Below the pieces are notes generated by a model. That model made no database searches. It saw nothing but the letters and a program-made list of their open reading frames with translations, and was not told where the DNA came from. The translations under genes and the position numbers were made by a program. Below, piece by piece: positions 1 through 64,000 of a stretch of DNA of 64,000 nt. The DNA comes from a virus. The DNA lies in IMG/VR virus record IMGVR_UViG_3300045988_129305, positions 25,078-89,077 of that record. One strand, written 5' to 3'. How positions within the stretch are numbered: position 1 is the stretch's first letter; every line of letters starts with the position of its first letter.

Positions 1-160
1 ATAGAATGTATATCCATTGGCTGGGTTCAGGGCAATATGAGATATATAATTCTATTAAGGGTTTATATATATTAGGCCGAGAAGCCACACATCAACAGGT
101 TAAATCAGTTGTATTTGGGCTTATTGATAATATTAATAAGCTGGAAGGGGGCGATGCTTA

Positions 161-1435
161 ATGGCATTTAAGTTTTTTGATAATGCTATAATCAATGAAG
201 CACAGCCTATGCCCGATGAAATGTATCGTGAACAACAACAACAGTATATATTAGAACAATGGGATAATACTTCGGCTTTAGTTACTATGCAAGAACAGCA
301 AGGGCTTGGTAGTAATGAATATAAGTGTCTTGAGGTATGGATTGATTCTACTATTGCTGATACCACAACTGGCTCAAAAAATCCTTTTGATTTCAATAAA
401 ATAGTTTTCAAAGATATTAATCATACCACCATGTGGGGATTAATGTATAAATTTGAGAATAACTATTGGATAGTACATAGTTATACGCCGTGGGATGGAG
501 TTGTTCAGTCATGTGGGATAAGAAGATGTAACAATCGGCTAAAAATAATCGACCCTGAAAATGGCGCTATATTTAGTATACCATGTGTGGTTAATTATGA
601 TATGGCGGCGAGTAGCCTTAAAGTATCAAGATATATCAATACGCCGAGTAACCATGCAACAGTAATGGTTCAAGGTAATGAAGATACATTAAGATTATTT
701 AAGACAAATACCAGATATATGTTGTCTGGTAGACCGTTTAAGCTGTTAGGCTATCAAAACGCCGTTGAGCATGATTTAACATTACAACACGATACATTAT
801 TATACTTAGAGCTATATCTTGATGAATTACATGATGGTGATGATATTGTTACTGGCGTGGCTGATAATGGCAAATATGAATATTCACTGAATATAAGTGA
901 AGATATTCAGGCTGTTAAAGGCGCGACTGGTAAAATCAATACTACTGTTTTGCTGAATGGCAATGAGGTAAGCCGAGATATAGTATGGGATTATGATAAT
1001 ACTATAATAAATATTGCCGATGATGGTTCTTACACGATTATTGGTGATGTGGGCGATAAAGCCACTATTACAGCATATCTCAAGGGCAATCCCGATGTTC
1101 ATGCTCAATGCGTGGTAGAAGTTGTAGAAACGTCGGCTGATGTATGGAGCATAGATGCTGAACCTGAAATATCTATTATCAAACAATATGAGTCTATTGA
1201 TGTAACATATACTCTCTATAGAAATAATATTAAACAAGATAATATAATAGTCGGAATAAATGTCAATAGTGATAATATATCTATTACATCTATGAGCGTA
1301 AATACATATAAATTCACTGGTGTTAAGATTAGTCCTGAGCCGGTTGAATATAGTATTGAGGCCAAAGATATTAATGGTGATATAGTATATACTGAGGCTA
1401 AATCTATAACTGTTACAAGTATGTTAGGAGGTTAA
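161..1435 (+). CDS. virion structural protein, function unassigned; C-terminal Ig-like beta-rich region
   Basis: 424-aa ORF. Purine-rich SD (GGAAGGGGG) about 9 nt upstream of ATG 161. First ORF of a tightly packed same-strand late operon. The C-terminal third looks Ig-like (e.g. ATITAYLKGNPDVHAQCVVEVV). No family recognised with confidence. Confidence 0.7.
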   Translation: MAFKFFDNAIINEAQPMPDEMYREQQQQYILEQWDNTSALVTMQEQQGLGSNEYKCLEVWIDSTIADTTTGSKNPFDFNKIVFKDINHTTMWGLMYKFENNYWIVHSYTPWDGVVQSCGIRRCNNRLKIIDPENGAIFSIPCVVNYDMAASSLKVSRYINTPSNHATVMVQGNEDTLRLFKTNTRYMLSGRPFKLLGYQNAVEHDLTLQHDTLLYLELYLDELHDGDDIVTGVADNGKYEYSLNISEDIQAVKGATGKINTTVLLNGNEVSRDIVWDYDNTIINIADDGSYTIIGDVGDKATITAYLKGNPDVHAQCVVEVVETSADVWSIDAEPEISIIKQYESIDVTYTLYRNNIKQDNIIVGINVNSDNISITSMSVNTYKFTGVKISPEPVEYSIEAKDINGDIVYTEAKSITVTSMLGG

Positions 1436-1438
1436 TGT

Positions 1439-2008
1439 ATGTATAATAGTTTATCTGCTTTGCCTACTAGCTTATATAAAATACTTGAATATCTTGTAGT
1501 TAATAATGAGAATATATGGAAGATGCTTAAATATAACAGTTATGATGCTTTGAGTCAGCCGAATTTGACCGTAAGCGAGAAATTAGATTTCTTATGGCAA
1601 ACTGGACCTCAAGAAAAACATGGTGTGTTTTTAACTAATTTAGTTGAAGATGCTATATGTGAAAGCAAGTGTATATTTAAGCTATATAATTATCATGTCT
1701 ATGCAAGTCCGAGCGAATATTTATCTACGGCTGTATATGAATTTGATTTCTTATATGGCGGCACTATGGCGCTGGTTGATTATAATGGCATTCCTACTAA
1801 TCGAGGGACGCTATTTATTCACGAGATATTAAATACACTTAATGGTGTTTATATCGGCGGCGTAGGAAAATTAATATTCAATGATGATCAAGCAAGATAT
1901 GATGCGGCTCATAGTGTTATTGGTAATAGCAAAACATTCACAGGAGTACAAATGTGGTTAAGTACGCAAATGGGCGATTCTGGCGCGGAGGTTGGATGTG
2001 GCGATTGA
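1439..2008 (+). CDS. hypothetical late protein
   Basis: 189-aa ORF starting 4 nt after the previous stop, in the same-strand operon. No motif recognised. Confidence 0.6.
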   Translation: MYNSLSALPTSLYKILEYLVVNNENIWKMLKYNSYDALSQPNLTVSEKLDFLWQTGPQEKHGVFLTNLVEDAICESKCIFKLYNYHVYASPSEYLSTAVYEFDFLYGGTMALVDYNGIPTNRGTLFIHEILNTLNGVYIGGVGKLIFNDDQARYDAAHSVIGNSKTFTGVQMWLSTQMGDSGAEVGCGD

Positions 2009-2852
2009 TATTGGGTTTCTTAATGAAGCCTATTTTACATTCGATAAACCCGTTCCCTATCCGCTCAAATGCGGCAAAACTTTGTATATAAATCCTGTTA
2101 AACTTGAAGATTCTATGATTTTTATGACAAGTTATGGAATTTTAGATATAGATAAAAATCTTAGCACAGCCGTAGAAATAATCCAAATGTCATATCTTAA
2201 ATTTCTTAAAGAAAAGGTACTAATAGACAGTGCTACTAAACAACAATTAGTCAATATATGTTTATTATGTCTCGGCTTTGAATTGCCATATTTAGATTAT
2301 GATAATAAAGGCCGAGCTTTATTAGTCAATGCGGTTCGTGATACAGATACTAATGAATATAAATTAGACCTGGTTATAACGGCTAAAGAATTTGATGATA
2401 TAAAGCGAATTGTTCTTTATCAGAATCTACCTAATTTTGATGACGAATATGTCAATCCTGAATTAAAGGCGAATATGGCCGAATATGACGAGTTAAAGGC
2501 TAAAGGTATTAATCCGCCTAATCTTGAGCGGCGCATGGCTATTATCTCGGCTCACACCGGGTTAACTAAAGTTGAACAATTGGCTATGACATTACGTTAT
2601 CATAGTTTATTATTCTCTGAGGTATCTGGCGAAGTTGAGTATATGGTTACTAAGCCGTTGGCTATGTATGCTGGTAAGTCTGATAATGTTCAGTGGATAT
2701 TTAAGAAATCTAAGGGCAAGTATGATGATTATATTACGTCTGTTGAAAGTTATAATAAATCTATGGGTGGAGATGGTATGATTCATGCTGTCTCACAAGG
2801 AAATAATAGTGGAGATTTAACTTCACAATTCGATAAATTTATAGGAGGATAA
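1992..2852 (+). CDS. hypothetical late protein
   Basis: 286-aa ORF overlapping the previous ORF by 17 nt. Its stop lies 3 nt before the ATG of the split structural gene. Confidence 0.6.
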   Translation: MDVAIDIGFLNEAYFTFDKPVPYPLKCGKTLYINPVKLEDSMIFMTSYGILDIDKNLSTAVEIIQMSYLKFLKEKVLIDSATKQQLVNICLLCLGFELPYLDYDNKGRALLVNAVRDTDTNEYKLDLVITAKEFDDIKRIVLYQNLPNFDDEYVNPELKANMAEYDELKAKGINPPNLERRMAIISAHTGLTKVEQLAMTLRYHSLLFSEVSGEVEYMVTKPLAMYAGKSDNVQWIFKKSKGKYDDYITSVESYNKSMGGDGMIHAVSQGNNSGDLTSQFDKFIGG

Positions 2853-2855
2853 AAA

Positions 2856-2929
2856 ATGGCTCAGAATCATTTTCTGGCGGGTGTTGGTCGTGCACTCCTC
2901 TTCGATTCTAATAATCTTATAGGTGTGGT
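2856..2929 (+). CDS. major tail-tube-like structural protein, exon 1 (boundary approximate)
   Basis: ATG 2856 follows GGAGGA. The frame (MAQNHFLAGVGRALLFDSNNLIGVV) closes at TAA 2934. The exon end UGUGGU(2929) can pair with intron GCCAUG (2939-2944) as a P1 helix with U.G at the splice site. Confidence 0.6.
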
Positions 2930-3298
2930 AAAATAATAGCCATGCACATTTTGTGAAAAGTGTGTACTTTGGGTTAAATGCTGGCAATCCCTAAAGCTTA
3001 CATACCTAAACAGTAGTTAGAAATGACAAGCTGAATGGTTACGAAAGTAGAAAAAAGTTGTAAGATAGATATATGGTTAAATCCTAAGTATCTATACAAT
3101 GGGTCTTCAGCAACGAAATCCCTAAGTCTATAAAGATATGGGAAACGCTCAACGACTATCCCTTTGCGAGGGAGTAGGGGCAAGTGCTCCAAAAAATCCA
3201 CTTCTTAACAAATAAGAAGAACATATAGTCTTATCTCATGTGAAAGCATGAGCAGTTTATTTTGCTCGAATAAACGGCATAAGCCTAACGAACTTATG
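2930..3298 (+). ncRNA. group I self-splicing intron (phage td/IA2-like core), ORF-less
   Basis: 370-nt ORF-free gap between two in-frame coding pieces. Core motifs are CAACGACTATCC (3150-3161), GGAGTAGGGGCAAGTGCTCC (3170-3189) and ACATATAGTC (3221-3230, J8/7-P7-type). It starts after a U and ends in G 3298. Its length is a multiple of 3, as needed because both exons are in the same frame. Confidence 0.75.
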
Positions 3299-4310
3299 TG
3301 AAAATTATGCAAAGACCTTAACTGAGAGCACCTTTAATTTTAGTATATCCAATGAAGAGATTCGTGGCGGTAGCGGTAATGCACTGTTTGGCAAGTATTT
3401 CCATGACAGTAATCTTGCGATTACGCTTACGGATGCCATGTTTAAGCTCGAATATGTTGCGGCGAATCTTGGCGTTGATATTGAGCAGGGCGGTCTGTCT
3501 GTTTATGAGTCCCCTGCTCAGGGCGAAACTATTGGCACTGGCGGCGTAATTACTCTTACTAATACTGCCGTTGCATTTAATGGCTCCATTATCGGTTGGT
3601 ATAAGAAGCCCTCTGATAATTATTGGACTATTGCAAATATTGTTGGCAATAAGATAACTATTCCTGACTATCAGACTGGTGATAGTTATTGTATTAAGTA
3701 TTTCTATCAGAATCAGAACGCACGTCATATTACTATTAATACTCAGTATGTGCCCAAGACGCTTCATGTTGTTATTCTTAACGACCTGTTCTCTGGCGAT
3801 ACTAAGGACGTTGCAAATGCAAGTAAGTATGGTCGTCTGATTACTGATATTCCCAGTTTCCAGCTGGACGGTAATCAAGACCTTAATTTAACTGCAACTT
3901 CTGCGGCAACTGTTTCTCTGACTGGTAACGCTCTTGGCGTTGAGTCTGGTGATAGTTGTGAGGAAGAGCCGTATTATGGCACTATGACTGAGGAAATCTT
4001 TGGCGCGAACTGGAAGGATGATGTTGTTGCTCTCGCTATTGAGAACGCCGATATCGAGCTTGCTACTGGCGCTAAGGAGACTCTGGTTGTTCGTGCGGTT
4101 TATGGCGGTTCTGTTGCTTCTGCTCGTATTGATAATGCTGATGTAACGTTTGCTATTGAGGAGGGTACTTCTGGCTCTTCTACGGTAATTGAAGTCGGTG
4201 CTAACACTGGCGTTATTACCGCTAAGGCGGCTGGTAATGCTGTGGTTTCTGCAACGCTTACTGGTCATCCCAATATTGTTGCATACGCTACTGTTGAAGT
4301 TACTGGCTGA
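3299..4310 (+). CDS. major tail-tube-like structural protein, exon 2, with C-terminal Big_2-type Ig domain
   Basis: The frame is open from 3252, well upstream of the track ATG 3438 (..ENYAKTLTESTFNFSISNEEIRGGSGNALFGKYFHD..). The C-terminus (TLVVRAVYGG..VVSATLTGHPNIVAYATVEVTG) is Big_2-like. A strong terminator follows. The tail-tube assignment rests on position and the Ig domain only. Confidence 0.75.
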
Positions 4311-4324
4311 TATAAATTAATTTA

Positions 4325-4360
4325 TAAGGAGATTAGTTAATTCTAATCTCCTTATTTTTT
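4325..4360 (+). terminator. rho-independent terminator
   Basis: 12-bp stem TAAGGAGATTAG / CTAATCTCCTTA, 6-nt loop, then T6. Confidence 0.8.
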
Positions 4361-4372
4361 AAGGAGACAAGA

Positions 4373-4678
4373 ATGAGTTGTCAATATAGATACGACAGCA
4401 ATAAATGCAAGAAATTAAACGATGTATGTATTGTTATGTATTGGTGCAATAAGATAATGGGTTGGAAAGAAATAAGTCGAGCCAAAGAGGTATGTAAGTA
4501 TATGAGTGATGAAATGATTGATGTGCCGAAAGGTTATACTAAAATCGAATTTGTTCGGCATGGCAAATTATATATTAATATAGATGGAGTTGTCAGACCT
4601 TATGATAACCCATTTGATGATATTCCGCAATATGTAAAAGTAAAGAAAACAAAAAATGGCTACAAGTTTGAGAAATAA
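4373..4678 (+). CDS. hypothetical Cys-rich protein
   Basis: 101-aa ORF. AAGGAGA SD upstream of ATG 4373. Several Cys in the N-terminus. Confidence 0.6.
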   Translation: MSCQYRYDSNKCKKLNDVCIVMYWCNKIMGWKEISRAKEVCKYMSDEMIDVPKGYTKIEFVRHGKLYINIDGVVRPYDNPFDDIPQYVKVKKTKNGYKFEK

Positions 4679-4694
4679 AAGGAGATAAAAAGAA

Positions 4695-5093
4695 ATGAAG
4701 GAATTAGTACCAGAAAAGAGGTATCTCGAAGAATATGATGTTAATGTTATTTGTCATTTAACACCAGCTCAAATTGATGATATTGCAAAGACTGTTGCCA
4801 ATCTTAATACGTGGCTTGAGCGTGAGCAAATGATTTGTTATAAAATTCTATGCTATACGACAGATATAGGCGAAGAGAAAATTGAAGAGCTTGACCCCGA
4901 TATGATTGCTATGAGCGGTCTTTATCATGAGGTTAAAATGAACATACGTAATTCTTTTGATATTTATGCCGCCATTAAGCATTATGAGTCACCCGTCAGA
5001 ATGTTAGCTGATATAGCTCAAAATATGCCTGAATTGCTTGAACACCTTAAAGGTATAGATATTAAGGATGTTATAGGAAATGCCAACGTTTGA
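4695..5093 (+). CDS. hypothetical protein (tail assembly chaperone by position only)
   Basis: 132-aa ORF with AAGGAGA SD, lying between the tail-tube-like gene and the tape measure. Confidence 0.55.
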   Translation: MKELVPEKRYLEEYDVNVICHLTPAQIDDIAKTVANLNTWLEREQMICYKILCYTTDIGEEKIEELDPDMIAMSGLYHEVKMNIRNSFDIYAAIKHYESPVRMLADIAQNMPELLEHLKGIDIKDVIGNANV

Positions 5094-5577
5094 GAACGAC
5101 GAAGAATTATCCAAGGCCGCAACTGATAGGCTTGACCAAGCTATGAATTATATGATGGGCGAATTGCTTATAGAGAATGAAAAGAAAGTTCAAAAGACAG
5201 TATATGACGCATATTCGCCTGATGTCTATAAGCGTACTGACGATTTTAAGTTGGCTTGGGATATAGATCACTCAAAATCGGATAAATCAGTTGAGGGCGA
5301 ATTTTATTTTGAGCCGAGTTATTTATCTGTTGATGCCGACGACTTACAACACACTGATATATATGGTGAATCAATGGCTGATGAAATGGCAGATTTAATA
5401 TATCAAAGTGGTCCCGGTTTATTTCATAGACCAACGAAACGTAATGCTTGGAAGAAAACAGATAAATGGTTTAGTAAAAATAAAATAATAGAATTATATC
5501 AGCGCGGCATGAAACGAGCTGGGCTACCTGTTAAGAAATCAAGCGGTGATCCGGTTAAAACATCACATGAGGATTAA
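5080..5577 (+). CDS. hypothetical late protein
   Basis: 165-aa ORF overlapping the previous ORF by 14 nt in another frame. No slippery heptamer seen. Confidence 0.55.
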   Translation: MPTFENDEELSKAATDRLDQAMNYMMGELLIENEKKVQKTVYDAYSPDVYKRTDDFKLAWDIDHSKSDKSVEGEFYFEPSYLSVDADDLQHTDIYGESMADEMADLIYQSGPGLFHRPTKRNAWKKTDKWFSKNKIIELYQRGMKRAGLPVKKSSGDPVKTSHED

Positions 5578-6111
5578 ATGAGAAGTAATTGTATCATGGG
5601 CTTAGATTTATCTACATCTTGTACTGGATATAGTATATTTGATAAATCCGGCCTTATAGCGTATGGCAAAATTAAGCCAAAGAATAAAGATTGGCGAGAA
5701 CGTATAGAGGAACAAGCAATATCATTGGGTGATATAATGCGCAAATACCACCCAATAAGGGCGTATATAGAAGATGTACCATTAAAGCCCGGTTCGTCAA
5801 CATTGGTAAAATTAGGGGCTATGCAAGGTATGATATTGGCTTTATGTAGTCAATATAATTGTAAACCAATATTTCTTTTACCTGTTCATTGGCGAAAAGA
5901 GCTTGATTTATATGATGGTACTCGACAAGGATTACAGAGAGACATACTTAAACAAAAAGCCGTACAGACGGTGAATGACGAATTTGGCATTGGGCTTAAT
6001 TGGGTTTCACCTAAAAGCAAATTAAATGATGATGATATTGCTGAGGGTATACTTATAGCTTATAGCCAAATCATGAAATACAGACGTAGCCAAGAGAATA
6101 AATCACAATAA
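5578..6111 (+). CDS. RuvC-like Holliday junction resolvase
   Basis: GLDLSTSCTGYS (catalytic Asp), AYIEDV (Glu) and DDDIAEGILIAY (C-terminal Asp pair). Size is typical of RuvC-fold phage resolvases. Confidence 0.75.
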   Translation: MRSNCIMGLDLSTSCTGYSIFDKSGLIAYGKIKPKNKDWRERIEEQAISLGDIMRKYHPIRAYIEDVPLKPGSSTLVKLGAMQGMILALCSQYNCKPIFLLPVHWRKELDLYDGTRQGLQRDILKQKAVQTVNDEFGIGLNWVSPKSKLNDDDIAEGILIAYSQIMKYRRSQENKSQ

Positions 6112-6126
6112 GGAGTGTGATGGATA

Positions 6127-6489
6127 TTGGCGAATAGCGCATGGAAAATTAAAGTCGGCGTTGACCTTGACACTAGCGAGATTGATGCTAAACTACAAGA
6201 AAAGCAAAGCAAGCTAACAGTTAAAGCAAGTGGTGCTGAAGAAGTTGGGAAGTTAGGTAAAGCGACAGAGGAAGCCGATAACAAGGCTAAAGCTGCCGGT
6301 TTAACTTATCAACAGTATAGACTTATATTAGATAATTGTGCCAAGGCAATAACTAGTATGGCTGAACAGACAAAGAAGTTAGATTCTGCACAAACAGAGT
6401 TCAAGAAAGTCTCCGATTTGTCTGGCAAGTCATTAGATGATTACACTAAAAAGCTTGCCGATATGGGTAAGCAAGTTGGACGTAGCGGT
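6127..6489 (+). CDS. tail tape measure protein, exon 1
   Basis: TTG start 11 nt after AAGGAG. Coiled-coil N-terminus ..FKKVSDLSGKSLDDYTKKLADMGKQVGRSG. Exon end GCGGU(6489) can pair with intron GCCGC (6502-6506) as P1 with U.G. Confidence 0.7.
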
Positions 6490-6851
6490 TAACTTTTCTG
6501 AGCCGCCGTGATGGGATGGTAAACCAGCACGAAGAATAGCTCCTAAACCCTTGAAAGCCTCAAGAGCCTTGCCACCACAACATAAGGATGAGATAGGCCT
6601 AAGTGTGAAAAATATGTAGATTTGCTCCACATAATATAAAATTATGCAACTACATGGTGAGAAATCAATAAAACGGCAAGGATAATATATGGTCGAAAGA
6701 CCTAAGTATTATGTCACGAATATTATATAATAAACGGGACAAAAGGGCAGATTGGGCGCGAAGTCCTGATGAGGGATGTGTCAACAGACTATACAGAGCA
6801 GTCCACCAATTTATAGGATGAAGAAATAGTCGATAAGTAATTGAAAACTAC

Positions 6852-6880
6852 TTGACAAAAGATTCATTATGTGTTATGGT
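6852..6880 (+). promoter_or_regulatory. sigma-A-type promoter inside the intron region
   Basis: TTGACA (6852-6857), 17-nt spacer ending TGTGT, TATGGT (6875-6880). The only + strand copy of the promoter type used by the - strand early genes. Confidence 0.6.
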
Positions 6881-6906
6881 TGAATCAACCAAAGGAGGTT
6901 GATTAT

Positions 6907-7113
6907 ATGTTTATGGTGATTGTTGTTGTAGTTATTATTGTACCAGTTGTGTATATTACATTTTTTGCAAGTATTATACATTCATTGGTTACAAAGCCTA
7001 AAACAAGTGATAGTAATAGACATGTTCCTTCTGAGACTCAGATAAAAACTGAAGAGGAAGAAGGACTCGAACAGTATGGTGAATTTTTTGATGAACATTA
7101 TTTTTGGCCTTGA
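6907..7113 (+). CDS. small single-pass membrane protein with acidic tail, intron-embedded
   Basis: ATG 6907 about 8 nt after AAAGGAGG. MFMVIVVVVIIVPVVYITFFASII.. is a hydrophobic helix followed by an acidic tail (TEEEEGLEQYGEFFDE). The SD lies in an 8-bp hairpin AATCAACC/GGTTGATT. Confidence 0.6.
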   Translation: MFMVIVVVVIIVPVVYITFFASIIHSLVTKPKTSDSNRHVPSETQIKTEEEEGLEQYGEFFDEHYFWP

Positions 7114-7409
7114 TTAATTAGTCAGAAATGATTGAGGCTGCAACTAAATAATTTGGTTGAGTATATGGCGACATATATAATGAATGGGGTGAATTGCTGG
7201 GAAGCCCTTAGAGTCTTACATACCGAAGTGTGACAATTGTAAGAATTGGGTAATCAGCAGCTAAGCCAATATTGAGTTATTGGAAAGTCCAACGACTAAG
7301 ATTGAAATAATATCTGTAGGATTCAAGTGAGTCCGAAGTGCTCCATATCTATTGATAAATAGATAAAGATATAGTCTAAACTTATGTGAAAATATAAGAG
7401 GTGTTTATA

Positions 7410-8216
7410 ATGAGAAATAATAAATTAAAAGAAATTCAAGCATGGTGTGAAGGGCACAATATAAAACCCTATAATATTCGCAATGTTGTTCGAGGTGGCA
7501 AGACAGAAATAAAACTCACTTGTTCCTGTAAAGAATGTGGAGAGCGATACGATATTATGTGGTGTAGTTTGAAAGTCCAGACCTATCCGGGGCTATGTAC
7601 TAAATGTGCGCATAAGCGCTCTCAAGAAGGTCGCAGACTGTCGGCTCAAAAGGTAATAAGCTTGTTTGAAAAGTATGGCTACAAAGTCCTTACGCCTGTT
7701 GATAGAATTAAACCGATTGGTAAACAGCAGCTTTATAATAGGTCTATTGTTACGATTCAAGATAAATATGGAACTACTTATGATATATGTTGGAACAATT
7801 TTCACAATAGATTACAGTATTATCTTGATATAAACGATGGTGGACATTGTGCTGAGGGTGATAGAGATTTAAGTTGTTTAGAGCAAAAAGTAGCTGATTA
7901 TTTAGACGAATTGTGTATAAGTTATAAGCGCGAATTTAAGTTTTCTGATTGTCGTGGCAATAAAAGAATGTTGCCTTTTGATTTTTGCCTGAATTATGAT
8001 AAACCTAATAGGTTATTAATCGAAGCTGATGGGGAGCGACATTATAAAGAATATTTTGTTGAATTGCGCAAATATGATAAAATAAAAGATTATTATTGCA
8101 ACTCTCATAATATTCCCTTACTTAGAATCCCTTATTGGGAGTTCGACGATGATACTTACAAACAAAGTATAGATAATTTTATAAACACTAATAGTAGTAA
8201 CGATACTATTGAATAA
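7410..8216 (+). CDS. intron-encoded homing endonuclease, Vsr/PD-(D/E)xK (EDxHD-like) type with N-terminal zinc finger
   Basis: ATG 7410 after AAGAGGTG. CSCKECG..CTKC zinc finger. The C-terminal PFDFCL..LLIEADGERHY..IPLLRIPYWE matches the Vsr/DUF559-like nuclease core. It sits 3' of the intron P7 motif and ends 6 nt before the proposed 3' splice site. Confidence 0.75.
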   Translation: MRNNKLKEIQAWCEGHNIKPYNIRNVVRGGKTEIKLTCSCKECGERYDIMWCSLKVQTYPGLCTKCAHKRSQEGRRLSAQKVISLFEKYGYKVLTPVDRIKPIGKQQLYNRSIVTIQDKYGTTYDICWNNFHNRLQYYLDINDGGHCAEGDRDLSCLEQKVADYLDELCISYKREFKFSDCRGNKRMLPFDFCLNYDKPNRLLIEADGERHYKEYFVELRKYDKIKDYYCNSHNIPLLRIPYWEFDDDTYKQSIDNFINTNSSNDTIE

Positions 8217-8222
8217 TGATTG

Positions 8223-11200
8223 GAATTTCGCAAGAACTCATTCAATGATGAAGATTCCGCGACTCTGGCGCAAGTAGCGACATTATACCAAAATGTTGCT
8301 GATGATGCGATATCTGCAAGTGATAGTGCAAGTATTATAATATCTCAAATGAAAGCGTTCAATATTCCTGCTGAGAACGCGATTCATATCATAGATGCAA
8401 TTAATGCCGTCAGCAATAATTTTGCCGTTTCGTCTACAGATGTTGCCACGGCTTTATCTAAAACTAGCTCTGCAATGGGCGTTTTAGGTAATGATTTTGA
8501 GTCAACTATAGGACTTGTCGTGGCTGGTACGGAAATTATGACCGGACAAGCCACAAAAGTGTCACGTGGACTTAGAACCATCGGCAACAACTTTGCAAAA
8601 GCCGCTAATGATGCAGGAGAAATTGAATATAAAGTTGGTGGCGCAACAAAATCTTTATCTCTTATGGATGAAACCACGGGAGATATGAAATCGACATTCC
8701 AGATATTCAAAGATTTGAAATCCGATTGGGACAATATGTCGAGTTCTGAGCAGCAATCTATAGCATTGGCTTATGCTGGTAAGAACCAGTTTGAAGTATT
8801 CGGTGCGGTTATGAATAACTTCCAAGCGGCTATAGATGCTGCTAATACGGCTTATGATTCACAAAAATCTGCAATGGATGAAAATGCCTCTTATATGGAA
8901 TCTATTGAGGCGAAATTACAAAATCTCAAAGCCGCATATGAGAATTTTGCATCCAATACAATTACAAAAGAATTTATCGGTTCAATATTAGATGCTGGCA
9001 CAAAATTACTCGAATTTGCTAACACTGATATGGGGCAAGCCGTTGCTAAAGCAGTATTATTTGGCGGTGCGATTACTGGTGTTACTGGTATTGCCGGTGA
9101 ATTTATTAGCAAAATAATTGGCATTGCATCTTCAGTTAAAAAAGCCACGGGTGGCGTAGAGGCTTTTCTGGGGATGGCCGCTGGCGGTAAGTGGACAGTC
9201 ATAGCGTTGGCTATAGGCGCTGTCGCGGCGGCTATTATTTTAATTGTAGACGCGATAAAAAATGCCGACAGCAAATTCGATAAATTCATGGGCGAATTTG
9301 ATAAGTCTAAGCAAAAGACAGAAGAGTATCAACAAAGCTTAGATGATACAAAGAAAAAGCTCGATGAATTAAATAATACACCCTATGCCGATAGAACATC
9401 TGAACAACAGCACGAAATAGAAGTTCTTCAAGATCAGATAGAGTATTATCAGCAACTTATAGACCTTGAAAAACAGAGACAAACTGAGGCTGCTATAGGT
9501 GCGTATCAAGAAGCTATTAAGGGCGGCGTTAAAATGGGCACCAAAGTTCATGGCGCAGACCGTAGTATCTATGGACAATATTTACAGTATGGCGATAGAG
9601 ACAGATTTAAGGGCTTTGATTTAACTGCTGAAGAAATTGCACGATTTGATGCTTTGGATGCGTTACCATCTAAATTTAGTAGCGTTCAAGCAGCGGCGGA
9701 AGCCTATGCTAAGGCATTGGGGCTCTCATGGGTAAACGCTGACGGCACGATTAAGTCTGTCGAAGATATGCAAAATGAGCTTGAAGATTTCGGCATTGTT
9801 ATAGATGATGTTGTTGCAGATTTAGAAACCTCTTCATCGGCGTTTCAGGAGCTTGCTGATAACATAAGCAAGGGTGCAAAACCTACTCAAGAACAATTAA
9901 ATCTTGCAAAGAGCTACATAGAATCAAATAAGCAAATAGCTGATGGTTTGCAAGCTAGATTAGAAAATGGTGATAAACTATCTGATGCTGAGTCGCAATG
10001 GTTATCAAATTATAATAATCTACTTAATGCTTACAAAGAGGGTCAGGATGCATTAGATAAATATAATAAATCGGTTGAAACCGCAGATAAAGCGTTGGCT
10101 AGTTTCCCCGACCACATGAAGAATAGTTCAAGTGCAATAGGAGAAGTCGCTAAGGCACTTGTTAATAATTCTGAATTAGGTATAACTTCTGTTAAGGGAT
10201 TAAAGACAGCGCTGTTAGATTTAGCTGCGGGGGACGCTATTGATTTATCTAAAATTGGCAATATTGATGATTTTATTGCCAAGTTGGTAGAAGCCGAAGG
10301 CATTAAATTTAGCGATAAAAATATTAATGTCGAAACAAACGCCGAAGAAGCTAAAAATCAGATAGAAGCAGTCAATGATAGTGTGGAAGATCAGAGCATG
10401 GATGTCCACATTAGTACAGTTGCGGAAGGTCACGAACTTGAAGGGGCATTACAAAATATTGCCGACTGGATAGATAAGATTAATGGCAAAACAGTTAAAG
10501 TAACGCTTGAAGCTGATGTTTCTGCGGCTAAAGAACAAATCAATTCAGTAACAAATGATATAAATAATATTGTTGCTGGTGTTGATGTTACTATAACGAC
10601 TAATGCGCCAGAGGCTAGAGCGCAAATTCAAGACGTTCAATCTGCGGCTGATGCATTATCTAATGTTAAACCTAAAGTAACTGTTAAAGCTAATATAACC
10701 TCTGCTTTAACAAACCTTAACACCATTAAGAACTATACCATACCAGACAAATATTTCTCTGTTGTTTGTTCCGGTGCTAGTGTTGCTATACAGAATCTTG
10801 CTACTATTAAACGTGGACTTGACCAGTTGCATGATAAAACTGTAACTGTTACGGTTAATTATAAGAAAACAGGTAAGTATGCAACTGGTACTAAATCGGC
10901 TCCGGGTGGATTAGCATTAATAAATGATGGCGCACCTGTTAATGGTTCTGCTGGTGAATTAGTCGTACATGATGGTGTTGGTCAAATTTACAATGATGGT
11001 AAAGAGACCGTCCAGCCAATACCTAAGGGCGCTAAAATTTATACAGCTAGACAAACCCAAGGCATTCTTAAAGACCGTGGCTTAACAGTGGATGATGTAG
11101 CCGAGAATCCCATCCCGGCTATGGCCAACGGCACTAAGAATAATCCTAAATACCCCGATAGGCGAAATGATCCGACTTATTCTGGTGTTACTACTCTTTA

Positions 11201-11852
11201 TGGCTCTGGCGAGGACTTAAAGAAGAATTTTGAGGAATGGCTAAAAGAAAAGAAACACTGGCTTAATATGGATGTTATCTCTGAAGCACAGTATTATCGT
11301 GATTTAGAGATAATGAATGAGCGATACTTAAAAAATCTTAGTGATGCTAAAGACGAATATTGGCAACATGAGGAAGAAATATATAAGTATCAAAATCAGT
11401 CCCTTGAAGATCAGATTAGGCTTGAAGAGAAATTAAGTGATTTAGCTAAAGCCAAAGAGAATAGGGTATATGCGCTTAGTGGCGGTCGTTTCCAGTATTT
11501 ACAGAATCTTGATGCTATAGCAAAAGCTCAAAGAGAAGTCGACCAGTTAACAGGTAAGTATGCTAATGGTACAACTAACGCAAGAGGTGGACTATCTTTA
11601 GTTGGCGAAAATGGACCTGAGATGCGGGTGCTTGGACATGGCGATGGTATAATCCCGGCTGAAGCAACAAAGAATCTCATGGCATTGTCAAGCCTTAATA
11701 TTAAAGATGCCCTGTCCAACATAGGACGAGCCATAGTGACTAACTACTCCTTTGATATTAGTCGGCTTGAATTACCGAGCGTTTCTAATGCTGGTGAGTT
11801 CTTAGATGGCTTAAAGAATCTTGCATATCAATATAGTTATGCAAGAGCATAA
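8223..11852 (+). CDS. tail tape measure protein, exon 2
   Basis: About 1209 codons. TP901-type TMP core (FRKNSFNDEDSATLAQVATLYQNVADDAISASDSASIIISQMKAF..VSSTDVATALSKTSS), a Gly/Ala-rich membrane-like segment and long coiled coils. The frame has a stop at 8217-8219 just upstream. Confidence 0.85.
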   Translation, partial: EFRKNSFNDEDSATLAQVATLYQNVADDAISASDSASIIISQMKAFNIPAENAIHIIDAINAVSNNFAVSSTDVATALSKTSSAMGVLGNDFESTIGLVVAGTEIMTGQATKVSRGLRTIGNNFAKAANDAGEIEYKVGGATKSLSLMDETTGDMKSTFQIFKDLKSDWDNMSSSEQQSIALAYAGKNQFEVFGAVMNNFQAAIDAANTAYDSQKSAMDENASYMESIEAKLQNLKAAYENFASNTITKEFIGSILDAGTKLLEFANTDMGQAVAKAVLFGGAITGVTGIAGEFISKIIGIASSVKKATGGVEAFLGMAAGGKWTVIALAIGAVAAAIILIVDAIKNADSKFDKFMGEFDKSKQKTEEYQQSLDDTKKKLDELNNTPYADRTSEQQHEIEVLQDQIEYYQQLIDLEKQRQTEAAIGAYQEAIKGGVKMGTKVHGADRSIYGQYLQYGDRDRFKGFDLTAEEIARFDALDALPSKFSSVQAAAEAYAKALGLSWVNADGTIKSVEDMQNELEDFGIVIDDVVADLETSSSAFQELADNISKGAKPTQEQLNLAKSYIESNKQIADGLQARLENGDKLSDAESQWLSNYNNLLNAYKEGQDALDKYNKSVETADKALASFPDHMKNSSSAIGEVAKALVNNSELGITSVKGLKTALLDLAAGDAIDLSKIGNIDDFIAKLVEAEGIKFSDKNINVETNAEEAKNQIEAVNDSVEDQSMDVHISTVAEGHELEGALQNIADWIDKINGKTVKVTLEADVSAAKEQINSVTNDINNIVAGVDVTITTNAPEARAQIQDVQSAADALSNVKPKVTVKANITSALTNLNTIKNYTIPDKYFSVVCSGASVAIQNLATIKRGLDQLHDKTVTVTVNYKKTGKYATGTKSAPGGLALINDGAPVNGSAGELVVHDGVGQIYNDGKETVQPIPKGAKIYTARQTQGILKDRGLTVDDVAENPIPAMANGTKNNPKYPDRRNDPTYSGVTTLYGSGEDLKKNFEEWLKEKKHWLNMDVISEAQYYRDLEIMNERYLKNLSDAKDEYWQHEEEIYKYQNQSLEDQIRLEEKLSDLAKAKENRVYALSGGRFQYLQNLDAIAKAQREVDQLTGKYANGTTNARGGLSLVGENGPEMRVLGHGDGIIPAEATKNLMALSSLNIKDALSNIGRAIVTNYSFDISRLELPSVSNAGEFLDGLKNLAYQYSYARA

Positions 11853-11862
11853 TAAATTAATG

Positions 11863-11889
11863 AGGGGTAAGTTAATCTTACCCCTTTTG
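11863..11889 (+). terminator. rho-independent terminator
   Basis: 9-bp stem AGGGGTAAG / CTTACCCCT, loop TTAAT, then TTT. Confidence 0.7.
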
Positions 11890-11906
11890 ATAATAGAGGT
11901 GAAGTA

Positions 11907-12278
11907 ATGGCAGATACAAAAGTTCAAAAAGAAATACTTGATGCAATAAAAATAATTGTTGATGCCGCTATTAAAAAATCAACCCCTAACATATTATTTG
12001 GAGTAGTAACAGAAGTAAAAGGCAATAATACTTGTGTAGTAGATATAAATACTATTGGATATAATTTATCTTATTATGGCGATTATGCGCCTAAGATAAG
12101 CAAGAAATATCCTGTATTTGTACCTCCTGCTGGAATGAGTAAAGCTTTTGTTATTTCTACAAGTAGTCCAGATGAATATGTATTGCCTATTGCTTCCGCT
12201 ACGGAATTAGGTGGCGTTAAAATAGGCAATGGGTTAGAGATTGTTAATGGTGTGCTGAGTACAAAATCAACTACTTAA
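11907..12278 (+). CDS. hypothetical tail-associated protein
   Basis: 123-aa ORF with GAGGTGA SD, first gene after the TMP terminator. Confidence 0.6.
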   Translation: MADTKVQKEILDAIKIIVDAAIKKSTPNILFGVVTEVKGNNTCVVDINTIGYNLSYYGDYAPKISKKYPVFVPPAGMSKAFVISTSSPDEYVLPIASATELGGVKIGNGLEIVNGVLSTKSTT

Positions 12279-12296
12279 AGGAGGTGTTTGTTCTAT

Positions 12297-14189
12297 ATGG
12301 CAGATATTTCAACTATAACTGTTGATAATGTAAAGTATAATATAAAAGATGCTCAGGCGAGAGAATCTATTGCAACTTTAGATATACCTAAAAGCCCGGC
12401 TGATATAGGCGCTGTAGCTGTAACCGATATTACTCAAACATTAGGGTCAAGTACAACTAAAATACCGAGCGAAAAAGCCGTACAAGTTGCCTTAGCAAGT
12501 GTTGGGCAAGGCGATATGAAAAAAGTCGACTATGATGCCAATGGCGATGTTAAAACCGCTGGTGGCATAGATTCTTTTGTTAGTAATAAAATTGGTGAAA
12601 TCACATATCCGGTAACAAGTGTTAATAATAAAAAGGGCGATGTCAAATTAACTGCTGCTGATGTAGGTGCAATGCCAGATACTACTATCATACCAGTAGT
12701 TAATGATGCCAAATTAACCATACAGAAGAATGGGGCTAAAGTAGCGGAGTTCACGGCTAATGATGCTGATAATATTACGGCTAATATAATCGTGCCCACT
12801 CAAGCTAGTGACATCAATGCCGTACCCGATACTAGAAAGGTTAATTCTAAACAGCTCAATGAAGATATTGTTTTAACTCCTGCGGATATTGGAGCTTTAT
12901 CCGCCGATGGGAATGCCGCGACTGCTACTAAATTGGCTTCGGCTAAAAAAATAAATGGTGTGGCATTTGATGGCTCTGCTGACGTAACCGGCGCTTTTAC
13001 TTCTGGGCTGTATGATGGATATTTGCAATGGGGCGGAACTAATATTGCGAATGGTGTTTCACCAATTGACGCTGGGCTATGTTCTTTATTTGCGTCGAAT
13101 AAGGCCGAGTTTTCCCACGCAACGGGGATTACAGTTGAATATAGTAACAATGATGGCGCAACTTGGGTGGATTATGACGCGTCCGATGATTCCAAGAGAC
13201 AACTATTAAGTTTAATAGGCACTACTTACTTTATAGGTAAAAAAGTAAATACACCCGCTACGATTCAAGATAAACTTAGAATTACAGTTAATGCGAATGA
13301 CTGTGGTTTTTATACTGCGTTAAGAAAAATATTAATTAACGTCCGCACGAATGGTGCTCGTGGGTGTAAGGTTGTGATTGAACAGTCTCTTTTGGAATCG
13401 CCGACAATATTCACGACAGTAGACATCTATGAGGTAGCGGGTTGGTCAGGATGGAATTCTATTCCATTAAATGCGCCGTTTGGAGGCCCCCCCGCTTCAT
13501 CACAACAAATAGCTTCAATTCGGTTTATTTTTAGTATTTCCTCATTGGCGGCTTCTTTGCTGAATAATTTCTCTGTACTTAATATTTTATTCTACGGCGT
13601 TAGTGCTTGGGCAACCACTAGCGCTATGGCGAAAACTGGGCATTTATATGAATATGATATGAATCAAAATGCTATATTCCCAGCGCAAGTGAGAGCAACT
13701 AAGTTTATTGGTGATGGTTCTCAATTAACCGATGTGCCTTATCCTGTTACTTCTGTAAGCGGTAAAACAGGCGCAGTCAGTTTAGTCGCCAGTGATGTAG
13801 GGGCTGTTTCAACTTCTGATGTAACAACAACACTGGGTTCAAGTACAACTAAAGTACCGAGTGAGAAAGCTGTAGCGGATGCGATAACTGCGGCTGGTGG
13901 TGGTGATATGCTGAGAGCAACATACGACCCCACCAATGCTGTCGCCGATGCCGGTGGTATAGTTGATTATGTGGCGAATAATGTGTCTTATCCTGTTACT
14001 TCTGTTAATACTAAAACTGGTGCCGTTACTCTTAATAAATCAGATATAGGATTGAGTAATGTTGATAATGTAAAACAATATTCAGCAAGTAATCCTCCAC
14101 CTTATCCAGAATCAAATAAGAATAAGCTCGTTTCAACTCAACCTACTAATATGAACAGTGGTGATATTTGGTATAAAATTAAATCGTAA
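12297..14189 (+). CDS. tail fiber protein
   Basis: ATG 12297 about 9 nt after AAAGGAGGTG (the track start 12288 is TTG). Three copies of the fiber repeat YPVTSV(N/S)xKxGxVxL..D(V/I)G and two copies of LGSSTTK(I/V)PSEKAV. Confidence 0.8.
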   Translation: MADISTITVDNVKYNIKDAQARESIATLDIPKSPADIGAVAVTDITQTLGSSTTKIPSEKAVQVALASVGQGDMKKVDYDANGDVKTAGGIDSFVSNKIGEITYPVTSVNNKKGDVKLTAADVGAMPDTTIIPVVNDAKLTIQKNGAKVAEFTANDADNITANIIVPTQASDINAVPDTRKVNSKQLNEDIVLTPADIGALSADGNAATATKLASAKKINGVAFDGSADVTGAFTSGLYDGYLQWGGTNIANGVSPIDAGLCSLFASNKAEFSHATGITVEYSNNDGATWVDYDASDDSKRQLLSLIGTTYFIGKKVNTPATIQDKLRITVNANDCGFYTALRKILINVRTNGARGCKVVIEQSLLESPTIFTTVDIYEVAGWSGWNSIPLNAPFGGPPASSQQIASIRFIFSISSLAASLLNNFSVLNILFYGVSAWATTSAMAKTGHLYEYDMNQNAIFPAQVRATKFIGDGSQLTDVPYPVTSVSGKTGAVSLVASDVGAVSTSDVTTTLGSSTTKVPSEKAVADAITAAGGGDMLRATYDPTNAVADAGGIVDYVANNVSYPVTSVNTKTGAVTLNKSDIGLSNVDNVKQYSASNPPPYPESNKNKLVSTQPTNMNSGDIWYKIKS

Positions 14190-14206
14190 AGGAGTGATAT
14201 AATGTT

Positions 14207-15283
14207 ATGTTAACTACTCCTATTTTATATTCACAAGCGGCATTTGATGCTACACAAGCTCGTACATTTACTTTTAATGTAGTTGGTGGCGAACAAGTAA
14301 CACAGAATAGATTAGTCATAATTAATCAAGCCACGAGTGAAGTTGTCTATCGGGCGGTACAGACTACTTATAAATTTGAGCATATATTACCAGCTAATAC
14401 ACTAACCAATGGCGTATATTATTCGGCTTATATAGTAACATATAATGCTAATGGTGCGGCTTCTTCGCAATCTAATAGCATACAATTTTATTGTTATTCC
14501 ACTCCGAGCTTTACGTTTAGTAATTTACCTATAAATAATACCATAACCAACAGTTCGTATAATTTTCAAGTTACATATAACCAAGCTGAGGGTGAATTGC
14601 TGAATAGCTATTCATTCACTTTATATGACGCTCAAAGAATACAAATAGCGACAAGCGGTGTGCAATATGTTGGTGTTACAATTATACCGCCTACAATTAT
14701 TGCTCATCAATTCACAGGATTTGTTGATAGAACGAGTTATTATATTAGAGCAATAGGACAAACGGCTCAAGGTACTCAAGTAGATACTGGACTTATTGCT
14801 ATATCAATTATATATACTGTTCCTAGTTTATTTAGTATTATTGAATTAAGCAATAACTGTTCTGGTGGGTATGTATTAGTTAAATCAAATTTAATTGAGA
14901 TTGGCGCTAAGAGCAATCCTACGCCGCCCATTTATATTGATAATAATACGGCGGTTGATGATAGAAATAGCGGTAGATATGTTCAATGGGATTCGGGCTT
15001 TGAATTAAGTGATAATTTTACGGCTTCTTTATGGGGCAGAGCTTTTAATGAAAACTCAAATATAATCACTATGATAGATGATTATGATAATGAGATAACC
15101 ATTCGATATAGAACTAATGATGATGGTACTGTATATGCTGATGCTACTGTTACCAATGGTAGTGTTAGATATTATATATACAGTGCTTCAATTCCTAAGC
15201 CGACAGAAACCGATAAAATACAATTTTGGATTAGGCGTATTGGTTATCAATATACCATAAAATTAGCTAATGTAACAACATGA
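14207..15283 (+). CDS. tail/baseplate structural protein, function unassigned
   Basis: 358-aa ORF, SD AAGGAGTG upstream, beta-rich. Confidence 0.65.
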   Translation: MLTTPILYSQAAFDATQARTFTFNVVGGEQVTQNRLVIINQATSEVVYRAVQTTYKFEHILPANTLTNGVYYSAYIVTYNANGAASSQSNSIQFYCYSTPSFTFSNLPINNTITNSSYNFQVTYNQAEGELLNSYSFTLYDAQRIQIATSGVQYVGVTIIPPTIIAHQFTGFVDRTSYYIRAIGQTAQGTQVDTGLIAISIIYTVPSLFSIIELSNNCSGGYVLVKSNLIEIGAKSNPTPPIYIDNNTAVDDRNSGRYVQWDSGFELSDNFTASLWGRAFNENSNIITMIDDYDNEITIRYRTNDDGTVYADATVTNGSVRYYIYSASIPKPTETDKIQFWIRRIGYQYTIKLANVTT

Positions 15284-15299
15284 TAAGGAGGTGTTGTCA

Positions 15300-16208
15300 A
15301 TGTTTATGATGTGTGGATATAATTTTTGTAAAGATGGCAATGCCTTAGACCCCGCGCCGATAATGGCTAATAACTTCAAAACGGTTAGATTAACCAATGG
15401 CATATTTGACCATTGGAATGTAACAAGAGATGTAGATAGTGCTTATAGTTCAGAAATCCCTACTGCTTGGGAATATTTGACTGTTATGGACGCTAATTTT
15501 AATGGCAATATAGTTGCTGGTAATAGTGCATTCTCATTATCTTCAATAGATGGCATTAAGATAAAGCGTCGTAAGACAACTGATTTTGATTGGGTTTCAT
15601 TAAAATATATTTCGGTCGATGAAATGTCTACATTATCTTTTACATTTAATGATAATTTGGCCGCAAGTGGGGAACAGTATGAATATGCTTTTGTACCAGT
15701 TGTTGGCGGTGTTGAGGGTAATTATATAACTAATACAATATCAACAAAATTTGATGGTGTATTTATATGTGATTTAGACACTATATATAAATTTTATGCT
15801 GGTGTTAAATATGGCACTAATGAGCGCGTACAGAAAATAGGCGTATTTGAGCCTTATGGTCGTAAATATCCCGTTGTTGTAAGTAATGGTTTGATTAATT
15901 ATGAAACTGGTTCCGTAACTGGTACTGTATTAGCCGATAATTATCTCAAGACTAAGGCGATGAATCGGATAGCTATGGTTAAAGAGCAAAAAGCATTGAA
16001 GGACTTTTTAACCAATAAAAAGGCTAAGATATTAAAGGACTGGAACGGAAATAGCTGGCTAATGTTCGTAACAGATAATATCTCAACGTCCTATGAAAAC
16101 AATTATGGCATGGGCATAGCTGACGTTAGTTTCGACTGGACTGAAATAGGCGATTCTAATAATCAAGCCGACTTGTATAATAATAGCTTAACTGAGGTGA
16201 GTAATTAA
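15300..16208 (+). CDS. tail/baseplate structural protein (distal-tail-like by position only)
   Basis: ATG 15300 about 8 nt after AAGGAGG (the track start 15291 is GTG). Its stop overlaps the next start (ATGT..TAATG). Confidence 0.6.
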   Translation: MFMMCGYNFCKDGNALDPAPIMANNFKTVRLTNGIFDHWNVTRDVDSAYSSEIPTAWEYLTVMDANFNGNIVAGNSAFSLSSIDGIKIKRRKTTDFDWVSLKYISVDEMSTLSFTFNDNLAASGEQYEYAFVPVVGGVEGNYITNTISTKFDGVFICDLDTIYKFYAGVKYGTNERVQKIGVFEPYGRKYPVVVSNGLINYETGSVTGTVLADNYLKTKAMNRIAMVKEQKALKDFLTNKKAKILKDWNGNSWLMFVTDNISTSYENNYGMGIADVSFDWTEIGDSNNQADLYNNSLTEVSN

Positions 16209-17773
16209 TGTCTAATCAAATTACTCAATCACAGTATAATACGGCACATCAAAACATACGAAATACATATATAAGGGTTGATTTGCTTAATTTTCAGTTT
16301 TTAACGGTTGATAGCTTAGAGGGTAATTTACTTAAAGGCTCAGTTAGTATTGATGCCAATAGTGATATGCGGCGAACTTGTAACATTGAGTTAGTAGTGA
16401 CTGATAGCTCATATAATGTTCAAGCTGGTGGCAAGATATGGCTAGATAAATATATACAAATTTATGTCGGCATCGATGATATTCGTACTGGCGAAATATC
16501 ATGGACTAATATGGGTATATATTTAATTAATCAGCCGAGTTATAGTTATGATGCACAGACGCATACTTTATCATTTCAAGGCGTTGATTTAATGGCTAAA
16601 TTAACCGGACTGAGAAATGGCTATGTAACCGGTTTGGCTGGTGAAGATAAAGTGTTGCTCAGTGTCGGTCAAAATATTCGAGAAATCATTATCGGCATAT
16701 TAAAAGAAAATGGCTTTAATCGCTATGTAGTATCAGAATGTAAGAATATTGACGGCGCTATTCAAGATATTCCTTATGAGATGGAGTTTGAACAAGGCTC
16801 TACTTGGTGGGATGTATTAGAGGCATTAAGAGATATATTACCGTCTTATCAAATGTATTTTGATGCTGATGGAATATTTCATTATGATATGATACCTTAT
16901 AGGGCTAATGACCCTATAAGAATTGACTTAAATACATGGGACAATAATGCCATTAGTGAATCAGTCGATGTTGATTTTGAGTCGGTTAAAAATGCTATTG
17001 AGGTATATGGCACTATACATGAGCCTGATAATTTTAGTGAGAAAGATAAAACGACCGTTCAAGATAATATAATAGTGCCGCAATTTTCAGCCTTGACTGA
17101 ATTAAAAGAATATGATATGATAGGGTTAGTATTGCCCGAAGATGCTACTTCTGGCGGTGGCATATTATATACTATTGATGGGGAGAATTTAACTACTGAG
17201 GTCGGTTCGGTTACTAATGAAACTTTTTTACCTCAAGGCGGTTATGTGGTCAGTGAGAGCTTGATATTAACTAATGGCGAGGGATTAGTAATTAATTTTC
17301 TTGGTCATCATTCAATTGTTAATGCGAGTGGCGCACCAATTATGCAATTAGCTAAAGATACATATTGGGTATTTTCTTACCAAGCTAATGGTACTTGGTT
17401 ATTTATGGGACACGCGCAAGCCCAAGCCAAGTGGCAAGATAATAATCCTAATAGCCCATTTTATGTTGGTAGTTCTATTGGTAAAATAACATTACCTTTA
17501 TATGGCGATGATTATGAAAATATACAAACTGATGAATTGGCATTAGAAAGAGCTAAATATGAGATATATTTAAGATGTCGGCTTAATGATACTATTAATG
17601 TAACAACAGTGCCTATATATTGGGCTGATGTTGGTTGGAAAGTTAATTATAGACCATTAGGTGGCAATATAATTAATCAATATTTAGTTCAGTCTATTGA
17701 TGTTGATTTAGCTCCCGATGGTAAACAAACATGGAATTTAAGTAGATTTTACCCTCTGTATGAGTCATTTTAA
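16208..17773 (+). CDS. tail-tip/baseplate hub-like protein (Tal-like N-terminus)
   Basis: 521 aa. The N-terminus VDLLNF..LEGNLLKGSVSIDANSDMRRTCNIELV..IYVGIDD resembles siphophage tail-tip (Tal / endopeptidase-tail family) N-domains. From memory, not verified. Confidence 0.6.
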   Translation: MSNQITQSQYNTAHQNIRNTYIRVDLLNFQFLTVDSLEGNLLKGSVSIDANSDMRRTCNIELVVTDSSYNVQAGGKIWLDKYIQIYVGIDDIRTGEISWTNMGIYLINQPSYSYDAQTHTLSFQGVDLMAKLTGLRNGYVTGLAGEDKVLLSVGQNIREIIIGILKENGFNRYVVSECKNIDGAIQDIPYEMEFEQGSTWWDVLEALRDILPSYQMYFDADGIFHYDMIPYRANDPIRIDLNTWDNNAISESVDVDFESVKNAIEVYGTIHEPDNFSEKDKTTVQDNIIVPQFSALTELKEYDMIGLVLPEDATSGGGILYTIDGENLTTEVGSVTNETFLPQGGYVVSESLILTNGEGLVINFLGHHSIVNASGAPIMQLAKDTYWVFSYQANGTWLFMGHAQAQAKWQDNNPNSPFYVGSSIGKITLPLYGDDYENIQTDELALERAKYEIYLRCRLNDTINVTTVPIYWADVGWKVNYRPLGGNIINQYLVQSIDVDLAPDGKQTWNLSRFYPLYESF

Positions 17774-17793
17774 TAGAAAGGAGAGATAAGTAT

Positions 17794-18525
17794 TTGAGTG
17801 TAACATATCCGTCTCTTCAATTTACGACATTCCCTGATAGCATAAATTCTTTCGTTACAATGCTCAATATGTCCATAGCTGATGGCGCGGCTGTAACTGG
17901 CTATCAACAAGCTATGCAAGCTGGCAATAATACATTGGCACAGCAATATTATAGCCAAGTAACAAATGCTAATCAGAAATTCATTGATGCTACAAAAATG
18001 AACACGCTGATGGACACTTGTGTAGCATTACAGCGATTTTATAAAACCGATATAGAGCCTTATGTGCAGTCTCAGCAAACTATATGGGGCAATAGAATAA
18101 ATCAATTTAATTATGTTGGGGATTATAGCGCAAGTAAGCAATATGAGATAAATAATTTTATTACTTATATTGTTAATGGCGATACGCAAGTATTTATATG
18201 TATTGTTAGGCCACCTGTTGGAACTGTGCCTACCAATAGTAGTTATTGGCGACAATTAAGCCTTAGAGGATTACAAGGCGCGTCTGGTGAAAATTTATCA
18301 TTTAGATATGCTTGGAAATCTGATGAGACTTATTATGTTGAAGATGTTGTAGTATATGATAATGTAGTATGGGGTTGTTTGGTTCAGAATACTAATCAAA
18401 CGCCGCAATCTGGCTCAACATATTGGCAAAGTATATATAGTCCGCAACAGGTCGTTTATCCATTTACTACTACAGAGCCTATAAATATGCAAGAGGGCTA
18501 TTTGTGGTTTAAGAGAAAGTCGTGA
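17794..18525 (+). CDS. fiber-associated protein with CBM5/12-like aromatic motif (paralog 1)
   Basis: C-terminal YWRQLSLRGLQGASGENLSFRYAWKSDETYYVEDVVVYDNVVWGCLVQNTNQTPQSGSTYW parallels the next ORF. Confidence 0.65.
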   Translation: MSVTYPSLQFTTFPDSINSFVTMLNMSIADGAAVTGYQQAMQAGNNTLAQQYYSQVTNANQKFIDATKMNTLMDTCVALQRFYKTDIEPYVQSQQTIWGNRINQFNYVGDYSASKQYEINNFITYIVNGDTQVFICIVRPPVGTVPTNSSYWRQLSLRGLQGASGENLSFRYAWKSDETYYVEDVVVYDNVVWGCLVQNTNQTPQSGSTYWQSIYSPQQVVYPFTTTEPINMQEGYLWFKRKS

Positions 18526-18534
18526 TGGTGATAA

Positions 18535-19200
18535 ATGATCAGAGTACAAGATATACAAATAGATGATTTAGCATTAAAAAATCAATACGTCCAAGATATG
18601 GCTAATGGCGATTATGCCGGAATGAGCAATATTATTTCGGCCAATCCTCAATTAGATACTAAGATTTTTGATGCTGATAAAATTAATGATATAGTCGATT
18701 CATTAACGGCTCAACAGAATAATTATTTTACTAATGTGCCTGATTATATGGCGGCATTAGAGGCTCAATATAATGCGCTGATAAATGAATTTAAGAATGC
18801 GCATGATTGGGATGTTGGCGAAGAATATACTCGATACAATTTTGTTGTATATAACAATCTGTATTATATGTATATTAACGTCGATAGTAGTATAGGCAAC
18901 TTGCCTACTAATACTACTTATTGGAAAGAGATAGGGCTTAGAGGCGAACAAGGTGCACCGGGCGTTGGCCTTAATCTGAGATACGCTTGGAGTTCCGTTG
19001 TTAATTATAATCCACTTGATTTAGTATTTTATAATAATGCGTCATGGGTGGCAAAGGCTACTAACGTGAATCAAACTCCAAGCACAACATCCCAATATTG
19101 GGAAATATTTGTTAATCACGAGCCAGTCGGTATTGAATCATCTATTGCACAACCTGCTAAAAGATATTTAGGTCAAATTTGGTTAAAAATGAAGGAGTGA
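18535..19200 (+). CDS. fiber-associated protein with CBM5/12-like aromatic motif (paralog 2)
   Basis: C-terminal YWKEIGLRGEQGAPGVGLNLRYAWSSVVNYNPLDLVFYNNASWVAKATNVNQTPSTTSQYW aligns residue by residue with 17794-18525. Confidence 0.65.
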   Translation: MIRVQDIQIDDLALKNQYVQDMANGDYAGMSNIISANPQLDTKIFDADKINDIVDSLTAQQNNYFTNVPDYMAALEAQYNALINEFKNAHDWDVGEEYTRYNFVVYNNLYYMYINVDSSIGNLPTNTTYWKEIGLRGEQGAPGVGLNLRYAWSSVVNYNPLDLVFYNNASWVAKATNVNQTPSTTSQYWEIFVNHEPVGIESSIAQPAKRYLGQIWLKMKE

Positions 19201-19207
19201 TATAAAT

Positions 19208-19561
19208 TTGGCTCAAACATATGAAATAGATATAAATCGGTATAATGGTACTGATTATGATACATTGCTTCCAACTCCTGCAACTCATGCCAGTACACAT
19301 AAGGCCGAGGGGATTGACCCTGTTACGGCAAATAAAACGGCGAGTTTGACTGTGGCCGGTTGGAGCAACAATAAGCAGACGGTTACTGTTCAAGGCGTGA
19401 CGGCAAGTACGTCTGTTGTTGTTTCGCCTAATGCAAATTCTTTTACGGCTTATGGTGAATCTGGCGTATATTGTTCTGCTCAGGCGGTAAATAGTCTGAC
19501 ATTTTCTTGTGAGAGCGTGCCGACTACGGCATTAACTGTAAATGTTTTAATAATTCTATAA
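19208..19561 (+). CDS. hypothetical tail protein
   Basis: 117-aa ORF with a TTG start after AAGGAGTG. Confidence 0.55.
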   Translation: MAQTYEIDINRYNGTDYDTLLPTPATHASTHKAEGIDPVTANKTASLTVAGWSNNKQTVTVQGVTASTSVVVSPNANSFTAYGESGVYCSAQAVNSLTFSCESVPTTALTVNVLIIL

Positions 19562-19577
19562 GAGAGGTTAATCTTAT

Positions 19578-20642
19578 ATGATATTTAATATGGTAGGCGG
19601 AGCTGGTGGCGGCAGAGATGGTGCCGCTATACTTACTGTTCAGGCTCCTATCAATACTGATGTAACAGTATCGAAAGATACTAAATCATATACTAAAAAC
19701 TCTGGCACTACGGGTGTAGTTACATTCCAAGGCTTAACTACTGGCGAATGGGCTGTATCTATAAGCAATGAATTGCAAACACAAACGAGAACGGTAACTA
19801 TAACTACGACGTATTCTGTGGTTATTGCGTTCTTTACGGCTACGATAAACATTACTTATCCTGCTGGTTCAACTTGTACTGTTACTAAGGGCAGTACGGT
19901 ATTTACTGCCCCTGACACAAGCGGTACGTGGGATTGTGTCGTACCGGGCACAGGTACATGGGTTGTCGCTTGTACCGATGGCGCATTAAGTTCGAGTCAA
20001 AATGTTTCTATTACGGCTGATGGACAAACTGAGAGTGTTACTTTAGCGTATTTTACTGCTACGATAGCTGTTACTTATCCCGCTGGTTCTACTTGTTCTA
20101 CTGCTATGGGCGATATAACTCTTAATGCACCTGATACTAGTGGCGCTTGGAATTGTGTCGTACATTATGCTGGTGATTGGGTATTTACTTGTACTGACGG
20201 TTCTCAATCAACAACAAACACAGTTACAATCTCAACAGATGGTGAAAGTAAATCCTTAACGTTGAGTTATCGTCTTTATTTATTTTCGGAGACAGACGGA
20301 AATGTAGGTGGTTTTGTAGTTAGAAATAATTTTACTATAGATAGTAATTTTATGAAATTGCTTGATGGGGAGAACTCCGATGCGTCTCTTAATACTTGGG
20401 TAGATTTGTCTAATTATAATACACTTTATATTGATAGCATAAGAACATATGCTGGAACATTAACCAGAGGATATATATCACCCTCAAAGAGTACCACAAT
20501 TACAGAGGCAGGCTTAAATTTTGGTACTTCATTAACACGTAAAGTTGAATCCTTAGATATATCTGCTTATTCTGGTTCTTATAATATTTGTATCCATGGC
20601 TATTGGACTGTTGCTACAATTTATAACATCTGGCTTGAGTAA
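19578..20642 (+). CDS. structural protein with tandem ~72-aa repeats
   Basis: Two adjacent repeats (FFTATINITYPAGSTCTV..TAPDTSGTWDCVV..ACTDG.. and YFTATIAVTYPAGSTCST..NAPDTSGAWNCVV..TCTDG..). SD GAGAGG upstream. Confidence 0.7.
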   Translation: MIFNMVGGAGGGRDGAAILTVQAPINTDVTVSKDTKSYTKNSGTTGVVTFQGLTTGEWAVSISNELQTQTRTVTITTTYSVVIAFFTATINITYPAGSTCTVTKGSTVFTAPDTSGTWDCVVPGTGTWVVACTDGALSSSQNVSITADGQTESVTLAYFTATIAVTYPAGSTCSTAMGDITLNAPDTSGAWNCVVHYAGDWVFTCTDGSQSTTNTVTISTDGESKSLTLSYRLYLFSETDGNVGGFVVRNNFTIDSNFMKLLDGENSDASLNTWVDLSNYNTLYIDSIRTYAGTLTRGYISPSKSTTITEAGLNFGTSLTRKVESLDISAYSGSYNICIHGYWTVATIYNIWLE

Positions 20643-20653
20643 TGGAGGAGACT

Positions 20654-20953
20654 ATGACAATCTACATAGACAACGACTACAAGTGCCATGTCACACACCA
20701 CGGCACGATGACCGCCGTCAAGACCGATGTATTTGACGGCAAGTGCGCAGCCTACATAGAGGGTTATCGCTATGTCCCCACGGGACATACGTGGACACGT
20801 GACGACGGCGTAGAGTTTACGGGTGAGATGATCTCCCCGTGGCGCGACTGGGCGGAGCTCGACGCGGCGCAGCGTGAATACGAGCGCCAGCAGCTCGCAC
20901 AGTACGAATCCGCACTGACGGAAATAGAATCCGCGCTGGGGGTGAATACATGA
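20654..20953 (+). CDS. hypothetical protein on GC-rich island
   Basis: ATG 20654 after GGAGGAG (track start 20642). The sequence is sharply more GC-rich than its flanks. Ends in an acidic/Gln-rich helix AELDAAQREYERQQLAQYESAL. Confidence 0.6.
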   Translation: MTIYIDNDYKCHVTHHGTMTAVKTDVFDGKCAAYIEGYRYVPTGHTWTRDDGVEFTGEMISPWRDWAELDAAQREYERQQLAQYESALTEIESALGVNT

Positions 20954-21075
20954 CGATAGAAGAAAGGAAAAACGCTATCCTTGCCAAAATCGCGGAAATA
21001 AAGCAGAGTGGAACTGACGAGGAAAAGCAAGACATGAAAGCTGTATTGAATGTGTTAGAGGCAGTAGATAAATGA
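20950..21075 (+). CDS. small hypothetical protein (41 aa) on GC-rich island
   Basis: ATGA start/stop overlap with the previous ORF. MTIEERKNAILAKIAEIKQSGTDEEKQDMKAVLNVLEAVDK. Below the track cut-off. Confidence 0.4.
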   Translation: MTIEERKNAILAKIAEIKQSGTDEEKQDMKAVLNVLEAVDK

Positions 21076-21141
21076 GTCATTGCGATAATGCAAAGGCTGC
21101 AATTGACGCTATGCTAAGAAAGGCAGGCAGAAAGGAATAAA
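21073..21141 (+). CDS. very small hypothetical ORF (22 aa)
   Basis: ATGA overlap with the previous ORF. Its stop abuts the endolysin ATG (TAAAATG). Weak support only. Confidence 0.25.
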
Positions 21142-23484
21142 ATGACAATTACTGAAAGAGCAATATATATTTATAATGCTTTACGTAAGGCTGGTATGAC
21201 ATATGCTGGTGCTATTGGTACAATTGGCAATCTCCAAGGTGAAACGAGCGATTTTGACCCCATGAGTTGTGAGACTGCATATCTTAATCGTTTTAAGCTT
21301 ACTGATGCTGAATATACTAGACGTGCTGATAATGGCGAAATTATATATAACGGCAAATATTTCGAAAAAGATTCGGCTGGTTATGGTATAGTTCAATGGA
21401 CTTGGTGGGAGAGAAAGCGTAATTTACTTAATTATGCAAAATCTCAGGGCAAATCTGTGGGTGACTTAGATGTTCAGATTGCATTTATGATAAAAGAGAT
21501 GCAGACACGCTACACTTCTGTATGGAAAGTGGCAAGCACAACTACTGATTATGCTAAGGCTGTTAAAATTTGTGTAACAAATTATGAAAAACCTGCCAAT
21601 CAGTCTCAAGCTATTTCTACTCGTTGTGCTTATGCAAAGGCATGGATGAATATTATTAAAGATAAGGCTATAATTCCTGATGAGCCTAAGCAAGATGATA
21701 CGCCTACTGTTAGTAATTCTTTTGACAGAAAGAAAATAATCGCGCTTGCTGAATCTGAGGTTGGCTATCTCGAAAAGAGAACTAATGCACAATTGGATGA
21801 TAAGACGGCTAATGCCGGATATAATAATTATACTAAGTATGCTCGTGATTTAGATGCGGTTGGTGGTTTTTATAATGGTAATAAACAGGGCTATGCTTGG
21901 TGTGATGTGTTTGTTGATTGGCTTTTTGTTAAATGCTTTGGTGTTGAAAATGCTCTTAATCTTCTTTGCCAAAAGATGGGTTCTTCTGGTGCTGGCTGTA
22001 CTTATTCACTCAACTATTATATAGCCAATAAGCAATATTATACTAGAGCTACTAAGCCTCAAGTTGGCGACCAGATATTCTTTGGTAATGTTGGTTCTAG
22101 TAATCATACTGGCTTAGTATACAAAGTTGACGATACGACTGTTTATACCATTGAGGGCAATACGTCTGGCTCTGCTGGTGTTATATCTAATGGTGGCGGC
22201 GTGTTTAAAAAGTCTTATCCACGCAATTATAGCCTTATAGCTGGCTATGGTAGACCTAATTATAACGATGGGTTTACTGGCGATTCAGTTGAAGATAGTA
22301 CGGTTGTACCTGTCACCCCCAATGAACCTAAGCAGGATGATAACACGTCTACTTCGACTGGTATGCCTGAAATTAAGAAGGGCGATAAGGGCACATATGT
22401 AAAGAAAGCGCAACAGTTTCTTATAGCTAAAGGCTTTTCTTGTGGCAGTTTTGGAGCCGATGGTGATTTTGGCACGGGTACATATAACGCCGTTATAGCG
22501 TTCCAAAAGGCTAATGGGCTTGAGGCTGATGGTATTATTGGTGAGGCTACTTGGGCTAAATTGCTTGCTGATAATACAAAGAAAGACGAACCGACTGAAT
22601 CTAAGAAAGATAATATCCCTGCTCCTATTCCTACTAAGACTCAATTTGATAGACAGATATTACTTGACGTAGCTTATGCCGAAGTTGGCTATCTTGAAAA
22701 AAAGAGTGAATCACAGCTTGATAACAGAGAAGCCAATGCTGGGCAGGCTAATTTTAATAAGTACGCTAGAGATTTAGACGCTATAAAGAATTATTATTAT
22801 CATGACCGTAAGCAAGGGTTGAATTGGTGTGATATATTCTGTGACTGGTGTTTTGTTAAGGCATATGGAGCGAACGATTCTTTCACTGTAAATTGTCAGC
22901 CCCAATATAGCTATGGTGCTGGTTGCCCTCAGTCTATGGCATATTATAAAGCTCAAAATAGACTTGATACGAAACCTCAGATAGGCGACCAATTCTTCTT
23001 GTCTGATGGCATGGGGTCTACTGGGCATACTGGTTTAGTTATCGGTGTGTCTGATACTATGATTGATACTATTGAAGGCAATCAAGAAGTTCGCAATGGT
23101 GTTGATGGCGTTGTTAAGAAGAAACGTTATATATATGAGATAGCTGGCTTTGGGCATCCTATGTATAATGATGGTTATGGAACTGATGATTATATAGGTA
23201 AAAAGCCCGAAGAAGAAAAGCCTAGCGAACCTCAGCCCGATAAACCCAAAGAGATTAAAGTTGAGTTTAATCCTCCTGTGCTCAAGAGCGGAGATAAAGG
23301 CAATTCAGTCAAGAAGCTTCAGCATCTTTTGATCGACGGTGGTATTTCTTGTGGCTCGTCTGGCGCTGATGCTGACTTTGGCTCTGGCACGTTAAATGCA
23401 GTTAAGATAGCTCAGGCTAAAGCTAAATTGCCTATTACTGGCATAGCAGATGAAGCGATATGGGCTTGGCTTATTAACAATTAA
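21142..23484 (+). CDS. multidomain endolysin: lysozyme-like N-domain, then CHAP, PG_binding_1, CHAP, PG_binding_1
   Basis: N-terminus GNLQGETSDFDP..GYGIVQWTWWERK (phage tail lysozyme-like). Two CHAP units (..YAWCDVFVDW..NHTGLVY..TIEGNTS and ..LNWCDIFCDW..GHTGLVI..TIEGNQ). Each is followed by a PG-binding repeat (KGDKGxxVKKxQxxLI..G.SCGS.GADGDFG.GT.NAV). Confidence 0.9.
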   Translation: MTITERAIYIYNALRKAGMTYAGAIGTIGNLQGETSDFDPMSCETAYLNRFKLTDAEYTRRADNGEIIYNGKYFEKDSAGYGIVQWTWWERKRNLLNYAKSQGKSVGDLDVQIAFMIKEMQTRYTSVWKVASTTTDYAKAVKICVTNYEKPANQSQAISTRCAYAKAWMNIIKDKAIIPDEPKQDDTPTVSNSFDRKKIIALAESEVGYLEKRTNAQLDDKTANAGYNNYTKYARDLDAVGGFYNGNKQGYAWCDVFVDWLFVKCFGVENALNLLCQKMGSSGAGCTYSLNYYIANKQYYTRATKPQVGDQIFFGNVGSSNHTGLVYKVDDTTVYTIEGNTSGSAGVISNGGGVFKKSYPRNYSLIAGYGRPNYNDGFTGDSVEDSTVVPVTPNEPKQDDNTSTSTGMPEIKKGDKGTYVKKAQQFLIAKGFSCGSFGADGDFGTGTYNAVIAFQKANGLEADGIIGEATWAKLLADNTKKDEPTESKKDNIPAPIPTKTQFDRQILLDVAYAEVGYLEKKSESQLDNREANAGQANFNKYARDLDAIKNYYYHDRKQGLNWCDIFCDWCFVKAYGANDSFTVNCQPQYSYGAGCPQSMAYYKAQNRLDTKPQIGDQFFLSDGMGSTGHTGLVIGVSDTMIDTIEGNQEVRNGVDGVVKKKRYIYEIAGFGHPMYNDGYGTDDYIGKKPEEEKPSEPQPDKPKEIKVEFNPPVLKSGDKGNSVKKLQHLLIDGGISCGSSGADADFGSGTLNAVKIAQAKAKLPITGIADEAIWAWLINN

Positions 23485-23495
23485 ACACGCATATA

Positions 23496-23540
23496 CTAAG
23501 AGAGCTAGTAAAATTTATTAGCTCTCTTAGTTTTTTATTT
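23496..23540 (+). terminator. rho-independent terminator
   Basis: 12-bp stem CTAAGAGAGCTA / TAGCTCTCTTAG, 11-nt loop, then T6 ATTTTTT. Confidence 0.8.
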
Positions 23541-23563
23541 TTTGATTGAATTGGAGTGATGAT

Positions 23564-23746
23564 ATGATTACTCAATATCGCTCGGCGTATAATAATTTTT
23601 ATAAAGCACCTACATTTTCTGGTCGTTCGATTGATACTAAGCCAGTTAATGTAGAAAATGGCGCTGTTTACAAAGAAATAGATACGGGCAGGATATATCG
23701 TTATGATGCCGAAAACAACCGCTGGCACGAAGGTAAGGTGAGATAA
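23564..23746 (+). CDS. small hypothetical protein
   Basis: ATG 23564 after GGAGTG (the track start 23546 is TTG). Shares the motif ..Y.EIDTG..Y.Y....N.W.E with the N-terminus of the next ORF. Confidence 0.5.
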   Translation: MITQYRSAYNNFYKAPTFSGRSIDTKPVNVENGAVYKEIDTGRIYRYDAENNRWHEGKVR

Positions 23747-23747
23747 T

Positions 23748-25640
23748 TTGATTACACTTGAAAGACCGGCATATTATGACTCAAAAAGATATAATGAATA
23801 TTGCGGATTAAGTACTGATGATAAAACGATCGTAAGCGCTTATAATGGCGATGAGTTCTATGAAATCAATACTGGTAAATATTACAAATATAATCAAGTT
23901 TCAAATGAATGGGTAGAACAACCTGAAGATACAGCGGCTATTGACACCGGATTACCTCCAATTACTGATGAAACAAGCGGACATTTTTTAAGTAATGATG
24001 GTAATGTTACTCATTGGCAAGCATTAGCATCGAGAAATTTTGTTATTCAATTAACAGAAAATGTCAATAATAAAACTTATACCGCCGATAAGACTTATGT
24101 TGAAATCAAATCGGCGTTTGATGCAAAAGAAAATTTAGTTGTTAGATTAAATAGTAGCGAATTTAGCTTGATGAATGTTGAGTTCGCTAATGAGAATGAA
24201 GCTGGTTTTACTTTTGGTTATACTGAGGTTAGATTAGATGGACAAGTTATTGAAACAAGGTCTATTCAATATACTCACAGCAATGGGGCAGATAATTGGT
24301 CTGATAGCGATGACACTGCCGATTTGTCTGAATATCTATCTTTGTCTGGCGGAATATTAAGTGGCCGGTTACATTTAGCCGACAATCCTACTGAAGATTT
24401 AGAGGCGGCCACTAAGTATTATGTGGATAACCACAACATGATTGTTCGCTTTACATCAGATGCGGTGGCAGGATTTAATGCAGATAAATCTATTCAAGAG
24501 ATCGTAGCCGCTTCTTTAGCGAAAAAATATATAAGTGGTGAACTTAATGGCGATGTATATGGCTTGACTTCTATATCGGCTACAGAAGTGGTGTTTACTA
24601 GAGTTGACGAAAATAAGGTGTCTACGATTAGCTATTTAAATGGCGCATGGTCTAAGTCTGAGCAAACATTATTGCCACTTAAAGGTGGCAAAATGGATGG
24701 CAATATCAACATGAATAGCAATTCTATTACAAGTATACAAAAATTACATGTTGACGGTTCTGCTCCGATTTATATTGGTTCTGTTATTGAACCGGGCATT
24801 AATGCCCCACGGCTGGTTGGCTCTACAGGCGGCTCAGCAGCATTTGTTAAAGCATCTTCTCAGAGTGAATATGTACCAGTTGCTGTTGGAACTCCAAGCG
24901 CACCAGATCACGCTGTTAATTTACGGCAATTAACCCAAGAAGTATTGGCAGATGCGCCTACGGCTGATGGTTGTATTGCTAATAAGAAATATGTTGATGA
25001 TTGTGTTGCTCGAAAAGTACCATTGGTAGCGGCTAATCCGGGTGAATTAAAGGCATATCTCCAAAATGGTACTAAGCCTGATGTTTGTTTAGTATCTGAT
25101 GCTGGTGGAGCACAATGTATAGCAAGATATACAAGTGATGGGCATTTAATTGATACTCACGCTCCTACGGGCGATAATCAATTAGCGAATAAAAAATATG
25201 TCGATGATAAATTAGCGGCATATAGTAATGTATCTGGCAGTTTACAAATAGCTGGCGATTTAACGGTAAATGGCTCTGCCGCTGTTATTAAAGCACCTGT
25301 TAATAATGTGGATATTCCAAATAAGGGCTATGTCGATACTCAGATTAATTCGGCTGTGGCAGACACAGTAAGGAAACAATCTATAGAAGTTGGAGCTAAT
25401 TCAAGTGTTGATGTTACTTTATCTAACGGCGTTTATTTAGTAACTACTTCAGATAATGCGCATGGTGGCTTAACTTGTGTAGCTGTTTATCCTGATGGCG
25501 AAACAATTACTGGTTTAGTCAATCTGAATGGTTGGAAATGCGAGAAAATAACTAGTGGTAAGGGCATTAATTTAACTAATGTCGTAGGCACAAGTATGAC
25601 TGTTTATATAACCTCAATAGGTGAGGGTACTTATAGATAA
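23748..25640 (+). CDS. tail fiber-like protein
   Basis: 630 aa, TTG start after AAGGTGAG. Fiber motifs LSLSGGILSGRLHLADNPTEDLEAATKYYVD, LPLKGGKMDGNINMNSNSI, and repeated (A/P)NKKYVDD. Confidence 0.75.
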   Translation: MITLERPAYYDSKRYNEYCGLSTDDKTIVSAYNGDEFYEINTGKYYKYNQVSNEWVEQPEDTAAIDTGLPPITDETSGHFLSNDGNVTHWQALASRNFVIQLTENVNNKTYTADKTYVEIKSAFDAKENLVVRLNSSEFSLMNVEFANENEAGFTFGYTEVRLDGQVIETRSIQYTHSNGADNWSDSDDTADLSEYLSLSGGILSGRLHLADNPTEDLEAATKYYVDNHNMIVRFTSDAVAGFNADKSIQEIVAASLAKKYISGELNGDVYGLTSISATEVVFTRVDENKVSTISYLNGAWSKSEQTLLPLKGGKMDGNINMNSNSITSIQKLHVDGSAPIYIGSVIEPGINAPRLVGSTGGSAAFVKASSQSEYVPVAVGTPSAPDHAVNLRQLTQEVLADAPTADGCIANKKYVDDCVARKVPLVAANPGELKAYLQNGTKPDVCLVSDAGGAQCIARYTSDGHLIDTHAPTGDNQLANKKYVDDKLAAYSNVSGSLQIAGDLTVNGSAAVIKAPVNNVDIPNKGYVDTQINSAVADTVRKQSIEVGANSSVDVTLSNGVYLVTTSDNAHGGLTCVAVYPDGETITGLVNLNGWKCEKITSGKGINLTNVVGTSMTVYITSIGEGTYR

Positions 25641-25661
25641 GTAGAAAGGAAATGATGTTAT

Positions 25662-26174
25662 ATGGCTAAATATTGTGGTGGAATAAAAATAGACGAAACT
25701 ATGAAGATTATTAACGGCGTTATCTGTGATGCTAATGCAACGACGGTTGATGTTAGTAAAGCTGTTTCTGTTTGCGGTCAATTATGGGACGGTAATTTAT
25801 TTACTGTCTCTGATAAGGTAATTACCTTACATAGCTCTGAGGGTGAAGATGTTGGTACGCCTACAAAGATTAAAGGTAATTGCGGTATAGGTCTTGATGG
25901 GCGTTTTTTCAAGCCGTCTAAGGGCGTTGTTTCTCTTCAAGACGGCTTTGTTCTTACTGTTAATGTTACTCCTACTGATGCTATTATTAAGGTGGCTGAC
26001 GCTGATAGCACCATGATTGCTCCTATCACTGGTACGACTAATACCTTCTTGCTTAGTGGCCTTGGCGATACTTATACTGTTGAAGTAAGCAAGACTGGTT
26101 ATACTACTAAGACTCAGACTGTTACTAATAACGCCGACCAAAAGATTGCTATTACTCTTGAAGCGGCGGGTTAA
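25662..26174 (+). CDS. PEGA/carboxypeptidase-regulatory-like beta-sandwich protein
   Basis: 170 aa. C-terminal LTVNVTPTDAIIKVAD..YTVEVSKTGYTTKTQTVT is PEGA-like. Confidence 0.6.
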   Translation: MAKYCGGIKIDETMKIINGVICDANATTVDVSKAVSVCGQLWDGNLFTVSDKVITLHSSEGEDVGTPTKIKGNCGIGLDGRFFKPSKGVVSLQDGFVLTVNVTPTDAIIKVADADSTMIAPITGTTNTFLLSGLGDTYTVEVSKTGYTTKTQTVTNNADQKIAITLEAAG

Positions 26175-26183
26175 TATGTAATT

Positions 26184-26233
26184 ATAGGGAACATATATTA
26201 TCTTAATTGATGTATATATTCCCTATTTTTTTC
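26184..26233 (+). terminator. putative terminator at the convergence point of late and early modules
   Basis: 8-bp stem ATAGGGAA / TTCCCTAT with a large AT-rich loop, then T7. Confidence 0.5.
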
Positions 26234-26340
26234 TTTATTTATTTAGTATAATTTTAATGCTAAAATCGCTTGTAATTTAATGTGATAATTTATATTAGTT
26301 AAGTGATAGGATTAAAATTAGACTTGTTTTTATTGATTAT

Positions 26341-26817
26341 TTATGTACCGCTTGAGCCAAATCCGTTAGCTCCTCTATCTGTTGCGTCAAGTTCGTCAAC
26401 TTCGGTTAGATTAACATCGAGGACGGGCAAAATAGCAAACTGAGCTATTCTATCATCATGTTTTATAATTTGCGTTTCGTTACCGTCGTTGTATATTGAT
26501 ATTAGCCATTCGCCAACATATCCGCTATCTATTATGCCAGTGCTGTTAGAAAGACGCAAATGACGCTTGATACCCATGCCACTACGAGGGAATACAGCGG
26601 CAAAATAGCCGTTAGGAATATTGGTAGCAAAACCGGTATTAATAGTCTTAGCACAACCCGGTTCGATTCTTATGCCATTTATATCTTCTCGTATATCCCA
26701 ATCATAAAATATATCATTGGGGCAATCGGCATAAATATCAAAACAAGCATCGCTGGGATGAGCTTTAGCTGGGGTGATAGCTGTATTAGTAAGACGTTTT
26801 ATTTTTATATCAATCAT
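26341..26817 (-). CDS. dut: dUTP diphosphatase
   Basis: Motifs AHPSDACFDIYA, FPRSGMGIK, IDSGYVGEW and RGANGFGSSG. The real start is ATG 26817 (ATGA overlap with the upstream stop), not the track start 26919. Confidence 0.9.
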   Translation of the reverse strand: MIDIKIKRLTNTAITPAKAHPSDACFDIYADCPNDIFYDWDIREDINGIRIEPGCAKTINTGFATNIPNGYFAAVFPRSGMGIKRHLRLSNSTGIIDSGYVGEWLISIYNDGNETQIIKHDDRIAQFAILPVLDVNLTEVDELDATDRGANGFGSSGT

Positions 26818-27067
26818 TGATTGCCTCGATTTCAAGTGTTCTGTCGTTATCTTCATAATAATGCTTAATAGTAGAAATATCCATTGCATCACAAACGGCG
26901 TCAACAATGTTATCGGCACAATCGGCTATTTCTTTATTATTCATCTTGAGAAACATCACAACGAACATATTATACCATGTTTCTCTATTCCATGACTTAA
27001 ACTGATTAACATCAACGTCTATTGTACTTGCGTCAGTAATAATAGGCGTTTCAGACTTTTTAGGCAT
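26810..27067 (-). CDS. hypothetical early protein
   Basis: 85-aa ORF translationally coupled on both sides. Confidence 0.55.
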   Translation of the reverse strand: MPKKSETPIITDASTIDVDVNQFKSWNRETWYNMFVVMFLKMNNKEIADCADNIVDAVCDAMDISTIKHYYEDNDRTLEIEAIND

Positions 27068-27399
27068 TACTTATCCTCCTTAATATATTTCTTAAATAGC
27101 TCATTATATCGACCAGTATTACCAGTTATGCGCTTAATAATACAAGCCATAAGCCCTTTTTCTGCATCAAACGGCTCACCATTTTGAGCTTTAACGACTG
27201 TCTTAGTATTATCTGACCAAAATACTATTGTTGCAGGAGGCGAGAATCGAACGTCTTTTATAGATATGCCAATATCTATCTTATCTGTAGGGTAAAATCT
27301 AATAGGAGTGTTGCCAAGTATTTTTTTAATCATTTCTGGGGTGATATATACTTTAGCATCAAGTGATGTTGCAAAGGGGTTATATCCATCAAAGTGCAT
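27067..27399 (-). CDS. conserved hypothetical phage protein
   Basis: 110-aa ORF with AGGAGAATAAGCAATG upstream. No function recognised. Confidence 0.6.
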   Translation of the reverse strand: MHFDGYNPFATSLDAKVYITPEMIKKILGNTPIRFYPTDKIDIGISIKDVRFSPPATIVFWSDNTKTVVKAQNGEPFDAEKGLMACIIKRITGNTGRYNELFKKYIKEDK

Positions 27400-27402
27400 T
27401 GC

Positions 27403-28047
27403 TTATTCTCCTTTCTTATAAGCTATGTTATAAAATTCTTCAAGATAAGGGATGTTATCAAAACAAGCTTCTCTAAACGGCTCCCATTCTTCCTTGAGCT
27501 TATGTCCATCTCTCTGGTGCATTATGTTAAGCATTGTTTCAAATGAACCGTCCCATGTTGCCTTCATCATATAACTTTCGGGTAAAAGCTCAATCAATGC
27601 CCTCCAATATTTTCTATCATGTGTTTCGTTGTACATGATTCTGAGCTGGTCACAAGCATTAATAGTATTGATTAATGCATCATGGGCTATGGGAATTTCT
27701 ATACAACATTCATGTGCGAAATCATCAAGCTCAAACGGCTTAATATGTATTGTGTGCATCTTAGAGCATGAGTTGCGAGTAGTGCCGATTTTATATGTAT
27801 CAAACTCGGCCCACCAGAACATAGGCGCTGTTATATCCATCTGAACATGAATCATTCGAGTAAATTTCCTATGTTCTGTTCCAGCTTTGACAAGAGTCGA
27901 TGCAAGCCTCATGTCGTTTTCGCCGATGTAATAACCGTTACTTGCGGTGTTATAACTATCTGATTTTGCATAACTCTGCTTAGGGTTCCTCATACCACGA
28001 ATAGCGGCTTCCCAACCAAATGTTTCCATGTTTTCTACTTTAATCAT
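27403..28047 (-). CDS. ThyX (Thy1)-like protein with substituted signature motif
   Basis: ITAPMFWWAEFDTYKIGTTRNSCSKMH aligns to the ThyX block APIFVARQWFRHRxxSxxxxSxRY, but RHR becomes TYK and S..S.R becomes T..C.K. It lies next to dut. Confidence 0.55.
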   Translation of the reverse strand: MIKVENMETFGWEAAIRGMRNPKQSYAKSDSYNTASNGYYIGENDMRLASTLVKAGTEHRKFTRMIHVQMDITAPMFWWAEFDTYKIGTTRNSCSKMHTIHIKPFELDDFAHECCIEIPIAHDALINTINACDQLRIMYNETHDRKYWRALIELLPESYMMKATWDGSFETMLNIMHQRDGHKLKEEWEPFREACFDNIPYLEEFYNIAYKKGE

Positions 28048-28050
28048 ATA

Positions 28051-28284
28051 TTACCTCTCGTCTGGCCAGATATATCTTTCAACGAATAGATTGGTTTCGT
28101 TAACATCATAGTCGTGAAGAACATCTATGATTCGCCACACATTATAAAAACACACATCATAAACACCATCCTCGACAAATGCTATAAGTTCACCGTTAAT
28201 GGGACGAGTATCAAAGTATTCATTATCATCAATATCTATCAGGTGTTTTTCTCTGCCGAGTTCGCCTTCAAATACTCTTATCAA
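28051..28284 (-). CDS. hypothetical early protein
   Basis: 77-aa ORF, TTG start 17 nt after the previous stop, with AAGGAGTG. Confidence 0.5.
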   Translation of the reverse strand: MIRVFEGELGREKHLIDIDDNEYFDTRPINGELIAFVEDGVYDVCFYNVWRIIDVLHDYDVNETNLFVERYIWPDER

Positions 28285-28301
28285 TATATCACTCCTTATA
28301 T

Positions 28302-28481
28302 TTACAATTTACAATAAAGTCCGCAATGACACCAGCCGGATTCTTGTTCTCTAAATTCTTTGCACATACACTTATTTTCTGGTATGTGCTCAAGTCGGCA
28401 TGGGCAATAATTATCATTCGCCTTTAATGCCGCTCTTATTTCTTGCTTTTTATTTTCGTCGCTTGTTACTTCTATTCTCAA
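28302..28481 (-). CDS. small Cys-rich protein resembling the ferredoxin:thioredoxin reductase catalytic subunit (59 aa, not in the track)
   Basis: TTG start overlaps the nrdG stop (TTGA) and is preceded by GAGGTG. Translation ..NDNYCPCRLEHIPENKCMCKEFREQESGWCHCGLYCKL has a CPC / CxC / CHC triad. Confidence 0.55.
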   Translation of the reverse strand: MRIEVTSDENKKQEIRAALKANDNYCPCRLEHIPENKCMCKEFREQESGWCHCGLYCKL

Positions 28482-28984
28482 CTTATCACCTCTGCATATT
28501 GGTTATCACTTATTAGATTCACACCTAATACAGAATCAAAATGCGGTTTATTATTCGGCTTGAATCGGCCAAATTTAACAGTAATATTTTTCAACATTCT
28601 TAACATATACAATTCAGACAACTCGTGTTTATCATATCCAGTATATATAACAAACATATCGTCACAACCTTTAGCCCTGAAATAAAGAATTAGTTGAAAT
28701 ATTTCTTCAAATTGGTCGAATGGCTCTAAACCACCTATTACTATTGCTTTTGTGATTGGATTATTTATATAAGCTTGATATATAGATTCATATGAATATG
28801 TCTTAGTAGGTTGTTTAATCAATGATTGATTTTGGCATATAGATATATCTATATTAGCTTCTTTACAACATTTCCAATCACATATTGATGTTATAAGAAA
28901 CATGGAGGGGACTTTGTAATTAACAAAGTCCTCCATCACTATGCCCTTTAACCTTATTTTATCATACGATGCCATCTTTGTCAA
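28478..28984 (-). CDS. nrdG: anaerobic RNR activating protein-like (radical SAM)
   Basis: Lies immediately downstream of and overlapping nrdD, about 150-168 aa. Has Cys cluster SICDWKCC and VIGGLEPF. The CxxxCxxC motif is not canonical and the start codon is uncertain (28984, 28975 or 28936). Confidence 0.65.
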   Translation of the reverse strand: MTKMASYDKIRLKGIVMEDFVNYKVPSMFLITSICDWKCCKEANIDISICQNQSLIKQPTKTYSYESIYQAYINNPITKAIVIGGLEPFDQFEEIFQLILYFRAKGCDDMFVIYTGYDKHELSELYMLRMLKNITVKFGRFKPNNKPHFDSVLGVNLISDNQYAEVIS

Positions 28985-30884
28985 GTACGTTGTACCACTG
29001 GCGCTTATTAAATTCTTTCTTACGAATTGCTTGATAGCCTGAAACTGGTGTATAAAAGCCGACTACACGTGAGTATTGGTCATTCATAGGCTTGCCGCAC
29101 TGAGGACAATTCTGTGTGCCAATAAAGGCATGTTTATCTTCACATACATTTATCTTGGTTGTAAAAGCAAAGTAAATAACACCTTGAGACGCAACATAAT
29201 TAAGCATATCCCACGCCATTTCTTCATTGGGGAATCTATTCTCAATGTCGATATGAGCTATGCAACCGCCACCACACTTAGCGTCAAATAAATGTCCGAG
29301 GCGGCATTTCTCCTGAATTGTGCATTTTTCAGTAAGTGGAATCCACTGATTAGAATAGATAAAATATTTATCCTGTTCAAAAAGCAGATTATCAGCGGCA
29401 CAAATAACGCCAGCACAATTTTCTGCGGGAATCATTTCTACATTAAAGCTGAAATCACACTCGAAATTATCTTTAACGGCATTGATTGTATCGAGTATCT
29501 GTGAAGCAAAATCGACGGCTTCATCTGAGTAAGATTTATTGCCAAATTCATCTGTATGAATAAAGCCAAATAAATCCATTGCTTCATACATACCGATACC
29601 ACCGATAGTACAGAACTGCTTATCAAGCTCAACAGCACCGTCTTGATAGTTAGGAAGCAAGCCTTTTTCTATATTTCGCTCAATAATATGTCGCATAGAT
29701 GTGAGAGCCTTACAGTCAAGCAACACCCTATCTTTGAGTATCTTGAGATATTTCTTCCTATCAAATTCGCTTTCATAAGCTATGCGGACAAGATTTATTG
29801 TGCTTACTCGACAAGAACCAACTGAAAGAGCCGTACCGCCGATGCTATTGATAAACGCATCGAGCTTCTTAGTATCAGACAGCAGCCTACAACAGTTGCT
29901 CAATACACCAACATTATCGCTTACAAAGAAATTACTATCAGACCATTTAATATTATGGCTTGAGCACCATCTTGCGAATGGCTCGTCAACAAACTTCCCG
30001 TCCTGATAAAGTAGAGAGTAGGTTAAAACCGGAAAAGTGAACATTTGTTCATCTCGAATTTCACTTACTACTTCCATAAATATCTGCTGGCATTTTATTA
30101 GTTCTTCTATCTGATCAATAGCGCATGAGCCGTCAGGGAATACAACGCCACCAAACAGAGATTCAAGATAAGGGCGGTCAAATATGCTTACATTTGTAAA
30201 TGCACACTGATCTATTCTAAGAAACGGCTGATTGAGGCGATATACAAGTTTCTGAAAATTCTGTCTAAGATATGTGTCGGGGTCTTTCAAATAATATACA
30301 TTAGCTACATCATTCTTCCAGAAATAATATGCCCAAATAAGAACATTAGGCATACCAACCGCGCCTGACTGCCGATTAGATAGAAACGACACAAATTCTA
30401 TTACATCGTCAAGGTATGTCGTAAGATGCTTCGGAGGCTGATTATTATAACCCTCGATAAAGAACAGACCCTCAGTAGCCAGTCGAGTAAAATCATTCGC
30501 CCAGCAATAAGGGAAGTAACTAGCTGTAGCCGAGTCGTTCAAGTAAAACCCCTTGCTAAACTCTTGTTCAAGCCACTGTTTAGCCGTTCTCAGTCCCCAG
30601 TGCTTTTTAATCTCAAGGAATATCTTATTAAGTCCAAAGAGCTTATCTTCGCTCTTGCCCTTTTCGGTCATAAATGAACGAATGTCTTTATGTCTTGCAT
30701 TGGCGTTAGGGTCTATGGTTGCATCCGCCATAGTGTCTTTATCGACGAACTTATCAAGAAATTCACTGAAATCAAGCTGGCTGGGATGAATACCGTTAAT
30801 ATATTCAAACTCCTCACCATACTTTTTCTTCAGGTCATCGAGGCAACGTTCAAAATCTTTAGTAAGCTTTAGTGTTATATCCAT
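28962..30884 (-). CDS. nrdD: anaerobic ribonucleoside-triphosphate reductase (class III)
   Basis: 640 aa. C-terminal Zn site C..C..CPQCG followed by the glycyl-radical loop SRVVGFYTPV. Confidence 0.9.
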   Translation of the reverse strand: MDITLKLTKDFERCLDDLKKKYGEEFEYINGIHPSQLDFSEFLDKFVDKDTMADATIDPNANARHKDIRSFMTEKGKSEDKLFGLNKIFLEIKKHWGLRTAKQWLEQEFSKGFYLNDSATASYFPYCWANDFTRLATEGLFFIEGYNNQPPKHLTTYLDDVIEFVSFLSNRQSGAVGMPNVLIWAYYFWKNDVANVYYLKDPDTYLRQNFQKLVYRLNQPFLRIDQCAFTNVSIFDRPYLESLFGGVVFPDGSCAIDQIEELIKCQQIFMEVVSEIRDEQMFTFPVLTYSLLYQDGKFVDEPFARWCSSHNIKWSDSNFFVSDNVGVLSNCCRLLSDTKKLDAFINSIGGTALSVGSCRVSTINLVRIAYESEFDRKKYLKILKDRVLLDCKALTSMRHIIERNIEKGLLPNYQDGAVELDKQFCTIGGIGMYEAMDLFGFIHTDEFGNKSYSDEAVDFASQILDTINAVKDNFECDFSFNVEMIPAENCAGVICAADNLLFEQDKYFIYSNQWIPLTEKCTIQEKCRLGHLFDAKCGGGCIAHIDIENRFPNEEMAWDMLNYVASQGVIYFAFTTKINVCEDKHAFIGTQNCPQCGKPMNDQYSRVVGFYTPVSGYQAIRKKEFNKRQWYNVLDKDGIV

Positions 30885-30887
30885 AGA

Positions 30888-31085
30888 TTACTGATTATTC
30901 ACCCACTTTACTGCTGTATTAAAATCCATAAGTTCGCTATCTACTTCGAGATAAGGTGCAGTTTTAATGCCCTTATTAAGCATAGTATCTATATTATCTA
31001 TTTCTGTATAAGATAGATTTTTCTGCTTGAGCTTCATTTCGAGCACCTTGCACTTAGGACAATGAGTTGAATACAATACAATCAA
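30888..31085 (-). CDS. glutaredoxin/NrdH-like redoxin
   Basis: 65 aa, YSTHCPKCKVL (CxxC in a thioredoxin-fold context), TTG start after AAGGAGG. Confidence 0.75.
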   Translation of the reverse strand: MIVLYSTHCPKCKVLEMKLKQKNLSYTEIDNIDTMLNKGIKTAPYLEVDSELMDFNTAVKWVNNQ

Positions 31086-31089
31086 ATAA

Positions 31090-31269
31090 TCAATCCTCCT
31101 TAATCCATATACATATACTTGAGTTTTTGCTATTATCTATATCAATGACAGGTATAATGTCACTAATATCAACTAATTTATTGTTCCTACGAATACGAAT
31201 AGGCGTGTTAGGGTCATGTTCTGATAGAGCAGATATGAGCTGACCGACAGTATCAATTTTAATTGCCAT
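31090..31269 (-). CDS. small hypothetical protein (59 aa, not in the track)
   Basis: ATG 31269 overlaps the helicase stop. Its stop is 4 nt before the redoxin TTG. Confidence 0.4.
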   Translation of the reverse strand: MAIKIDTVGQLISALSEHDPNTPIRIRRNNKLVDISDIIPVIDIDNSKNSSICIWIKED

Positions 31270-32953
31270 TTACCAACAACTCCTTTAGCCAAGTATTGCG
31301 GCGTTTTTCTTCTTGAATTTTTAGCGATTCATTGATAGTATCTATATCGCCGATTACTACCAATTTTTCTTGCGCACGGCTCATAGCCACATAGCACAAA
31401 TTTCGTGTCAAAAAGAAACCATGGCTTTTATCTATAACAACAATTACGGCTTTGGCTTGCATACCTTGCACTTTATGTACAGTTAAACAATAGCCTAATA
31501 GTTGCTTATATATATCGCCCTTTTCAAGATAAGCTATGCCGCTTTCAAATTGAGCCTCAAGCAAACCACTTGATTCATCATATCCCACTACTTTACCAAC
31601 ATCGCCATTCATAACAGGTATATCAGCGAAGTTTTCACCCATCATGTGATAGTTGTTTTCTGTGTTAACTATTATATCATTGGTCTTAAAATCTATTTCA
31701 ACTGATTGCCGAGTATAAGATGTTAATGTTGGGTTAGAATTATACTTATCTTGAATAACTTTATTGATAACGTATGTACCCAATTCTTTAACATTAAACG
31801 GCGATAATATCAATATATCATCTCGTTTATATGTTTTAAGCAATTCGGCATATACATTTAATACATCATTTATCGGCTTTTTATCTATTTGAATAAACGA
31901 ATAATCATTAAATTCTGTATTAGCCGATATTTCTTTGCCTGTACGAACATCGGTAGCTATAGTTGCAAGCCCACTTGTACCATATCTAAATACATGAGTT
32001 AGATTAACTATTGGGACTATGCCGCCATCTATTATATCTTTTACTATATTTCCACAAGATATTGATGCCAACTGAGCTTCATCGCAGATAAGGATTATTT
32101 TTGTTTTTTTAGGGAGATTAGTAAATAATAGCCCTAATAGATTTACGCCGACCATGCTGCACTCATCTATTATAAGATATTCGCCCATAGCATTACCACT
32201 TGCGAGAAAACGATGAATAGTAGAAGCATCTTTGCCTGTTGCTTGTCTAAGCCGTTTTGCGGCTATACCAGTTGGGGCTAATAGGGTAAATGATTTACCA
32301 TTATCATATAGCATTTGTGTTAATGCTCTTGTAGTTTGTGTTTTTCCCGTGCCCGAATAGCCGTTTAACATAACAACACTATTATTACAAACAGACTCAA
32401 GCAAACTCATTTGTTCATCTGTAAGCTCAATATCATCTATATTACGATATTTTCGCCAATCCATATTATCAATGCCTGGATTATTTATTCGTTTCTTTAT
32501 TTCTTCAGCTATAAGCGATTCATTATAATATGTACTTGCTATGCTTGTAGCCTTAGATGATTTATCGTAATATATTCTATCCCAAGTTGTAACAGCTTCA
32601 TATACATAATCAATAAGCTCAGGATAATTTTGGCTTATTTGATTAAATAATATACTTGCATTTAGCTTGGTATGACCTTTAGCTTCATTTTGCTTGAGCA
32701 GATATAAACAGCACCATCTACATCTTTCAGCCGATGAACGCAAGCCGGGGAATAGCTCAAGTATCAGAGCGTCGGCATTTTTGAACGGCTTATCAAGATA
32801 TTCATGTATCATGTGATAAGGCTCGGCTCTTACCTTGGCTTCAAATTCGGCTGGACTGGGATATATCCTTTTAATAGAATTATATTTTCTTGTCGAATAT
32901 ATCTTATATTTCTTTTTTATTTCAGCCCAACCAGACGATTTAGCCAATTTCAA
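31259..32953 (-). CDS. RecD-like (SF1B) DNA helicase
   Basis: Walker A GYSGTGKT, Walker B IIDECSM, and C-terminal TVHKVQGMQAKAVIV and YVAMSRAQEKL. Confidence 0.85.
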   Translation of the reverse strand: MKLAKSSGWAEIKKKYKIYSTRKYNSIKRIYPSPAEFEAKVRAEPYHMIHEYLDKPFKNADALILELFPGLRSSAERCRWCCLYLLKQNEAKGHTKLNASILFNQISQNYPELIDYVYEAVTTWDRIYYDKSSKATSIASTYYNESLIAEEIKKRINNPGIDNMDWRKYRNIDDIELTDEQMSLLESVCNNSVVMLNGYSGTGKTQTTRALTQMLYDNGKSFTLLAPTGIAAKRLRQATGKDASTIHRFLASGNAMGEYLIIDECSMVGVNLLGLLFTNLPKKTKIILICDEAQLASISCGNIVKDIIDGGIVPIVNLTHVFRYGTSGLATIATDVRTGKEISANTEFNDYSFIQIDKKPINDVLNVYAELLKTYKRDDILILSPFNVKELGTYVINKVIQDKYNSNPTLTSYTRQSVEIDFKTNDIIVNTENNYHMMGENFADIPVMNGDVGKVVGYDESSGLLEAQFESGIAYLEKGDIYKQLLGYCLTVHKVQGMQAKAVIVVIDKSHGFFLTRNLCYVAMSRAQEKLVVIGDIDTINESLKIQEEKRRNTWLKELLVNGN

Positions 32954-32974
32954 TCCACCTCTTTTCTATAAGAG

Positions 32975-33003
32975 ATTATATCAGATATGTGTTAATTTGT
33001 CAA
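32975..33003 (-). promoter_or_regulatory. sigma-A-type promoter
   Basis: On the - strand: TTGACA (33003-32998), 17 nt, TATAAT (32980-32975). Upstream of the helicase. Confidence 0.65.
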
Positions 33004-33285
33004 GACCTCTTCGCCATAAAGTAGTTTTCGGCAATGCTCATTCCATGCAAGTTCAAGATTATAACAAATCTGCTTAAATGTGCCATCATAATACTCTTCC
33101 AAGTCTCTATTTAGTACATTTGGGTCGTATTTGATAAACCAATAGAAATCTACTTTTCTATTAAAGAAACAAAGATATTTGTCTGTTGTATATGGCAGGT
33201 CATCCTCGCGTCGTTCAATAGTTAAAAGATATTTCTCACTCAGGTCTTTAACAAGAAGGTTAATCCAATTATATATCTTATTCAT
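32992..33285 (-). CDS. hypothetical early protein
   Basis: 97-aa ORF with a 4-nt overlap with the upstream ORF. Confidence 0.55.
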   Translation of the reverse strand: MNKIYNWINLLVKDLSEKYLLTIERREDDLPYTTDKYLCFFNRKVDFYWFIKYDPNVLNRDLEEYYDGTFKQICYNLELAWNEHCRKLLYGEEVLTN

Positions 33286-33548
33286 ACTCTATACAACCTA
33301 TTCATCCATTTTTCTTCAAGCTCAATCATGATTTCTCCAAGAATAAGATTGTAACTACCCATAAGATAGGTTGGGTTAAAACAGTATGTAAAAGCCAAAT
33401 GACTATCGGACGCACCTATTAGCTGGCATGCCAACCCTATGCTATTTGGTACTGTAGTTTCAACAAATTTGCATTTGACATTATATCGCCGTTCCAAATC
33501 GGCTTTAAGATTATCCATTAAATCGCTCATATGTTTATAAACCATCAT
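33282..33548 (-). CDS. hypothetical early protein
   Basis: 88-aa ORF with SD GGAGGATAAATGATG. Confidence 0.55.
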   Translation of the reverse strand: MMVYKHMSDLMDNLKADLERRYNVKCKFVETTVPNSIGLACQLIGASDSHLAFTYCFNPTYLMGSYNLILGEIMIELEEKWMNRLYRV

Positions 33549-33556
33549 TTATCCTC

Positions 33557-34012
33557 CTATTTAATATTAAGATTTTCCATAAGCTGTTTTGTTTTAGCCT
33601 CTGTTTCGGCATTATTCTTTTCAATTTCAGCGCGAATATTTCGGATTAAATCACTCATTGCAACATTTAAGTCTCTTAGCGCATTGCGTTTTGCTTGCTC
33701 TTTAGCAACGCGATTAAACCATTTTTTATATTTGTAAACTTCGCCATAAGTAGTAAAATGAAACTCTTGTCCGCTGGCAATATAATAGGCCGATTCGTAA
33801 TAAAGTAGCCATTTCTTGGGATTAAGATTATAAAAAGAGAGAAATTGAGGAAAGGTTAAGCAAGGAGCGAACCTCTTGTTTTCCCTTGTTTTACAAAAAT
33901 ATAATAAAAAATAAATAAGTTTATCCTCACATCCCAATATCAAATAGATGGAGTATACACCAACGAAAATGAGACCGAATAGTCCAAGTAATGCTATTGT
34001 TTTACCTATCAT
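33557..34012 (-). CDS. hypothetical membrane-anchored protein
   Basis: 151 aa with an N-terminal hydrophobic helix TIALLGLFGLIFVGVYSIYLIL. Confidence 0.55.
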   Translation of the reverse strand: MIGKTIALLGLFGLIFVGVYSIYLILGCEDKLIYFLLYFCKTRENKRFAPCLTFPQFLSFYNLNPKKWLLYYESAYYIASGQEFHFTTYGEVYKYKKWFNRVAKEQAKRNALRDLNVAMSDLIRNIRAEIEKNNAETEAKTKQLMENLNIK

Positions 34013-34176
34013 TATTCATCCTCCTCATACTCAAAATCCCATCCACTTGGAGCAGAATTAAATGGACAAAATCCATCAACGCAAAGACAACATTCGTGAC
34101 AATTCTTAGCTTTATCACAGTATTTCATTATTTCTATTGCGCATTTCTTGAGTTTATCAGATTTTTTAATATTCAT
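34012..34176 (-). CDS. small Cys-rich protein (54 aa, not in the track)
   Basis: ATGA overlap upstream and TAATG overlap downstream. ..CAIEIMKYCDKAKNCHECCLCVDGFCPF.. followed by an acidic tail. Confidence 0.45.
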   Translation of the reverse strand: MNIKKSDKLKKCAIEIMKYCDKAKNCHECCLCVDGFCPFNSAPSGWDFEYEEDE

Positions 34177-34532
34177 ATCGTTTTACCTATTTTCTTAAAT
34201 ATTACTATTTTATCGTTACGTGTACGAATGAGATAAATGCTTTCGTGATACGATATTATGTACAGCATTGCATTGCTATCACCTTCACTGTCTATAATTT
34301 CGCCGTATCTTACTATTTGCCAAGGATAATCTTCAAAACAACAGGCCGGAATATTAAATCTACTGGACACATAATATTCTGAATTGACAGTCGGGATTGA
34401 AACATCAATTTCTTTGCCCCAAGGAACATCATCCTTATCTATCATTGCGATGGAACTATTGGCATCAATATAATATCCATTTTCGATAGCCATTTCTTTT
34501 GCTTTATCCCATGACATAAGTTTAAGTTTCAT
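34173..34532 (-). CDS. hypothetical protein, tandem paralog B
   Basis: 119 aa. Shares MS(W/F)(D/N)KA..NGY..DD(V/A)PWG..YY..IP..CFE..KKIG with 34522-34938. Confidence 0.6.
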   Translation of the reverse strand: MKLKLMSWDKAKEMAIENGYYIDANSSIAMIDKDDVPWGKEIDVSIPTVNSEYYVSSRFNIPACCFEDYPWQIVRYGEIIDSEGDSNAMLYIISYHESIYLIRTRNDKIVIFKKIGKTI

Positions 34533-34938
34533 TGTTTGCTCTCCCTATTTTCTTAAATTCTACAGTTTTGCCATTTACTATCTTAATATAATAAATATAA
34601 CCGCAACAATTAATAATCACAATGCGAACACAATAAGCGCTTTCATTGTTAGTATCATAAAGCTGGTCATCTGTAATAATTGTACCGTAACGAAGAACAA
34701 GCGATGAATCAACAGCTGTGATAGCCGCTTCAAAACAGTAAGAGGGTATAGAATAGTGATGAAAAGTATAATATTTGTCATCCAAATTATTACATTCAAC
34801 CATTATCTTCTCACCCCAAGGTGCGTCATCTTCTGTAAGCCCACAAATTTGATTTCGATGCGGTATGGTAAAATACCCATTGGAACGCGCGACGTCCATA
34901 GCTTTATTGAACGACATAAGCTCTGCTATCATTTTCAT
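34522..34938 (-). CDS. hypothetical protein, tandem paralog A
   Basis: 138 aa, AAGGAGG SD. Paralogous to 34173-34532. Confidence 0.6.
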   Translation of the reverse strand: MKMIAELMSFNKAMDVARSNGYFTIPHRNQICGLTEDDAPWGEKIMVECNNLDDKYYTFHHYSIPSYCFEAAITAVDSSLVLRYGTIITDDQLYDTNNESAYCVRIVIINCCGYIYYIKIVNGKTVEFKKIGRANNET

Positions 34939-34945
34939 AAGAAAT

Positions 34946-34998
34946 AACCTCCTTGATTTATGTAATCACAATATATCATAAATCAAGGAGGTTGTCAA
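34946..34998 (-). promoter_or_regulatory. 17-bp hairpin overlapping a promoter and the next gene's SD
   Basis: Perfect inverted repeat AACCTCCTTGATTTATG (34946-34962) / CATAAATCAAGGAGGTT (34977-34993). On the - strand: TTGACA (34998-34993), 17 nt, TATATT (34975-34970). The 3' arm of the RNA hairpin carries the AAGGAGG SD of gene 34522-34938. Confidence 0.6.
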
Positions 34999-35001
34999 GG
35001 G

Positions 35002-35643
35002 TCATTCTACGAAATTCTTAAAATCTTTCCATTTAATTTTAACGATTATCCTATTGCCGAGTCGATCTTTCATTTCAACTTTGGGTCTACCAACAACACC
35101 TTCCATAGCCGCCTTACCAATTGTTGAATTATTATGTTGCATCACACAATCAATTCCATCGCCAATAGTACCTTCCAGTACAATAGGAACAACATCAACA
35201 TTAAACATCTTAGCCGTAGCTTCAACCCATTCACGAGACTGCCAATTATCGCCAATTAGTACATCAAATAAAATAAACGATACATCAGAACGATAATCGC
35301 CGCCATTCTGTATTTTAGCTCCATAGCCTTCACCGAATAGCATTACATCTTTCTCGCCATAAGTCTGTTCAAATAGCTCTTCAACTTCGGGCGTAAGAAA
35401 TGTTGCGCTCAGATAATCCATAAGATGCTTAGGAATCTGTGCCCTATCAGTTCTGCCACCAATTTCTACATTATGCCCATCCCAATGTATTCTAATATTT
35501 GTTCCATCAATCTTTTCTGTAAACTGCCAAATATTGTCAGCAAGATATTCAACAGTTTCATTTCGATAATCGCCCCAAATAAGTCTCTTATCACCATCTG
35601 TAGAACGATTAAATACCGTTTCTATCTTATGATATTCACGCAT
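35002..35643 (-). CDS. ATP-dependent RNA (or DNA) ligase, small KxDG nucleotidyltransferase
   Basis: 213 aa. EKIDGTNIRI (motif I lysine), FGEGYG (motif IV-like) and KIKWKD (motif V-like). Confidence 0.8.
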   Translation of the reverse strand: MREYHKIETVFNRSTDGDKRLIWGDYRNETVEYLADNIWQFTEKIDGTNIRIHWDGHNVEIGGRTDRAQIPKHLMDYLSATFLTPEVEELFEQTYGEKDVMLFGEGYGAKIQNGGDYRSDVSFILFDVLIGDNWQSREWVEATAKMFNVDVVPIVLEGTIGDGIDCVMQHNNSTIGKAAMEGVVGRPKVEMKDRLGNRIIVKIKWKDFKNFVE

Positions 35644-35810
35644 TATTTTAATCTCCTTATCTTTTTTTTAATTCTGTGTCCTTTACTTATCATTTTAAGC
35701 ATTATCTTCTGATAACAAAATAATTTTATGCCAAAATACTGTTCAACAAATACGTCTGGATGTTTAGCATAAAGTTCCGAAATGAACGAATAAGCATCAT
35801 TCGTTTTCAT
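35643..35810 (-). CDS. small hypothetical protein (55 aa, not in the track)
   Basis: ATG 35810 overlaps the upstream stop. The TAATG junction overlaps the ligase start. Contains an A8 run near its 3' end. Confidence 0.4.
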   Translation of the reverse strand: MKTNDAYSFISELYAKHPDVFVEQYFGIKLFCYQKIMLKMISKGHRIKKKIRRLK

Positions 35811-36021
35811 CAAACTTAAAATTCCTATTCTTATCTATTAGTTCTTTTAATTCAATATAAGGTTGCTTGCCACATATCTTACAAGTATATTCCCACGGCT
35901 TATCCATATCATATATTTCTTTACCAATAGGCATACCACAATAACGGCATTTTAGAGCCAATGATTTACCAAGTTTATCAGTTTTCTTGACTTTCTTTAG
36001 CCAATTTCTTGCTCTGCTCAT
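35797..36021 (-). CDS. zinc-ribbon protein
   Basis: 74 aa, CRYCGMP..CKICGK. Overlaps the PP-loop gene end by 44 nt. Confidence 0.55.
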   Translation of the reverse strand: MSRARNWLKKVKKTDKLGKSLALKCRYCGMPIGKEIYDMDKPWEYTCKICGKQPYIELKELIDKNRNFKFDENE

Positions 36022-37054
36022 TTTCTTTCTCCTTATACTTTATACGATATTCATCTCGTTTGGCTTCATCACCGTCATTCCACCACTTTACGTTGATGAA
36101 ATCAAGGACTTTAGCCATACCAAGCCCTTTGTCAGGAACCCATTTACCAGATTCATCGTAATTGCCACCACGCATACAATAGTCATAGAGTTGTGGGTGT
36201 GTTTGAGCAAGGGTTTGAAAACGGTTTGGTTCTTTCTCAAGATGACATCCATAACCACAAAATACACAACCAGTCCGTTTATAATCAGTAAAGTAAAGAA
36301 TCCCATTAGTTTCTTTTAGTTCACCATAGACAGGCGCATAAGATAGATTGTATTTTTGGATGTATCGCAATACATCCTGTTCTGTCCAAAAAGCCATTGG
36401 TGTAGATATGAGAGCTTTTAAGTTAAAAGCATTATAACCTTGCAATAGCCATTGTTTTTCTCGTCTTTCGCTTTCGCAGGTCATCACGGCTGTCATTGGG
36501 TGTAAGTTGGTTCTTTTGTAATAATGTTTTAATGGTTCTTTTTTCATTTTATTGCAACAATTATCCCCAATGTTAAAATCGGCACTGGCACAATAATGAT
36601 ATTTATTTGGGAGCTTCATAGTAGTAGCCTTTCGCCCAGTAGCGGTAATGCCAGTTAATCTTAATCGCCTAGTTTGTTCATTGTGAGATGTTGGATGTTG
36701 CAAGTCCCAAATCATACGAGAACATTGTTTAGATATTATAGGATAACCGAATTTTGTAATAACTTCTCCGAATATCATTTTAGGCTTAACGATTTCAATA
36801 TTATTAAAAGTTTTGACAAACGCTCGGATTTCTGGAAATTCAAGCCCAGTATCACTGAAAACGCCTAAAACATTAGGATATGTACGTCTTACTAAATCAA
36901 GTAATACAGTAGAATCTTTACCACCTGAAAAACTCACACACACTTCCCCATTCCAACTTTCATACCACTCAATTATCCGGGCGGTAGAAATCTGGATTTT
37001 TTCTTCAAGGGGCTTGGATTGTAGTTCTCTCAAATCATCTTTTGTATGGCTCAT
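35978..37054 (-). CDS. PP-loop ATP pyrophosphatase of the PAPS-reductase family (DndC/SspD/TtcA-like)
   Basis: 358 aa. VCVSFSGGKDSTVLLDLV (SGGKDS PP-loop) and a C-terminal Cys cluster RTGCVFCGYGCH. Confidence 0.85.
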   Translation of the reverse strand: MSHTKDDLRELQSKPLEEKIQISTARIIEWYESWNGEVCVSFSGGKDSTVLLDLVRRTYPNVLGVFSDTGLEFPEIRAFVKTFNNIEIVKPKMIFGEVITKFGYPIISKQCSRMIWDLQHPTSHNEQTRRLRLTGITATGRKATTMKLPNKYHYCASADFNIGDNCCNKMKKEPLKHYYKRTNLHPMTAVMTCESERREKQWLLQGYNAFNLKALISTPMAFWTEQDVLRYIQKYNLSYAPVYGELKETNGILYFTDYKRTGCVFCGYGCHLEKEPNRFQTLAQTHPQLYDYCMRGGNYDESGKWVPDKGLGMAKVLDFINVKWWNDGDEAKRDEYRIKYKEKENEQSKKLAKESQEN

Positions 37055-38136
37055 TTTACATACAACTCCTTAAAATTCTTAATACCTTCAACCAACGCCT
37101 CTACATCCTCAACGTTACTATCCTCGCCAAAGCTAACCCTAATAACCTCACTGGCTTCATCGTTATTCAGCCCATAGGCGTTTAGCACTCGATAATCATG
37201 CTTTTCAGCGCAAGCAGAACCACCAATAGATACATAGATTTGCTTAGATGCGAGGTACTGTTGGAGGGCATCTGCATTAAATCCGGGCAGACGAATGGCG
37301 TTGATTGCTAAAGCAAAAGGCTTGTCAGCTTCACTCGCCGGTACTGTTGGAATAAAACTATGTTTTATATTTGCTCTATCCAACTCTCTATCAAGTTCAT
37401 TAACTAAATTAAACCATTTGGTATCTCGTTCAATCAATGCTTCTTTATCGCAAACCTCCTCTACCGCTTGAGTCAAAGCCAATGCACCGGTAAGATTAGG
37501 TGTGCCGTGTAGCTTAAAACCATTGAGCCATTTGTCTAATCCATCAGAAATCCACATAGCACCAATGCCAAGCTCAGTGCCTAACTTATGACCGCTCCAA
37601 ACAGCACAGTCACACCATTGGTCGATGTTGGTCGGAATTGGGACTTTACCAATCATAGTTGTCATGTCACAGATGTAAAAAGCACTATACTCATGGCAAA
37701 GCTTGCCAATTTCTTCAACTGGAAAAACTTCACCCGTAAGATTGTTAACACCTTGCCATATCACAAACGACTGGTCATAACTTTCAGGGTCATTTTTATA
37801 AGCAATCAATAAATTTTTCATCCAGTTTATATTGTCGGACATATTGTCTGCATATCTAAAAAAACTATCATGTTCATAAACAGAGCACAAAACATTTCGA
37901 AAAAAAGTTTCCTCGTTGATAGCCGTCATCAAATTCTCAATCAACTGACTGCTCGTACCACCAAAAACAACCTTACCAGATTTGGCTCCAACGGCCTTTT
38001 TTATTCTATCCTCACACTTCTTTAACAGTTGCTTTTCCTTGTAAGCATAGTTGGCATTAACATTAAAAAACGAACCATAATTAGAGCAAGGATATTTAAC
38101 TTTAGGGCAAGCAGCGGCATAATCCAAATAAACCAT
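37051..38136 (-). CDS. cysteine desulfurase (class V aminotransferase, NifS/IscS-like)
   Basis: 361 aa. SGHKLGTELGIGAMWI (PLP lysine) and GGSACAE (catalytic Cys loop). 4-nt overlap with the PP-loop gene. Confidence 0.8.
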   Translation of the reverse strand: MVYLDYAAACPKVKYPCSNYGSFFNVNANYAYKEKQLLKKCEDRIKKAVGAKSGKVVFGGTSSQLIENLMTAINEETFFRNVLCSVYEHDSFFRYADNMSDNINWMKNLLIAYKNDPESYDQSFVIWQGVNNLTGEVFPVEEIGKLCHEYSAFYICDMTTMIGKVPIPTNIDQWCDCAVWSGHKLGTELGIGAMWISDGLDKWLNGFKLHGTPNLTGALALTQAVEEVCDKEALIERDTKWFNLVNELDRELDRANIKHSFIPTVPASEADKPFALAINAIRLPGFNADALQQYLASKQIYVSIGGSACAEKHDYRVLNAYGLNNDEASEVIRVSFGEDSNVEDVEALVEGIKNFKELYVK

Positions 38137-39779
38137 TACTTAAATAAATCCTCCCAACTTAATTCATTATCATCTTCAACATTGCTTATCTCATATCTAT
38201 CTATTTCACATTGCGGCGTAAGAACGTTATTATAATCATTAACCTTACAGTTTTTTACTATAATTTCGAGTCTAAATTTGTTTTTACTTATTAAGGTGGA
38301 TATATCTTCGTCTTTAGCAAAAAATTTCAAACAGGTTAAATTTCCTAATGATATTCTAATAGTATTTGTACTTTTTTTGAATACGACTATATTATCTTGA
38401 GTAACAATAGTCGATATATAGAATGTAGGCGAATCTAAGCCGTGTCCCCATAATTGTCTATTAGAATCTATTATTTCACATAGCTTAACATCTATGTCAT
38501 TAGAATCAACAATAGCCGTAACAGGTATATCAGGCTGAACATCTAAGTCCAGAGAATCCAGCCAATTAGCAAATCGCCTTAATTGCGATTTTTTAACCAC
38601 TACACCACAAGCCGATTGATGACCCATAGCTTTAGCAAGCTTAGACGTATTGATTCTATCAGCCAACTCAACTGGACTACGCAATGAGCCAGACCATGTG
38701 GTATTATTAGATTCTCTAAGCAATATAGTTGGTTTATTATATTTACCAACAAATTTATTAGCTATTAAGCCGAGATAATTCTTATCCTCAACTTCGCCAA
38801 ATCCAATAATTACTTTATGGTCAAGATTTAATTTCGGCTCGATTGTATTAGTAGCCAATTTAACCGCTTCGTCTTGCTGGCGTTTAATGCGCCTTAAATC
38901 TGTTAAAGCCTCATTACCATCTATATCGCCTATAAGAGCTTTAAAGAATAATAACTTAGTCTCTTGATTATCTACTCTTGCTAATGCATTAGCTAACGGC
39001 GCAATACCCCATGCTATAGCTTCGGGCGTATAACCATATTTTTTACTATTCTTTTCAAATAATAGCCGCAAGAATGGATTCGTAACATTATTTAACCCGT
39101 TATATAGATAGGCTCTATTTTCTAATGTTGTTATATCACATACATCAGATATAAGACTAATAGCAACTAAATCATCAAAGAACCATCTACTACAACCACA
39201 TTTTTCGCAATATGCCCTAACAAATTTATCTGTTACGCCAGTGCCACTAAGAGCCGTATTAAGCCCGTTACCTAAATGATGATTAATTACTATGGCGTAT
39301 GGATTACTATTTAATATTTCGTGATGGTCGAGTACAATAGTGCGAATATGATTTTGAGCTAATGTCATACATTCGGCTCTATCATTGGAACTAGCGTCAG
39401 GAATTATAAGTAAATCAACAGGCGAATTTATTATATCATCTAAGACATCATTTAGTCCGTGTTGTTTGCCAGTATGCTGAAATATTATAGGATTGATTCG
39501 TCTTTGTCTAAGTAACCCACGTAGAAACATTGTCATTAGAGCCGCCGAAGCACAGCCATCAAGATCAGAATCAACCAATATACCGATAACACATTCATCC
39601 TGTATAGCCGTATTTAACAGCTCAACAGCTTCTTCCATATTCGAATAAGCCCAAGGCGAATCAAAACAGCTATTATCTGGACGGAGATATTTATCTATAT
39701 CTTTTACACCACAAGCTGATAGATAATCATTGATAAATGTATTGCTTAAAACTTGAGGCAACTTAGGACTAACTTTCAA
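38136..39779 (-). CDS. DHH/DHHA1 phosphoesterase (RecJ-like)
   Basis: 547 aa. DSDLDGCASAA, IIPDASSND, VLDHHE and DHHA1-type GHQSACG. Confidence 0.85.
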   Translation of the reverse strand: MKVSPKLPQVLSNTFINDYLSACGVKDIDKYLRPDNSCFDSPWAYSNMEEAVELLNTAIQDECVIGILVDSDLDGCASAALMTMFLRGLLRQRRINPIIFQHTGKQHGLNDVLDDIINSPVDLLIIPDASSNDRAECMTLAQNHIRTIVLDHHEILNSNPYAIVINHHLGNGLNTALSGTGVTDKFVRAYCEKCGCSRWFFDDLVAISLISDVCDITTLENRAYLYNGLNNVTNPFLRLLFEKNSKKYGYTPEAIAWGIAPLANALARVDNQETKLLFFKALIGDIDGNEALTDLRRIKRQQDEAVKLATNTIEPKLNLDHKVIIGFGEVEDKNYLGLIANKFVGKYNKPTILLRESNNTTWSGSLRSPVELADRINTSKLAKAMGHQSACGVVVKKSQLRRFANWLDSLDLDVQPDIPVTAIVDSNDIDVKLCEIIDSNRQLWGHGLDSPTFYISTIVTQDNIVVFKKSTNTIRISLGNLTCLKFFAKDEDISTLISKNKFRLEIIVKNCKVNDYNNVLTPQCEIDRYEISNVEDDNELSWEDLFK

Positions 39780-40009
39780 CTAACCACCTCATCAATTTTA
39801 GCTTGGAGCTTACGATTCTTAGCTCTAAGCCGTTGACATTTTCTTCGCCAGTTTAGATTATTCTTTTTAAGTTTCTTTGTTATCTGTTCTCTTGTTTGCT
39901 TAAAATCACATTTATTCGCCGTACCCTTTACAAGCAAATAAACACAAACGGGCTTATGCAAGCAATCATCACATAGTCTCGCATTATAATTTTCATCGGA
40001 CATAAACAT
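39776..40009 (-). CDS. small Cys-rich / basic coiled-coil protein
   Basis: ATG 40009 after AAGGAGG. The track start 40069 lies inside the promoter -35. CDDCLHKPVC..KCDF followed by a Lys/Arg-rich helix. Confidence 0.5.
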   Translation of the reverse strand: MFMSDENYNARLCDDCLHKPVCVYLLVKGTANKCDFKQTREQITKKLKKNNLNWRRKCQRLRAKNRKLQAKIDEVVS

Positions 40010-40040
40010 AAGAAATGACCTCCTTATAAATTGTAAATCA

Positions 40041-40069
40041 ATCTTACCATAAGAAGGCCATTTTGTCAA
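40041..40069 (-). promoter_or_regulatory. sigma-A-type promoter
   Basis: On the - strand: TTGACA (40069-40064), 17 nt, TAAGAT (40046-40041). Confidence 0.5.
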
Positions 40070-40073
40070 GTAT

Positions 40074-41474
40074 TTATATGTATATTTTTTGATTTTCTTG
40101 AGTACAAATTACTCTTGCTGATTTACCTTGAGATATAAGTTCGTCTTGTAGTGTATAGGCAAATTTTACTTTATCCTCATAATTACCATGTACTAATGCA
40201 ATCTTATTATATCGGCATTGATTGGCATAATAATCTATCAGCTCTTCATAACTGGCATGAGACGAAAATGAACGAAGTTCAGTAATATTTGCATTATTGG
40301 GTACCAATACACCATCAATCATTACCTCTTTTTGGCCAGATTTAATTTGGCTTGCAAGATTATTATCACCGGCATATCCAACAAATATAAGATGATTGTT
40401 TGAATGTGGTAGAGCTGTTTTAAGATGGTTTATTATCCTCCCACCTTGAAGAAATCCAGACGCGCTTATAATCACACAATGAGCATTAGATGCTTGTAAC
40501 AAAACAGATGATTCCCATGAATCAATAACTTTTAAATTATCCCAATGACTTATTTTATCCCATTCAAAAGAATCGGGCCAAATAGAATTGATTCTACTTG
40601 CTAATGGACTATCAAGATATACAGAGAACGGAAAAGCTAATTTGTTCCTATCCCAAAGATGATATAACACAGTCAATATCTCTTGAGTTCGGCCTAAAGA
40701 GAATGTTGGAATTAGTATCTTGCTATATGCGTTTATAATAGATACCAATTTTTCTTCATCTTTGGGACGGTCTTTTATATTATTAGGTCGAGCTGGGCTA
40801 TTATATGTATTTTCGCCTATTAGTACATCGATAAATGGCAATGATTGCTTATTATTAACATAAGGTCGAGATGCATTGCCACCTATATCACCAGTATATC
40901 CTACTCGTTTAGTTATATTACCCTCTTTCAATTCGACTATAACTTGTGCCGAGTTGATAATATGACCGGCTGGATAATAAGTAAAACTAATACAATTATT
41001 GATTTTATATGGTTTATTAAAATCAACTTCTATACATCTCATCAATGCCTTAGATATATCATTGGCTGAATAATATGGGCTTGCTTTACGTCCATGTTTA
41101 GCTTCTATCTTTTGGCAATCAGATGTAAGAATTTTTAAGCTATCATCCCATAATAATTTAAGGAAATCAACAGAGCCTTTAGGAACATATACATGAGCAT
41201 TACAGCCTTTAGCGAATAGAGCCGGTATAAGCCCACTATGATCTATATGCACATGAGATAAAATAATATAATCTATCTCATTGGCTTTAATTGATTCTAT
41301 TTGATTCTTATTAGCTTGCTATACCGATACTATATCGCCGCCTTGTACCATACCACAATCAAGAAGTAATGAATATTTCTTAAATCGCAAATGATGCATT
41401 GAGCCTGTTACATCAGTAGATGAGCCGCCTATCATGTGTAGATATGGCCGACTTGTGCCATTACCTTTTACCAT
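40074..41474 (-). CDS. metallo-beta-lactamase / beta-CASP nuclease interrupted by one in-frame TAG (41319-41321)
   Basis: ATG 41474 abuts the upstream stop (TAAATG). N-terminus MVKGNG..LLLDCGMVQGGDIVSV, then TAG, then QANKNQIESIKANEIDYIILSHVHIDHSG (HxHxDH). The track ORF begins only at GVG 41252 inside the HxHxDH motif. Confidence 0.75.
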
Positions 41475-41810
41475 TTATCTCTTTTTATCCTCATAATATT
41501 CATCATCATTTGATTCATTGGGGACTTCAAAACCAATAGCTTGAGTAATCGCACCAGTAGGAGATATTGTTTCAGCCGCAGCTTCAGCTTCACGTTTATC
41601 TAATTCCATATCTAACGACCATTTATTAACGGTTTTATTAATGGCGCTAATAGCCATACTTGCAAGCCCATCAAGCAACGGTAATACCATATTGACAAAT
41701 ATTACAGAACCACTAGCAATGGCAAGTGCTCTTACTTCGTCCCTCTCGATATTATATCTATTGTGCTTAATACACTCAGACCTCCCCATATAATACATAT
41801 CAATATCCAC
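41475..41810 (-). CDS. hypothetical membrane/acidic-tail protein (start uncertain)
   Basis: 111-aa ORF. The hydrophobic segment ALAIASGSVIFVNMVLPLLDGLASMAISAI overlaps 41732-41917 by 79 nt. Internal Met at 41690 is possible. Confidence 0.5.
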   Translation of the reverse strand: MDIDMYYMGRSECIKHNRYNIERDEVRALAIASGSVIFVNMVLPLLDGLASMAISAINKTVNKWSLDMELDKREAEAAAETISPTGAITQAIGFEVPNESNDDEYYEDKKR

Positions 41811-41917
41811 ATTGCGCCACCATCTATTCTAGCGGCATATATAGAAATACCAAATGCTACCCACTGAACCAGAACATATAGTATTGTCAGAAAATTCTTC
41901 ATTTCTCTCTTCTCCAC
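41732..41917 (-). CDS. small two-helix membrane protein
   Basis: 61 aa, FLTILYVLVQWVAFGISIYAA and MWILICIIWGGLSVL. Confidence 0.5.
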   Translation of the reverse strand: MEKREMKNFLTILYVLVQWVAFGISIYAARIDGGAMWILICIIWGGLSVLSTIDIISRGTK

Positions 41918-42165
41918 TTAAAACAATTATATTGAGTTAATTCATTATCGGATTTGACGCAATCGGACATTTTAGCGCATAGAGAACAACGGCAATCATA
42001 AACAACAGCCTTATATAAGTCTGATTTACACACATCTAACATATTTTCAGTTTCGACTAGCCTGTCTCTAGTCCAATTTAACCCCTCTTGATACTGTCCT
42101 AGCTTAGTTCTAAGCTCTTTTATTTCGGCTTTAAGTTCTTGAATCTCCAAATCTTTTTCAGTCAC
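41899..42165 (-). CDS. hypothetical coiled-coil / Cys protein
   Basis: 88-aa ORF with a GTG start. Confidence 0.5.
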   Translation of the reverse strand: MTEKDLEIQELKAEIKELRTKLGQYQEGLNWTRDRLVETENMLDVCKSDLYKAVVYDCRCSLCAKMSDCVKSDNELTQYNCFKWRREK

Positions 42166-42178
42166 AACAAGTAATCCC

Positions 42179-42265
42179 TCACTTATATCTTATATTATTC
42201 CAATTCAATACCAAAACAACACCCATAAATACTGCTATGCTAAATATGACTACATCTGGATTCAT
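42179..42265 (-). CDS. very small membrane peptide (28 aa, not in the track)
   Basis: ATG 3 nt after the primase stop. MNPDVVIFSIAVFMGVVLVLNWNNIRYK. Weak support. Confidence 0.3.
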   Translation of the reverse strand: MNPDVVIFSIAVFMGVVLVLNWNNIRYK

Positions 42266-42268
42266 ATC

Positions 42269-43327
42269 TTATAATTTTATCCTCCTTTCATATAATTTAT
42301 CAAATACTGCTTTACCTTTATCTATTGGACTATCTTTATAGCCTAATAAATCTTTATCATCATATAGCACATATACATTACAATAAGGCTTAAATAGATT
42401 AGCTATTTTTTTTACTTGCTTAACATATATATCAAATTCAGTACCATTAGACTGAATATATTGTTTATCAAGGGCTATTATCACAGAGTTGATATTATAT
42501 TCTAATAGCATATTACGCCGCGCCTTATTAAAATTCCAACCGAACATGCCTAATGCTGGAACATCAATGCCTTGTGATAAGCTCTGTAAGGTCGATTTTG
42601 GGGCTTCATACAAAATAACTTGCTTATTATCTTGTATATTATCTTGCTGTTCATATAGCCCATAGATAGCTTGACCTGTTGGGAACTTATATTCGCAATT
42701 CAGCGTTTTTAATGGCTGATATTTAAGCCCTTTATCGACTAATACCTTACGAGTATTTCTTGCATGAATACCTATTAAATCGCCATTAGGATTAAATACA
42801 GGCATAGTTATTTGAGCATTGCGACCATACCATCCTATATTAAATCGGCTCATTACGGCCTGAGTTATACCATCGTTGAGCCAAGATTGATGAGGAATCG
42901 GCTCAAACAAATCTAATACTTGTTTATCGTATATCGGTATATCAACTTCATCAGGTTCGGCATTGGGCAAGAATCTTTTTAGCTCTTTTTGCCATGGATC
43001 AATAGCTGTATTCTGCATACATTCTTCTGTATTTATATGCAGAGTCTTGCAAATATATGTAATAGATTGCTTAAAATCGCATTGTTTTATTTGCTGGATT
43101 AGGCTTATTATATCGCCGTGAAATGAGCAACTATAACAATGTGCCGTACCGTCTGGATATACATATAATTTTGGCTTGTGTTTTTCACATTCATCATGCC
43201 AATGACAAGCCGAATAAAATATCATTGTTTGTTCATCGGCTTTAACTAATGGCACATTCAAAGAATCTAATAAGGAGATAATATCATCTGTATCTATCTT
43301 TGCTTTAAGTGCTTCAATATCTATCAA
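42269..43327 (-). CDS. DnaG-like DNA primase
   Basis: 352 aa. CHC2-type zinc finger CHWHDE..HCYSCSFHGD, TTG start after GAAAGGAGATG. Confidence 0.75.
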   Translation of the reverse strand: MIDIEALKAKIDTDDIISLLDSLNVPLVKADEQTMIFYSACHWHDECEKHKPKLYVYPDGTAHCYSCSFHGDIISLIQQIKQCDFKQSITYICKTLHINTEECMQNTAIDPWQKELKRFLPNAEPDEVDIPIYDKQVLDLFEPIPHQSWLNDGITQAVMSRFNIGWYGRNAQITMPVFNPNGDLIGIHARNTRKVLVDKGLKYQPLKTLNCEYKFPTGQAIYGLYEQQDNIQDNKQVILYEAPKSTLQSLSQGIDVPALGMFGWNFNKARRNMLLEYNINSVIIALDKQYIQSNGTEFDIYVKQVKKIANLFKPYCNVYVLYDDKDLLGYKDSPIDKGKAVFDKLYERRIKL

Positions 43328-43352
43328 ATAATATCATCTCCTTTCTGAGACG

Positions 43353-43381
43353 ATTATAACATACGCGATTAGTTATGTCAA
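43353..43381 (-). promoter_or_regulatory. sigma-A-type promoter
   Basis: On the - strand: TTGACA (43381-43376), 17 nt, TATAAT (43358-43353). Overlaps the dnaB stop and lies upstream of the primase. Confidence 0.65.
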
Positions 43382-44862
43382 GAATTTTTATATATTAAAT
43401 TTGTTGAGGTAAGATTTATGAGCTGATTGAATTTATTAGTAGCAAACATATCTGTAACATGACCAGTATTCAAATCAACGAAACACCATACTTTAATACC
43501 TTGTTCTTCTGAACCGAAACGAACTTTAGCCATTGATAATACGCGGTTGGGTTTTATTTTGTTACCAGCAAATTTACTCTCCATTACCATGTCACATACC
43601 TCTTGTTCTTGTTTGCGCAAAGGGGACATGATGCCTAATATATCACAAGTATTTTGAATAGCTCTTGAACCAGCAATAACACCAGCATCTAAGATTTCTT
43701 GTGTATTTATATTAGCATTGACTTGTGTAAAGCTCATAATGGCTACATTCAAATCAACGGCTATATCTTTAAGTTTAGACACAATTGCCGCAAGTGCTTG
43801 GTCAGAGCGAGTTGATACGCCATTTTTCTTAGCTAAATCATTAAAGGCTGAAGCTCCATCAGTTATATAGTCATATACAATATACTGTACATTATGATTT
43901 ATAACATAATCTTTTACATAAGATTCAATCATATCAACAGTAAAATTAGGCATACAAACGATATATATATTAGACCGATTAAGTATATCGATAGCCTTAT
44001 CTACTCGCTCTTCTTCGCCTTCTTGATATTTGCCATTAAGTATTGTTCTTGTGCCAACACCGCTTATAGACGATATGAGCTTAGGCGTTACCTCTCTTTT
44101 AGCGTCCATTTCCCATTCGAGATATAGGCCACCTTTATGCTGATAACATGGATTAGGTATATATCTATCGGACTTATCATCCCATATCTCAGGGCAACAT
44201 ACTTTAACAAGATTATATAAACCGATAGTTGATTTCCCAGTGCCACTTGGCATACTATATACAGATAACTGTCCGGGAATCCAGCCACGAGTTATAGTAT
44301 TAACCATTGGGCTAAATGTACTTGCGCCATACATCGGCTCAACCTTAAAGCCCTCTTTTATCTCCGCGAACCCATCACCGGCTTTATATTCTTTAACAGA
44401 TTTATCTTGATAAAATTGTTTTCTTATAGCTATCTGCTGTCCCTCATAATATTGAACTATATCTTCTATGCTATATTTTTCAATATCGCGCTCGAACTTG
44501 CTGATATTAAATCCAGCATCGCCATACGAATTAAGCAAACTACATTTTCTTACAGCCTCATAATATAGGGCATAATTATCTATATTAACTAATTGCTTAA
44601 TCGTATCTATAAACCCAGATAAATCATTATCATCAAATACTCTTTTAACAGTTGAGTTATTTCTGCATAGATTATATACATCAATAGCCGATACCGATTG
44701 GCATCCTTTTTTAGCCAAAGCATTTATGGCCTGATATAATCTTTGATGAAATTCATTTGTTGAAAAGTCGGCTTTATTTAATGGGTACTTTTCATCGAGT
44801 ATAAATGTTGGTTTAATCAGCAATGCTCCAAGAAGTAATCTTGCTGATTGAGCATCATACAA
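43378..44862 (-). CDS. dnaB: replicative DNA helicase (DnaB family)
   Basis: 494 aa. N-terminus SARLLLGALLIKP, Walker A SMPSGTGKST, RecA-like C-domain. Confidence 0.9.
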   Translation of the reverse strand: MYDAQSARLLLGALLIKPTFILDEKYPLNKADFSTNEFHQRLYQAINALAKKGCQSVSAIDVYNLCRNNSTVKRVFDDNDLSGFIDTIKQLVNIDNYALYYEAVRKCSLLNSYGDAGFNISKFERDIEKYSIEDIVQYYEGQQIAIRKQFYQDKSVKEYKAGDGFAEIKEGFKVEPMYGASTFSPMVNTITRGWIPGQLSVYSMPSGTGKSTIGLYNLVKVCCPEIWDDKSDRYIPNPCYQHKGGLYLEWEMDAKREVTPKLISSISGVGTRTILNGKYQEGEEERVDKAIDILNRSNIYIVCMPNFTVDMIESYVKDYVINHNVQYIVYDYITDGASAFNDLAKKNGVSTRSDQALAAIVSKLKDIAVDLNVAIMSFTQVNANINTQEILDAGVIAGSRAIQNTCDILGIMSPLRKQEQEVCDMVMESKFAGNKIKPNRVLSMAKVRFGSEEQGIKVWCFVDLNTGHVTDMFATNKFNQLINLTSTNLIYKNS

Positions 44863-44896
44863 TAATTATCACCTCTTTTATGAGAGATTAGGGGAA

Positions 44897-45112
44897 TTAA
44901 TCCTCCGGCAAATTAACATGACACCAGCGGTCTGTAGACGAACAAGGACTAATATCATTAATCATATTGCACCACCAATTACGCCGATTTAACTTTCCCA
45001 CAAAGCATAGCTCTTTATCTCGTTGCCCTGCTACAATTTGACTTATAAGTACATATTCACCTGACCCAACCGGATAATCCTCAACTTTATGCCATTTCAT
45101 TAACTTTCTCAT
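44897..45112 (-). CDS. hypothetical early protein
   Basis: 71-aa ORF overlapping the upstream ORF end. Confidence 0.5.
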   Translation of the reverse strand: MRKLMKWHKVEDYPVGSGEYVLISQIVAGQRDKELCFVGKLNRRNWWCNMINDISPCSSTDRWCHVNLPED

Positions 45113-45461
45113 CTATTCGATTTACAGCCTCAACAAGCTCGTTGATTTTCTTTGATATATCACCAATATCTATTATACGATCTTCTTCTAGCGATGTCAC
45201 GTGTATAATATAAGGCATAGTATAATTTTCAGGCAGAGGCTCAATCTTGCCTTCGTCCTTCTTAGTAAAATCATATTGCCCAATACGATTAAATCGAAAT
45301 TCGAGCTGAGAATCGACAACATTATAAGAATAAATTTTATCGTCTGTAAAATGAACATAAAGACAAATATGCCCATTACTTAAAGGTTGCATCTTAGAGA
45401 TATAACCTATACCTCCCTCTTTCATCTCAACATAATTGCCTACATAAAATTCGTATTTCAT
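45087..45461 (-). CDS. hypothetical protein, tandem paralog B
   Basis: 124 aa. Shares MK(Y/C)EF(Y/H)V..GG..G(Y/F)I..(Q/R)P.. and C-terminal INEL(V/I)EAVN with 45458-45790. Confidence 0.6.
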   Translation of the reverse strand: MKYEFYVGNYVEMKEGGIGYISKMQPLSNGHICLYVHFTDDKIYSYNVVDSQLEFRFNRIGQYDFTKKDEGKIEPLPENYTMPYIIHVTSLEEDRIIDIGDISKKINELVEAVNRIDEKVNEMA

Positions 45462-45790
45462 CTCAATCTCCCTTTTAATTCATTAACAGCTTCGATAAGT
45501 TCATTTATTGTATCAACTATATCATTACCTCGGTAATCAGATGATAATGGTTTAATCTCCTCAATTTCATCGCTTTTACTAAAATTATACTCACCGATAT
45601 GCTTAAATATATTGGACATATCATTATATCCGTCAAATTCGCCCAAAGGAATGGCAAACGTATAATACCAACCAGTATACGTACATATTGTAATAATTTG
45701 GTAGTTATTATAAGGGCGTATATGCGCAATAAAGCCTTTATTGCCTCCTATAGTCTCAAAGGTATCATTTACATGAAACTCACATTTCAT
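45458..45790 (-). CDS. hypothetical protein, tandem paralog A
   Basis: 110 aa, 4-nt overlap with its paralog. Confidence 0.6.
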   Translation of the reverse strand: MKCEFHVNDTFETIGGNKGFIAHIRPYNNYQIITICTYTGWYYTFAIPLGEFDGYNDMSNIFKHIGEYNFSKSDEIEEIKPLSSDYRGNDIVDTINELIEAVNELKGRLR

Positions 45791-45815
45791 TTATTTATCA
45801 ACCCCCTTGCATCAG

Positions 45816-45998
45816 CTACGGCATAAATACGGCATAAATAATAATTGCTACTACTAATACAACAATCCAAACCCAAGCAGGAGCAAGAACCCACCACCAA
45901 GACCAGTTAATTACTTTGCAAAGTTTGAGTATAATAAATGCAAGCTGAAGTAAGCTCGTAAACCCAATGTTACTATTACTATTTGATTTATTACTCAT
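45816..45998 (-). CDS. small membrane protein
   Basis: 60 aa. LLQLAFIILKL..WWWVLAPAWVWIVVLVVAIIIYAVF. Confidence 0.55.
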   Translation of the reverse strand: MSNKSNSNSNIGFTSLLQLAFIILKLCKVINWSWWWVLAPAWVWIVVLVVAIIIYAVFMP

Positions 45999-46398
45999 TG
46001 TTTACACCACTTTCTAAACTGATAAATTCTAAATCATCATATATATTCGGATAATAAATACCTAACCAGAAATCTCGTTGAGCCGCCTTGTGGTATGCAA
46101 GACTTGTATTCCACTTTTCGATTTGCTGGACAAGCTCGTATTTACCTATATCATTGTCGTTATCATAAAAATTATTTTCGTACTGATATGTTAGAGATTC
46201 ATACTGTGCTTGGTATTTGGCTATTGTCGCATCAAGACAAAGATGATTACATCCTATAATAGAAAGACTTATACTAACCGCAATACCTACAATAACGGCT
46301 GTAGCGCCCGATAGCACCTGAAGAATATCATAATCCCATAAGAGTTCCACAAATACCAATGATACAATTAAAATAATTACAAATAACCAAAACAACAT
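45991..46398 (-). CDS. membrane protein
   Basis: 135 aa with two N-terminal hydrophobic helices. Confidence 0.55.
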   Translation of the reverse strand: MLFWLFVIILIVSLVFVELLWDYDILQVLSGATAVIVGIAVSISLSIIGCNHLCLDATIAKYQAQYESLTYQYENNFYDNDNDIGKYELVQQIEKWNTSLAYHKAAQRDFWLGIYYPNIYDDLEFISLESGVNNE

Positions 46399-46417
46399 TT
46401 TTTATTATTGACCTCCC

Positions 46418-46570
46418 CTATATCGCAATTGTTATCACCAACATCCAAATCCAACCCAATATAGCATAACAAGCACAGAAGCCCTTTTCTACTATATCAT
46501 CAGAAAACGATATTGCTATTGTTAAACCAACTGCGGTAATCAAACTAATTGTAGCTATGCAAAATAACAT
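46418..46570 (-). CDS. small membrane protein (50 aa, not in the track)
   Basis: MLFCIATISLITAVGLTIAISF..GFCACYAILGWIWMLVITIAI. The stop is followed by GGGAGG and the next ATG. Confidence 0.4.
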   Translation of the reverse strand: MLFCIATISLITAVGLTIAISFSDDIVEKGFCACYAILGWIWMLVITIAI

Positions 46571-46575
46571 AATTA

Positions 46576-46761
46576 TTAATCCTTTATGCCCATACAAACA
46601 AAATCATCACAATAGCCACAAGCATCGGCGATTTCTTGATGTTCTTCGTCAAGATGCAAACTGCATCCTTTCGGGCCAAAATTAATCGAATTTTCTACAT
46701 CAGGAATCATATATTTACAAAACATACAACAGGGTATACAATCATGCTCACACAACTTCAA
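46576..46761 (-). CDS. Cys-rich small protein
   Basis: 61 aa, 10 Cys. Confidence 0.5.
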   Translation of the reverse strand: MKLCEHDCIPCCMFCKYMIPDVENSINFGPKGCSLHLDEEHQEIADACGYCDDFVCMGIKD

Positions 46762-47225
46762 TCAAACACATCCTCCTCTTTAATTGTCTTAATAACCGTC
46801 TCTTCATTTTGAACAAAATCATAAGCAATGATTTGATTTTTTATTTGTCTTAGCCATTTATAATAATTAGCCGCTTCATCATAGTAGTAAGGAACAAGCC
46901 CTAATGGAGATATAGATACATCTTTGCCAGCATGATTAGCTATATACCATATAGTATACTTTATACCGCCATAGGTCATTTTAGGACAATCAGCCATCAT
47001 CTTTTTTAATTGACTACTAATAACAACAAAATTGGCATTAGGACAAATTTGGCCGATATAATCAAGTAATTCTTTTCGACCATTATTTATTGGTTTAGTC
47101 GACTTGCCTTTGCTTTCATATACCTGCTTACATTCATCACAGCATACATATATTCTTGGCTTAATTTGTATTGCTTGTGATTTATCTATTTGTTTGTTAC
47201 AGATTCGGCATTTTATTTCAGACAT
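46758..47225 (-). CDS. hypothetical protein with N-terminal zinc ribbon
   Basis: 155 aa, CRICNK..CCDECK. Confidence 0.55.
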   Translation of the reverse strand: MSEIKCRICNKQIDKSQAIQIKPRIYVCCDECKQVYESKGKSTKPINNGRKELLDYIGQICPNANFVVISSQLKKMMADCPKMTYGGIKYTIWYIANHAGKDVSISPLGLVPYYYDEAANYYKWLRQIKNQIIAYDFVQNEETVIKTIKEEDVFD

Positions 47226-47227
47226 AT

Positions 47228-47467
47228 TTAATATTCAACTTCCGCCATAAGATTTACGGCATATACATCATCTGCATCACTAAATCTTACTAACGATCCA
47301 GTATTAAGATTAATGCCATTATACGTATAGCCATGAGCATTTACGGGATATCCAAACTTCATACAATATGCAGAACAGTTAGGACTTTTGAATGTATCAC
47401 CAACTTTAAGTGTCTGAAATTTAACCGTTTTATTTTTCTTCTCAATAAATTTTATCATTCCCACCAC
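47228..47467 (-). CDS. hypothetical early protein
   Basis: 79-aa ORF. Confidence 0.5.
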   Translation of the reverse strand: MVGMIKFIEKKNKTVKFQTLKVGDTFKSPNCSAYCMKFGYPVNAHGYTYNGINLNTGSLVRFSDADDVYAVNLMAEVEY

Positions 47468-47661
47468 TCACCTTTCTTGCGATAACAAATTTCAGTATAT
47501 TCTTCATATCCCGACTCTACATCATAGTCGATGCAATAATGACATACATCGCTTACCCTTTTCTTAATTTCTTCGTCCGTAGTATTATCGTCTACATAAA
47601 ACTCAAAATCATACTGACCAAGTGCGCGAACACTTATATAACCAGATACTTTCTTGGCCAT
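47455..47661 (-). CDS. hypothetical early protein
   Basis: 68-aa ORF. Confidence 0.5.
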   Translation of the reverse strand: MAKKVSGYISVRALGQYDFEFYVDDNTTDEEIKKRVSDVCHYCIDYDVESGYEEYTEICYRKKGEWWE

Positions 47662-47855
47662 TATTCTGCCTCCGCTCCAATATTTCTTATAATAGAATCT
47701 ATTACCACATTATCATACTTATTAAGTTTGTTCATTACATATCGCCTCGCAACAAAGGCGCTACAACACGTCGAAACCCTACAGACAAAACTTACATATT
47801 CCTTGCTTTCAGTTTCATAGTAATACCCGCGAATCTCATAGTTGCGCAAGTTCAT
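47661..47855 (-). CDS. hypothetical early protein
   Basis: 64-aa ORF, first gene downstream of promoter 47903-47931, with AAGGAGG SD. Confidence 0.5.
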   Translation of the reverse strand: MNLRNYEIRGYYYETESKEYVSFVCRVSTCCSAFVARRYVMNKLNKYDNVVIDSIIRNIGAEAE

Positions 47856-47902
47856 TTTTATTACCTCCTTAAAATAAAAGACAAAAGCCTTTCGCTGTAT
47901 TT

Positions 47903-47931
47903 ATATTATCACACCAAAAAGCTTTTGTCAA
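47903..47931 (-). promoter_or_regulatory. sigma-A-type promoter
   Basis: On the - strand: TTGACA (47931-47926), 17 nt ending GTGTGA, TAATAT (47908-47903). Confidence 0.55.
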
Positions 47932-47941
47932 GGGTTATTTA

Positions 47942-48835
47942 TTAATTTTTATCTTCTTCAGGGATGCTTTTCAAAATATGGGCGATTACATCAACTGTCC
48001 AGCCATTGCCAATCGCCAAGCTTCTTTGAGAGCCAGTAACGTCTTTAACGTCTGTGTACCCGTCTGGTAGCGTCTGCAATCTTTCTTGTTCAGTGTAGGT
48101 TAGAAATCTACAGAAATCTTCAAATTGAATAAGCCCAGCATTATAATTTCTATCTTGTTTGCTTGCTACAGTCCCAGATTTGTGTTTATTAGTAATATTA
48201 TCACAGCAAATAGCGCCGTTTACACGTCCCTTGCCTTCATTCCACATTCTAATGCGAGAAGGCGTTTGCTTGACTTTAAAAGGGGCGATTTTATTATATT
48301 CTGTCTCAAGAATATTTTGCAAATCAATTCCTTTATCTTCTGGAAGATTAAAAGGAATATTAGTCCAATAACATCTTTTTCTATTTTGGGCAAACACTAA
48401 ATTAGAATTTATCATTACACAATTTACGCCTAACTGTTTAGTAATCTCTTCCTTAATTTCTTTACTTATGGAAAAATTATTTTCATAAAGAAAATATTTA
48501 CAACCAGTAGCTTCTACAGCTTCAACGAATTTCATAAATAAATTCCAGCCCAAACCACTACATTCGACTTCGCGCTTGTGTTTAGCAGAACTACTTCTTG
48601 CAATACTCCACCACGTACACGGGCTACCTCCAATGACCGCATCAAAACCTTTATATTGAGCAAAATCGGTAGACATTACATCTCCCATGTATTCAATATC
48701 ATTCCAATTAGCCTTGCTTATTTTAATTGCATTTTCATCAATTTCATAAGCCACATAACGCTCAACAGGAATACCAGCTCTTTCTAAAGCCAAACGTCCG
48801 CAGCTAATACCGTCAAACAAACTTAATACTTTCAT
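47942..48835 (-). CDS. DNA (cytosine-5)-methyltransferase
   Basis: 297 aa. LSLFDGISCG (motif I), GGSPCTWWS (motif IV Pro-Cys), LYENN (motif VI-like), QRLQTLPDGYT and IGNGWTVDV (motif X). Confidence 0.85.
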   Translation of the reverse strand: MKVLSLFDGISCGRLALERAGIPVERYVAYEIDENAIKISKANWNDIEYMGDVMSTDFAQYKGFDAVIGGSPCTWWSIARSSSAKHKREVECSGLGWNLFMKFVEAVEATGCKYFLYENNFSISKEIKEEITKQLGVNCVMINSNLVFAQNRKRCYWTNIPFNLPEDKGIDLQNILETEYNKIAPFKVKQTPSRIRMWNEGKGRVNGAICCDNITNKHKSGTVASKQDRNYNAGLIQFEDFCRFLTYTEQERLQTLPDGYTDVKDVTGSQRSLAIGNGWTVDVIAHILKSIPEEDKN

Positions 48836-48847
48836 TATACACCTCTA

Positions 48848-49489
48848 TTAATTTTCAGAAATTATATCCCATTCAAGTAATAATTTCTTTTTTAATTCAT
48901 CATCAATATATTTATCTAACTTGTCATATGACAATATAGATAATTCACTGTTATCATTTGATTGAACAACACTATTAACTATATTATACCCAGCATTATA
49001 CCCTAATTTTAAGTGGTATAAACAATCATCTTGCCATATATTAGGCGGCGTAATATTGAATACCCTCGGACTTGAATATAACACATTTAAGAATTGATGA
49101 TTGTTTATCCATTGTCCATCAAGCTCAATAGATAACATATCAGCCATATCACTAAATTGCATATAACACATATTAAAAAATACTCGATTTGTATAAGCCG
49201 ATAAATTACCAGATATGAACAATCGGCTCGGCTTATCTTGTTTGAGTTTATAATATTGTTCACCTTTAGTATAAACCCAACCATCAATTTTACAATGCAG
49301 ATTCGGCAACATCGATATTATATTATCATATTGCTGTCTGTTGAATCTTTTAGATATAGTTTGATATAATGTTAATGTTATACTGTTTATACTAAGAGAT
49401 AATTTTATTTTAATATGTGTTGGATATAATTGGATATTGGCTTCTTGGAGTTGTCCAATAGCCGTAAATTTATTTGTAAGATTAATCAT
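48848..49489 (-). CDS. hypothetical early protein
   Basis: ATG 49489 after GGGAGG. The track start 49522 lies upstream of the promoter -10. Confidence 0.55.
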   Translation of the reverse strand: MINLTNKFTAIGQLQEANIQLYPTHIKIKLSLSINSITLTLYQTISKRFNRQQYDNIISMLPNLHCKIDGWVYTKGEQYYKLKQDKPSRLFISGNLSAYTNRVFFNMCYMQFSDMADMLSIELDGQWINNHQFLNVLYSSPRVFNITPPNIWQDDCLYHLKLGYNAGYNIVNSVVQSNDNSELSILSYDKLDKYIDDELKKKLLLEWDIISEN

Positions 49490-49495
49490 CTTCAA

Positions 49496-49541
49496 CAAAA
49501 CCTCCCTTACATAACTTATCACATAAAGGAGGTTTTGTCAA
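49496..49541 (-). promoter_or_regulatory. hairpin / promoter / SD composite (second copy of the architecture)
   Basis: Inverted repeat CAAAACCTCC (49496-49505) / GGAGGTTTTG (49528-49537). On the - strand: TTGACA (49541-49536), 17 nt, TAAGTT (49518-49513). The 3' arm carries the SD of 48848-49489. Confidence 0.55.
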
Positions 49542-49561
49542 GTATTATTTTATGTTATTGT

Positions 49562-50176
49562 TTAATCGCCCCAAATATTATCATCATCGGTATCAAACGG
49601 ACTGGTATTATCATCAAACGGGCTTTCAGTAGGCTTATCATCTTCAAAGGGATTAACGATAGCGCCGTTAGAATTGCCGGTAGTGGCAGTTACGGTAAGC
49701 TTCTTGAGTTCAGGAACAGTAAAATCGCCCTTTTCAATTGCCTCAACACTATGTACGCTTGCTATATAGCTACGAGTACCAATCTTACCATTGTTCTTCT
49801 GATACTCTTCAGATGCGAATACAACGCCGAAAATCTTGTTCTTGAGAGACTGTTCATCCCACTTCCAGTCAAAATTCTTATTAGACTTGGTTACAGACGT
49901 AATAAAGCCCTTAAAGAACGGAAGCGCCTTCTCCTTATAACTCCTGATGAGTACGCCATCTCTCGGCCACCACTTTTCTTCTCTGGTATCAGCGTCATAC
50001 TGCTTCTGAAAATAATTCTTGTGTTCGCCCTTACATACATCAAGCTCAATTCTCAGAAATTCCTTGTCAGAATCATCACTTACATTCTTTATGCCAACAA
50101 TATATCCACCATCGGGCAACCGCTTATAACCACTGCTGTTTTCCTGAATCTTGTCAAAATCGTTAATCTTCTTCAT
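49562..50176 (-). CDS. DUF669-like putative ssDNA-binding / recombination accessory protein
   Basis: 204 aa. N-terminus GYKRLPDGGYIVGI and acidic C-terminal tail DTDDDNIWGD. Adjacent to the Sak4-like ATPase. Family call is from memory. Confidence 0.55.
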   Translation of the reverse strand: MKKINDFDKIQENSSGYKRLPDGGYIVGIKNVSDDSDKEFLRIELDVCKGEHKNYFQKQYDADTREEKWWPRDGVLIRSYKEKALPFFKGFITSVTKSNKNFDWKWDEQSLKNKIFGVVFASEEYQKNNGKIGTRSYIASVHSVEAIEKGDFTVPELKKLTVTATTGNSNGAIVNPFEDDKPTESPFDDNTSPFDTDDDNIWGD

Positions 50177-50209
50177 AAATAATTTTCTCCTTGAATTTTT
50201 ACATCATTT

Positions 50210-50857
50210 TTAATTCTTAGATTCTTTTGCTTTAGGCTGAGATTTAAGCCCATAATATTCCCTAATGGTATCATCTACTATTTTAAGGTCATTGTCAATT
50301 TCTATATCATCAAACATACCCATAGGTGACTTACAAGGATTAGTGCCATCAGACTGAGTGACAAAATAATGCCGCTTTTCATCGGCTTTGGTCAACAGTA
50401 CAATAGTAAACAACCCCTCTATTGTGAGTTGCTGGTCGAGCATCTTACCAAGAGTTTTGGCTTTAACCTTACCATTCTCATCAGTATCAATGTGTTGCAT
50501 AATATATACTATAGTATCAGGTGAAGTATCTTCCTGTATATATCTGAGCATCTCTTCATAGTTTTTAGCCATAAGAGTAAACTTCGTATAGCCAGTCTCA
50601 TTCGCCTTTTCAAAGCTCTCAAAAGCCATGAGATACTGAGCATCATCAATTACATAACTAAGACTCTGACCACTTGAAACAGCACCCTTAATCATAGCAT
50701 AAGTTGCTTTATTTGCCTTCTTCAGTTTATTTACATTTCTAAACGGAAACGGCTTAGAAGCTACATTAAGCACTCTTACATCCTCTGAATTAAAATTACG
50801 CATAGAGGCTGATTTGCCAGAGCCACTTTCGCCGAGTATGAGTACAGCTACTCCCAA
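50210..50857 (-). CDS. Sak4-like (AAA_24) RecA-fold ATPase
   Basis: 215 aa with P-loop ILGESGSGKSAS at the extreme N-terminus. Confidence 0.65.
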   Translation of the reverse strand: MGVAVLILGESGSGKSASMRNFNSEDVRVLNVASKPFPFRNVNKLKKANKATYAMIKGAVSSGQSLSYVIDDAQYLMAFESFEKANETGYTKFTLMAKNYEEMLRYIQEDTSPDTIVYIMQHIDTDENGKVKAKTLGKMLDQQLTIEGLFTIVLLTKADEKRHYFVTQSDGTNPCKSPMGMFDDIEIDNDLKIVDDTIREYYGLKSQPKAKESKN

Positions 50858-50880
50858 TTTACATCATATCCTTTCTTTAA

Positions 50881-51123
50881 TTAAGTAATTTCAGAATTAT
50901 ATACTTTCTTAGTTGCGCCACATTTATCGCATATATATGTAATGCCATCACCAACAGCATTATCATAGCATGTCATGATGCGCCAGTGATGATTAAAGCC
51001 GCACGGGCATTCGCTCTCAGCATTGCTTAACTGCTCATCAGACTTGCAATCACACGACCCAATGAATGGCGCATTTACTTTGCCACATCTTGGACAAATC
51101 CATCCTTCTTTCATATTATCCAA
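50881..51123 (-). CDS. zinc-ribbon protein
   Basis: 80 aa, CPRCG..CDC..CPCG..CDKCG. Confidence 0.55.
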   Translation of the reverse strand: MDNMKEGWICPRCGKVNAPFIGSCDCKSDEQLSNAESECPCGFNHHWRIMTCYDNAVGDGITYICDKCGATKKVYNSEIT

Positions 51124-51478
51124 CCTTTACAATACGTATATAATTATCTATAACTGAAACGTTATAACCCCCATCAAAAGTATTAAGAAACCGATTAACC
51201 TTTTTAAGAAGCTGAGGTAACACCATTGGGTCAAAATGTGCGCCGCCTAAATCGCCACCATAATCAACTGCATATTCAAGCACCTTGTTCAGCAAATCAA
51301 TTTGGTTATTGGATAAGGATATTGTATCTATTGTTGGCGCCGATGTAATATAACCCCACATCATGTCAATAGCATCATTATAGCCATCCATTTCAGCATA
51401 TGACATTCCCGCTCCTGTTATATTATCATCTTCAGCATAAACAGGTTTATTAAGTTTATCAATATCAATTAATCTCAT
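51116..51478 (-). CDS. hypothetical early protein
   Basis: 120-aa ORF. Confidence 0.55.
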   Translation of the reverse strand: MRLIDIDKLNKPVYAEDDNITGAGMSYAEMDGYNDAIDMMWGYITSAPTIDTISLSNNQIDLLNKVLEYAVDYGGDLGGAHFDPMVLPQLLKKVNRFLNTFDGGYNVSVIDNYIRIVKVG

Positions 51479-51711
51479 TATCTCACCTCAATATAAGCAG
51501 CATCCAGTAAATCCTCTAAACTGCTTATCTCACTACTTCCAATATAATCTCCATCATCATCGAAATATTGATATATTGTACATGGTCTTGCTTCAATACC
51601 AGCGCATTCTTTTAATTTATTATGAAATTTGTTTATGTTATAGCAACTATCTCTTATTTCTTGAAGCTGTTGTTTTGTTATATAGTGCATTAATAACTCC
51701 TTTGATTCCAT
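51478..51711 (-). CDS. hypothetical early protein
   Basis: 77-aa ORF. Confidence 0.5.
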   Translation of the reverse strand: MESKELLMHYITKQQLQEIRDSCYNINKFHNKLKECAGIEARPCTIYQYFDDDGDYIGSSEISSLEDLLDAAYIEVR

Positions 51712-51878
51712 GCCTCAATAGCCATATCTTTTGTGTTCTTCTCTTTTGTGCAATATGAGCATCTTGGACATGCAATACGATATGTAATTTCATCGCTTTG
51801 AAAATGACCATATGGTATTATCCTACCACGACTATAGCTACATTTTTTACAAGGCATTAATTTGAAATTATCCATCAA
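51690..51878 (-). CDS. Lar-like restriction alleviation protein
   Basis: 62 aa. PCKKCS..(spacer)..CPRCSYC..MAIEAWNQR matches the Lar family pattern (two CxxC pairs plus AIEAWNRR). Confidence 0.65.
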   Translation of the reverse strand: MMDNFKLMPCKKCSYSRGRIIPYGHFQSDEITYRIACPRCSYCTKEKNTKDMAIEAWNQRSY

Positions 51879-52080
51879 CTTACCTCAACTATAAACATTA
51901 ACGCCATAATCAAGATTATCCTCATTCTTAATTTTCGCTATTTTATCAGCGGATAAGGTTCGATTGCTTGTATAAACAATATGATCATCAGTTCGATTAG
52001 GACAAAAAATATACATTTACAATAATATGAGTTAGTTATTTTGTTTACTCGAAATGGGCAATTATAATTATAACAATTTA

Positions 52081-52395
52081 TCATTCTATTTCTCCCAACC
52101 AAAATTCACGACGGCAAGTACAGCAATTAGTTATTTCATTATCATTGCTATCTTTACAAACATCAGCAATAACTTCACACGGCTGTATAGCAATTATCCC
52201 ATTACTATCCAAAGCAGGGTTAGGAAACATTTTCAGAAATTCGCTCTGTCTCATTTTAACAGGATGTTCTTTAGCCCACTTTTCTGTTTCGAACACCACC
52301 TCTTCTGGATTTATATAATCATTATACAAATCTGTTACTCTACAAGTTTGCTTTAACATACGCCTACGAATCTTAACAAATTCTACAGCATCCAT
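52081..52395 (-). CDS. hypothetical early protein
   Basis: 104-aa ORF, Cys-rich C-terminus. Confidence 0.55.
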   Translation of the reverse strand: MDAVEFVKIRRRMLKQTCRVTDLYNDYINPEEVVFETEKWAKEHPVKMRQSEFLKMFPNPALDSNGIIAIQPCEVIADVCKDSNDNEITNCCTCRREFWLGEIE

Positions 52396-52399
52396 TTAT

Positions 52400-55300
52400 T
52401 TAATCCTCCAATCTTTTATAACATTTTATATAAGTTTCCATTTCAGCCGACTTAACAAATTCGCCATTTTCATTTTTACGCCATTTATTTCTTTCGGCTA
52501 ATACACATCTAACAACATTACCAACAACCAACTCACTCGATTTATTAACGTATTGTTTAGCTAATTTATATCGCCTATTGGCTCCATAACAAATATTATA
52601 TAACGATAAAAATACTGAACCATAACTATTCTTTTCTATATTTGTTATTATCCAGTCATTAGCATCTCGTGTCGAATCTGTTAGATTTGAATAGCCTAAT
52701 AGCTCTATTTGCCATTTGATTTGTTCGCCGATGGTTGTTTTTGGCATTGGGGTCGAACGCAATAGACCCAATATAACACTACGATTATCAATCCCACTTG
52801 CTGTTTTACCGGTCATTTTTTGAGTATAGAGCTTTAACTGTTCTATATTATAACCCATCTCAACCCATTTGTCAAGCTTAATTGTCTTACATTTATAAAA
52901 TTTATTAAATATTTCTACGCCTTTAAGCAATGCATTAGGTTTACCAAATTCTTCAAAATAACCTATTTTAATCAATATATCAAGCTGTCGACTATCTGGT
53001 CTTGAATCAAGCCATTGCATGGCATATAATACATCAATAAAATTCTTAAAATTTATATCGCGTATACCATATAACGCCTCCGCTACATTGGCACTCATAT
53101 GCTTAATAGAATTTAAGCCTTGATATATTATATTTTTATCTTTATCAAGAAAATATTTAGCTCTTGAATGGCGAAATTTAGGCGGTTTTAATGCTATGTT
53201 ACGCTGTTTAATTAGCTCTGTACCATTAGCCAAATCCTCGTCATTGTTAGCATTATTAAGCAAAGCCGTACAAAATTCTATAGGATAATAATATCTAAGA
53301 TATGCACATAGATACCCAATCATTGAGTAGCCTGTACTATGATTATATCCAAATTGATAATTACTGCTGTCCTCTATTATCTGTAGAAACGCCCTTGCTT
53401 CTTGTTCTGCCTCTTCTCTCGGTTTAGACGATTTGTTACAATAACCCTCAAGAATTTGTGGCAATGCTTTTTGTAGCCTATCTACTTGTTTACGACCAAT
53501 AGCGCGACGAACGTTATCGGCATCAGAACCACTAAGCCCACATATTTCCTGAAGAAATTTTATCGTATCTTCTTGGAATACAAGATAACCGTGATTGTCT
53601 GCCAATAATTCATCTATCTGTTCTGATGGATTATGATTTGGCTCTTTATTAAGTAATCTATCTCTATAACTTTCACCAGACGGCCTAAGCGCAGCATTAG
53701 TAAGAGACATATCATTGATAGTATGAGGCGACATTTTCTTTAGGCTATCAAAAGCAAACTTTGATTCAAACTGAAATATACCAACAGGCGAAGTTATCAT
53801 GTCAGCCCATACAGCTTCATCATTCCAATTAATTTCATGTGATTTAGGATATTTAATACCAGCTAATTCACAAGTGTCTCGAATGATTTGTATATTTCTA
53901 AGCCCAAGTATATCGTACTTAACAAGACCGGTTTCATGTACCTCTTCCATATTAATATAAAGAATCTGTTGCCCATCATTATTGATAAAGCAACCATAAT
54001 TTTCTATAAGATTAATAGGACTGGCCACAATCCCGGCAGGATGCATAGACTGAGAAACTACAGTACCATTAAGCCCATCAAAATAATAGAATAAATCGGG
54101 ATATTTCTTTTTTGTTTCTTCAGGATTAGTCGCAAACTCATCTTTAATTTGCTTAATTGCAGAAAGAGTGTAAGGCGAGTTCTTATCTCTATAAGCCAAC
54201 GCACGACCTATTTCGTCTATACAACCCTTATCGTTCACCGTACCGCTTGCAAGGATATAAGCCGTTTTTTCAGTGCCAAAACGATTAATAATATAATCAT
54301 ATACCAAATGTCGTTGATCGGGAGCTATATCAACATCTATATCGCCGACTTCTGTTCTATATTCATTAGCAAAACGTGCAAATATAGTATGCCATGTAAA
54401 TGGATTAACATCTATTATATCACTAATATATGCCTCCATAGAGCCGCCAACAGAACCACGGCAGAACCCAACAGGTATATTATGTTCCCAACACCAACTA
54501 ATCATCTCAGACATAAAGAGCATAAAGCCCGTCATGCCGATTTTCTTTAATACACGCATTTCTTCTTTTATACGTGCTACATATTCGGCTCTTTGCGACT
54601 TATCAATTATACCTTTTTGTTCTTTATCTAACAACTTAGTCTTTAGCGTGTCCCATAATATTTTTTCATCATCATCACCGTAAAGGATAGGGTATTTAAG
54701 AGACGTGTCGAGTTCAAACGGCTCGACACTATCAGCCATAACATTAGTATTTTCTATGGCTTGCAGATATATGTCTTTAGATAATACGCCTTGCTTATCA
54801 AACATATCTACCAATTCATCATATGACTTATATGTTAAATCAAATGAGTCCTCATTAGCAAATTCTATTTTCTTAGCAAGTTGCAATATTGTTCGACACT
54901 CGGCTTTATAAGTATTAAGACTATGAGTATCAGTACCAGCTATAAGCGGTTTATTATATTTTTTAGCCATTTCTATAAGCCATAAATTATAATCTTTCTG
55001 TTCTTGACTATTTATATGTGGCTGAATCTCATAATAGTCATAAGCTTGTAAAATACGCTCATCAATATCTATATCGCCCCTACGCATTTTATTAAGCGGA
55101 GATGCAAGACAAGCAGATATTTTTATAATATTAGGACTAATAGCCAAAAATTCATCAAATGTAATTCTCGGCTTATAATAGAAATGGTCGGGCGTAGAAG
55201 CTATATAACATAGCTTATTAAGCTCTTTTAGCCCCTCATAATTCATAGCAATAAGAATGGTATGGTAGTTGTCTCTGACTTTCTTTTTGCCGTCTTTAAG

Positions 55301-55612
55301 AATCCTATTCAGTGCTTTTTGAACTTCTTCATCATCTCGGCCTAATTGGGACTCATACCATTCATCTGATATTTCAGGATATTCAAATAGCTCTTTAGTT
55401 AGGTAACATTCAACGCCATGTAGATACTTAATACCATTAGCATCACAATACATTTTCTTTTCTACCCATGAGAAAATATTGCCGTGTTCAGTAAAGCATA
55501 TTGCTGTCTGCCCTAATTCTTTAGCCCTATTTACATAGAGCCTATAATTAGTACAACTATCAAGTAAGGACTGTTCAGTATGTAAATGATAACATACATA
55601 ATTATTTCTCAT
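52400..55612 (-). CDS. DNA polymerase III alpha-subunit-like replicative polymerase (PHP + pol domain)
   Basis: 1070 aa. PHP motif CYHLHTEQSLLDS, palm GFCRGSVGGSMEAYISDIIDVNP and catalytic DIDVDI. Confidence 0.9.
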   Translation of the reverse strand: MRNNYVCYHLHTEQSLLDSCTNYRLYVNRAKELGQTAICFTEHGNIFSWVEKKMYCDANGIKYLHGVECYLTKELFEYPEISDEWYESQLGRDDEEVQKALNRILKDGKKKVRDNYHTILIAMNYEGLKELNKLCYIASTPDHFYYKPRITFDEFLAISPNIIKISACLASPLNKMRRGDIDIDERILQAYDYYEIQPHINSQEQKDYNLWLIEMAKKYNKPLIAGTDTHSLNTYKAECRTILQLAKKIEFANEDSFDLTYKSYDELVDMFDKQGVLSKDIYLQAIENTNVMADSVEPFELDTSLKYPILYGDDDEKILWDTLKTKLLDKEQKGIIDKSQRAEYVARIKEEMRVLKKIGMTGFMLFMSEMISWCWEHNIPVGFCRGSVGGSMEAYISDIIDVNPFTWHTIFARFANEYRTEVGDIDVDIAPDQRHLVYDYIINRFGTEKTAYILASGTVNDKGCIDEIGRALAYRDKNSPYTLSAIKQIKDEFATNPEETKKKYPDLFYYFDGLNGTVVSQSMHPAGIVASPINLIENYGCFINNDGQQILYINMEEVHETGLVKYDILGLRNIQIIRDTCELAGIKYPKSHEINWNDEAVWADMITSPVGIFQFESKFAFDSLKKMSPHTINDMSLTNAALRPSGESYRDRLLNKEPNHNPSEQIDELLADNHGYLVFQEDTIKFLQEICGLSGSDADNVRRAIGRKQVDRLQKALPQILEGYCNKSSKPREEAEQEARAFLQIIEDSSNYQFGYNHSTGYSMIGYLCAYLRYYYPIEFCTALLNNANNDEDLANGTELIKQRNIALKPPKFRHSRAKYFLDKDKNIIYQGLNSIKHMSANVAEALYGIRDINFKNFIDVLYAMQWLDSRPDSRQLDILIKIGYFEEFGKPNALLKGVEIFNKFYKCKTIKLDKWVEMGYNIEQLKLYTQKMTGKTASGIDNRSVILGLLRSTPMPKTTIGEQIKWQIELLGYSNLTDSTRDANDWIITNIEKNSYGSVFLSLYNICYGANRRYKLAKQYVNKSSELVVGNVVRCVLAERNKWRKNENGEFVKSAEMETYIKCYKRLED

Positions 55613-56288
55613 GTTGTATTCTCCTTACTGGCATTGTAACCACATCAGCTTTGCTCCACCCTGCTTTCAAACGATGACAAATAGCAGACGGAGTTGTGCC
55701 AAGTATATTAGCCCATTCCGTCATGTTATGAGTAACGCCATTAACAGTAATGTTTATATTAGTAGTTTTATTGTTTGCTTGTTCTTGAATTGTAAGCCAC
55801 GTACAATTTGATGGCGTATAATCTCCATTTGTATCTTTGCGTTCAATGGTATATACGCCTCGTTCCGCACTTTCATCATAGCCCGTACTCAAAGCCCATT
55901 GCTTAAATGATTCATAAGAGCTTCGCCATTCATCACAAACCTTAATACCCCTTGCACCATATGCATTATACCGCTTATTATGTGGATTATAGCATCGAGA
56001 TTTCATGCCCTGCCATACACAATATAGTCTTGAGCCTGTTTCGTGATGAATTGCTTTTGATTTTTTTAAATTATCTATGTTATAACATCCACATGACTTA
56101 GTATGACCATTACGCAAATATACACCACTTGTGACAAATTCTTTGCCACAATCACACCGGTATTTCCACATTGTTGATTTACTGCCACATGGTGAGACAA
56201 AATCATCTACACGATATAATACAGTTACACGACTATTCGGCACATTATGTTCGCGCATTATCCAGCCTGTCATATCTATCAATTTCAT
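55602..56288 (-). CDS. zinc-finger DNA-binding protein of a homing-endonuclease-associated family
   Basis: 228 aa. CDCGKE..GHTKSCGC and RLYCVWQGMKSRCYNPHNKRYNAYGARGIKVCDEW, a motif common in free-standing phage HNH/AP2-like proteins (from memory). Overlaps the polymerase start by 11 nt. Confidence 0.6.
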   Translation of the reverse strand: MKLIDMTGWIMREHNVPNSRVTVLYRVDDFVSPCGSKSTMWKYRCDCGKEFVTSGVYLRNGHTKSCGCYNIDNLKKSKAIHHETGSRLYCVWQGMKSRCYNPHNKRYNAYGARGIKVCDEWRSSYESFKQWALSTGYDESAERGVYTIERKDTNGDYTPSNCTWLTIQEQANNKTTNINITVNGVTHNMTEWANILGTTPSAICHRLKAGWSKADVVTMPVRRIQHEK

Positions 56289-56370
56289 TCGCTATTTACC
56301 TCATTATTGCTAAGAGACGAATGTTTATGATAATTTGCCCATATCGGTTCCATTATTTATCCTCATAATT

Positions 56371-57057
56371 TTAACAACTTAATCTATTCTTTGCTATTTC
56401 AAAATAATCTTTATTTAACTCAACGCCAACATATTTACGACCAAGATTTTTTGCTACAAAACAATGACTACCACTACCACAACACGGGTCGAATACGGTT
56501 TGAACTTCGTTCGTGTTATCTTTAATTAAATCTTCAAGTAAAGCATGGTTCTTCTCAGTAGGATGCAACTTACTCCGGCCATTGGGGTAATGAAACACAG
56601 TATTTTTGCAATGAGCATTAAATGTTTTAGCCCCTTGCTTTTTATACCATACACCCATTTCAACACCGCTGAGATAGATATACTGACCATTCATAGGGCT
56701 TGGGTTAGTTTTCTCCCAGATGACAGGACGTACAGTACCCTTACCAATATCGGCAAAGGATTTATAGATTTGACTAAATTGCTCCTTGCCACAGAAGATA
56801 CAAACGGAATTGGAAGTAACTCTTAATACCTGTTTAAGAAACTCATCAAGGTTAAAAGTGATAATATCCGCGTTGCCTTTGTCGAGATTTCTTAGGCCAT
56901 TACTATCTCGATTTACGGCATCATAAGGAATATCAGTAATGGTAAAATCAACAGAGCCTTCATCCATCTTAGCCATAATATCAAGACAATTGGCATTAAA
57001 TAGCATACCAGATTTGTCTTTGTAATCCGCCTGTTTGTAAAGTTCATTAAGATTCAT
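56371..57057 (-). CDS. DNA N6-adenine / N4-cytosine methyltransferase (beta class)
   Basis: 228 aa. TDIPYD (DPPY-like motif IV) precedes FDPCCGSGS (motif I). Confidence 0.8.
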   Translation of the reverse strand: MNLNELYKQADYKDKSGMLFNANCLDIMAKMDEGSVDFTITDIPYDAVNRDSNGLRNLDKGNADIITFNLDEFLKQVLRVTSNSVCIFCGKEQFSQIYKSFADIGKGTVRPVIWEKTNPSPMNGQYIYLSGVEMGVWYKKQGAKTFNAHCKNTVFHYPNGRSKLHPTEKNHALLEDLIKDNTNEVQTVFDPCCGSGSHCFVAKNLGRKYVGVELNKDYFEIAKNRLSC

Positions 57058-57073
57058 TTATACCTACACCTCA

Positions 57074-57301
57074 TTAAACATTAATATAATGGCATGGAAC
57101 ATACATCTTATTATTATTTTCAGTTACAATAGGCAATACATCCCAATAATTTCTTTGAACTTCTCTATTAGCCAATCTTGGAGGAATAATAAATAAATCC
57201 TCATGGTCAATCCAACAAGTAGCCACTTCATATCCATCCTCACAAATGGCGCACAGTTCATGTACATTTGTTTCACGTCTAAGAAAATCATAAAGTTTCA
57301 T
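57074..57301 (-). CDS. hypothetical early protein
   Basis: 75-aa ORF with AAAGGAGG SD. Confidence 0.55.
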   Translation of the reverse strand: MKLYDFLRRETNVHELCAICEDGYEVATCWIDHEDLFIIPPRLANREVQRNYWDVLPIVTENNNKMYVPCHYINV

Positions 57302-57548
57302 AATAAAACAAACCTCCTTTATCAGTTTTATTCGTCATATTTTCGACTCGATTTTCAGATTCATCGAATTTACTTTTAAGGTATTTCTTTATTTTATTAG
57401 CACTGGTCATAGATTTACACTGTTCATATACGATATTAATAGCCGCATCATAACCAGCCATTATACCACGATTAAATGATTCTTTAAGCTTCGGCTCAAT
57501 CGTATCGGCTATTATCTGCTCAAGCTTCTTATTATTCTGTTCGTCTAT
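57288..57548 (-). CDS. hypothetical protein with possible non-canonical (ATA) start
   Basis: Open frame 57554-57288. AAGGAG sits 9 nt upstream of ATA 57548. The first ATG would give only 57 aa with no SD. Fills an otherwise empty 260-nt gap. Confidence 0.4.
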   Translation of the reverse strand: MDEQNNKKLEQIIADTIEPKLKESFNRGIMAGYDAAINIVYEQCKSMTSANKIKKYLKSKFDESENRVENMTNKTDKGGLFYYETL

Positions 57549-57561
57549 TTTATATCACTCC

Positions 57562-57870
57562 TTAACTAAAATCACAATTAGGACAACACATCTCAGACAT
57601 TTCTTCAAATCGCATAGGTTCATCTACTTCAGGATGATATTCACGCCAAGTAAATGTCTGCAACTTACTACCACAATAAGGGCAATAATTCATAGATATA
57701 AGCTCGTCTCTTGCAACTTCCACAAGCTCAAGTAGATTACCAGTAGATAGCCAAGATAAACAATCAACAGTCATAGATTCATCGTCTTTATAATATTCTC
57801 TAATTGCATCTATAATTTCATTTTTCATCTGTTTTATCCTCTTTCGGCGTAAACATTTCACACATGTCAT
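57562..57870 (-). CDS. zinc-ribbon protein
   Basis: 102 aa, CPYCG..CCPNC. Confidence 0.55.
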   Translation of the reverse strand: MTCVKCLRRKRIKQMKNEIIDAIREYYKDDESMTVDCLSWLSTGNLLELVEVARDELISMNYCPYCGSKLQTFTWREYHPEVDEPMRFEEMSEMCCPNCDFS

Positions 57871-58009
57871 TCCACGTCACTTGCTGGACAAAGCCATCGG
57901 GTTCATTAGCTAAGACAATACAACAATCTTTAACAAACTCTCGATATGGCTGATATATAACATGGCGAAATGGCTTGCAATAAATACAATTCATACAACA
58001 TTCAGTCAT
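57818..58009 (-). CDS. Cys-rich small protein
   Basis: 63-aa ORF. Confidence 0.45.
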   Translation of the reverse strand: MTECCMNCIYCKPFRHVIYQPYREFVKDCCIVLANEPDGFVQQVTWNDMCEMFTPKEDKTDEK

Positions 58010-58256
58010 TTTTATTATCCTCCATACATACTTCCATCAGCTTTATCCAACTCAAAATATACTTATCAAGCCCATCTTCCCAATCTTCCATAAGTCTCAT
58101 TCCAACAGAATTTATTTGCCAATAGCCCAATTCAGAATCGTATTCAATGAAGGCTATAACATAACAACTCGTTTCTTTATACCAATCAACCAGCTCGAAT
58201 TTATTTTCATCTTGGGATTCTGGTACAGGTCGAATTTCAAAATTTTTATATCTCAT
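58002..58256 (-). CDS. hypothetical early protein
   Basis: 84-aa ORF. Confidence 0.5.
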   Translation of the reverse strand: MRYKNFEIRPVPESQDENKFELVDWYKETSCYVIAFIEYDSELGYWQINSVGMRLMEDWEDGLDKYILSWIKLMEVCMEDNKND

Positions 58257-58543
58257 GTTTTTCTTTACTCACACGCATCTATAATATCTCCCATATCACA
58301 AAAAGTTCCCTGCCAATGAAGGTAATAGGAGTAAGCCCTAAACTCAGAAAAACTTGTATCTTTATTCATTTCTATTCTTCTCTTTCCTTATTTCGTCTAC
58401 AATATCTATAACTGCTTCTACAATTATTCCTATAAGCCAAATCACAGGCCAAACCCCAAAACTAAAATACAATTACTAACATATCTTTCACTGGTATCTG
58501 GTTCATGTGTTGCTTTCCAAAAATATGTCGTTTTGATCATGTT

Positions 58544-58765
58544 TTACCTCTCAACCTTTTCGTTGAATTTTTCAGCCAATTTGTCGGCATCAACCAACCG
58601 TATTGATAGTGCCTCCATCCATTTTTCACCGCTTCCCAAAAACAGCTTGAGCAGCTCAATGTCGCACAGTACCCATACGCCGATTGCCATCAGATCCGCA
58701 GCCGTTGTTGGCGCGGCCACCCCTGCCGCACAAGCAAGCGCGGCGAAAATTGTAAAACATATCAT
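58544..58765 (-). CDS. small membrane protein on a GC-rich patch
   Basis: 73 aa with an Ala-rich helix FAALACAAGVAAPTTAADLMAIGVWVL. The local sequence is much more GC-rich than its flanks. Confidence 0.5.
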   Translation of the reverse strand: MICFTIFAALACAAGVAAPTTAADLMAIGVWVLCDIELLKLFLGSGEKWMEALSIRLVDADKLAEKFNEKVER

Positions 58766-58977
58766 TCTCTCACGTCCATTCTCGCGCCATAATTAGGACA
58801 GTAATTCTTAGAATTGTCCACGCCAAGGCTATTTTTTTGGTTCATTTCGGCTTCACATTGTGAGCAAATGACAAAATCGCCATCAGATATCCATCTCCCA
58901 TACACCACCGGTTCATAATCTTTTTGAATAGCAATACGCTTAAATTCACTGTCACTTAGTTTAATGTTGTCAGCCAT
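58762..58977 (-). CDS. zinc-ribbon protein
   Basis: 71 aa, CSQC..CPNYG. Confidence 0.5.
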   Translation of the reverse strand: MADNIKLSDSEFKRIAIQKDYEPVVYGRWISDGDFVICSQCEAEMNQKNSLGVDNSKNYCPNYGARMDVRE

Positions 58978-58978
58978 T

Positions 58979-59215
58979 TCATTTACTCCAATCTATCGCT
59001 TGCCCACAATTACTACAATATTTCAAGCGAGTGCCTTTATTAGTCAGCGGCAAATAACCACACGAACACAACCCATTAGAATTTGGTTTCTTTGGAATTT
59101 GTTTACCCAAAGCATCTAATGCACACATTAGCGCACACTTGTCAGTCAATAGTCCGAACCAAACAAATCGTTTATAATGCCTGTTCATATACTCTGACGC
59201 TTCCTTATAGGTCAT
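58979..59215 (-). CDS. zinc-ribbon protein
   Basis: 78 aa, CSCG..CSNCG. Confidence 0.5.
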   Translation of the reverse strand: MTYKEASEYMNRHYKRFVWFGLLTDKCALMCALDALGKQIPKKPNSNGLCSCGYLPLTNKGTRLKYCSNCGQAIDWSK

Positions 59216-59216
59216 A

Positions 59217-60068
59217 TTACCATAACTCCTTTCTCATAGCATTTTCAACATCATCTTCAGACGATTTAATATATCTATTAGTTGTCTGTATATTACTATG
59301 TCCAAGCATATCACGAATAGTAGCTACATCAACGCCATTTTTATTAGCAATAGTAGCACACGCAGCTCTAAGCCAATGAGGACTGATTTCTTTCCAATAA
59401 CTCAATCCAGCCCTATATGCTATCTGCTTAAGACTCTTACAAGCATTAGCCTCATTTATAACATTACCTTCAAACGATTCAAACAACATGGTATGCTGAC
59501 GACCATTGGCAATTTCATCGGCTATATACTTATCTATATACATCATTGTTTTCTCATTGATATATATTTTACGTTGCTTATTGCCTTTACCTGTAATGAT
59601 TATATCATTAGTTTTACCAGCTCTAAATTCTTCATATTGTTTCATCGTAATGCTATTCATTTCGGCAAAACGAAGCCCAGTTGAAGCCAATATAGATATT
59701 ATTGCTCTTGCTCTCGGCGATTCAGTAGCGGCTATCATCTTAGATACATCCTTAGCCGTCATGCACTGTTTGACTTTAGGATTATTTTTGAGCTTTTTAA
59801 CTTTATCAAATGGATTATCATCAACCATATCCATATCTTCAAGCCAAACCCAATAGCTCTTTATAGCACTGAGCCGAAGATTGATGCTACTTGCACTCAA
59901 GCCAGTCAATGTAGCCTTATAACCAATCAATTCGGCATTGCCGATTTCTTCTTCAGGCTTATCGCAGAACCGCATAAACTCATTTATGTACTTAACATAA
60001 TTTTTTATTGTCTGCTCAGATTTCTTATCGGCTCTAAGTGATTTAATATACTGGTCTATTCTATTCAT
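59217..60068 (-). CDS. int: tyrosine recombinase / integrase (XerC/D-like)
   Basis: 283 aa. SAM-like N-domain, ..GLRFAE.., HWLRAACAT and LGHSNIQTTNRYI (R-H-R-Y catalytic set). Confidence 0.9.
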   Translation of the reverse strand: MNRIDQYIKSLRADKKSEQTIKNYVKYINEFMRFCDKPEEEIGNAELIGYKATLTGLSASSINLRLSAIKSYWVWLEDMDMVDDNPFDKVKKLKNNPKVKQCMTAKDVSKMIAATESPRARAIISILASTGLRFAEMNSITMKQYEEFRAGKTNDIIITGKGNKQRKIYINEKTMMYIDKYIADEIANGRQHTMLFESFEGNVINEANACKSLKQIAYRAGLSYWKEISPHWLRAACATIANKNGVDVATIRDMLGHSNIQTTNRYIKSSEDDVENAMRKELW

Positions 60069-60100
60069 TTTGTTTACCTCCCGCTCTTTATCTTGGTTAT

Positions 60101-60129
60101 ACTATATCACAGATATTTTTATTTGTCAA
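60101..60129 (-). promoter_or_regulatory. sigma-A-type promoter upstream of int
   Basis: On the - strand: TTGACA (60129-60124), 17 nt ending CTGTGA, TATAGT (60106-60101). Confidence 0.6.
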
Positions 60130-60134
60130 TAACA

Positions 60135-60179
60135 AAATGAGCAAATCCCTAAATTTTTTCTTAGAAGATTTGCTCATTT
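60135..60179 (-). terminator. rho-independent terminator closing the tRNA/ncRNA unit
   Basis: 13-bp perfect stem AAATGAGCAAATC (60135-60147) / GATTTGCTCATTT (60167-60179). On the - strand it is followed by TTTTGTTATT. Confidence 0.7.
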
Positions 60180-60231
60180 ATGAAAAGAAAGGAGGTGAAC
60201 AATGAAAGCTTCCCCACAAGCCATCACCGAC

Positions 60232-60313
60232 TGGAACGAGAACGAGGAATCGAACCTCAAAAATTATATACTAGAGTTCCTATGACTTATATATAACCCA
60301 CACCAGTTCTCGC
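60232..60313 (-). ncRNA. tRNA-like element A (canonical acceptor/T-arm/CCA, non-canonical anticodon arm)
   Basis: 82 nt. GCGAGAA(C) pairs with (G)TTCTCGT, T-arm GAGG-TTCGATT-CCTC, 3' TCCA. The central region gives only a 6-bp TATATA/TATATA stem with a 17-nt interior. No 5-bp stem with a 7-nt loop could be drawn. Confidence 0.45.
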
Positions 60314-60319
60314 ATATAA

Positions 60320-60434
60320 GCTCCATAATCAGAATCGAACTGATTTCCTCTCTCGGACTGTCTGTTATCATTAAAGAGCGACTTTAATGTTTTCTCACGA
60401 CCAATTAACAAGTATGCCCCTTACACCAATGGAG
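60320..60434 (-). ncRNA. tRNA-like element B (T-arm and 6-bp acceptor, about 115 nt, 8-bp central hairpin)
   Basis: CTCCAT pairs with ATGGAG. T-arm ATCAG-TTCGATT-CTGAT. Central hairpin CATTAAAG-TCGCT-CTTTAATG. No encoded CCA. Too long and irregular for a standard tRNA. Confidence 0.3.
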
Positions 60435-60759
60435 ATAACGCTACACTATCGTAGTAGCCAACGCTCATTGTTGTTCATCTACGCCTCGAATAAGGCTGTT
60501 TAGAATCAGAGATTCGATATTTGGTTAGATGCCTCTTGCATGAGTAGCTTGAGGTTAATTAGTCAAATTTCATCCATTAATCGCAATTAAATAGTATTGA
60601 CTAACTGCATTTGGCAATTACTGACAGACCAGCTTTACACTTATCTGCCCTCGGTTTGGCTGTGGAGAGGATGCCCAACATCATACACACAACTGTCTTG
60701 GTCACTTTCGTTGCCAATCTTTAGCTTAACGGACTAAAGATGAATCTCAGTAGATACCG

Positions 60760-60834
60760 TGGCGGGGGCAATAGGACTCGAACCTATAATGTTGGAGTCA
60801 AATTCCAATATGTTACCAATTACATCATACCCCT
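60760..60834 (-). tRNA. tRNA-Gln (anticodon UUG)
   Basis: 75 nt with encoded CCA. D-arm ATGT/ACAT with AATTGGTA loop, anticodon arm TTGGA-ATTTGAC-TCCAA, T-arm ATAGG-TTCGAGT-CCTAT. Discriminator G73 and an unpaired A1.C72, both consistent with Gln identity. Confidence 0.8.
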
Positions 60835-61365
60835 ATAGTTATTTTTTTTGCCCCAACCCCATAAATCGAATAGGCCAATGGTGCGCCCAAACATCTACCG
60901 TTCTGAATTGCCTTTAAGCGCTATTAGCACATTCAACCGGATAGACAGCCTTTTATCTATACGCACGTTCCCAATATAAAATTAACTATTTATTTCTCTC
61001 TGTAAATATTAAATAGTTGATTTGTTCAGTGCTCTTGGCCTTCGAGCTATCCTATGAAGTTGCTGTTCCCCAACTAATAGATTCCTTCACGTGCAATCTC
61101 ACGGTATAGTCTTGGCGTGTTTTAAGTGCTTCTTCTAATTCGCATTCACTATACTAACATCAGCACTATTTTAATTAGCCGTTAAGCTAAGTAAAACCAA
61201 TCAAGGAAGGTAAACCATATTTTCTCTAACCTATACAGAAATATGGAAAGAGGTTTATCATGTCTCGCCTGATTTTGAGCGGATAGTTTTAAGCTTTACT
61301 ATCAAAACTCCTTGTTTTTACCGTTTATAGGGTCGTTAAAACAAGTCAAAATCACACAGTCCCTT
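60835..61365 (-). ncRNA. 531-nt ORF-free spacer, candidate large structured RNA (family unknown)
   Basis: Lies between tRNA-Leu and tRNA-Gln inside one promoter-to-terminator unit. No ORF of 60 aa or more on either strand apart from a tRNA-antisense artefact. Several 6-8-bp hairpins by eye (61214-61246, 61281-61304, 61310-61346). Confidence 0.35.
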
Positions 61366-61450
61366 TGGTGCGGAATATGGGACTCGAACCCATAAGCCTT
61401 ACGGCATCCGAGCTTAAATCGGATGTGTTTCCCAGTTTCACCAATTCCGC
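61366..61450 (-). tRNA. tRNA-Leu (anticodon UAA), class II
   Basis: 85 nt with encoded CCA. Acceptor GCGGAAT/ATTCCGC, anticodon arm TCCGA-TTTAAGC-TCGGA, long variable arm TGCCGTAAGGCTT, T-arm ATGGG-TTCGAGT-CCCAT. Confidence 0.9.
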
Positions 61451-61463
61451 TCATTTCATCGAT

Positions 61464-61492
61464 ATTATATCACACAATTTTTATTTTGTCAA
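61464..61492 (-). promoter_or_regulatory. consensus sigma-A promoter directly upstream of tRNA-Leu
   Basis: On the - strand: TTGACA (61492-61487), 17 nt ending TGTGA, TATAAT (61469-61464). The predicted start is about 7 nt before the tRNA 5' end. Confidence 0.75.
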
Positions 61493-61583
61493 GAGGAAAT
61501 TTTATTTTCCAGAACTTTTATTTCTCACTGTGCCATCCACCGCTTTATCATGACAAGAACTTTATTTCCTCTTGACATCATGC

Positions 61584-61612
61584 ATTATAACATATCAATT
61601 TTGGTTTGTCAA
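61584..61612 (-). promoter_or_regulatory. second consensus sigma-A promoter in tandem
   Basis: On the - strand: TTGACA (61612-61607), 17 nt, TATAAT (61589-61584). Confidence 0.7.
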
Positions 61613-61633
61613 GCATTATTTTTAGAAATTTTA

Positions 61634-61804
61634 TTAGCACCAATAATGTGTACTAATTTTGCCATATCTTTCTGGATGTAACCGATTATTCTCATAACTG
61701 TTATGCTTATCAACTATATAAATAAGCAGACAACATATAAACAATACCAGAATTGTAATCCCAAATATTGCCCCAAAAATTATTTCCATTGCTGTCGGTG
61801 CCAT
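61634..61804 (-). CDS. small membrane protein (56 aa, not in the track)
   Basis: ATG 61804 after AAGAAGGATGG. MAPTAMEIIFGAIFGITILVLFICCLLIYIV.. First gene after promoter 61835-61863. Confidence 0.5.
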   Translation of the reverse strand: MAPTAMEIIFGAIFGITILVLFICCLLIYIVDKHNSYENNRLHPERYGKISTHYWC

Positions 61805-61834
61805 TTAACCATCCTTCTTTACTTTGTTAATTGA

Positions 61835-61863
61835 ATTATATCACATCAAATTCAATTTGTCAA
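61835..61863 (-). promoter_or_regulatory. consensus sigma-A promoter
   Basis: On the - strand: TTGACA (61863-61858), 17 nt ending TGTGA, TATAAT (61840-61835). Confidence 0.7.
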
Positions 61864-61872
61864 TACTAAATT

Positions 61873-62076
61873 TTACATTCTTCCCACTATTTTATGTCGA
61901 GCTATATTTCTATATGATTCAACGGTATTGGCATTAAGTTGTTTAATCCGAATATCAGAATTTATAGCATCCAGTTTAAACCTATAATCTTTGTATTCAC
62001 CGCAAACACCATGGCATCCTACAGCTCGATTAGTGCAATTAGCGCACGGTATATTAAGCCCATATTTAGATTTCAT
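61873..62076 (-). CDS. Cys-rich small protein
   Basis: 67 aa, CANCTNRAVGCHGVCGEY. Confidence 0.55.
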   Translation of the reverse strand: MKSKYGLNIPCANCTNRAVGCHGVCGEYKDYRFKLDAINSDIRIKQLNANTVESYRNIARHKIVGRM

Positions 62077-62198
62077 TATTTGCCATCCTTTATAAAATTA
62101 CTATAATTTTATCTCTAAAATCAATTCTAATTTTTAACGTCAAATTATATTATTTATATATTATCGAACGAAATAGAATCAATTTTATACTAAAATAA

Positions 62199-62447
62199 TC
62201 AATGATTTTTAGCTTCTCTTGCCTTTTGCAATCTCTCTTTTGCTGCTTGGCGCTGTTCTTCTGTCATCTGCCGTTTCGATCTTGATTTATTAACGCCAGT
62301 TCGCATCATATATAATGGACAATGTTCATCTACACACGATCTAACATCGGCAGAATTATAACCACAACACTCCAAACAAAATTCCTTTATTGCCGATAGC
62401 GGACTTGTCGGTCTGTCATGTCCATTCCTCAGTTTGATTTCATTCAT
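62199..62447 (-). CDS. zinc-finger protein (C..CC...C....CPLY family)
   Basis: 82 aa. FCLECCGYNSADVRSCVDEHCPLYMMR plus a basic tail. A motif common in prophage early regions (from memory). Confidence 0.65.
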   Translation of the reverse strand: MNEIKLRNGHDRPTSPLSAIKEFCLECCGYNSADVRSCVDEHCPLYMMRTGVNKSRSKRQMTEEQRQAAKERLQKAREAKNH

Positions 62448-62610
62448 TCGGCTTATTCTCCTTATTTGAATTTCTAATAATTATAGGTCTACCACAACAA
62501 TATCCATTGTCCGTTTCTCTTGCTATTTTAAGAGCTTCATCAAAAGAATCGGCTTCAATAAATAGCGTTTCCAGTTTATAACCACTAATTTCCCATAACG
62601 ATTTTTTCAT
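62440..62610 (-). CDS. small hypothetical protein
   Basis: ATG 62610 after GGAGGG. The track start 62685 lies upstream of the promoter. Confidence 0.55.
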   Translation of the reverse strand: MKKSLWEISGYKLETLFIEADSFDEALKIARETDNGYCCGRPIIIRNSNKENKPNE

Positions 62611-62644
62611 TTTGAATTTTACCCTCCATTCATTTGGTAAATTA

Positions 62645-62673
62645 AATATAACACACAAATCATATCTTGTCAA
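62645..62673 (-). promoter_or_regulatory. sigma-A-type promoter, rightmost of the leftward early set
   Basis: On the - strand: TTGACA (62673-62668), 17 nt ending TGTGT, TATATT (62650-62645). Confidence 0.65.
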
Positions 62674-62729
62674 TAGAAAAATCAAACTAAAATTTTCAAA
62701 TTAAAAAATAGGGGTCATTATGGACGACC

Positions 62730-62835
62730 ACGAATCTAAATTTCAAAAATCCCGCCCATTTTCGATTCAGAAAATCGAAATCAAAAATCCGAATCTGGAT
62801 TTCAAAAATGGAAGTCGAAAATCGATTTTGAATTT
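62730..62835. repeat. cluster of palindromes and direct repeats built on AAAATCGA / ATTTCAAAAAT
   Basis: TTTCGATT/AATCGAAA (62760-62780), AAATCC/GGATTT (62785-62802) and the 12-bp palindrome AAAATCGATTTT (62818-62829). Direct repeat GAATCTnnATTTCAAAAAT at 62732 and 62791. Confidence 0.7.
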
Positions 62836-62867
62836 AGAAAATACAACTCGTGTATATATGCGAATAT

Positions 62868-63071
62868 TTATTCATTATCATAAACATTTTCACATACATA
62901 TACATAATCACAATCATTTACATTTACACTTTCATCTTCATTGCCACATTCAAATACATTTGCATTAACATAGCCAACATCATATTCATTTTCATGCTCA
63001 TTCACAATTGCATCATCAGCTCCATCAACATCATCATTCAGCGCATAAATGATAAAATTGGACGTCCACAA
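62868..63071 (-). CDS. putative highly acidic small protein (coding status uncertain)
   Basis: 67-aa ORF rich in D/E/N/V/Y that spans the whole CAT-NNN periodic stretch without a stop. TTG start with a weak SD. Confidence 0.35.
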   Translation of the reverse strand: MWTSNFIIYALNDDVDGADDAIVNEHENEYDVGYVNANVFECGNEDESVNVNDCDYVYVCENVYDNE

Positions 63072-63109
63072 TCATCCAGCTTCACCACAGCTTATTGCAG
63101 ATTCACGCC

Positions 63110-63157
63110 TTAACTTGAAATAACACAAAGCTTTACTTATAACTTATTTCAAGTTAA
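63110..63157. repeat. 14-bp inverted repeat (hairpin)
   Basis: TTAACTTGAAATAA (63110-63123) / TTATTTCAAGTTAA (63144-63157) with a 20-nt loop. Confidence 0.65.
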
Positions 63158-63389
63158 ATAAATAAAGGAATGTTAGCCGCCCACAAAATTCCCTGCAAAT
63201 AATGTACATATCAACACAAAATTCCACAATAAAATGCACGATAGGATAACATTAACTCACTTACAACGCCAATTGACCGATTATCACTTAACACACCACC
63301 AGTGCATTACCAGCGAATTTATTCGATTGTTATATATACCTCACGCGATTTTTTCAATTTTCATGTAATACGTTTCGCCCATCCGTACA

Positions 63390-63760
63390 TTTGTCGCAAA
63401 TTTGTAACAATTCGTAATCCTGGCGAAATGCGCGTGTATATGCCCGGAGTTTTAGAAAATTGATGTAATCCGTTAAAGCACTCAACTCAAACTTCAAATG
63501 CTTTAGCCCACTAAAGCGCTAAACTTCACTGTGATGAAGCGCTAATGAGTTAACACACTAACACACTATTGCTTTAGCGTGTAAAAGTAACTTTTTCGGC
63601 ACTTTGAGACCGCCACCCATAAGCTTGACTAATTATCATTAGTCACTAATTGTAACCAAATTGTAATCAATATTAAATTATCAAGGCGCAGAATTGTAAC
63701 TATATAACATTAAAATTGTTACCAGATTTTAACCAACTCAATGCAGCGGATCGCTTTAGG
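63390..63760. repeat. iteron-like short repeats in an ORF-free region
   Basis: AATTGTAA(C/T) at 63648, 63659 and 63692, AATTGTTAC at 63714 and TTTGTAAC at 63401. GCTTTAG at 63500, 63571 and 63753, plus inverted CTAAAGC at 63511. Confidence 0.6.
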
Positions 63761-63933
63761 TCTGCGCACGGCATACTGCATCTACATAAGACATTTATAT
63801 AAATCGCTCTCAGACCGCACAGGATCGCGCGCACCGCATTTTAAGCCGTGACAAATATATCTATACTCCCAAAGCTCAACGCGATTTTAGGCCGGTTTTC
63901 ATGCGTCTCAGAAATAAGCCGCATTAATCCCGT

Positions 63934-64000
<67 letters not shown>

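What the first reader, a model, noticed from the sequence alone, without database searches (positions are those of the whole stretch)
60232..60434. Two adjacent tRNA-like elements with normal acceptor and T arms but elongated, non-decoding central arms
Element A (82 nt) has a 7-8-bp acceptor stem, a TTCGATT T-loop and an encoded CCA. Element B (about 115 nt) has a 6-bp acceptor and a perfect T-arm. Where the anticodon arm should be, both carry a long AT-rich helix: A has 6 bp TATATA/TATATA plus an AGT/ACT extension with loop CATAGGA, and B has 8 bp CATTAAAG/CTTTAATG with a 5-nt loop. No 5-bp stem with a U33-containing 7-nt loop could be drawn. Possible roles:
- decoys or substrates for tRNA-targeting host defences;
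- tRNA-mimic modules of the larger RNA;
- degenerate tRNA 3' halves acting as attP next to the integrase.
Element A contains CTCTAGT, a CUA-containing heptamer. That is intriguing given the in-frame TAG at 41319, but it does not fold as an anticodon loop.
Basis: seen in the sequence. Interest (0 to 1): 0.65.

Follow-up and report, generated by a model that had tools for sequence, protein, structure and literature searches.

The report
Two irregular tRNA-like genes in phage
Two real but misshapen tRNA-derived genes close a phage's tRNA and non-coding RNA operon; one is a conserved leucine-type tRNA look-alike, the other a strain-specific tRNA broken by a 31-base insertion, and neither looks able to decode normally.

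Summary
Both elements lie on the minus strand: A at 60313→60232 (82 nt, encoded CCA) and B at 60434→60320 (115 nt, no CCA). Each has a tRNA-type acceptor/T-arm stack. That signature occurs 4 times in the window (two real tRNAs, A and B) against 0.01 per shuffled window.

Default ARAGORN and the Rfam tRNA model miss both. They are the last two cassettes of a roughly 1.35-kb operon that runs from a promoter to a terminator and also holds tRNA-Leu(UAA), tRNA-Gln(UUG) and conserved structured RNA modules.

A is a divergent class-II, Leu(UAG)-type irregular tRNA:
- its loop is C-A-UAG-G-A, with no U33;
- its anticodon stem is 3 bp plus a bulge;
- its discriminator is U or G, not A;
- it prefers one long AU-rich central hairpin.

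A is kept in three close lineages, and every stem substitution preserves pairing. ARAGORN does call the ortholog in one of them.

B is a cloverleaf with a 31-nt hairpin insertion in its anticodon loop. It is absent from all relatives.

In other relatives the same slot holds ordinary tRNA-Thr or tRNA-Gln. No host tRNA 3' half matches either element, so an att-site role is not supported. The decoy role remains untested. The amber-suppressor idea is structurally unlikely but not excluded.

The parts
60232..60313 (-). Element A. An 82-nt irregular class-II-like tRNA-Leu(UAG)-type gene. Acceptor 60313-60307 / 60242-60236. T arm 60259-60243. Heptaloop C-A-UAG-G-A 60284-60278. Long AU-rich central hairpin 60299-60261. 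Discriminator U at 60235. Encoded CCA 60234-60232.
   Evidence: Orthologs are L001 3755-3836 and L015 2255-2336. A covariance model of A finds tRNA-Leu(UAA) as its best non-self match.
60320..60434 (-). Element B. A 115-nt tRNA-derived cassette. Acceptor 60434-60429 / 60326-60321. D arm 60426-60412. Anticodon stem 60410-60406 / 60367-60363, enclosing 38 nt (60405-60368) that contain the hairpin 60389-60369. An 18-nt variable region 60362-60345. T arm 60344-60328. Discriminator C at 60320. No CCA.
   Evidence: B is absent from L001, L002, L005 and L015 as a clean 122-nt indel.
60314..60319 (-). A 6-nt spacer (UUAUAU) between B and A.
61464..61492 (-). Operon promoter: TTGACA, 17 nt, TG-TATAAT. 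It matches 12 of 12 consensus positions and sits about 14 nt upstream of tRNA-Leu. It is identical in relatives.
61366..61450 (-). tRNA-Leu(UAA), the first cistron of the operon.
60760..60834 (-). tRNA-Gln(UUG), a middle cistron.
60440..60562 (-). Conserved non-coding block 2, directly upstream of B (window) or of A (relatives). It is 95% identical to L001.
60137..60177 (-). Hairpin with 13-nt perfect arms followed by a T-tract. It ends the operon and is conserved, together with the recombinase gene, down to relatives with 60% identical integrases.

Best explanation
**What they are.** A and B are tRNA-derived cassettes at the 3' end of a roughly 1.35-kb non-coding operon in an 89-kb phage of an anaerobic, low-GC host. 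The operon starts at the promoter at 61492 and ends at the terminator hairpin at 60177-60137. Its order is tRNA-Leu(UAA), structured RNA modules, tRNA-Gln(UUG), conserved block 2, B, then A.

**How they are made (inferred).** Both keep the 12-bp acceptor/T-arm stack, a canonical UUCGAUU T loop and a G-rich D region. These are the features that RNase P and the 3'-maturation enzymes recognise. The inferred pathway is:
- both are cut out of the transcript as tRNA-shaped RNAs;
- A's 3' end is made by trimming back to its encoded CCA;
- B's 3' end is made by RNase Z followed by CCA addition;
- excising them also trims the neighbouring RNA modules.

**Why they are not ordinary decoders.**
- A descends from a class-II Leu(UAG)-type tRNA. 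It has A33 or C33 instead of U33, an AU-only anticodon stem of 3 bp plus a bulge, no A73 and no A14. Its D and variable regions can zip into one long hairpin.
- B carries a 31-nt hairpin insertion in its anticodon loop, lacks CCA, and exists only in this genome.

**Most likely reading.** A is a retained, processed, irregular tRNA that does not decode, or decodes only poorly. B is a recently acquired or decaying pseudo-tRNA.

**Shown versus inferred.** The anatomy, operon context, cassette behaviour and absence of host matches are shown. Processing and lack of decoding are inferred.
For: - **Minihelix signature.** It is far beyond chance and is confined to this array.
- **Operon.** Consensus promoter and terminator frame the array, and there is no long ORF at 60100-61600.
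- **Standard tools.** They fail on both window copies.
- **Rescue by deletion.** A is rescued to a called tRNA-Leu(UAG) by deleting one nucleotide. B is rescued by deleting the 31-nt insert.
- **Ancestry of A.** A's covariance model matches tRNA-Leu(UAA) best, at 27.8 bits and E=2e-5.
- **Conservation of A.** Three variants of A exist (window, L001 type, L015). All four varying stem pairs stay paired: 1-72 G.U to G-C, 49-65 U.G to U-A, 50-64 G-C to A-U, and 27-43 U-A to U.G.
- **Folding of A.** The minimum-energy fold is a minihelix plus one long central hairpin, at -18 to -21 kcal/mol. The cloverleaf scores -6 to -8.5 kcal/mol.
- **B is strain-specific.** It is absent from every relative.
- **Cassette slot.** The same slot holds canonical tRNA-Thr or tRNA-Gln in L011 and L014.
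- **Family pattern.** Other irregular CCA-ended tRNAs occur across the phage family.
Against: - **Weak comparative evidence.** There are only three close sequences. 169 of 500 shuffles reach the same covariation score. The cloverleaf and long-hairpin models fit the variants equally well.
- **No special conservation.** A is no more conserved than its non-coding flanks, which are 92-95% identical.
- **A may be functional as a tRNA.** Default ARAGORN accepts the L015 ortholog as tRNA-Leu. C33 also occurs in an otherwise clean tRNA-Gln(UUG) of the L001 lineage. Non-U33 may therefore be an adaptation rather than decay.
- **No direct data.** There are no expression, processing or charging data. B has no comparative data at all.
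Confidence: 0.55

Rival explanations
1. A is a working irregular decoder. On this reading it is charged and used for CUN (or other) codons. Its non-U33 loop and unusual stem make it resistant to a host anticodon nuclease, as proposed for phage tRNAs with anticodon-loop mutations.
For: - The heptaloop C-N-UAG-G-A with G37 is otherwise a good Leu(UAG) loop.
- The L015 ortholog is called by default ARAGORN.
- C33 recurs in a clean cloverleaf tRNA-Gln(UUG) of the L001 lineage.
- The irregular Leu(UAA) with a 6-nt T loop shows compensatory changes between L001 and L015.
- The phage encodes an RNA ligase.
- The literature supplies the concept (PMC10264068).
Against: - The discriminator is U, G and U in the three variants, not the A73 that LeuRS needs (established identity rule).
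- The anticodon stem is 3 bp plus a bulge, and the U8-A14 pair is missing.
- The cloverleaf is about 12 kcal/mol worse than the long hairpin.
- The Rfam tRNA model gives no hit at E<=1 to 10.
- CUA makes up only 8% of Leu codons.
Confidence: 0.17
2. A, and possibly B, are tRNA mimics that act as decoys or sponges. The target would be a tRNA-directed host defence or a tRNA-binding enzyme.
For: - The acceptor/T elbow is intact while the anticodon domain is abnormal but conserved.
- tRNA repair and replacement themes are present in the genome: an RNA ligase and a tRNA array for U34 anticodons.
Against: - There is no direct evidence.
- Relatives with 86% and 60% identical integrases carry ordinary tRNAs in this slot.
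- B is found in a single genome.
- No defence-related partner was identified.
Confidence: 0.12
3. A and B are purely processing punctuation. On this reading their only role is to recruit RNase P and RNase Z, which define the ends of the adjacent conserved RNA modules and the 3' end of the operon RNA.
For: - In relatives, block 2 abuts A with a 4-nt spacer.
- Every relative ends the operon with some CCA-bearing tRNA or tRNA-like element before the same hairpin.
- Only the minihelix varies, and it varies with pairing preserved.
Against: - A's central 45 nt are at least as conserved as the minihelix: 2 changes against 5. Pure punctuation would not require this.
- The sample is too small to be sure.
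Confidence: 0.1
4. A is the phage attachment site, meaning the 3' half of a host tRNA used by the adjacent tyrosine recombinase.
For: - A lies 165 nt upstream of the recombinase gene, in the same orientation.
- Its centre is an AT-rich palindrome (pair I1).
Against: - The T-loop-to-acceptor segment of A (21 nt) and of B (22 nt) has no exact match in 185,579 species genomes.
- A has its own complementary 5' acceptor strand.
- Close integrase relatives have unrelated tRNAs in this slot.
- The element that does travel with the recombinase is the 13-nt-arm palindrome at 60137-60177.
Confidence: 0.04
5. A is an amber suppressor. The heptamer CUCUAGU would present the anticodon CUA and read through the TAG in the beta-CASP gene.
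For: - From that heptamer onward, A's 3' half has canonical spacing.
- L001 has CUCUGG, a Gln-like CUG, at the same place.
- The window has a single in-frame TAG, at 41319-41321.
Against: - No stem can close that heptamer. It lies in the 3' strand and bulge of the central helix.
- L015 also has CUCUAG.
- The TAG corresponds to TAT (Tyr) in relatives and is the only such case, so there is no recoding.
Confidence: 0.02

Closest known systems
[quoted passage not shown] 2017, NAR, PMC5389517)
   Same: - These are tRNA-shaped genes missed or mis-scored by standard tools, found through weak tRNA-Sec model matches.
- They have a 12-bp acceptor/T branch that can be drawn 8/4.
- They occur in polycistrons with normal tRNAs, including in phages and rumen Clostridia.
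- Some are suspected not to be used in translation.
   Different: - A lacks the long D stem with tetraloop, the 6-bp anticodon stem and the stable V-arm of allo-tRNAs.
- The L015 variant favours a 7/5 arrangement over 8/4.
- A lacks U33.
- B's 31-nt loop insertion has no counterpart there.
Phage tRNA arrays with anticodon-loop variants proposed to escape anticodon nucleases (van den Berg et al. 2023, eLife, PMC10264068)
   Same: This is a phage-encoded tRNA cluster whose anticodon loops depart from the norm. A has A33 or C33, and a sister tRNA-Gln has C33.
   Different: Those tRNAs are otherwise canonical cloverleaves and are compared with known host nucleases. Here the stem is also defective and the host and any nuclease are unknown.
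Phage T4 stable RNAs 'species 1 and 2' (RNA C and D) in the T4 tRNA cluster (from my own knowledge, not checked here)
   Same: They are small stable RNAs of unknown function. They are co-transcribed and co-processed with phage tRNAs and have tRNA-like termini.
   Different: No sequence relationship was tested, and no Rfam model matched.
tRNA-like processing modules (the tmRNA tRNA-like domain, MALAT1 mascRNA; from my own knowledge)
   Same: They have acceptor and T arms that recruit RNase P and the CCA machinery. A long helix stands where the anticodon arm would be.
   Different: - There is no tag reading frame, and ARAGORN's tmRNA search finds nothing.
- A and B are free-standing cassettes. 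They are not the ends of one long RNA.

Membership tests
Canonical bacterial elongator tRNA (Rfam RF00005 / ARAGORN) | 7-bp acceptor stem, plus a 5-bp T stem with a T-psi-C-type 7-nt loop | tested here: met
   A has 7 bp (G1.U72) and TGAGG/CCTCG with loop TTCGATT. B has 6 bp plus a U.U mismatch and ATCAG/CTGAT with loop TTCGATT.
Canonical bacterial elongator tRNA (Rfam RF00005 / ARAGORN) | 5-bp anticodon stem closing a 7-nt loop with U33 | tested here: not met
   A has 3 bp plus a bulge or two mismatches, with loop C-A-UAG-G-A (C33 in relatives). B's 5-bp stem closes 38 nt.
Canonical bacterial elongator tRNA (Rfam RF00005 / ARAGORN) | Detection at the curated or default threshold | tested here: not met
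   There is no RF00005 hit even at E<=10, nor in relatives. Default ARAGORN misses both window copies. It does call A's ortholog in L015.
Bacterial class-II tRNA-Leu | Discriminator A73 (the major LeuRS identity element; established knowledge) | tested here: not met
   Position 73 is U (window), G (L001) and U (L015).
Bacterial class-II tRNA-Leu | Long variable region, 3-bp D stem and a Leu anticodon | tested here: inconclusive
   A has a 13-nt variable region without a stable stem. Its D stem is G.U/U-A/G.U, and UAG sits in the loop. The best non-self hit of A's covariance model is tRNA-Leu(UAA), at 27.8 bits.
tRNA-Sec (RF01852) | Gathering score of 47 bits, UCA anticodon, and a 13-bp acceptor/T branch | tested here: not met
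   Scores are 16.5 bits (window) and 19.8 bits (L001). There is no UCA in the loop, and the branch is 12 bp.
allo-tRNA (8/4 or 9/3; Mukai 2017) | 8/4 or 9/3 split of the acceptor/T branch | tested here: inconclusive
   The C8-G71 pair is predicted at P=0.98 in the window and L001 copies. In L015, G71 becomes A. That breaks the pair and creates U55-A71, giving a 7/5 arrangement.
allo-tRNA (8/4 or 9/3; Mukai 2017) | Long D stem with tetraloop, long anticodon stem, and a stable long V-arm | tested here: not met
   None of these can be drawn for A or B.
tmRNA | tRNA-like domain plus a tag reading frame, detected by ARAGORN's tmRNA search | tested here: not met
   ARAGORN searching for tRNA and tmRNA finds none. 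There is no Rfam tmRNA hit at E<=10.
Y RNA / YrlA | Match to the Rfam models. The ends lie in the Ro-binding stem and the tRNA-like domain is closed by a loop. | tested here: not met
   There is no hit at E<=10. In A and B the ends lie at the acceptor stem.
Intron-containing tRNA (group I, or archaeal bulge-helix-bulge) | A self-splicing group I core, or a 3-nt bulge / 4-bp helix / 3-nt bulge motif at the insertion | tested here: not met
   B's insert is 31 nt and gives no Rfam intron hit. By inspection, only a 2-nt bulge on one strand can be drawn. The promoter and Shine-Dalgarno signals are bacterial.
attP overlapping a host tRNA 3' half | Identity block with a host tRNA 3' end | tested here: not met
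   AGGTTCGATTCCTYGTTCTCG and CAGTTCGATTCTGATTATGGAG each have 0 exact matches in genome contigs. The limit of this test is that the host could be unsampled.
attP overlapping a host tRNA 3' half | The site co-varies with its integrase | tested here: not met
   Relatives with 86% and 60% identical integrases have tRNA-Thr and tRNA-Gln in the slot instead.

The most novel reading that the evidence does not exclude
This phage family may maintain a set of deliberately irregular tRNAs. The irregularities seen are non-U33 anticodon loops, 6-nt or non-T-psi-C T loops paired with GG-less D loops, and long-arm tRNA mimics such as A. On this reading the set works with the phage RNA ligase as a counter-measure to host tRNA-targeting nucleases. 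A would then be either a nuclease-proof decoder or a decoy that soaks up the nuclease, not a decaying gene.
Probability: 0.15. Interest if true: 0.7.

Novelty: new variant of a known kind. Interest (0 to 1): 0.4.

Why it matters
Phage tRNA arrays are now read as weapons against host tRNA-cleaving defences. Annotation pipelines, however, silently drop anything that is not a clean cloverleaf.

This locus shows that a rare family of 85-100-kb phages carries several conserved tRNA-shaped genes that are invisible to those tools. One of them has no U33 and a single long central arm. If such RNAs are processed and stable, they are candidates for nuclease-resistant decoders, decoys or processing signals, and they offer a concrete test bed.

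If they are only decaying cassettes, they document fast turnover of tRNA genes inside a fixed operon scaffold.

Tried and rejected
**Searches that found no further relatives**
- GenBank phages: blastn gave no match for A or B, even at E<=1.
- IMG/VR: exact-pattern scans for A, B and the two conserved blocks returned only the same two contigs, or a chance hit inside a coding region.
- Metagenome contigs: an integrase-based scan gave only one more contig of the L001 type and two distant ones without the array.
- Exact-protein look-ups: these recovered the window's own source contig, 100% identical, so B has no variants.

**Hypotheses tested and rejected or unsupported**
- Host match (att site): two genome-contig scans found nothing.
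- Amber suppression: the TAG at 41319 is TAT in relatives and is the only in-frame TAG, so there is no recoding. The CUA heptamer cannot be closed into a loop.
- Known large phage RNAs (GOLLD, ROOL), tmRNA and Y RNA: no Rfam hit at E<=10 across 59900-62200.
- Homology of A or B to the canonical tRNAs of relatives: none by global alignment.
- Repeats of B's insert: it occurs only once in the window.

**Methodological dead ends**
- A loose version of my minihelix null model gave 2.4 hits per shuffle and was uninformative. I replaced it with the strict version.
- Covariation statistics on three sequences cannot separate the cloverleaf from the long-hairpin fold.

Full report
**Check of the observation**

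The finding's coordinates hold two tRNA-like elements, both on the minus strand.

Element A runs from 60313 to 60232 (82 nt):
- acceptor stem GCGAGAA/UUCUCGU;
- T arm UGAGG-UUCGAUU-CCUCG;
- discriminator U and an encoded CCA;
- an AU-rich centre with the loop CAUAGGA.

Element B runs from 60434 to 60320 (115 nt):
- acceptor stem CUCCAU/AUGGAG;
- T arm AUCAG-UUCGAUU-CUGAU;
- no CCA.

Default ARAGORN and Rfam at gathering scores report only tRNA-Gln(UUG) at 60760-60834 and tRNA-Leu(UAA) at 61366-61450. With Rfam relaxed to E<=10, A gives only a sub-threshold tRNA-Sec match (16.5 bits against 47 needed). B gives nothing. No tmRNA, Y RNA, GOLLD or ROOL match appears.

I tested the elements against chance with a strict minihelix signature: a G-TTCRANY-C loop, a 5/5 T stem and at least 6 Watson-Crick acceptor pairs. 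It occurs four times in the window, namely the two tRNAs, A and B. It occurs 0.01 times per dinucleotide-shuffled window. The elements are real and derive from tRNA.

**Refinements to the anatomy**

B is a nearly complete cloverleaf:
- D arm GUGU-AAGGGGC-AUAC;
- a regular 5-bp anticodon stem, UGUUA/UAACA;
- an 18-nt variable region.

The anticodon stem encloses 38 nt instead of 7. Deleting 31 nt in any of several registers makes default ARAGORN call a tRNA. The resulting anticodon is ambiguous (AAU, UAU, UGU, UGG or UUA).

A becomes a default-callable tRNA-Leu(UAG) when one bulged C is removed from the 3' strand of its anticodon stem. As it stands, the stem is 3 bp plus a bulge. The loop is C-A-UAG-G-A, so position 33 is A rather than U.

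Thermodynamically, A prefers the acceptor/T minihelix plus one long central hairpin (11 bp plus 2). That fold scores -18 to -21 kcal/mol, against -6 to -8.5 kcal/mol for the cloverleaf.

**Genomic context**

The window is part of an 89,061-bp metagenomic phage contig. The phage encodes:
- its own DNA polymerase III alpha subunit, an anaerobic ribonucleotide reductase, and RecD-like and RecJ-like proteins;
- a tail tape-measure protein and a lysin;
- an RNA ligase.

The stretch 60100-61600 has no long ORF. It begins with a perfect TTGACA-17-TGnTATAAT promoter at 61492-61464 and ends at a hairpin with 13-nt perfect arms and a T-tract at 60177-60137. That hairpin runs straight into the recombinase gene's own promoter.

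A and B are therefore the last two cistrons of a non-coding operon. Its order is tRNA-Leu(UAA), conserved structured modules, tRNA-Gln(UUG), conserved block 2, B, then A.

**Relatives**

Few relatives exist in the collections searched.
- The L001, L002 and L005 lineage has a 95% identical integrase.
- L015 has a 97% identical integrase.

Both lineages keep A at the same place, and both lack B as a clean 122-nt indel. B is known only from the window's own genome.

The three variants of A differ at seven positions:

| Position | Window | L001 | L015 |
|---|---|---|---|
| loop position 33 | A | C | C |
| stem position 43 | A | G | A |
| pair 50-64 | G-C | A-U | A-U |
| pair 49-65 | U.G | U.G | U-A |
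| pair 1-72 | G.U | G-C | G-C |
| discriminator 73 | U | G | U |

Every stem change keeps or improves pairing. With three close sequences this is only suggestive. 169 of 500 shuffles reach the same score. The cloverleaf and the long hairpin fit the variants equally well.

Default ARAGORN calls the L015 copy tRNA-Leu(tag). The Rfam tRNA model still does not. A covariance model built from A finds the window's tRNA-Leu(UAA) as its best non-self match (27.8 bits, E=2e-5), followed by tRNA-Gln. It does not find B.

**Cassette behaviour**

More distant relatives were reached through integrase homologs. They keep the same operon end: a hairpin, an anti-Shine-Dalgarno-like CACCUCCUUUC, the terminator palindrome and the recombinase promoter. 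The slot that A occupies holds something different in each:
- L011 (integrase 86% identical): a canonical tRNA-Thr(UGU) with CCA;
- L014 (60%): a canonical tRNA-Gln(UUG);
- L012: another irregular CCA-ended element.

Across the family the arrays hold Leu(UAA), Gln(UUG), Thr(UGU) and Ile(UAU) tRNAs, together with further irregular tRNAs:
- a Leu(UAA) with a 6-nt T loop, which shows compensatory stem changes between L001 and L015;
- a clean-cloverleaf Gln(UUG) with C33 and T loop GGCAGUA;
- Gln and Leu tRNAs whose T loops read RGCNNNR and whose D loops lack GG.

A and B are irregular members of a family-wide, fast-turning cassette array.

*Att site.* The T-loop-to-acceptor segments of A and B have no exact match in 185,579 species genomes. 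A carries its own 5' acceptor strand. The slot's content does not track the integrase. The element that does track it is the palindrome at 60137-60177. The att reading is not supported.

*Amber suppression.* The TAG at 41319-41321 interrupts a beta-CASP/metallo-beta-lactamase gene in frame. It is TAT in relatives and is the only in-frame TAG in a gene. The CUCUAGU heptamer cannot be closed into a loop, and it is also present in L015. This reading is unlikely.

*Modules of a larger RNA.* The operon does contain conserved structured modules; one hairpin has three compensatory pairs. A and B nevertheless behave as exchangeable cassettes.

*Decoys.* This could not be tested here.

**Most likely mechanism**

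Both elements keep exactly what RNase P, RNase Z or 3' exonucleases, and the CCA-adding enzyme recognise. They are probably excised as tRNA-shaped RNAs, and that excision also trims the flanking modules.

A is probably not a normal decoder, and is unlikely to accept leucine. It lacks:
- U33;
- a 5-bp anticodon stem;
- A14;
- the A73 that LeuRS needs.

B is disrupted and has no CCA, whereas every other array member encodes CCA. It looks like a recent or decaying pseudo-tRNA.

I give this reading 0.55. The main rivals are a nuclease-resistant irregular decoder (0.17), a decoy (0.12) and pure processing punctuation (0.10).

**Comparison with known systems**

The closest described things are the irregular tRNAs, allo-tRNAs and 'polycistrons of irregular tRNAs' of Mukai et al. 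(PMC5389517). Phage tRNAs with anticodon-loop variants come next (PMC10264068).

A fails the defining features of allo-tRNA, tRNA-Sec, tmRNA, Y RNA and canonical tRNA-Leu. B fails those of intron-bearing tRNAs.

I file the finding as a new variant of a known kind, namely irregular tRNA-like genes in a phage tRNA array. Interest is moderate. It would rise if processing, stability or a link to host defence were shown.

Noticed in passing
window 61195-61362 (minus strand); L001 3108-3282, L015 1503-1797, L012 2003-2232, L014 2355-2582: Conserved structured non-coding modules lie directly after tRNA-Leu(UAA) in all relatives. One hairpin (CCUCUUUCC-AUAU-UUCUG...AGAGAAA-AUAU-GG) has three compensatory pairs in L015. 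By eye, two more helices covary: CCAUUG/CAAUGG against CUUGUUUU/AAAACAAG against CCACUU/AAGUGG, and GAUAGU/ACUAUC against CGCGAU/AUCGUG. There is no Rfam match. This may be a new phage ncRNA flanked by tRNAs.
   Followed up: partly
L001 3000-3410; L015 1415-1505 and 1859-1934; L011 70-143; L012 1916-2002, 2408-2478, ~2487-2540 and ~2764-2828; L014 2268-2354: Relatives carry further irregular CCA-ended tRNAs. They include a Leu(UAA) with a 6-nt T loop (GUCGAA) and compensatory stem changes, a Gln(UUG) with C33, and T loops of the form RGCNNNR paired with D loops lacking GG (altered elbows). There is also a 49-nt acceptor/T-arm minihelix without an anticodon arm. ARAGORN and Rfam disagree on several of these.
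   Followed up: partly
window 41319-41321 (minus strand), gene 40074-41474: A single in-frame TAG splits a beta-CASP/metallo-beta-lactamase nuclease gene. Relatives L008 and L009 have TAT (Tyr) there. It is the only in-frame TAG in a gene of this window. It could be a nonsense mutation, an assembly error or local read-through.
   Followed up: yes
window 60137-60177 and 60101-60129: A hairpin with 13-nt perfect arms, extendable to about 17 nt around a 7-nt A-rich centre, is followed by a T-tract. It overlaps the -35 box of the recombinase promoter. It is conserved with the XerC/D-like recombinase down to relatives with 60% identical integrases. It is a terminator and might also be the recombinase's target site.
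   Followed up: partly
window 60186-60197 (minus strand); 60190-60286 (plus strand): The minus-strand RNA downstream of A contains CACCUCCUUUCU. This is the same as the Firmicute 16S rRNA 3' tail, i.e. an anti-Shine-Dalgarno sequence, and it is partly held in a conserved hairpin. It could mask the recombinase ribosome-binding site on read-through transcripts. On the plus strand the same sequence reads as a perfect Shine-Dalgarno plus ATG. The ORF it opens is not conserved: 27 codons here and 5 in L001.
   Followed up: no
window 35002-35643, 35978-37054, 37051-38136 (minus strand): The phage encodes an RNA ligase (PF09414, phrog_548). It also has an adjacent pair of a PAPS-reductase-like (PP-loop) protein and a class-V aminotransferase/cysteine-desulfurase-like protein. 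Such a pair suggests thiolation of nucleic acid (tRNA or DNA).
   Followed up: partly
window 7136-7398 (plus strand): Rfam finds a group I intron (79.6 bits, E=1e-18) just upstream of ORF 7401-8216, in the structural gene region.
   Followed up: no
window 60721-60732 and 61179-61190: A 12-nt perfect inverted repeat (TTAGCTTAACGG / CCGTTAAGCTAA) sits 446 nt apart. It brackets the window-specific part of the operon that contains tRNA-Gln. It could be a long-range RNA helix or the ends of an inserted cassette.
   Followed up: no
window-wide codon usage: ATA makes up 47% of Ile codons (545 codons), yet this genome has no recognisable tRNA-Ile(UAU). A distant relative (L021) encodes one. One deletion register of B would give a UAU anticodon.
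   Followed up: partly

Follow-up and report, generated by a model that had tools for sequence, protein, structure and literature searches.

A tRNA-flanked spacer of a metagenomic phage contains a mosaic, covarying core that is a candidate small RNA

The 64,000-nt stretch of viral DNA analysed here (the window) is part of a phage genome coding for a tape measure protein, tail proteins, an endolysin, NrdD, a RecJ-like exonuclease, a DnaB-like helicase and the alpha subunit of DNA polymerase III. It includes a spacer of 531 nt (60835-61365) between the genes for tRNA-Leu(UAA) and tRNA-Gln(UUG), both on the minus strand, and the order of transcription is Leu, spacer, Gln. The length and the two tRNA neighbours are those given in the initial annotation, and the tRNA boundaries agree between ARAGORN and Rfam. 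No cloverleaf (tRNA, pseudo-tRNA or tmRNA) was found inside 61365-60835 by ARAGORN at its default setting or at an 80% threshold, or by the Rfam tRNA model. The spacer had been described as free of open reading frames, which holds for frames of at least 60 aa; its small ORFs, all of 52 aa or less, either lie within segments that have no homolog or have their reading altered when the stems covary.

The strong transcription unit in which the spacer had been placed is real as a sequence feature, the minus strand containing three promoters with 12/12 matches to the sigma-70 consensus and an extended -10 TG (61863-61835, 61612-61584 and 61492-61464). The last of these, P3, ends 14 nt before tRNA-Leu, has a predicted start ~6-7 nt before that gene, is kept in the relatives L001 and L002, and is the inferred driver of the tRNA/ncRNA operon. 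No terminator-like site was predicted in the spacer, in tRNA-Gln or in the 500 nt beyond, the sole minus-strand site being 60259-60243. The spacer region lies ~0.8-1.3 kb upstream of a gene for a tyrosine integrase (Table 1), and two tRNA-like calls (60412-60320 and 60313-60232; ARAGORN, 80% threshold) are found downstream of it. In the same interval a segment named ins3 (60439-60318) matches a sequence of the relative L023, where it was called as a gene of 125 aa. A host of the Firmicutes type, proposed earlier, is only suggested, by the low GC content, the extended -10 promoters and the encoded CCA; the search of 185,579 GTDB genomes for relatives of the integrase gave no match.

Table 1. 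Positions in the window of the tRNA-Leu/tRNA-Gln spacer, its modules and the neighbouring features
Feature	Position	Strand	Description
Promoter P3	61464..61492	(-)	TTGACA-17-TATAAT, TG extended -10; 12/12 consensus
tRNA-Leu(UAA)	61450..61366	(-)	encoded CCA; 5' boundary of spacer RNA; Rfam tRNA 56.3 bits
Conserved core, 169 nt	61197..61365	(-)	HA, H2, H3, CU tract, HB, CU-rich tail
Hairpin HA (type B)	61311..61345	(-)	CUUGUUUU[AACGACCCUAUAAACGGUA]AAAACAAG
Hairpin H2	61282..61303	(-)	GAUAGU[AAAGCUUAAA]ACUAUC; 6-bp stem, conserved 10-nt loop
Hairpin H3, weak	61266..61281	(-)	CGCU[CAAAAUCA]GGCG; proposed by eye
CU tract	61245..61253	(-)	CCUCUUUCC; directly 5' of HB, overlaps first two pairs of HB
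Hairpin HB	61215..61246	(-)	CCAUAUUUCU G UAUAGGUUAG AGAAAAUAUGG
CU-rich 3' tail	61203..61214	(-)	UUUACCUUCCUU; anti-Shine-Dalgarno-like
Window-specific insertion, 174 nt	61023..61196	(-)	between core and M2; no ORF, no homolog; z = -1.56
M2, 49-nt AT-rich hairpin	60974..61022	(-)	AACUAUUUA...UAAAUAGUU, then AAUUUUAUAU
Window-specific segment, 139 nt	60835..60973	(-)	before tRNA-Gln; z = -0.67 (minus), +0.72 (plus)
tRNA-Gln(UUG)	60834..60760	(-)	5' end (RNase P site) is 3' boundary of spacer RNA; Rfam tRNA 56.9 bits
Tyrosine integrase gene	60068..59217		preceded by 11/12 promoter at 60129-60101

Local hairpins, which the initial annotation had noticed by eye, are indeed present, but the spacer as a whole is not clearly more stable than its dinucleotide shuffles. 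The minimum free energy was -126.5 kcal/mol as against -116.9 ± 5.7 for the shuffled sequences (z = -1.70), 4 of 100 shuffles were as good, and the opposite strand gave z = -1.88; the result thus comes near to the equal folding energy of a shuffled control which had been named as speaking against a structured RNA. The values for the sub-segments were -1.67 (61365-61197), -1.56 (61196-61023), -1.43 (61022-60974) and -0.67 (60973-60835). Thermodynamics alone do not set the segment apart, and the evidence for a real RNA in a part of the spacer comes from the comparison with relatives and not from the folding energy. A long-range helix of the minimum free energy fold of the window, GAUUUUGA/UCAAAAUC, was rejected for lack of conservation in L010, L002 and L006.

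The comparison with the 4227 families of Rfam 15 covered the entire window at the gathering score and both strands of 60300-62000 at E ≤ 10. Apart from the two tRNAs, the locus gave nothing but a pair of matches at chance level (CopA, E = 3.2; snoZ163, E = 3.8). The assignment to a ROOL- or GOLLD-like RNA, which had been offered with the advice to search for ROOL, GOLLD, HEARO, OLE and raiA, therefore fails, and these five families are excluded as far as covariance models can see. RAGATH-33 (RF03102) was likewise absent from the window at the gathering score and from the locus at E ≤ 10; no group I intron (Intron_gpI) was found in the spacer at E ≤ 10, the single match of the window being 7136-7398. 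In 13 related loci the modules of the spacer were unmatched in Rfam at the relaxed limits of E ≤ 0.1 and E ≤ 0.5, and BLASTN of 2 kb against 50,697 GenBank phages gave tRNA matches only. The core described below is thus an apparently new candidate small RNA family missing from Rfam 15. A catalogue of ~8,500 candidate structured RNAs from IMG/VR has been published by Fremin et al. 2023 (PMC10690425), and the module formed by HA and H2 might already be contained in it.

Relatives were collected by integrase-anchored searches, and 40-odd loci were fetched. Their integrases are 95-97% identical to that of the window in L001/L002/L008, L004 and L010-L019, 86% in L005, 60-61% in L006, L021 and L022, and 46% in L023-L029; the order tRNA-Leu(UAA or CAA)-spacer-tRNA-Gln(UUG) is kept at integrase identities of 97%, 61%, 60% and 46%. 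The spacers measure 246 nt in L010, 304 in L023, 363 in L004, 400 in L006, 405 in L021 and 430 in L025, with 531 in the window, and only 61365-61197 (169 nt) and the 49-nt hairpin 61022-60974 are common to the relatives. Between the window and L001/L002 the identity is ~98% over 61306-61197 and 92% over 61022-60974, and tRNA-Leu itself, 61196-61023, and 60973-60563 including tRNA-Gln are replaced or absent. No homolog of 61196-61023 and 60973-60835, together 313 nt or 59% of the spacer, was found by nhmmer in the 40-odd fetched loci or in the rest of the window.

Because the spacers vary between 246 and 531 nt, are mosaic in sequence and in the window include 313 nt without homolog, the 531 nt are not one conserved RNA, and the single large RNA that had been envisaged is not borne out. 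The fallback of the initial annotation, a new family whose homologs show compensatory changes, survives in part: a core with such changes, located in H2 and HB, recurs between tRNA-Leu and tRNA-Gln, but it comprises only ~170 nt. The sequence diversity among the relatives is low, and the type-B module of L004 is closely similar to that of L023, the integrases of these two being 97% and 46% identical to that of the window. Since the modules move horizontally in this manner, conservation is not clean evidence of selection, and identity may mean recent transfer. HA, H2 and HB are absent from the integrase relatives L030, L031, L034 and L036 (39-45% identity), which do carry tRNAs and units of a promoter followed by noncoding sequence.

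A covariance model (R1) comprising H2, H3 and HB, the 3' 117 nt of the core, matched 61313..61193 with 154 bits; the 64-kb window held no second match, and each relative had a single one, in every case within its Leu-Gln spacer. On the comparative alignment, H2 is the best-supported element of the core and its covariation is real. The loop measures 10-11 nt across the members, with RRSCYKNAAA at positions 3-10, and the stem is GAUAGU/ACUAUC in the window and GGCGAU/AUCGCU, CGCGAU/AUCGUG, GUAGGU/GCCUAC or AUGGGU/GCCCAU elsewhere. In an alignment assembled by eye, which inflates pair counts, and with seven variants counted, including the L010 and L040 rows that have the stem of the window and differ only in the loop, 42 of 42 cells are paired (100%) and both sides have changed in five of the six pairs. 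The covariation score was 1.135, which 0 of 500 shuffles reached (0.411 ± 0.093 in shuffles), and pairing fell to 23-57% when the partner columns were slid. The RNA strand is that of the tRNAs, because the G·U pairs of H2 (L006, L021, L037-43) would otherwise be C·A mismatches.

The hairpin HB was 100% paired in 11 sequences, with seven invariant pairs and three consecutive ones swapped between AUA/UAU and UCG/CGA. As read from these sequences, the swap is a single two-variant event that provides three compensatory pairs. The stem of HB is interrupted by a bulge, its conserved loop is asymmetric, and the sequence of the ORF overlapping HB changes along with the compensatory changes of the stem. 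The support for H3 is poor in the divergent members; in L002 a C to U change gives a G·U pair. In a model-fitted alignment 94.4% of cells were paired, compared with 77.7% in shuffles, the alignment leaning toward the structure to which it was fitted and thus inflating the pair counts. RNAalifold applied to MAFFT alignments recovered only HB and the invariant base stem of HA, H2 being lost through a misalignment of one column. An exact-pattern scan for HB gave only two already-known contigs in IMG/VR, nothing in the GTDB genomes and, in JGI metagenomes, one more of the same type together with the chance matches L007 and L009, which were rejected as members since their stems are not complementary.

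The 5' part of the core is more variable. The window shares the loop motif AACGACNCNAYAAACGG of HA with L004/L023/L025, in which the stem is CCACUU/AAGUGG, so that only two stem variants of this window type (type B) are available. The other relatives possess a type-A HA, GGUUUGUUGACCAYUGUUUG...CAAAUCAAUGG, the base stem of which is uninformative because it is invariant. The distal hairpins of HA are different in every lineage and each is able to pair; they were given little weight because stems of 3-5 bp are expected by chance in 30-40 nt. A closing helix between 5' AAGGGA and 3' UUCCUU is possible in four type-B 5' sequences and absent from type A. A hammerhead-like sequence of the type-B relatives, CUGAUGAG, was dropped, as an Rfam ribozyme match is absent.

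The modules were found to be separable. A scan of IMG/VR with the type-A HA pattern revealed seven more contigs of 67-91 kb (L037-L043), in which HA and H2 directly follow the 3' CCA of a tRNA and precede a further tRNA or tRNA-like element, HB being absent. In L041 the interval from tRNA to tRNA-like element around HA-H2, both boundaries of which were called, is ~112 nt (~110-115 nt), and in L042 the module is likewise sandwiched; this is the arrangement that tRNA-punctuated processing would require. In contig L040, HA is kept together with an H2 resembling that of the window and with a tract rich in C and U (…CUUCCUUUCUGUACCUCCUAACUUUACCUCCUUCU…), after which come a terminator and the integrase. 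In the arrays of the relatives the small structured RNAs are of several kinds, because RAGATH-33, unrelated in sequence and structure to the HA, H2 and HB modules, is situated in the same arrays (L023 3515-3635, L025 2272-2392 and L037 2485-2373). Taken together, these sequences depict an array punctuated by tRNAs, in which small RNA modules can be exchanged.

Two CU-rich tracts, predicted by folding to be single-stranded, adjoin HB. The 5' tract is invariant in every HB-bearing member; the tail on the 3' side, of the form UUUACCU(U)CC, is UUUACCUUCCUU or UUUACCUCCAUU in most members and UUUACCUCCUU in L040, and is missing in L006/L021. A duplex scan over both strands of the window gave as the best ribosome-binding site partner of the tail that of the integrase, GGGAGGUAAAC at 60094.., with -17.7 kcal/mol and 11 contiguous pairs. 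No locus-specific matching of the tail and this site was found in a cross-locus duplex matrix, in which the own site was no better than that of another locus; for this reason, and because L006/L021 have no tail, the tail was treated as a generic anti-SD-like seed. Small RNAs of Firmicutes with a C/U-rich seed (e.g. of the RsaE/RoxS type) and the 3' end of 16S rRNA, consisting of h45 and the anti-SD sequence ...GGAUCACCUCCUUA, share with the present core the CU-rich single strands (here predicted) beside a hairpin. The motif UUUACCUCC/UUUACCUUCC resembles the anti-SD tail of 16S rRNA and is complementary to ribosome-binding sites of the GGAGG type. As points of difference, two members of the present family have no such tail, and target-specific co-variation of the tail was not seen.

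The remaining shared element, M2, is 92-94% identical in L002, L004, L010 and L008. It is a perfect inverted repeat of 9 bp with a weak fold (-4.7 kcal/mol, z = -1.43) and is located 7 nt before tRNA-Gln in L010; the weak fold and this short distance make it unlikely to be an efficient terminator. The segment 61196-61023 is absent from L001/L002/L004/L008/L010-19 and, since the core adjoins M2 in L002, L004 and L010, it represents an insertion specific to the lineage of the window.

The anatomy of the locus, its mosaic conservation, the covariation of H2 and HB and the lack of a corresponding Rfam family are established by the present analysis. The interpretation that we tentatively favour, with a confidence a little short of even, is that the spacer is a composite of a modular, trans-acting small RNA of ~170 nt, excised by tRNA processing, and of passenger insertions. 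In a group of metagenomic phages of ~65-107 kb this family has its place between tRNA-Leu(UAA/CAA) and tRNA-Gln(UUG), with a tyrosine integrase downstream, and would be co-transcribed with the tRNAs from a consensus promoter of the sigma-A type. Trimming of the 3' end of tRNA-Leu by RNase Z or exonucleases and cleavage at the 5' end of tRNA-Gln by RNase P would release the RNA, in which short hairpins (HA, H2, H3 and HB) with conserved loops and exchangeable stems would follow one another, with the putatively single-stranded tracts CCUCUUUCC and UUUACCUUCCUU on either side of HB. It might then act in trans, either by pairing of the anti-SD-like tracts with ribosome-binding sites or by offering its loops to a protein. 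The other 362 nt would consist of the weak hairpin M2 and two lineage-specific insertions, the latter being passengers of a recombination hot spot rather than parts of a large fold.

The closest analogue for the probable mode of working of such an element is provided by 'species 1/2' (rnaD/rnaC) of phage T4, small non-tRNA RNAs that lie inside the T4 tRNA cluster, are co-transcribed with the tRNAs and are released by the tRNA-processing machinery; to our knowledge, their function is still unsolved. The present element differs in belonging to a different host lineage and in being modular and highly mosaic between close relatives, and no relation in sequence or structure is to be expected.

A spacer that acts solely in cis, its hairpins aiding the folding, processing or stability of the tRNA transcript or modulating read-through to tRNA-Gln and the integrase without any free RNA, would suit an element that is always embedded between tRNAs, is of modest thermodynamic stability, gains and loses modules among near-identical phages and contains in M2 what resembles a weak hairpin and U-run just before tRNA-Gln. 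We consider this rather unlikely, as the other tRNAs of the same arrays are only 3-20 nt apart (2158/2162 and 2625/2631 in L023), for which reason a long structured spacer is unnecessary for processing, and as H2 and HB keep the sequences of their loops while their stems vary, which points to sequence-specific recognition and not to generic structure. The locus might also be evolutionary debris of a recombination hot spot, made up of decayed tRNAs, gene fragments and junctions shared through recent ancestry or transfer. This description is probably correct for the 313 nt of the two window-only segments, both without relatives, and the extreme mosaicism, the downstream tRNA-like relics (60412-60320 and 60313-60232) and the likeness of ins3 to a called gene agree with it; for the spacer as a whole it is distinctly unlikely, since it leaves the compensatory substitutions in H2 and HB unexplained, the module keeps its position beside tRNA-Leu in phages whose integrases are 46% identical to that of the window and also in IMG/VR contigs that are unrelated, and no pseudo-tRNA was found inside the spacer by ARAGORN with relaxed thresholds. 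That the palindromes HB and M2 function in the DNA, as operators or as arm sites of the integrase or excisionase near attP, is very unlikely. The distance to the tyrosine integrase and the perfect repeat in M2 would allow it, and symmetric changes of half-sites could mimic covariation, but the G·U pairs of H2 are strand-specific, HB is bulged with an asymmetric conserved loop, and modules also occur far from any integrase, in the tRNA arrays of L037-L043.

ROOL and GOLLD, non-coding RNAs encoded by phages and prophages, are found in or beside tRNA islands and are probably co-transcribed with the tRNAs (PMC12286853, PMC5737381). The spacer is like ROOL (RF03087) and GOLLD (RF01998) in its phage location and in the tRNAs adjoining it on both sides, so that the niche on which the initial annotation relied does match theirs, and its size also fits the published descriptions (PMC12286853, PMC5737381). 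A single large ornate RNA using all 531 nt, whether akin to these or new, is nevertheless largely refuted and now scarcely credible, given the lack of any Rfam match at E ≤ 10, the 59% of the sequence without homolog, the close relatives that manage with 246 nt, and z = -1.7. The conserved part amounts to ~170 nt (up to ~300 nt in the type-B relatives), as compared with ~580 nt for ROOL and more than 800 nt for GOLLD, the usual length of which exceeds the 531 nt of the spacer; the one complex fold of ~500-600 nt to be expected of a ROOL RNA has its counterpart here in shared stretches of 169 nt and 49 nt, and the large pseudoknotted fold in a string of short, independently exchangeable hairpins. 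There is equally little to recommend a spacer that encodes one or more small peptides. Short ORFs occur on both strands, for instance a plus-strand MSRLILSG with the Shine-Dalgarno-like sequence GGAAAGAGG, antisense to the CU tract, but neither their length nor their sequence is conserved (8 aa in L010, 3 aa in L006, 22 aa in L023), the stem swaps alter the minus-strand ORF that spans HB, and none attains 60 aa.

With the composite small RNA as the preferred reading, it is tempting to speculate, as a long shot, that HB and its tail (...GG-UUUA-CCU(U)CCUU) are a phage mimic of the 3' end of 16S rRNA, with HB in the place of helix 45 and the tail in that of the anti-SD sequence, within a swappable, tRNA-punctuated array of cassettes. 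Such an RNA, mass-made from a consensus promoter and freed by tRNA processing, could titrate SD-led mRNAs or a reader of the 16S 3' end (such as bS21, IF3 or a KsgA-like enzyme), or could gate the translation of the integrase. The array would then be a unit of 1.3 kb comprising HA-H2, HB, a post-Gln module, RAGATH-33 and tRNA-like elements, whose small RNAs would be swapped between phages like accessory protein genes.

Phage tRNA islands already host enigmatic non-coding RNAs of unsolved function (GOLLD, ROOL and the small stable RNAs of T4), to which the present locus contributes an example that is considerably smaller and simpler. Provided that the RNA exists, its small size and modular build would make genetics and biochemistry far easier than with ornate RNAs of 600-800 nt, the locus offering short hairpins whose loops are conserved, module boundaries at tRNA-processing sites and natural variants in which modules are missing or added, and the anti-SD-like tracts providing a concrete, testable hypothesis. 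Comparative data are needed before a long spacer between phage tRNAs is taken for one RNA. The ENA contig ERZ1749067 NODE_113 (89,061 bp), found via an exact match of the integrase protein, is 100% identical to the window over the compared interval of 60000-61700.

For the 197 nt lying 3' of tRNA-Gln, a clear homolog was identified in the IMG/VR contig L040 (E=3e-36), flanked there by a tRNA-Ser-like gene and tRNA-Lys. The segment, for which an Rfam search gave no match, represents one more of the mobile non-coding modules carried by tRNA arrays. The short hairpin motif CUACUACGAUAGUGUAGC is located at module junctions, with two copies in the related locus L004, and the window's copy directly precedes a 122-nt window-specific block; the hairpin could mark recombination or insertion points. 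Homologs of the 122-nt block (E about 5e-10) lie at L023 3249-3368 and in L025, L027 and L028, where they are annotated by a gene caller as a 125-aa ORF lacking any Pfam domain, and relaxed ARAGORN (80% threshold) reported a tRNA-like 'Ala(cgc)' at 60412-60320 within the window block. Either the 125-aa ORF is spurious or the window block is a gene fragment.

Features of the tRNA unit and of other parts of the window, with counterparts in related phage loci (L0xx)
Feature	Location	Strand	Remarks
Group I intron	window 7136-7398	+	Rfam RF00028, 79.6 bits, E=1.3e-18
Three tandem perfect sigma-70 promoters	window 61863-61464	-	each with extended -10
tRNA-Leu(UAA)-like genes	L004 4215-4300; L002 about 4870-4955		
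197 nt 3' of tRNA-Gln	window 60759-60563	-	homolog at L040 9208-9036
Hairpin motif CUACUACGAUAGUGUAGC	window 60464-60440; L004 4800-4822, 5030-5054	- (window)	
122-nt window-specific block	window 60439-60318	-	
tRNA-like element	window 60313-60232	-	GCGAGAA...UUCUCGU-U-CCA
27-aa ORF	window 60202-60285	+	strong Shine-Dalgarno sequence (AAAGGAGGUGAACA-AUG)
Hairpin GAGCAAAUC...GAUUUGCUC, then AUUUUGUU	window about 60175-60135	-	
RAGATH-33 RNA (RF03102)	L025 2272-2392; L023 3515-3635; L037 2485-2373		122-140 bits, above gathering score

The tRNA-like element near the integrase gene was called by ARAGORN (Leu, tag) at the relaxed threshold only; its homolog in L004, 95% identical, was called at default settings. 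The same site is occupied by tRNA-Thr in L005 and by tRNA-Gln in L010 and L006, and in each case, the window included, the conserved CCAGUCGGUGAUGGCUUG follows. This site beside the integrase may be an attP or a recombination junction. The tRNA/ncRNA transcription unit probably ends at the hairpin GAGCAAAUC...GAUUUGCUC and the AUUUUGUU following it, shortly ahead of the integrase promoter; this hairpin was overlooked in the terminator scan because of its loop of about 19 nt. The 27-aa ORF runs antisense to the end of the unit, and its codons 1-11 (MKAxPQAITDW) are kept in L010, where the counterpart stops after 14 aa.

Upstream of tRNA-Leu, the transcript of the second promoter starts with UGUCAAGAGGAAAU, an inverted repeat of the AUUUCCUCUUGACA located at the -35 of the third promoter. 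The approximately 70 nt enclosed by these repeats are completely different in the window, L002 and L010, and on these comparisons the segment looks like a further swappable non-coding cassette. The position of the window's canonical tRNA-Leu is taken in L004 and L002 by tRNA-Leu(UAA)-like genes having intact acceptor and anticodon arms and a T-loop of 6 nt (GGUCGAAC), which were detected neither by ARAGORN nor by the Rfam tRNA model. RAGATH-33 copies were found within the tRNA/ncRNA arrays of three related phages, with the integrase a few hundred nt downstream in L023 and L025; the Rfam search of the window showed RAGATH-33 to be absent.

The group I intron is directly followed by an ORF of 271 aa (7401-8216), for which the Pfam search gave no match, and then by the tape-measure gene (8220-11852). 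The latter may be interrupted by the intron, since the match to its top PHROG, phrog_4211, starts only at profile position 660.
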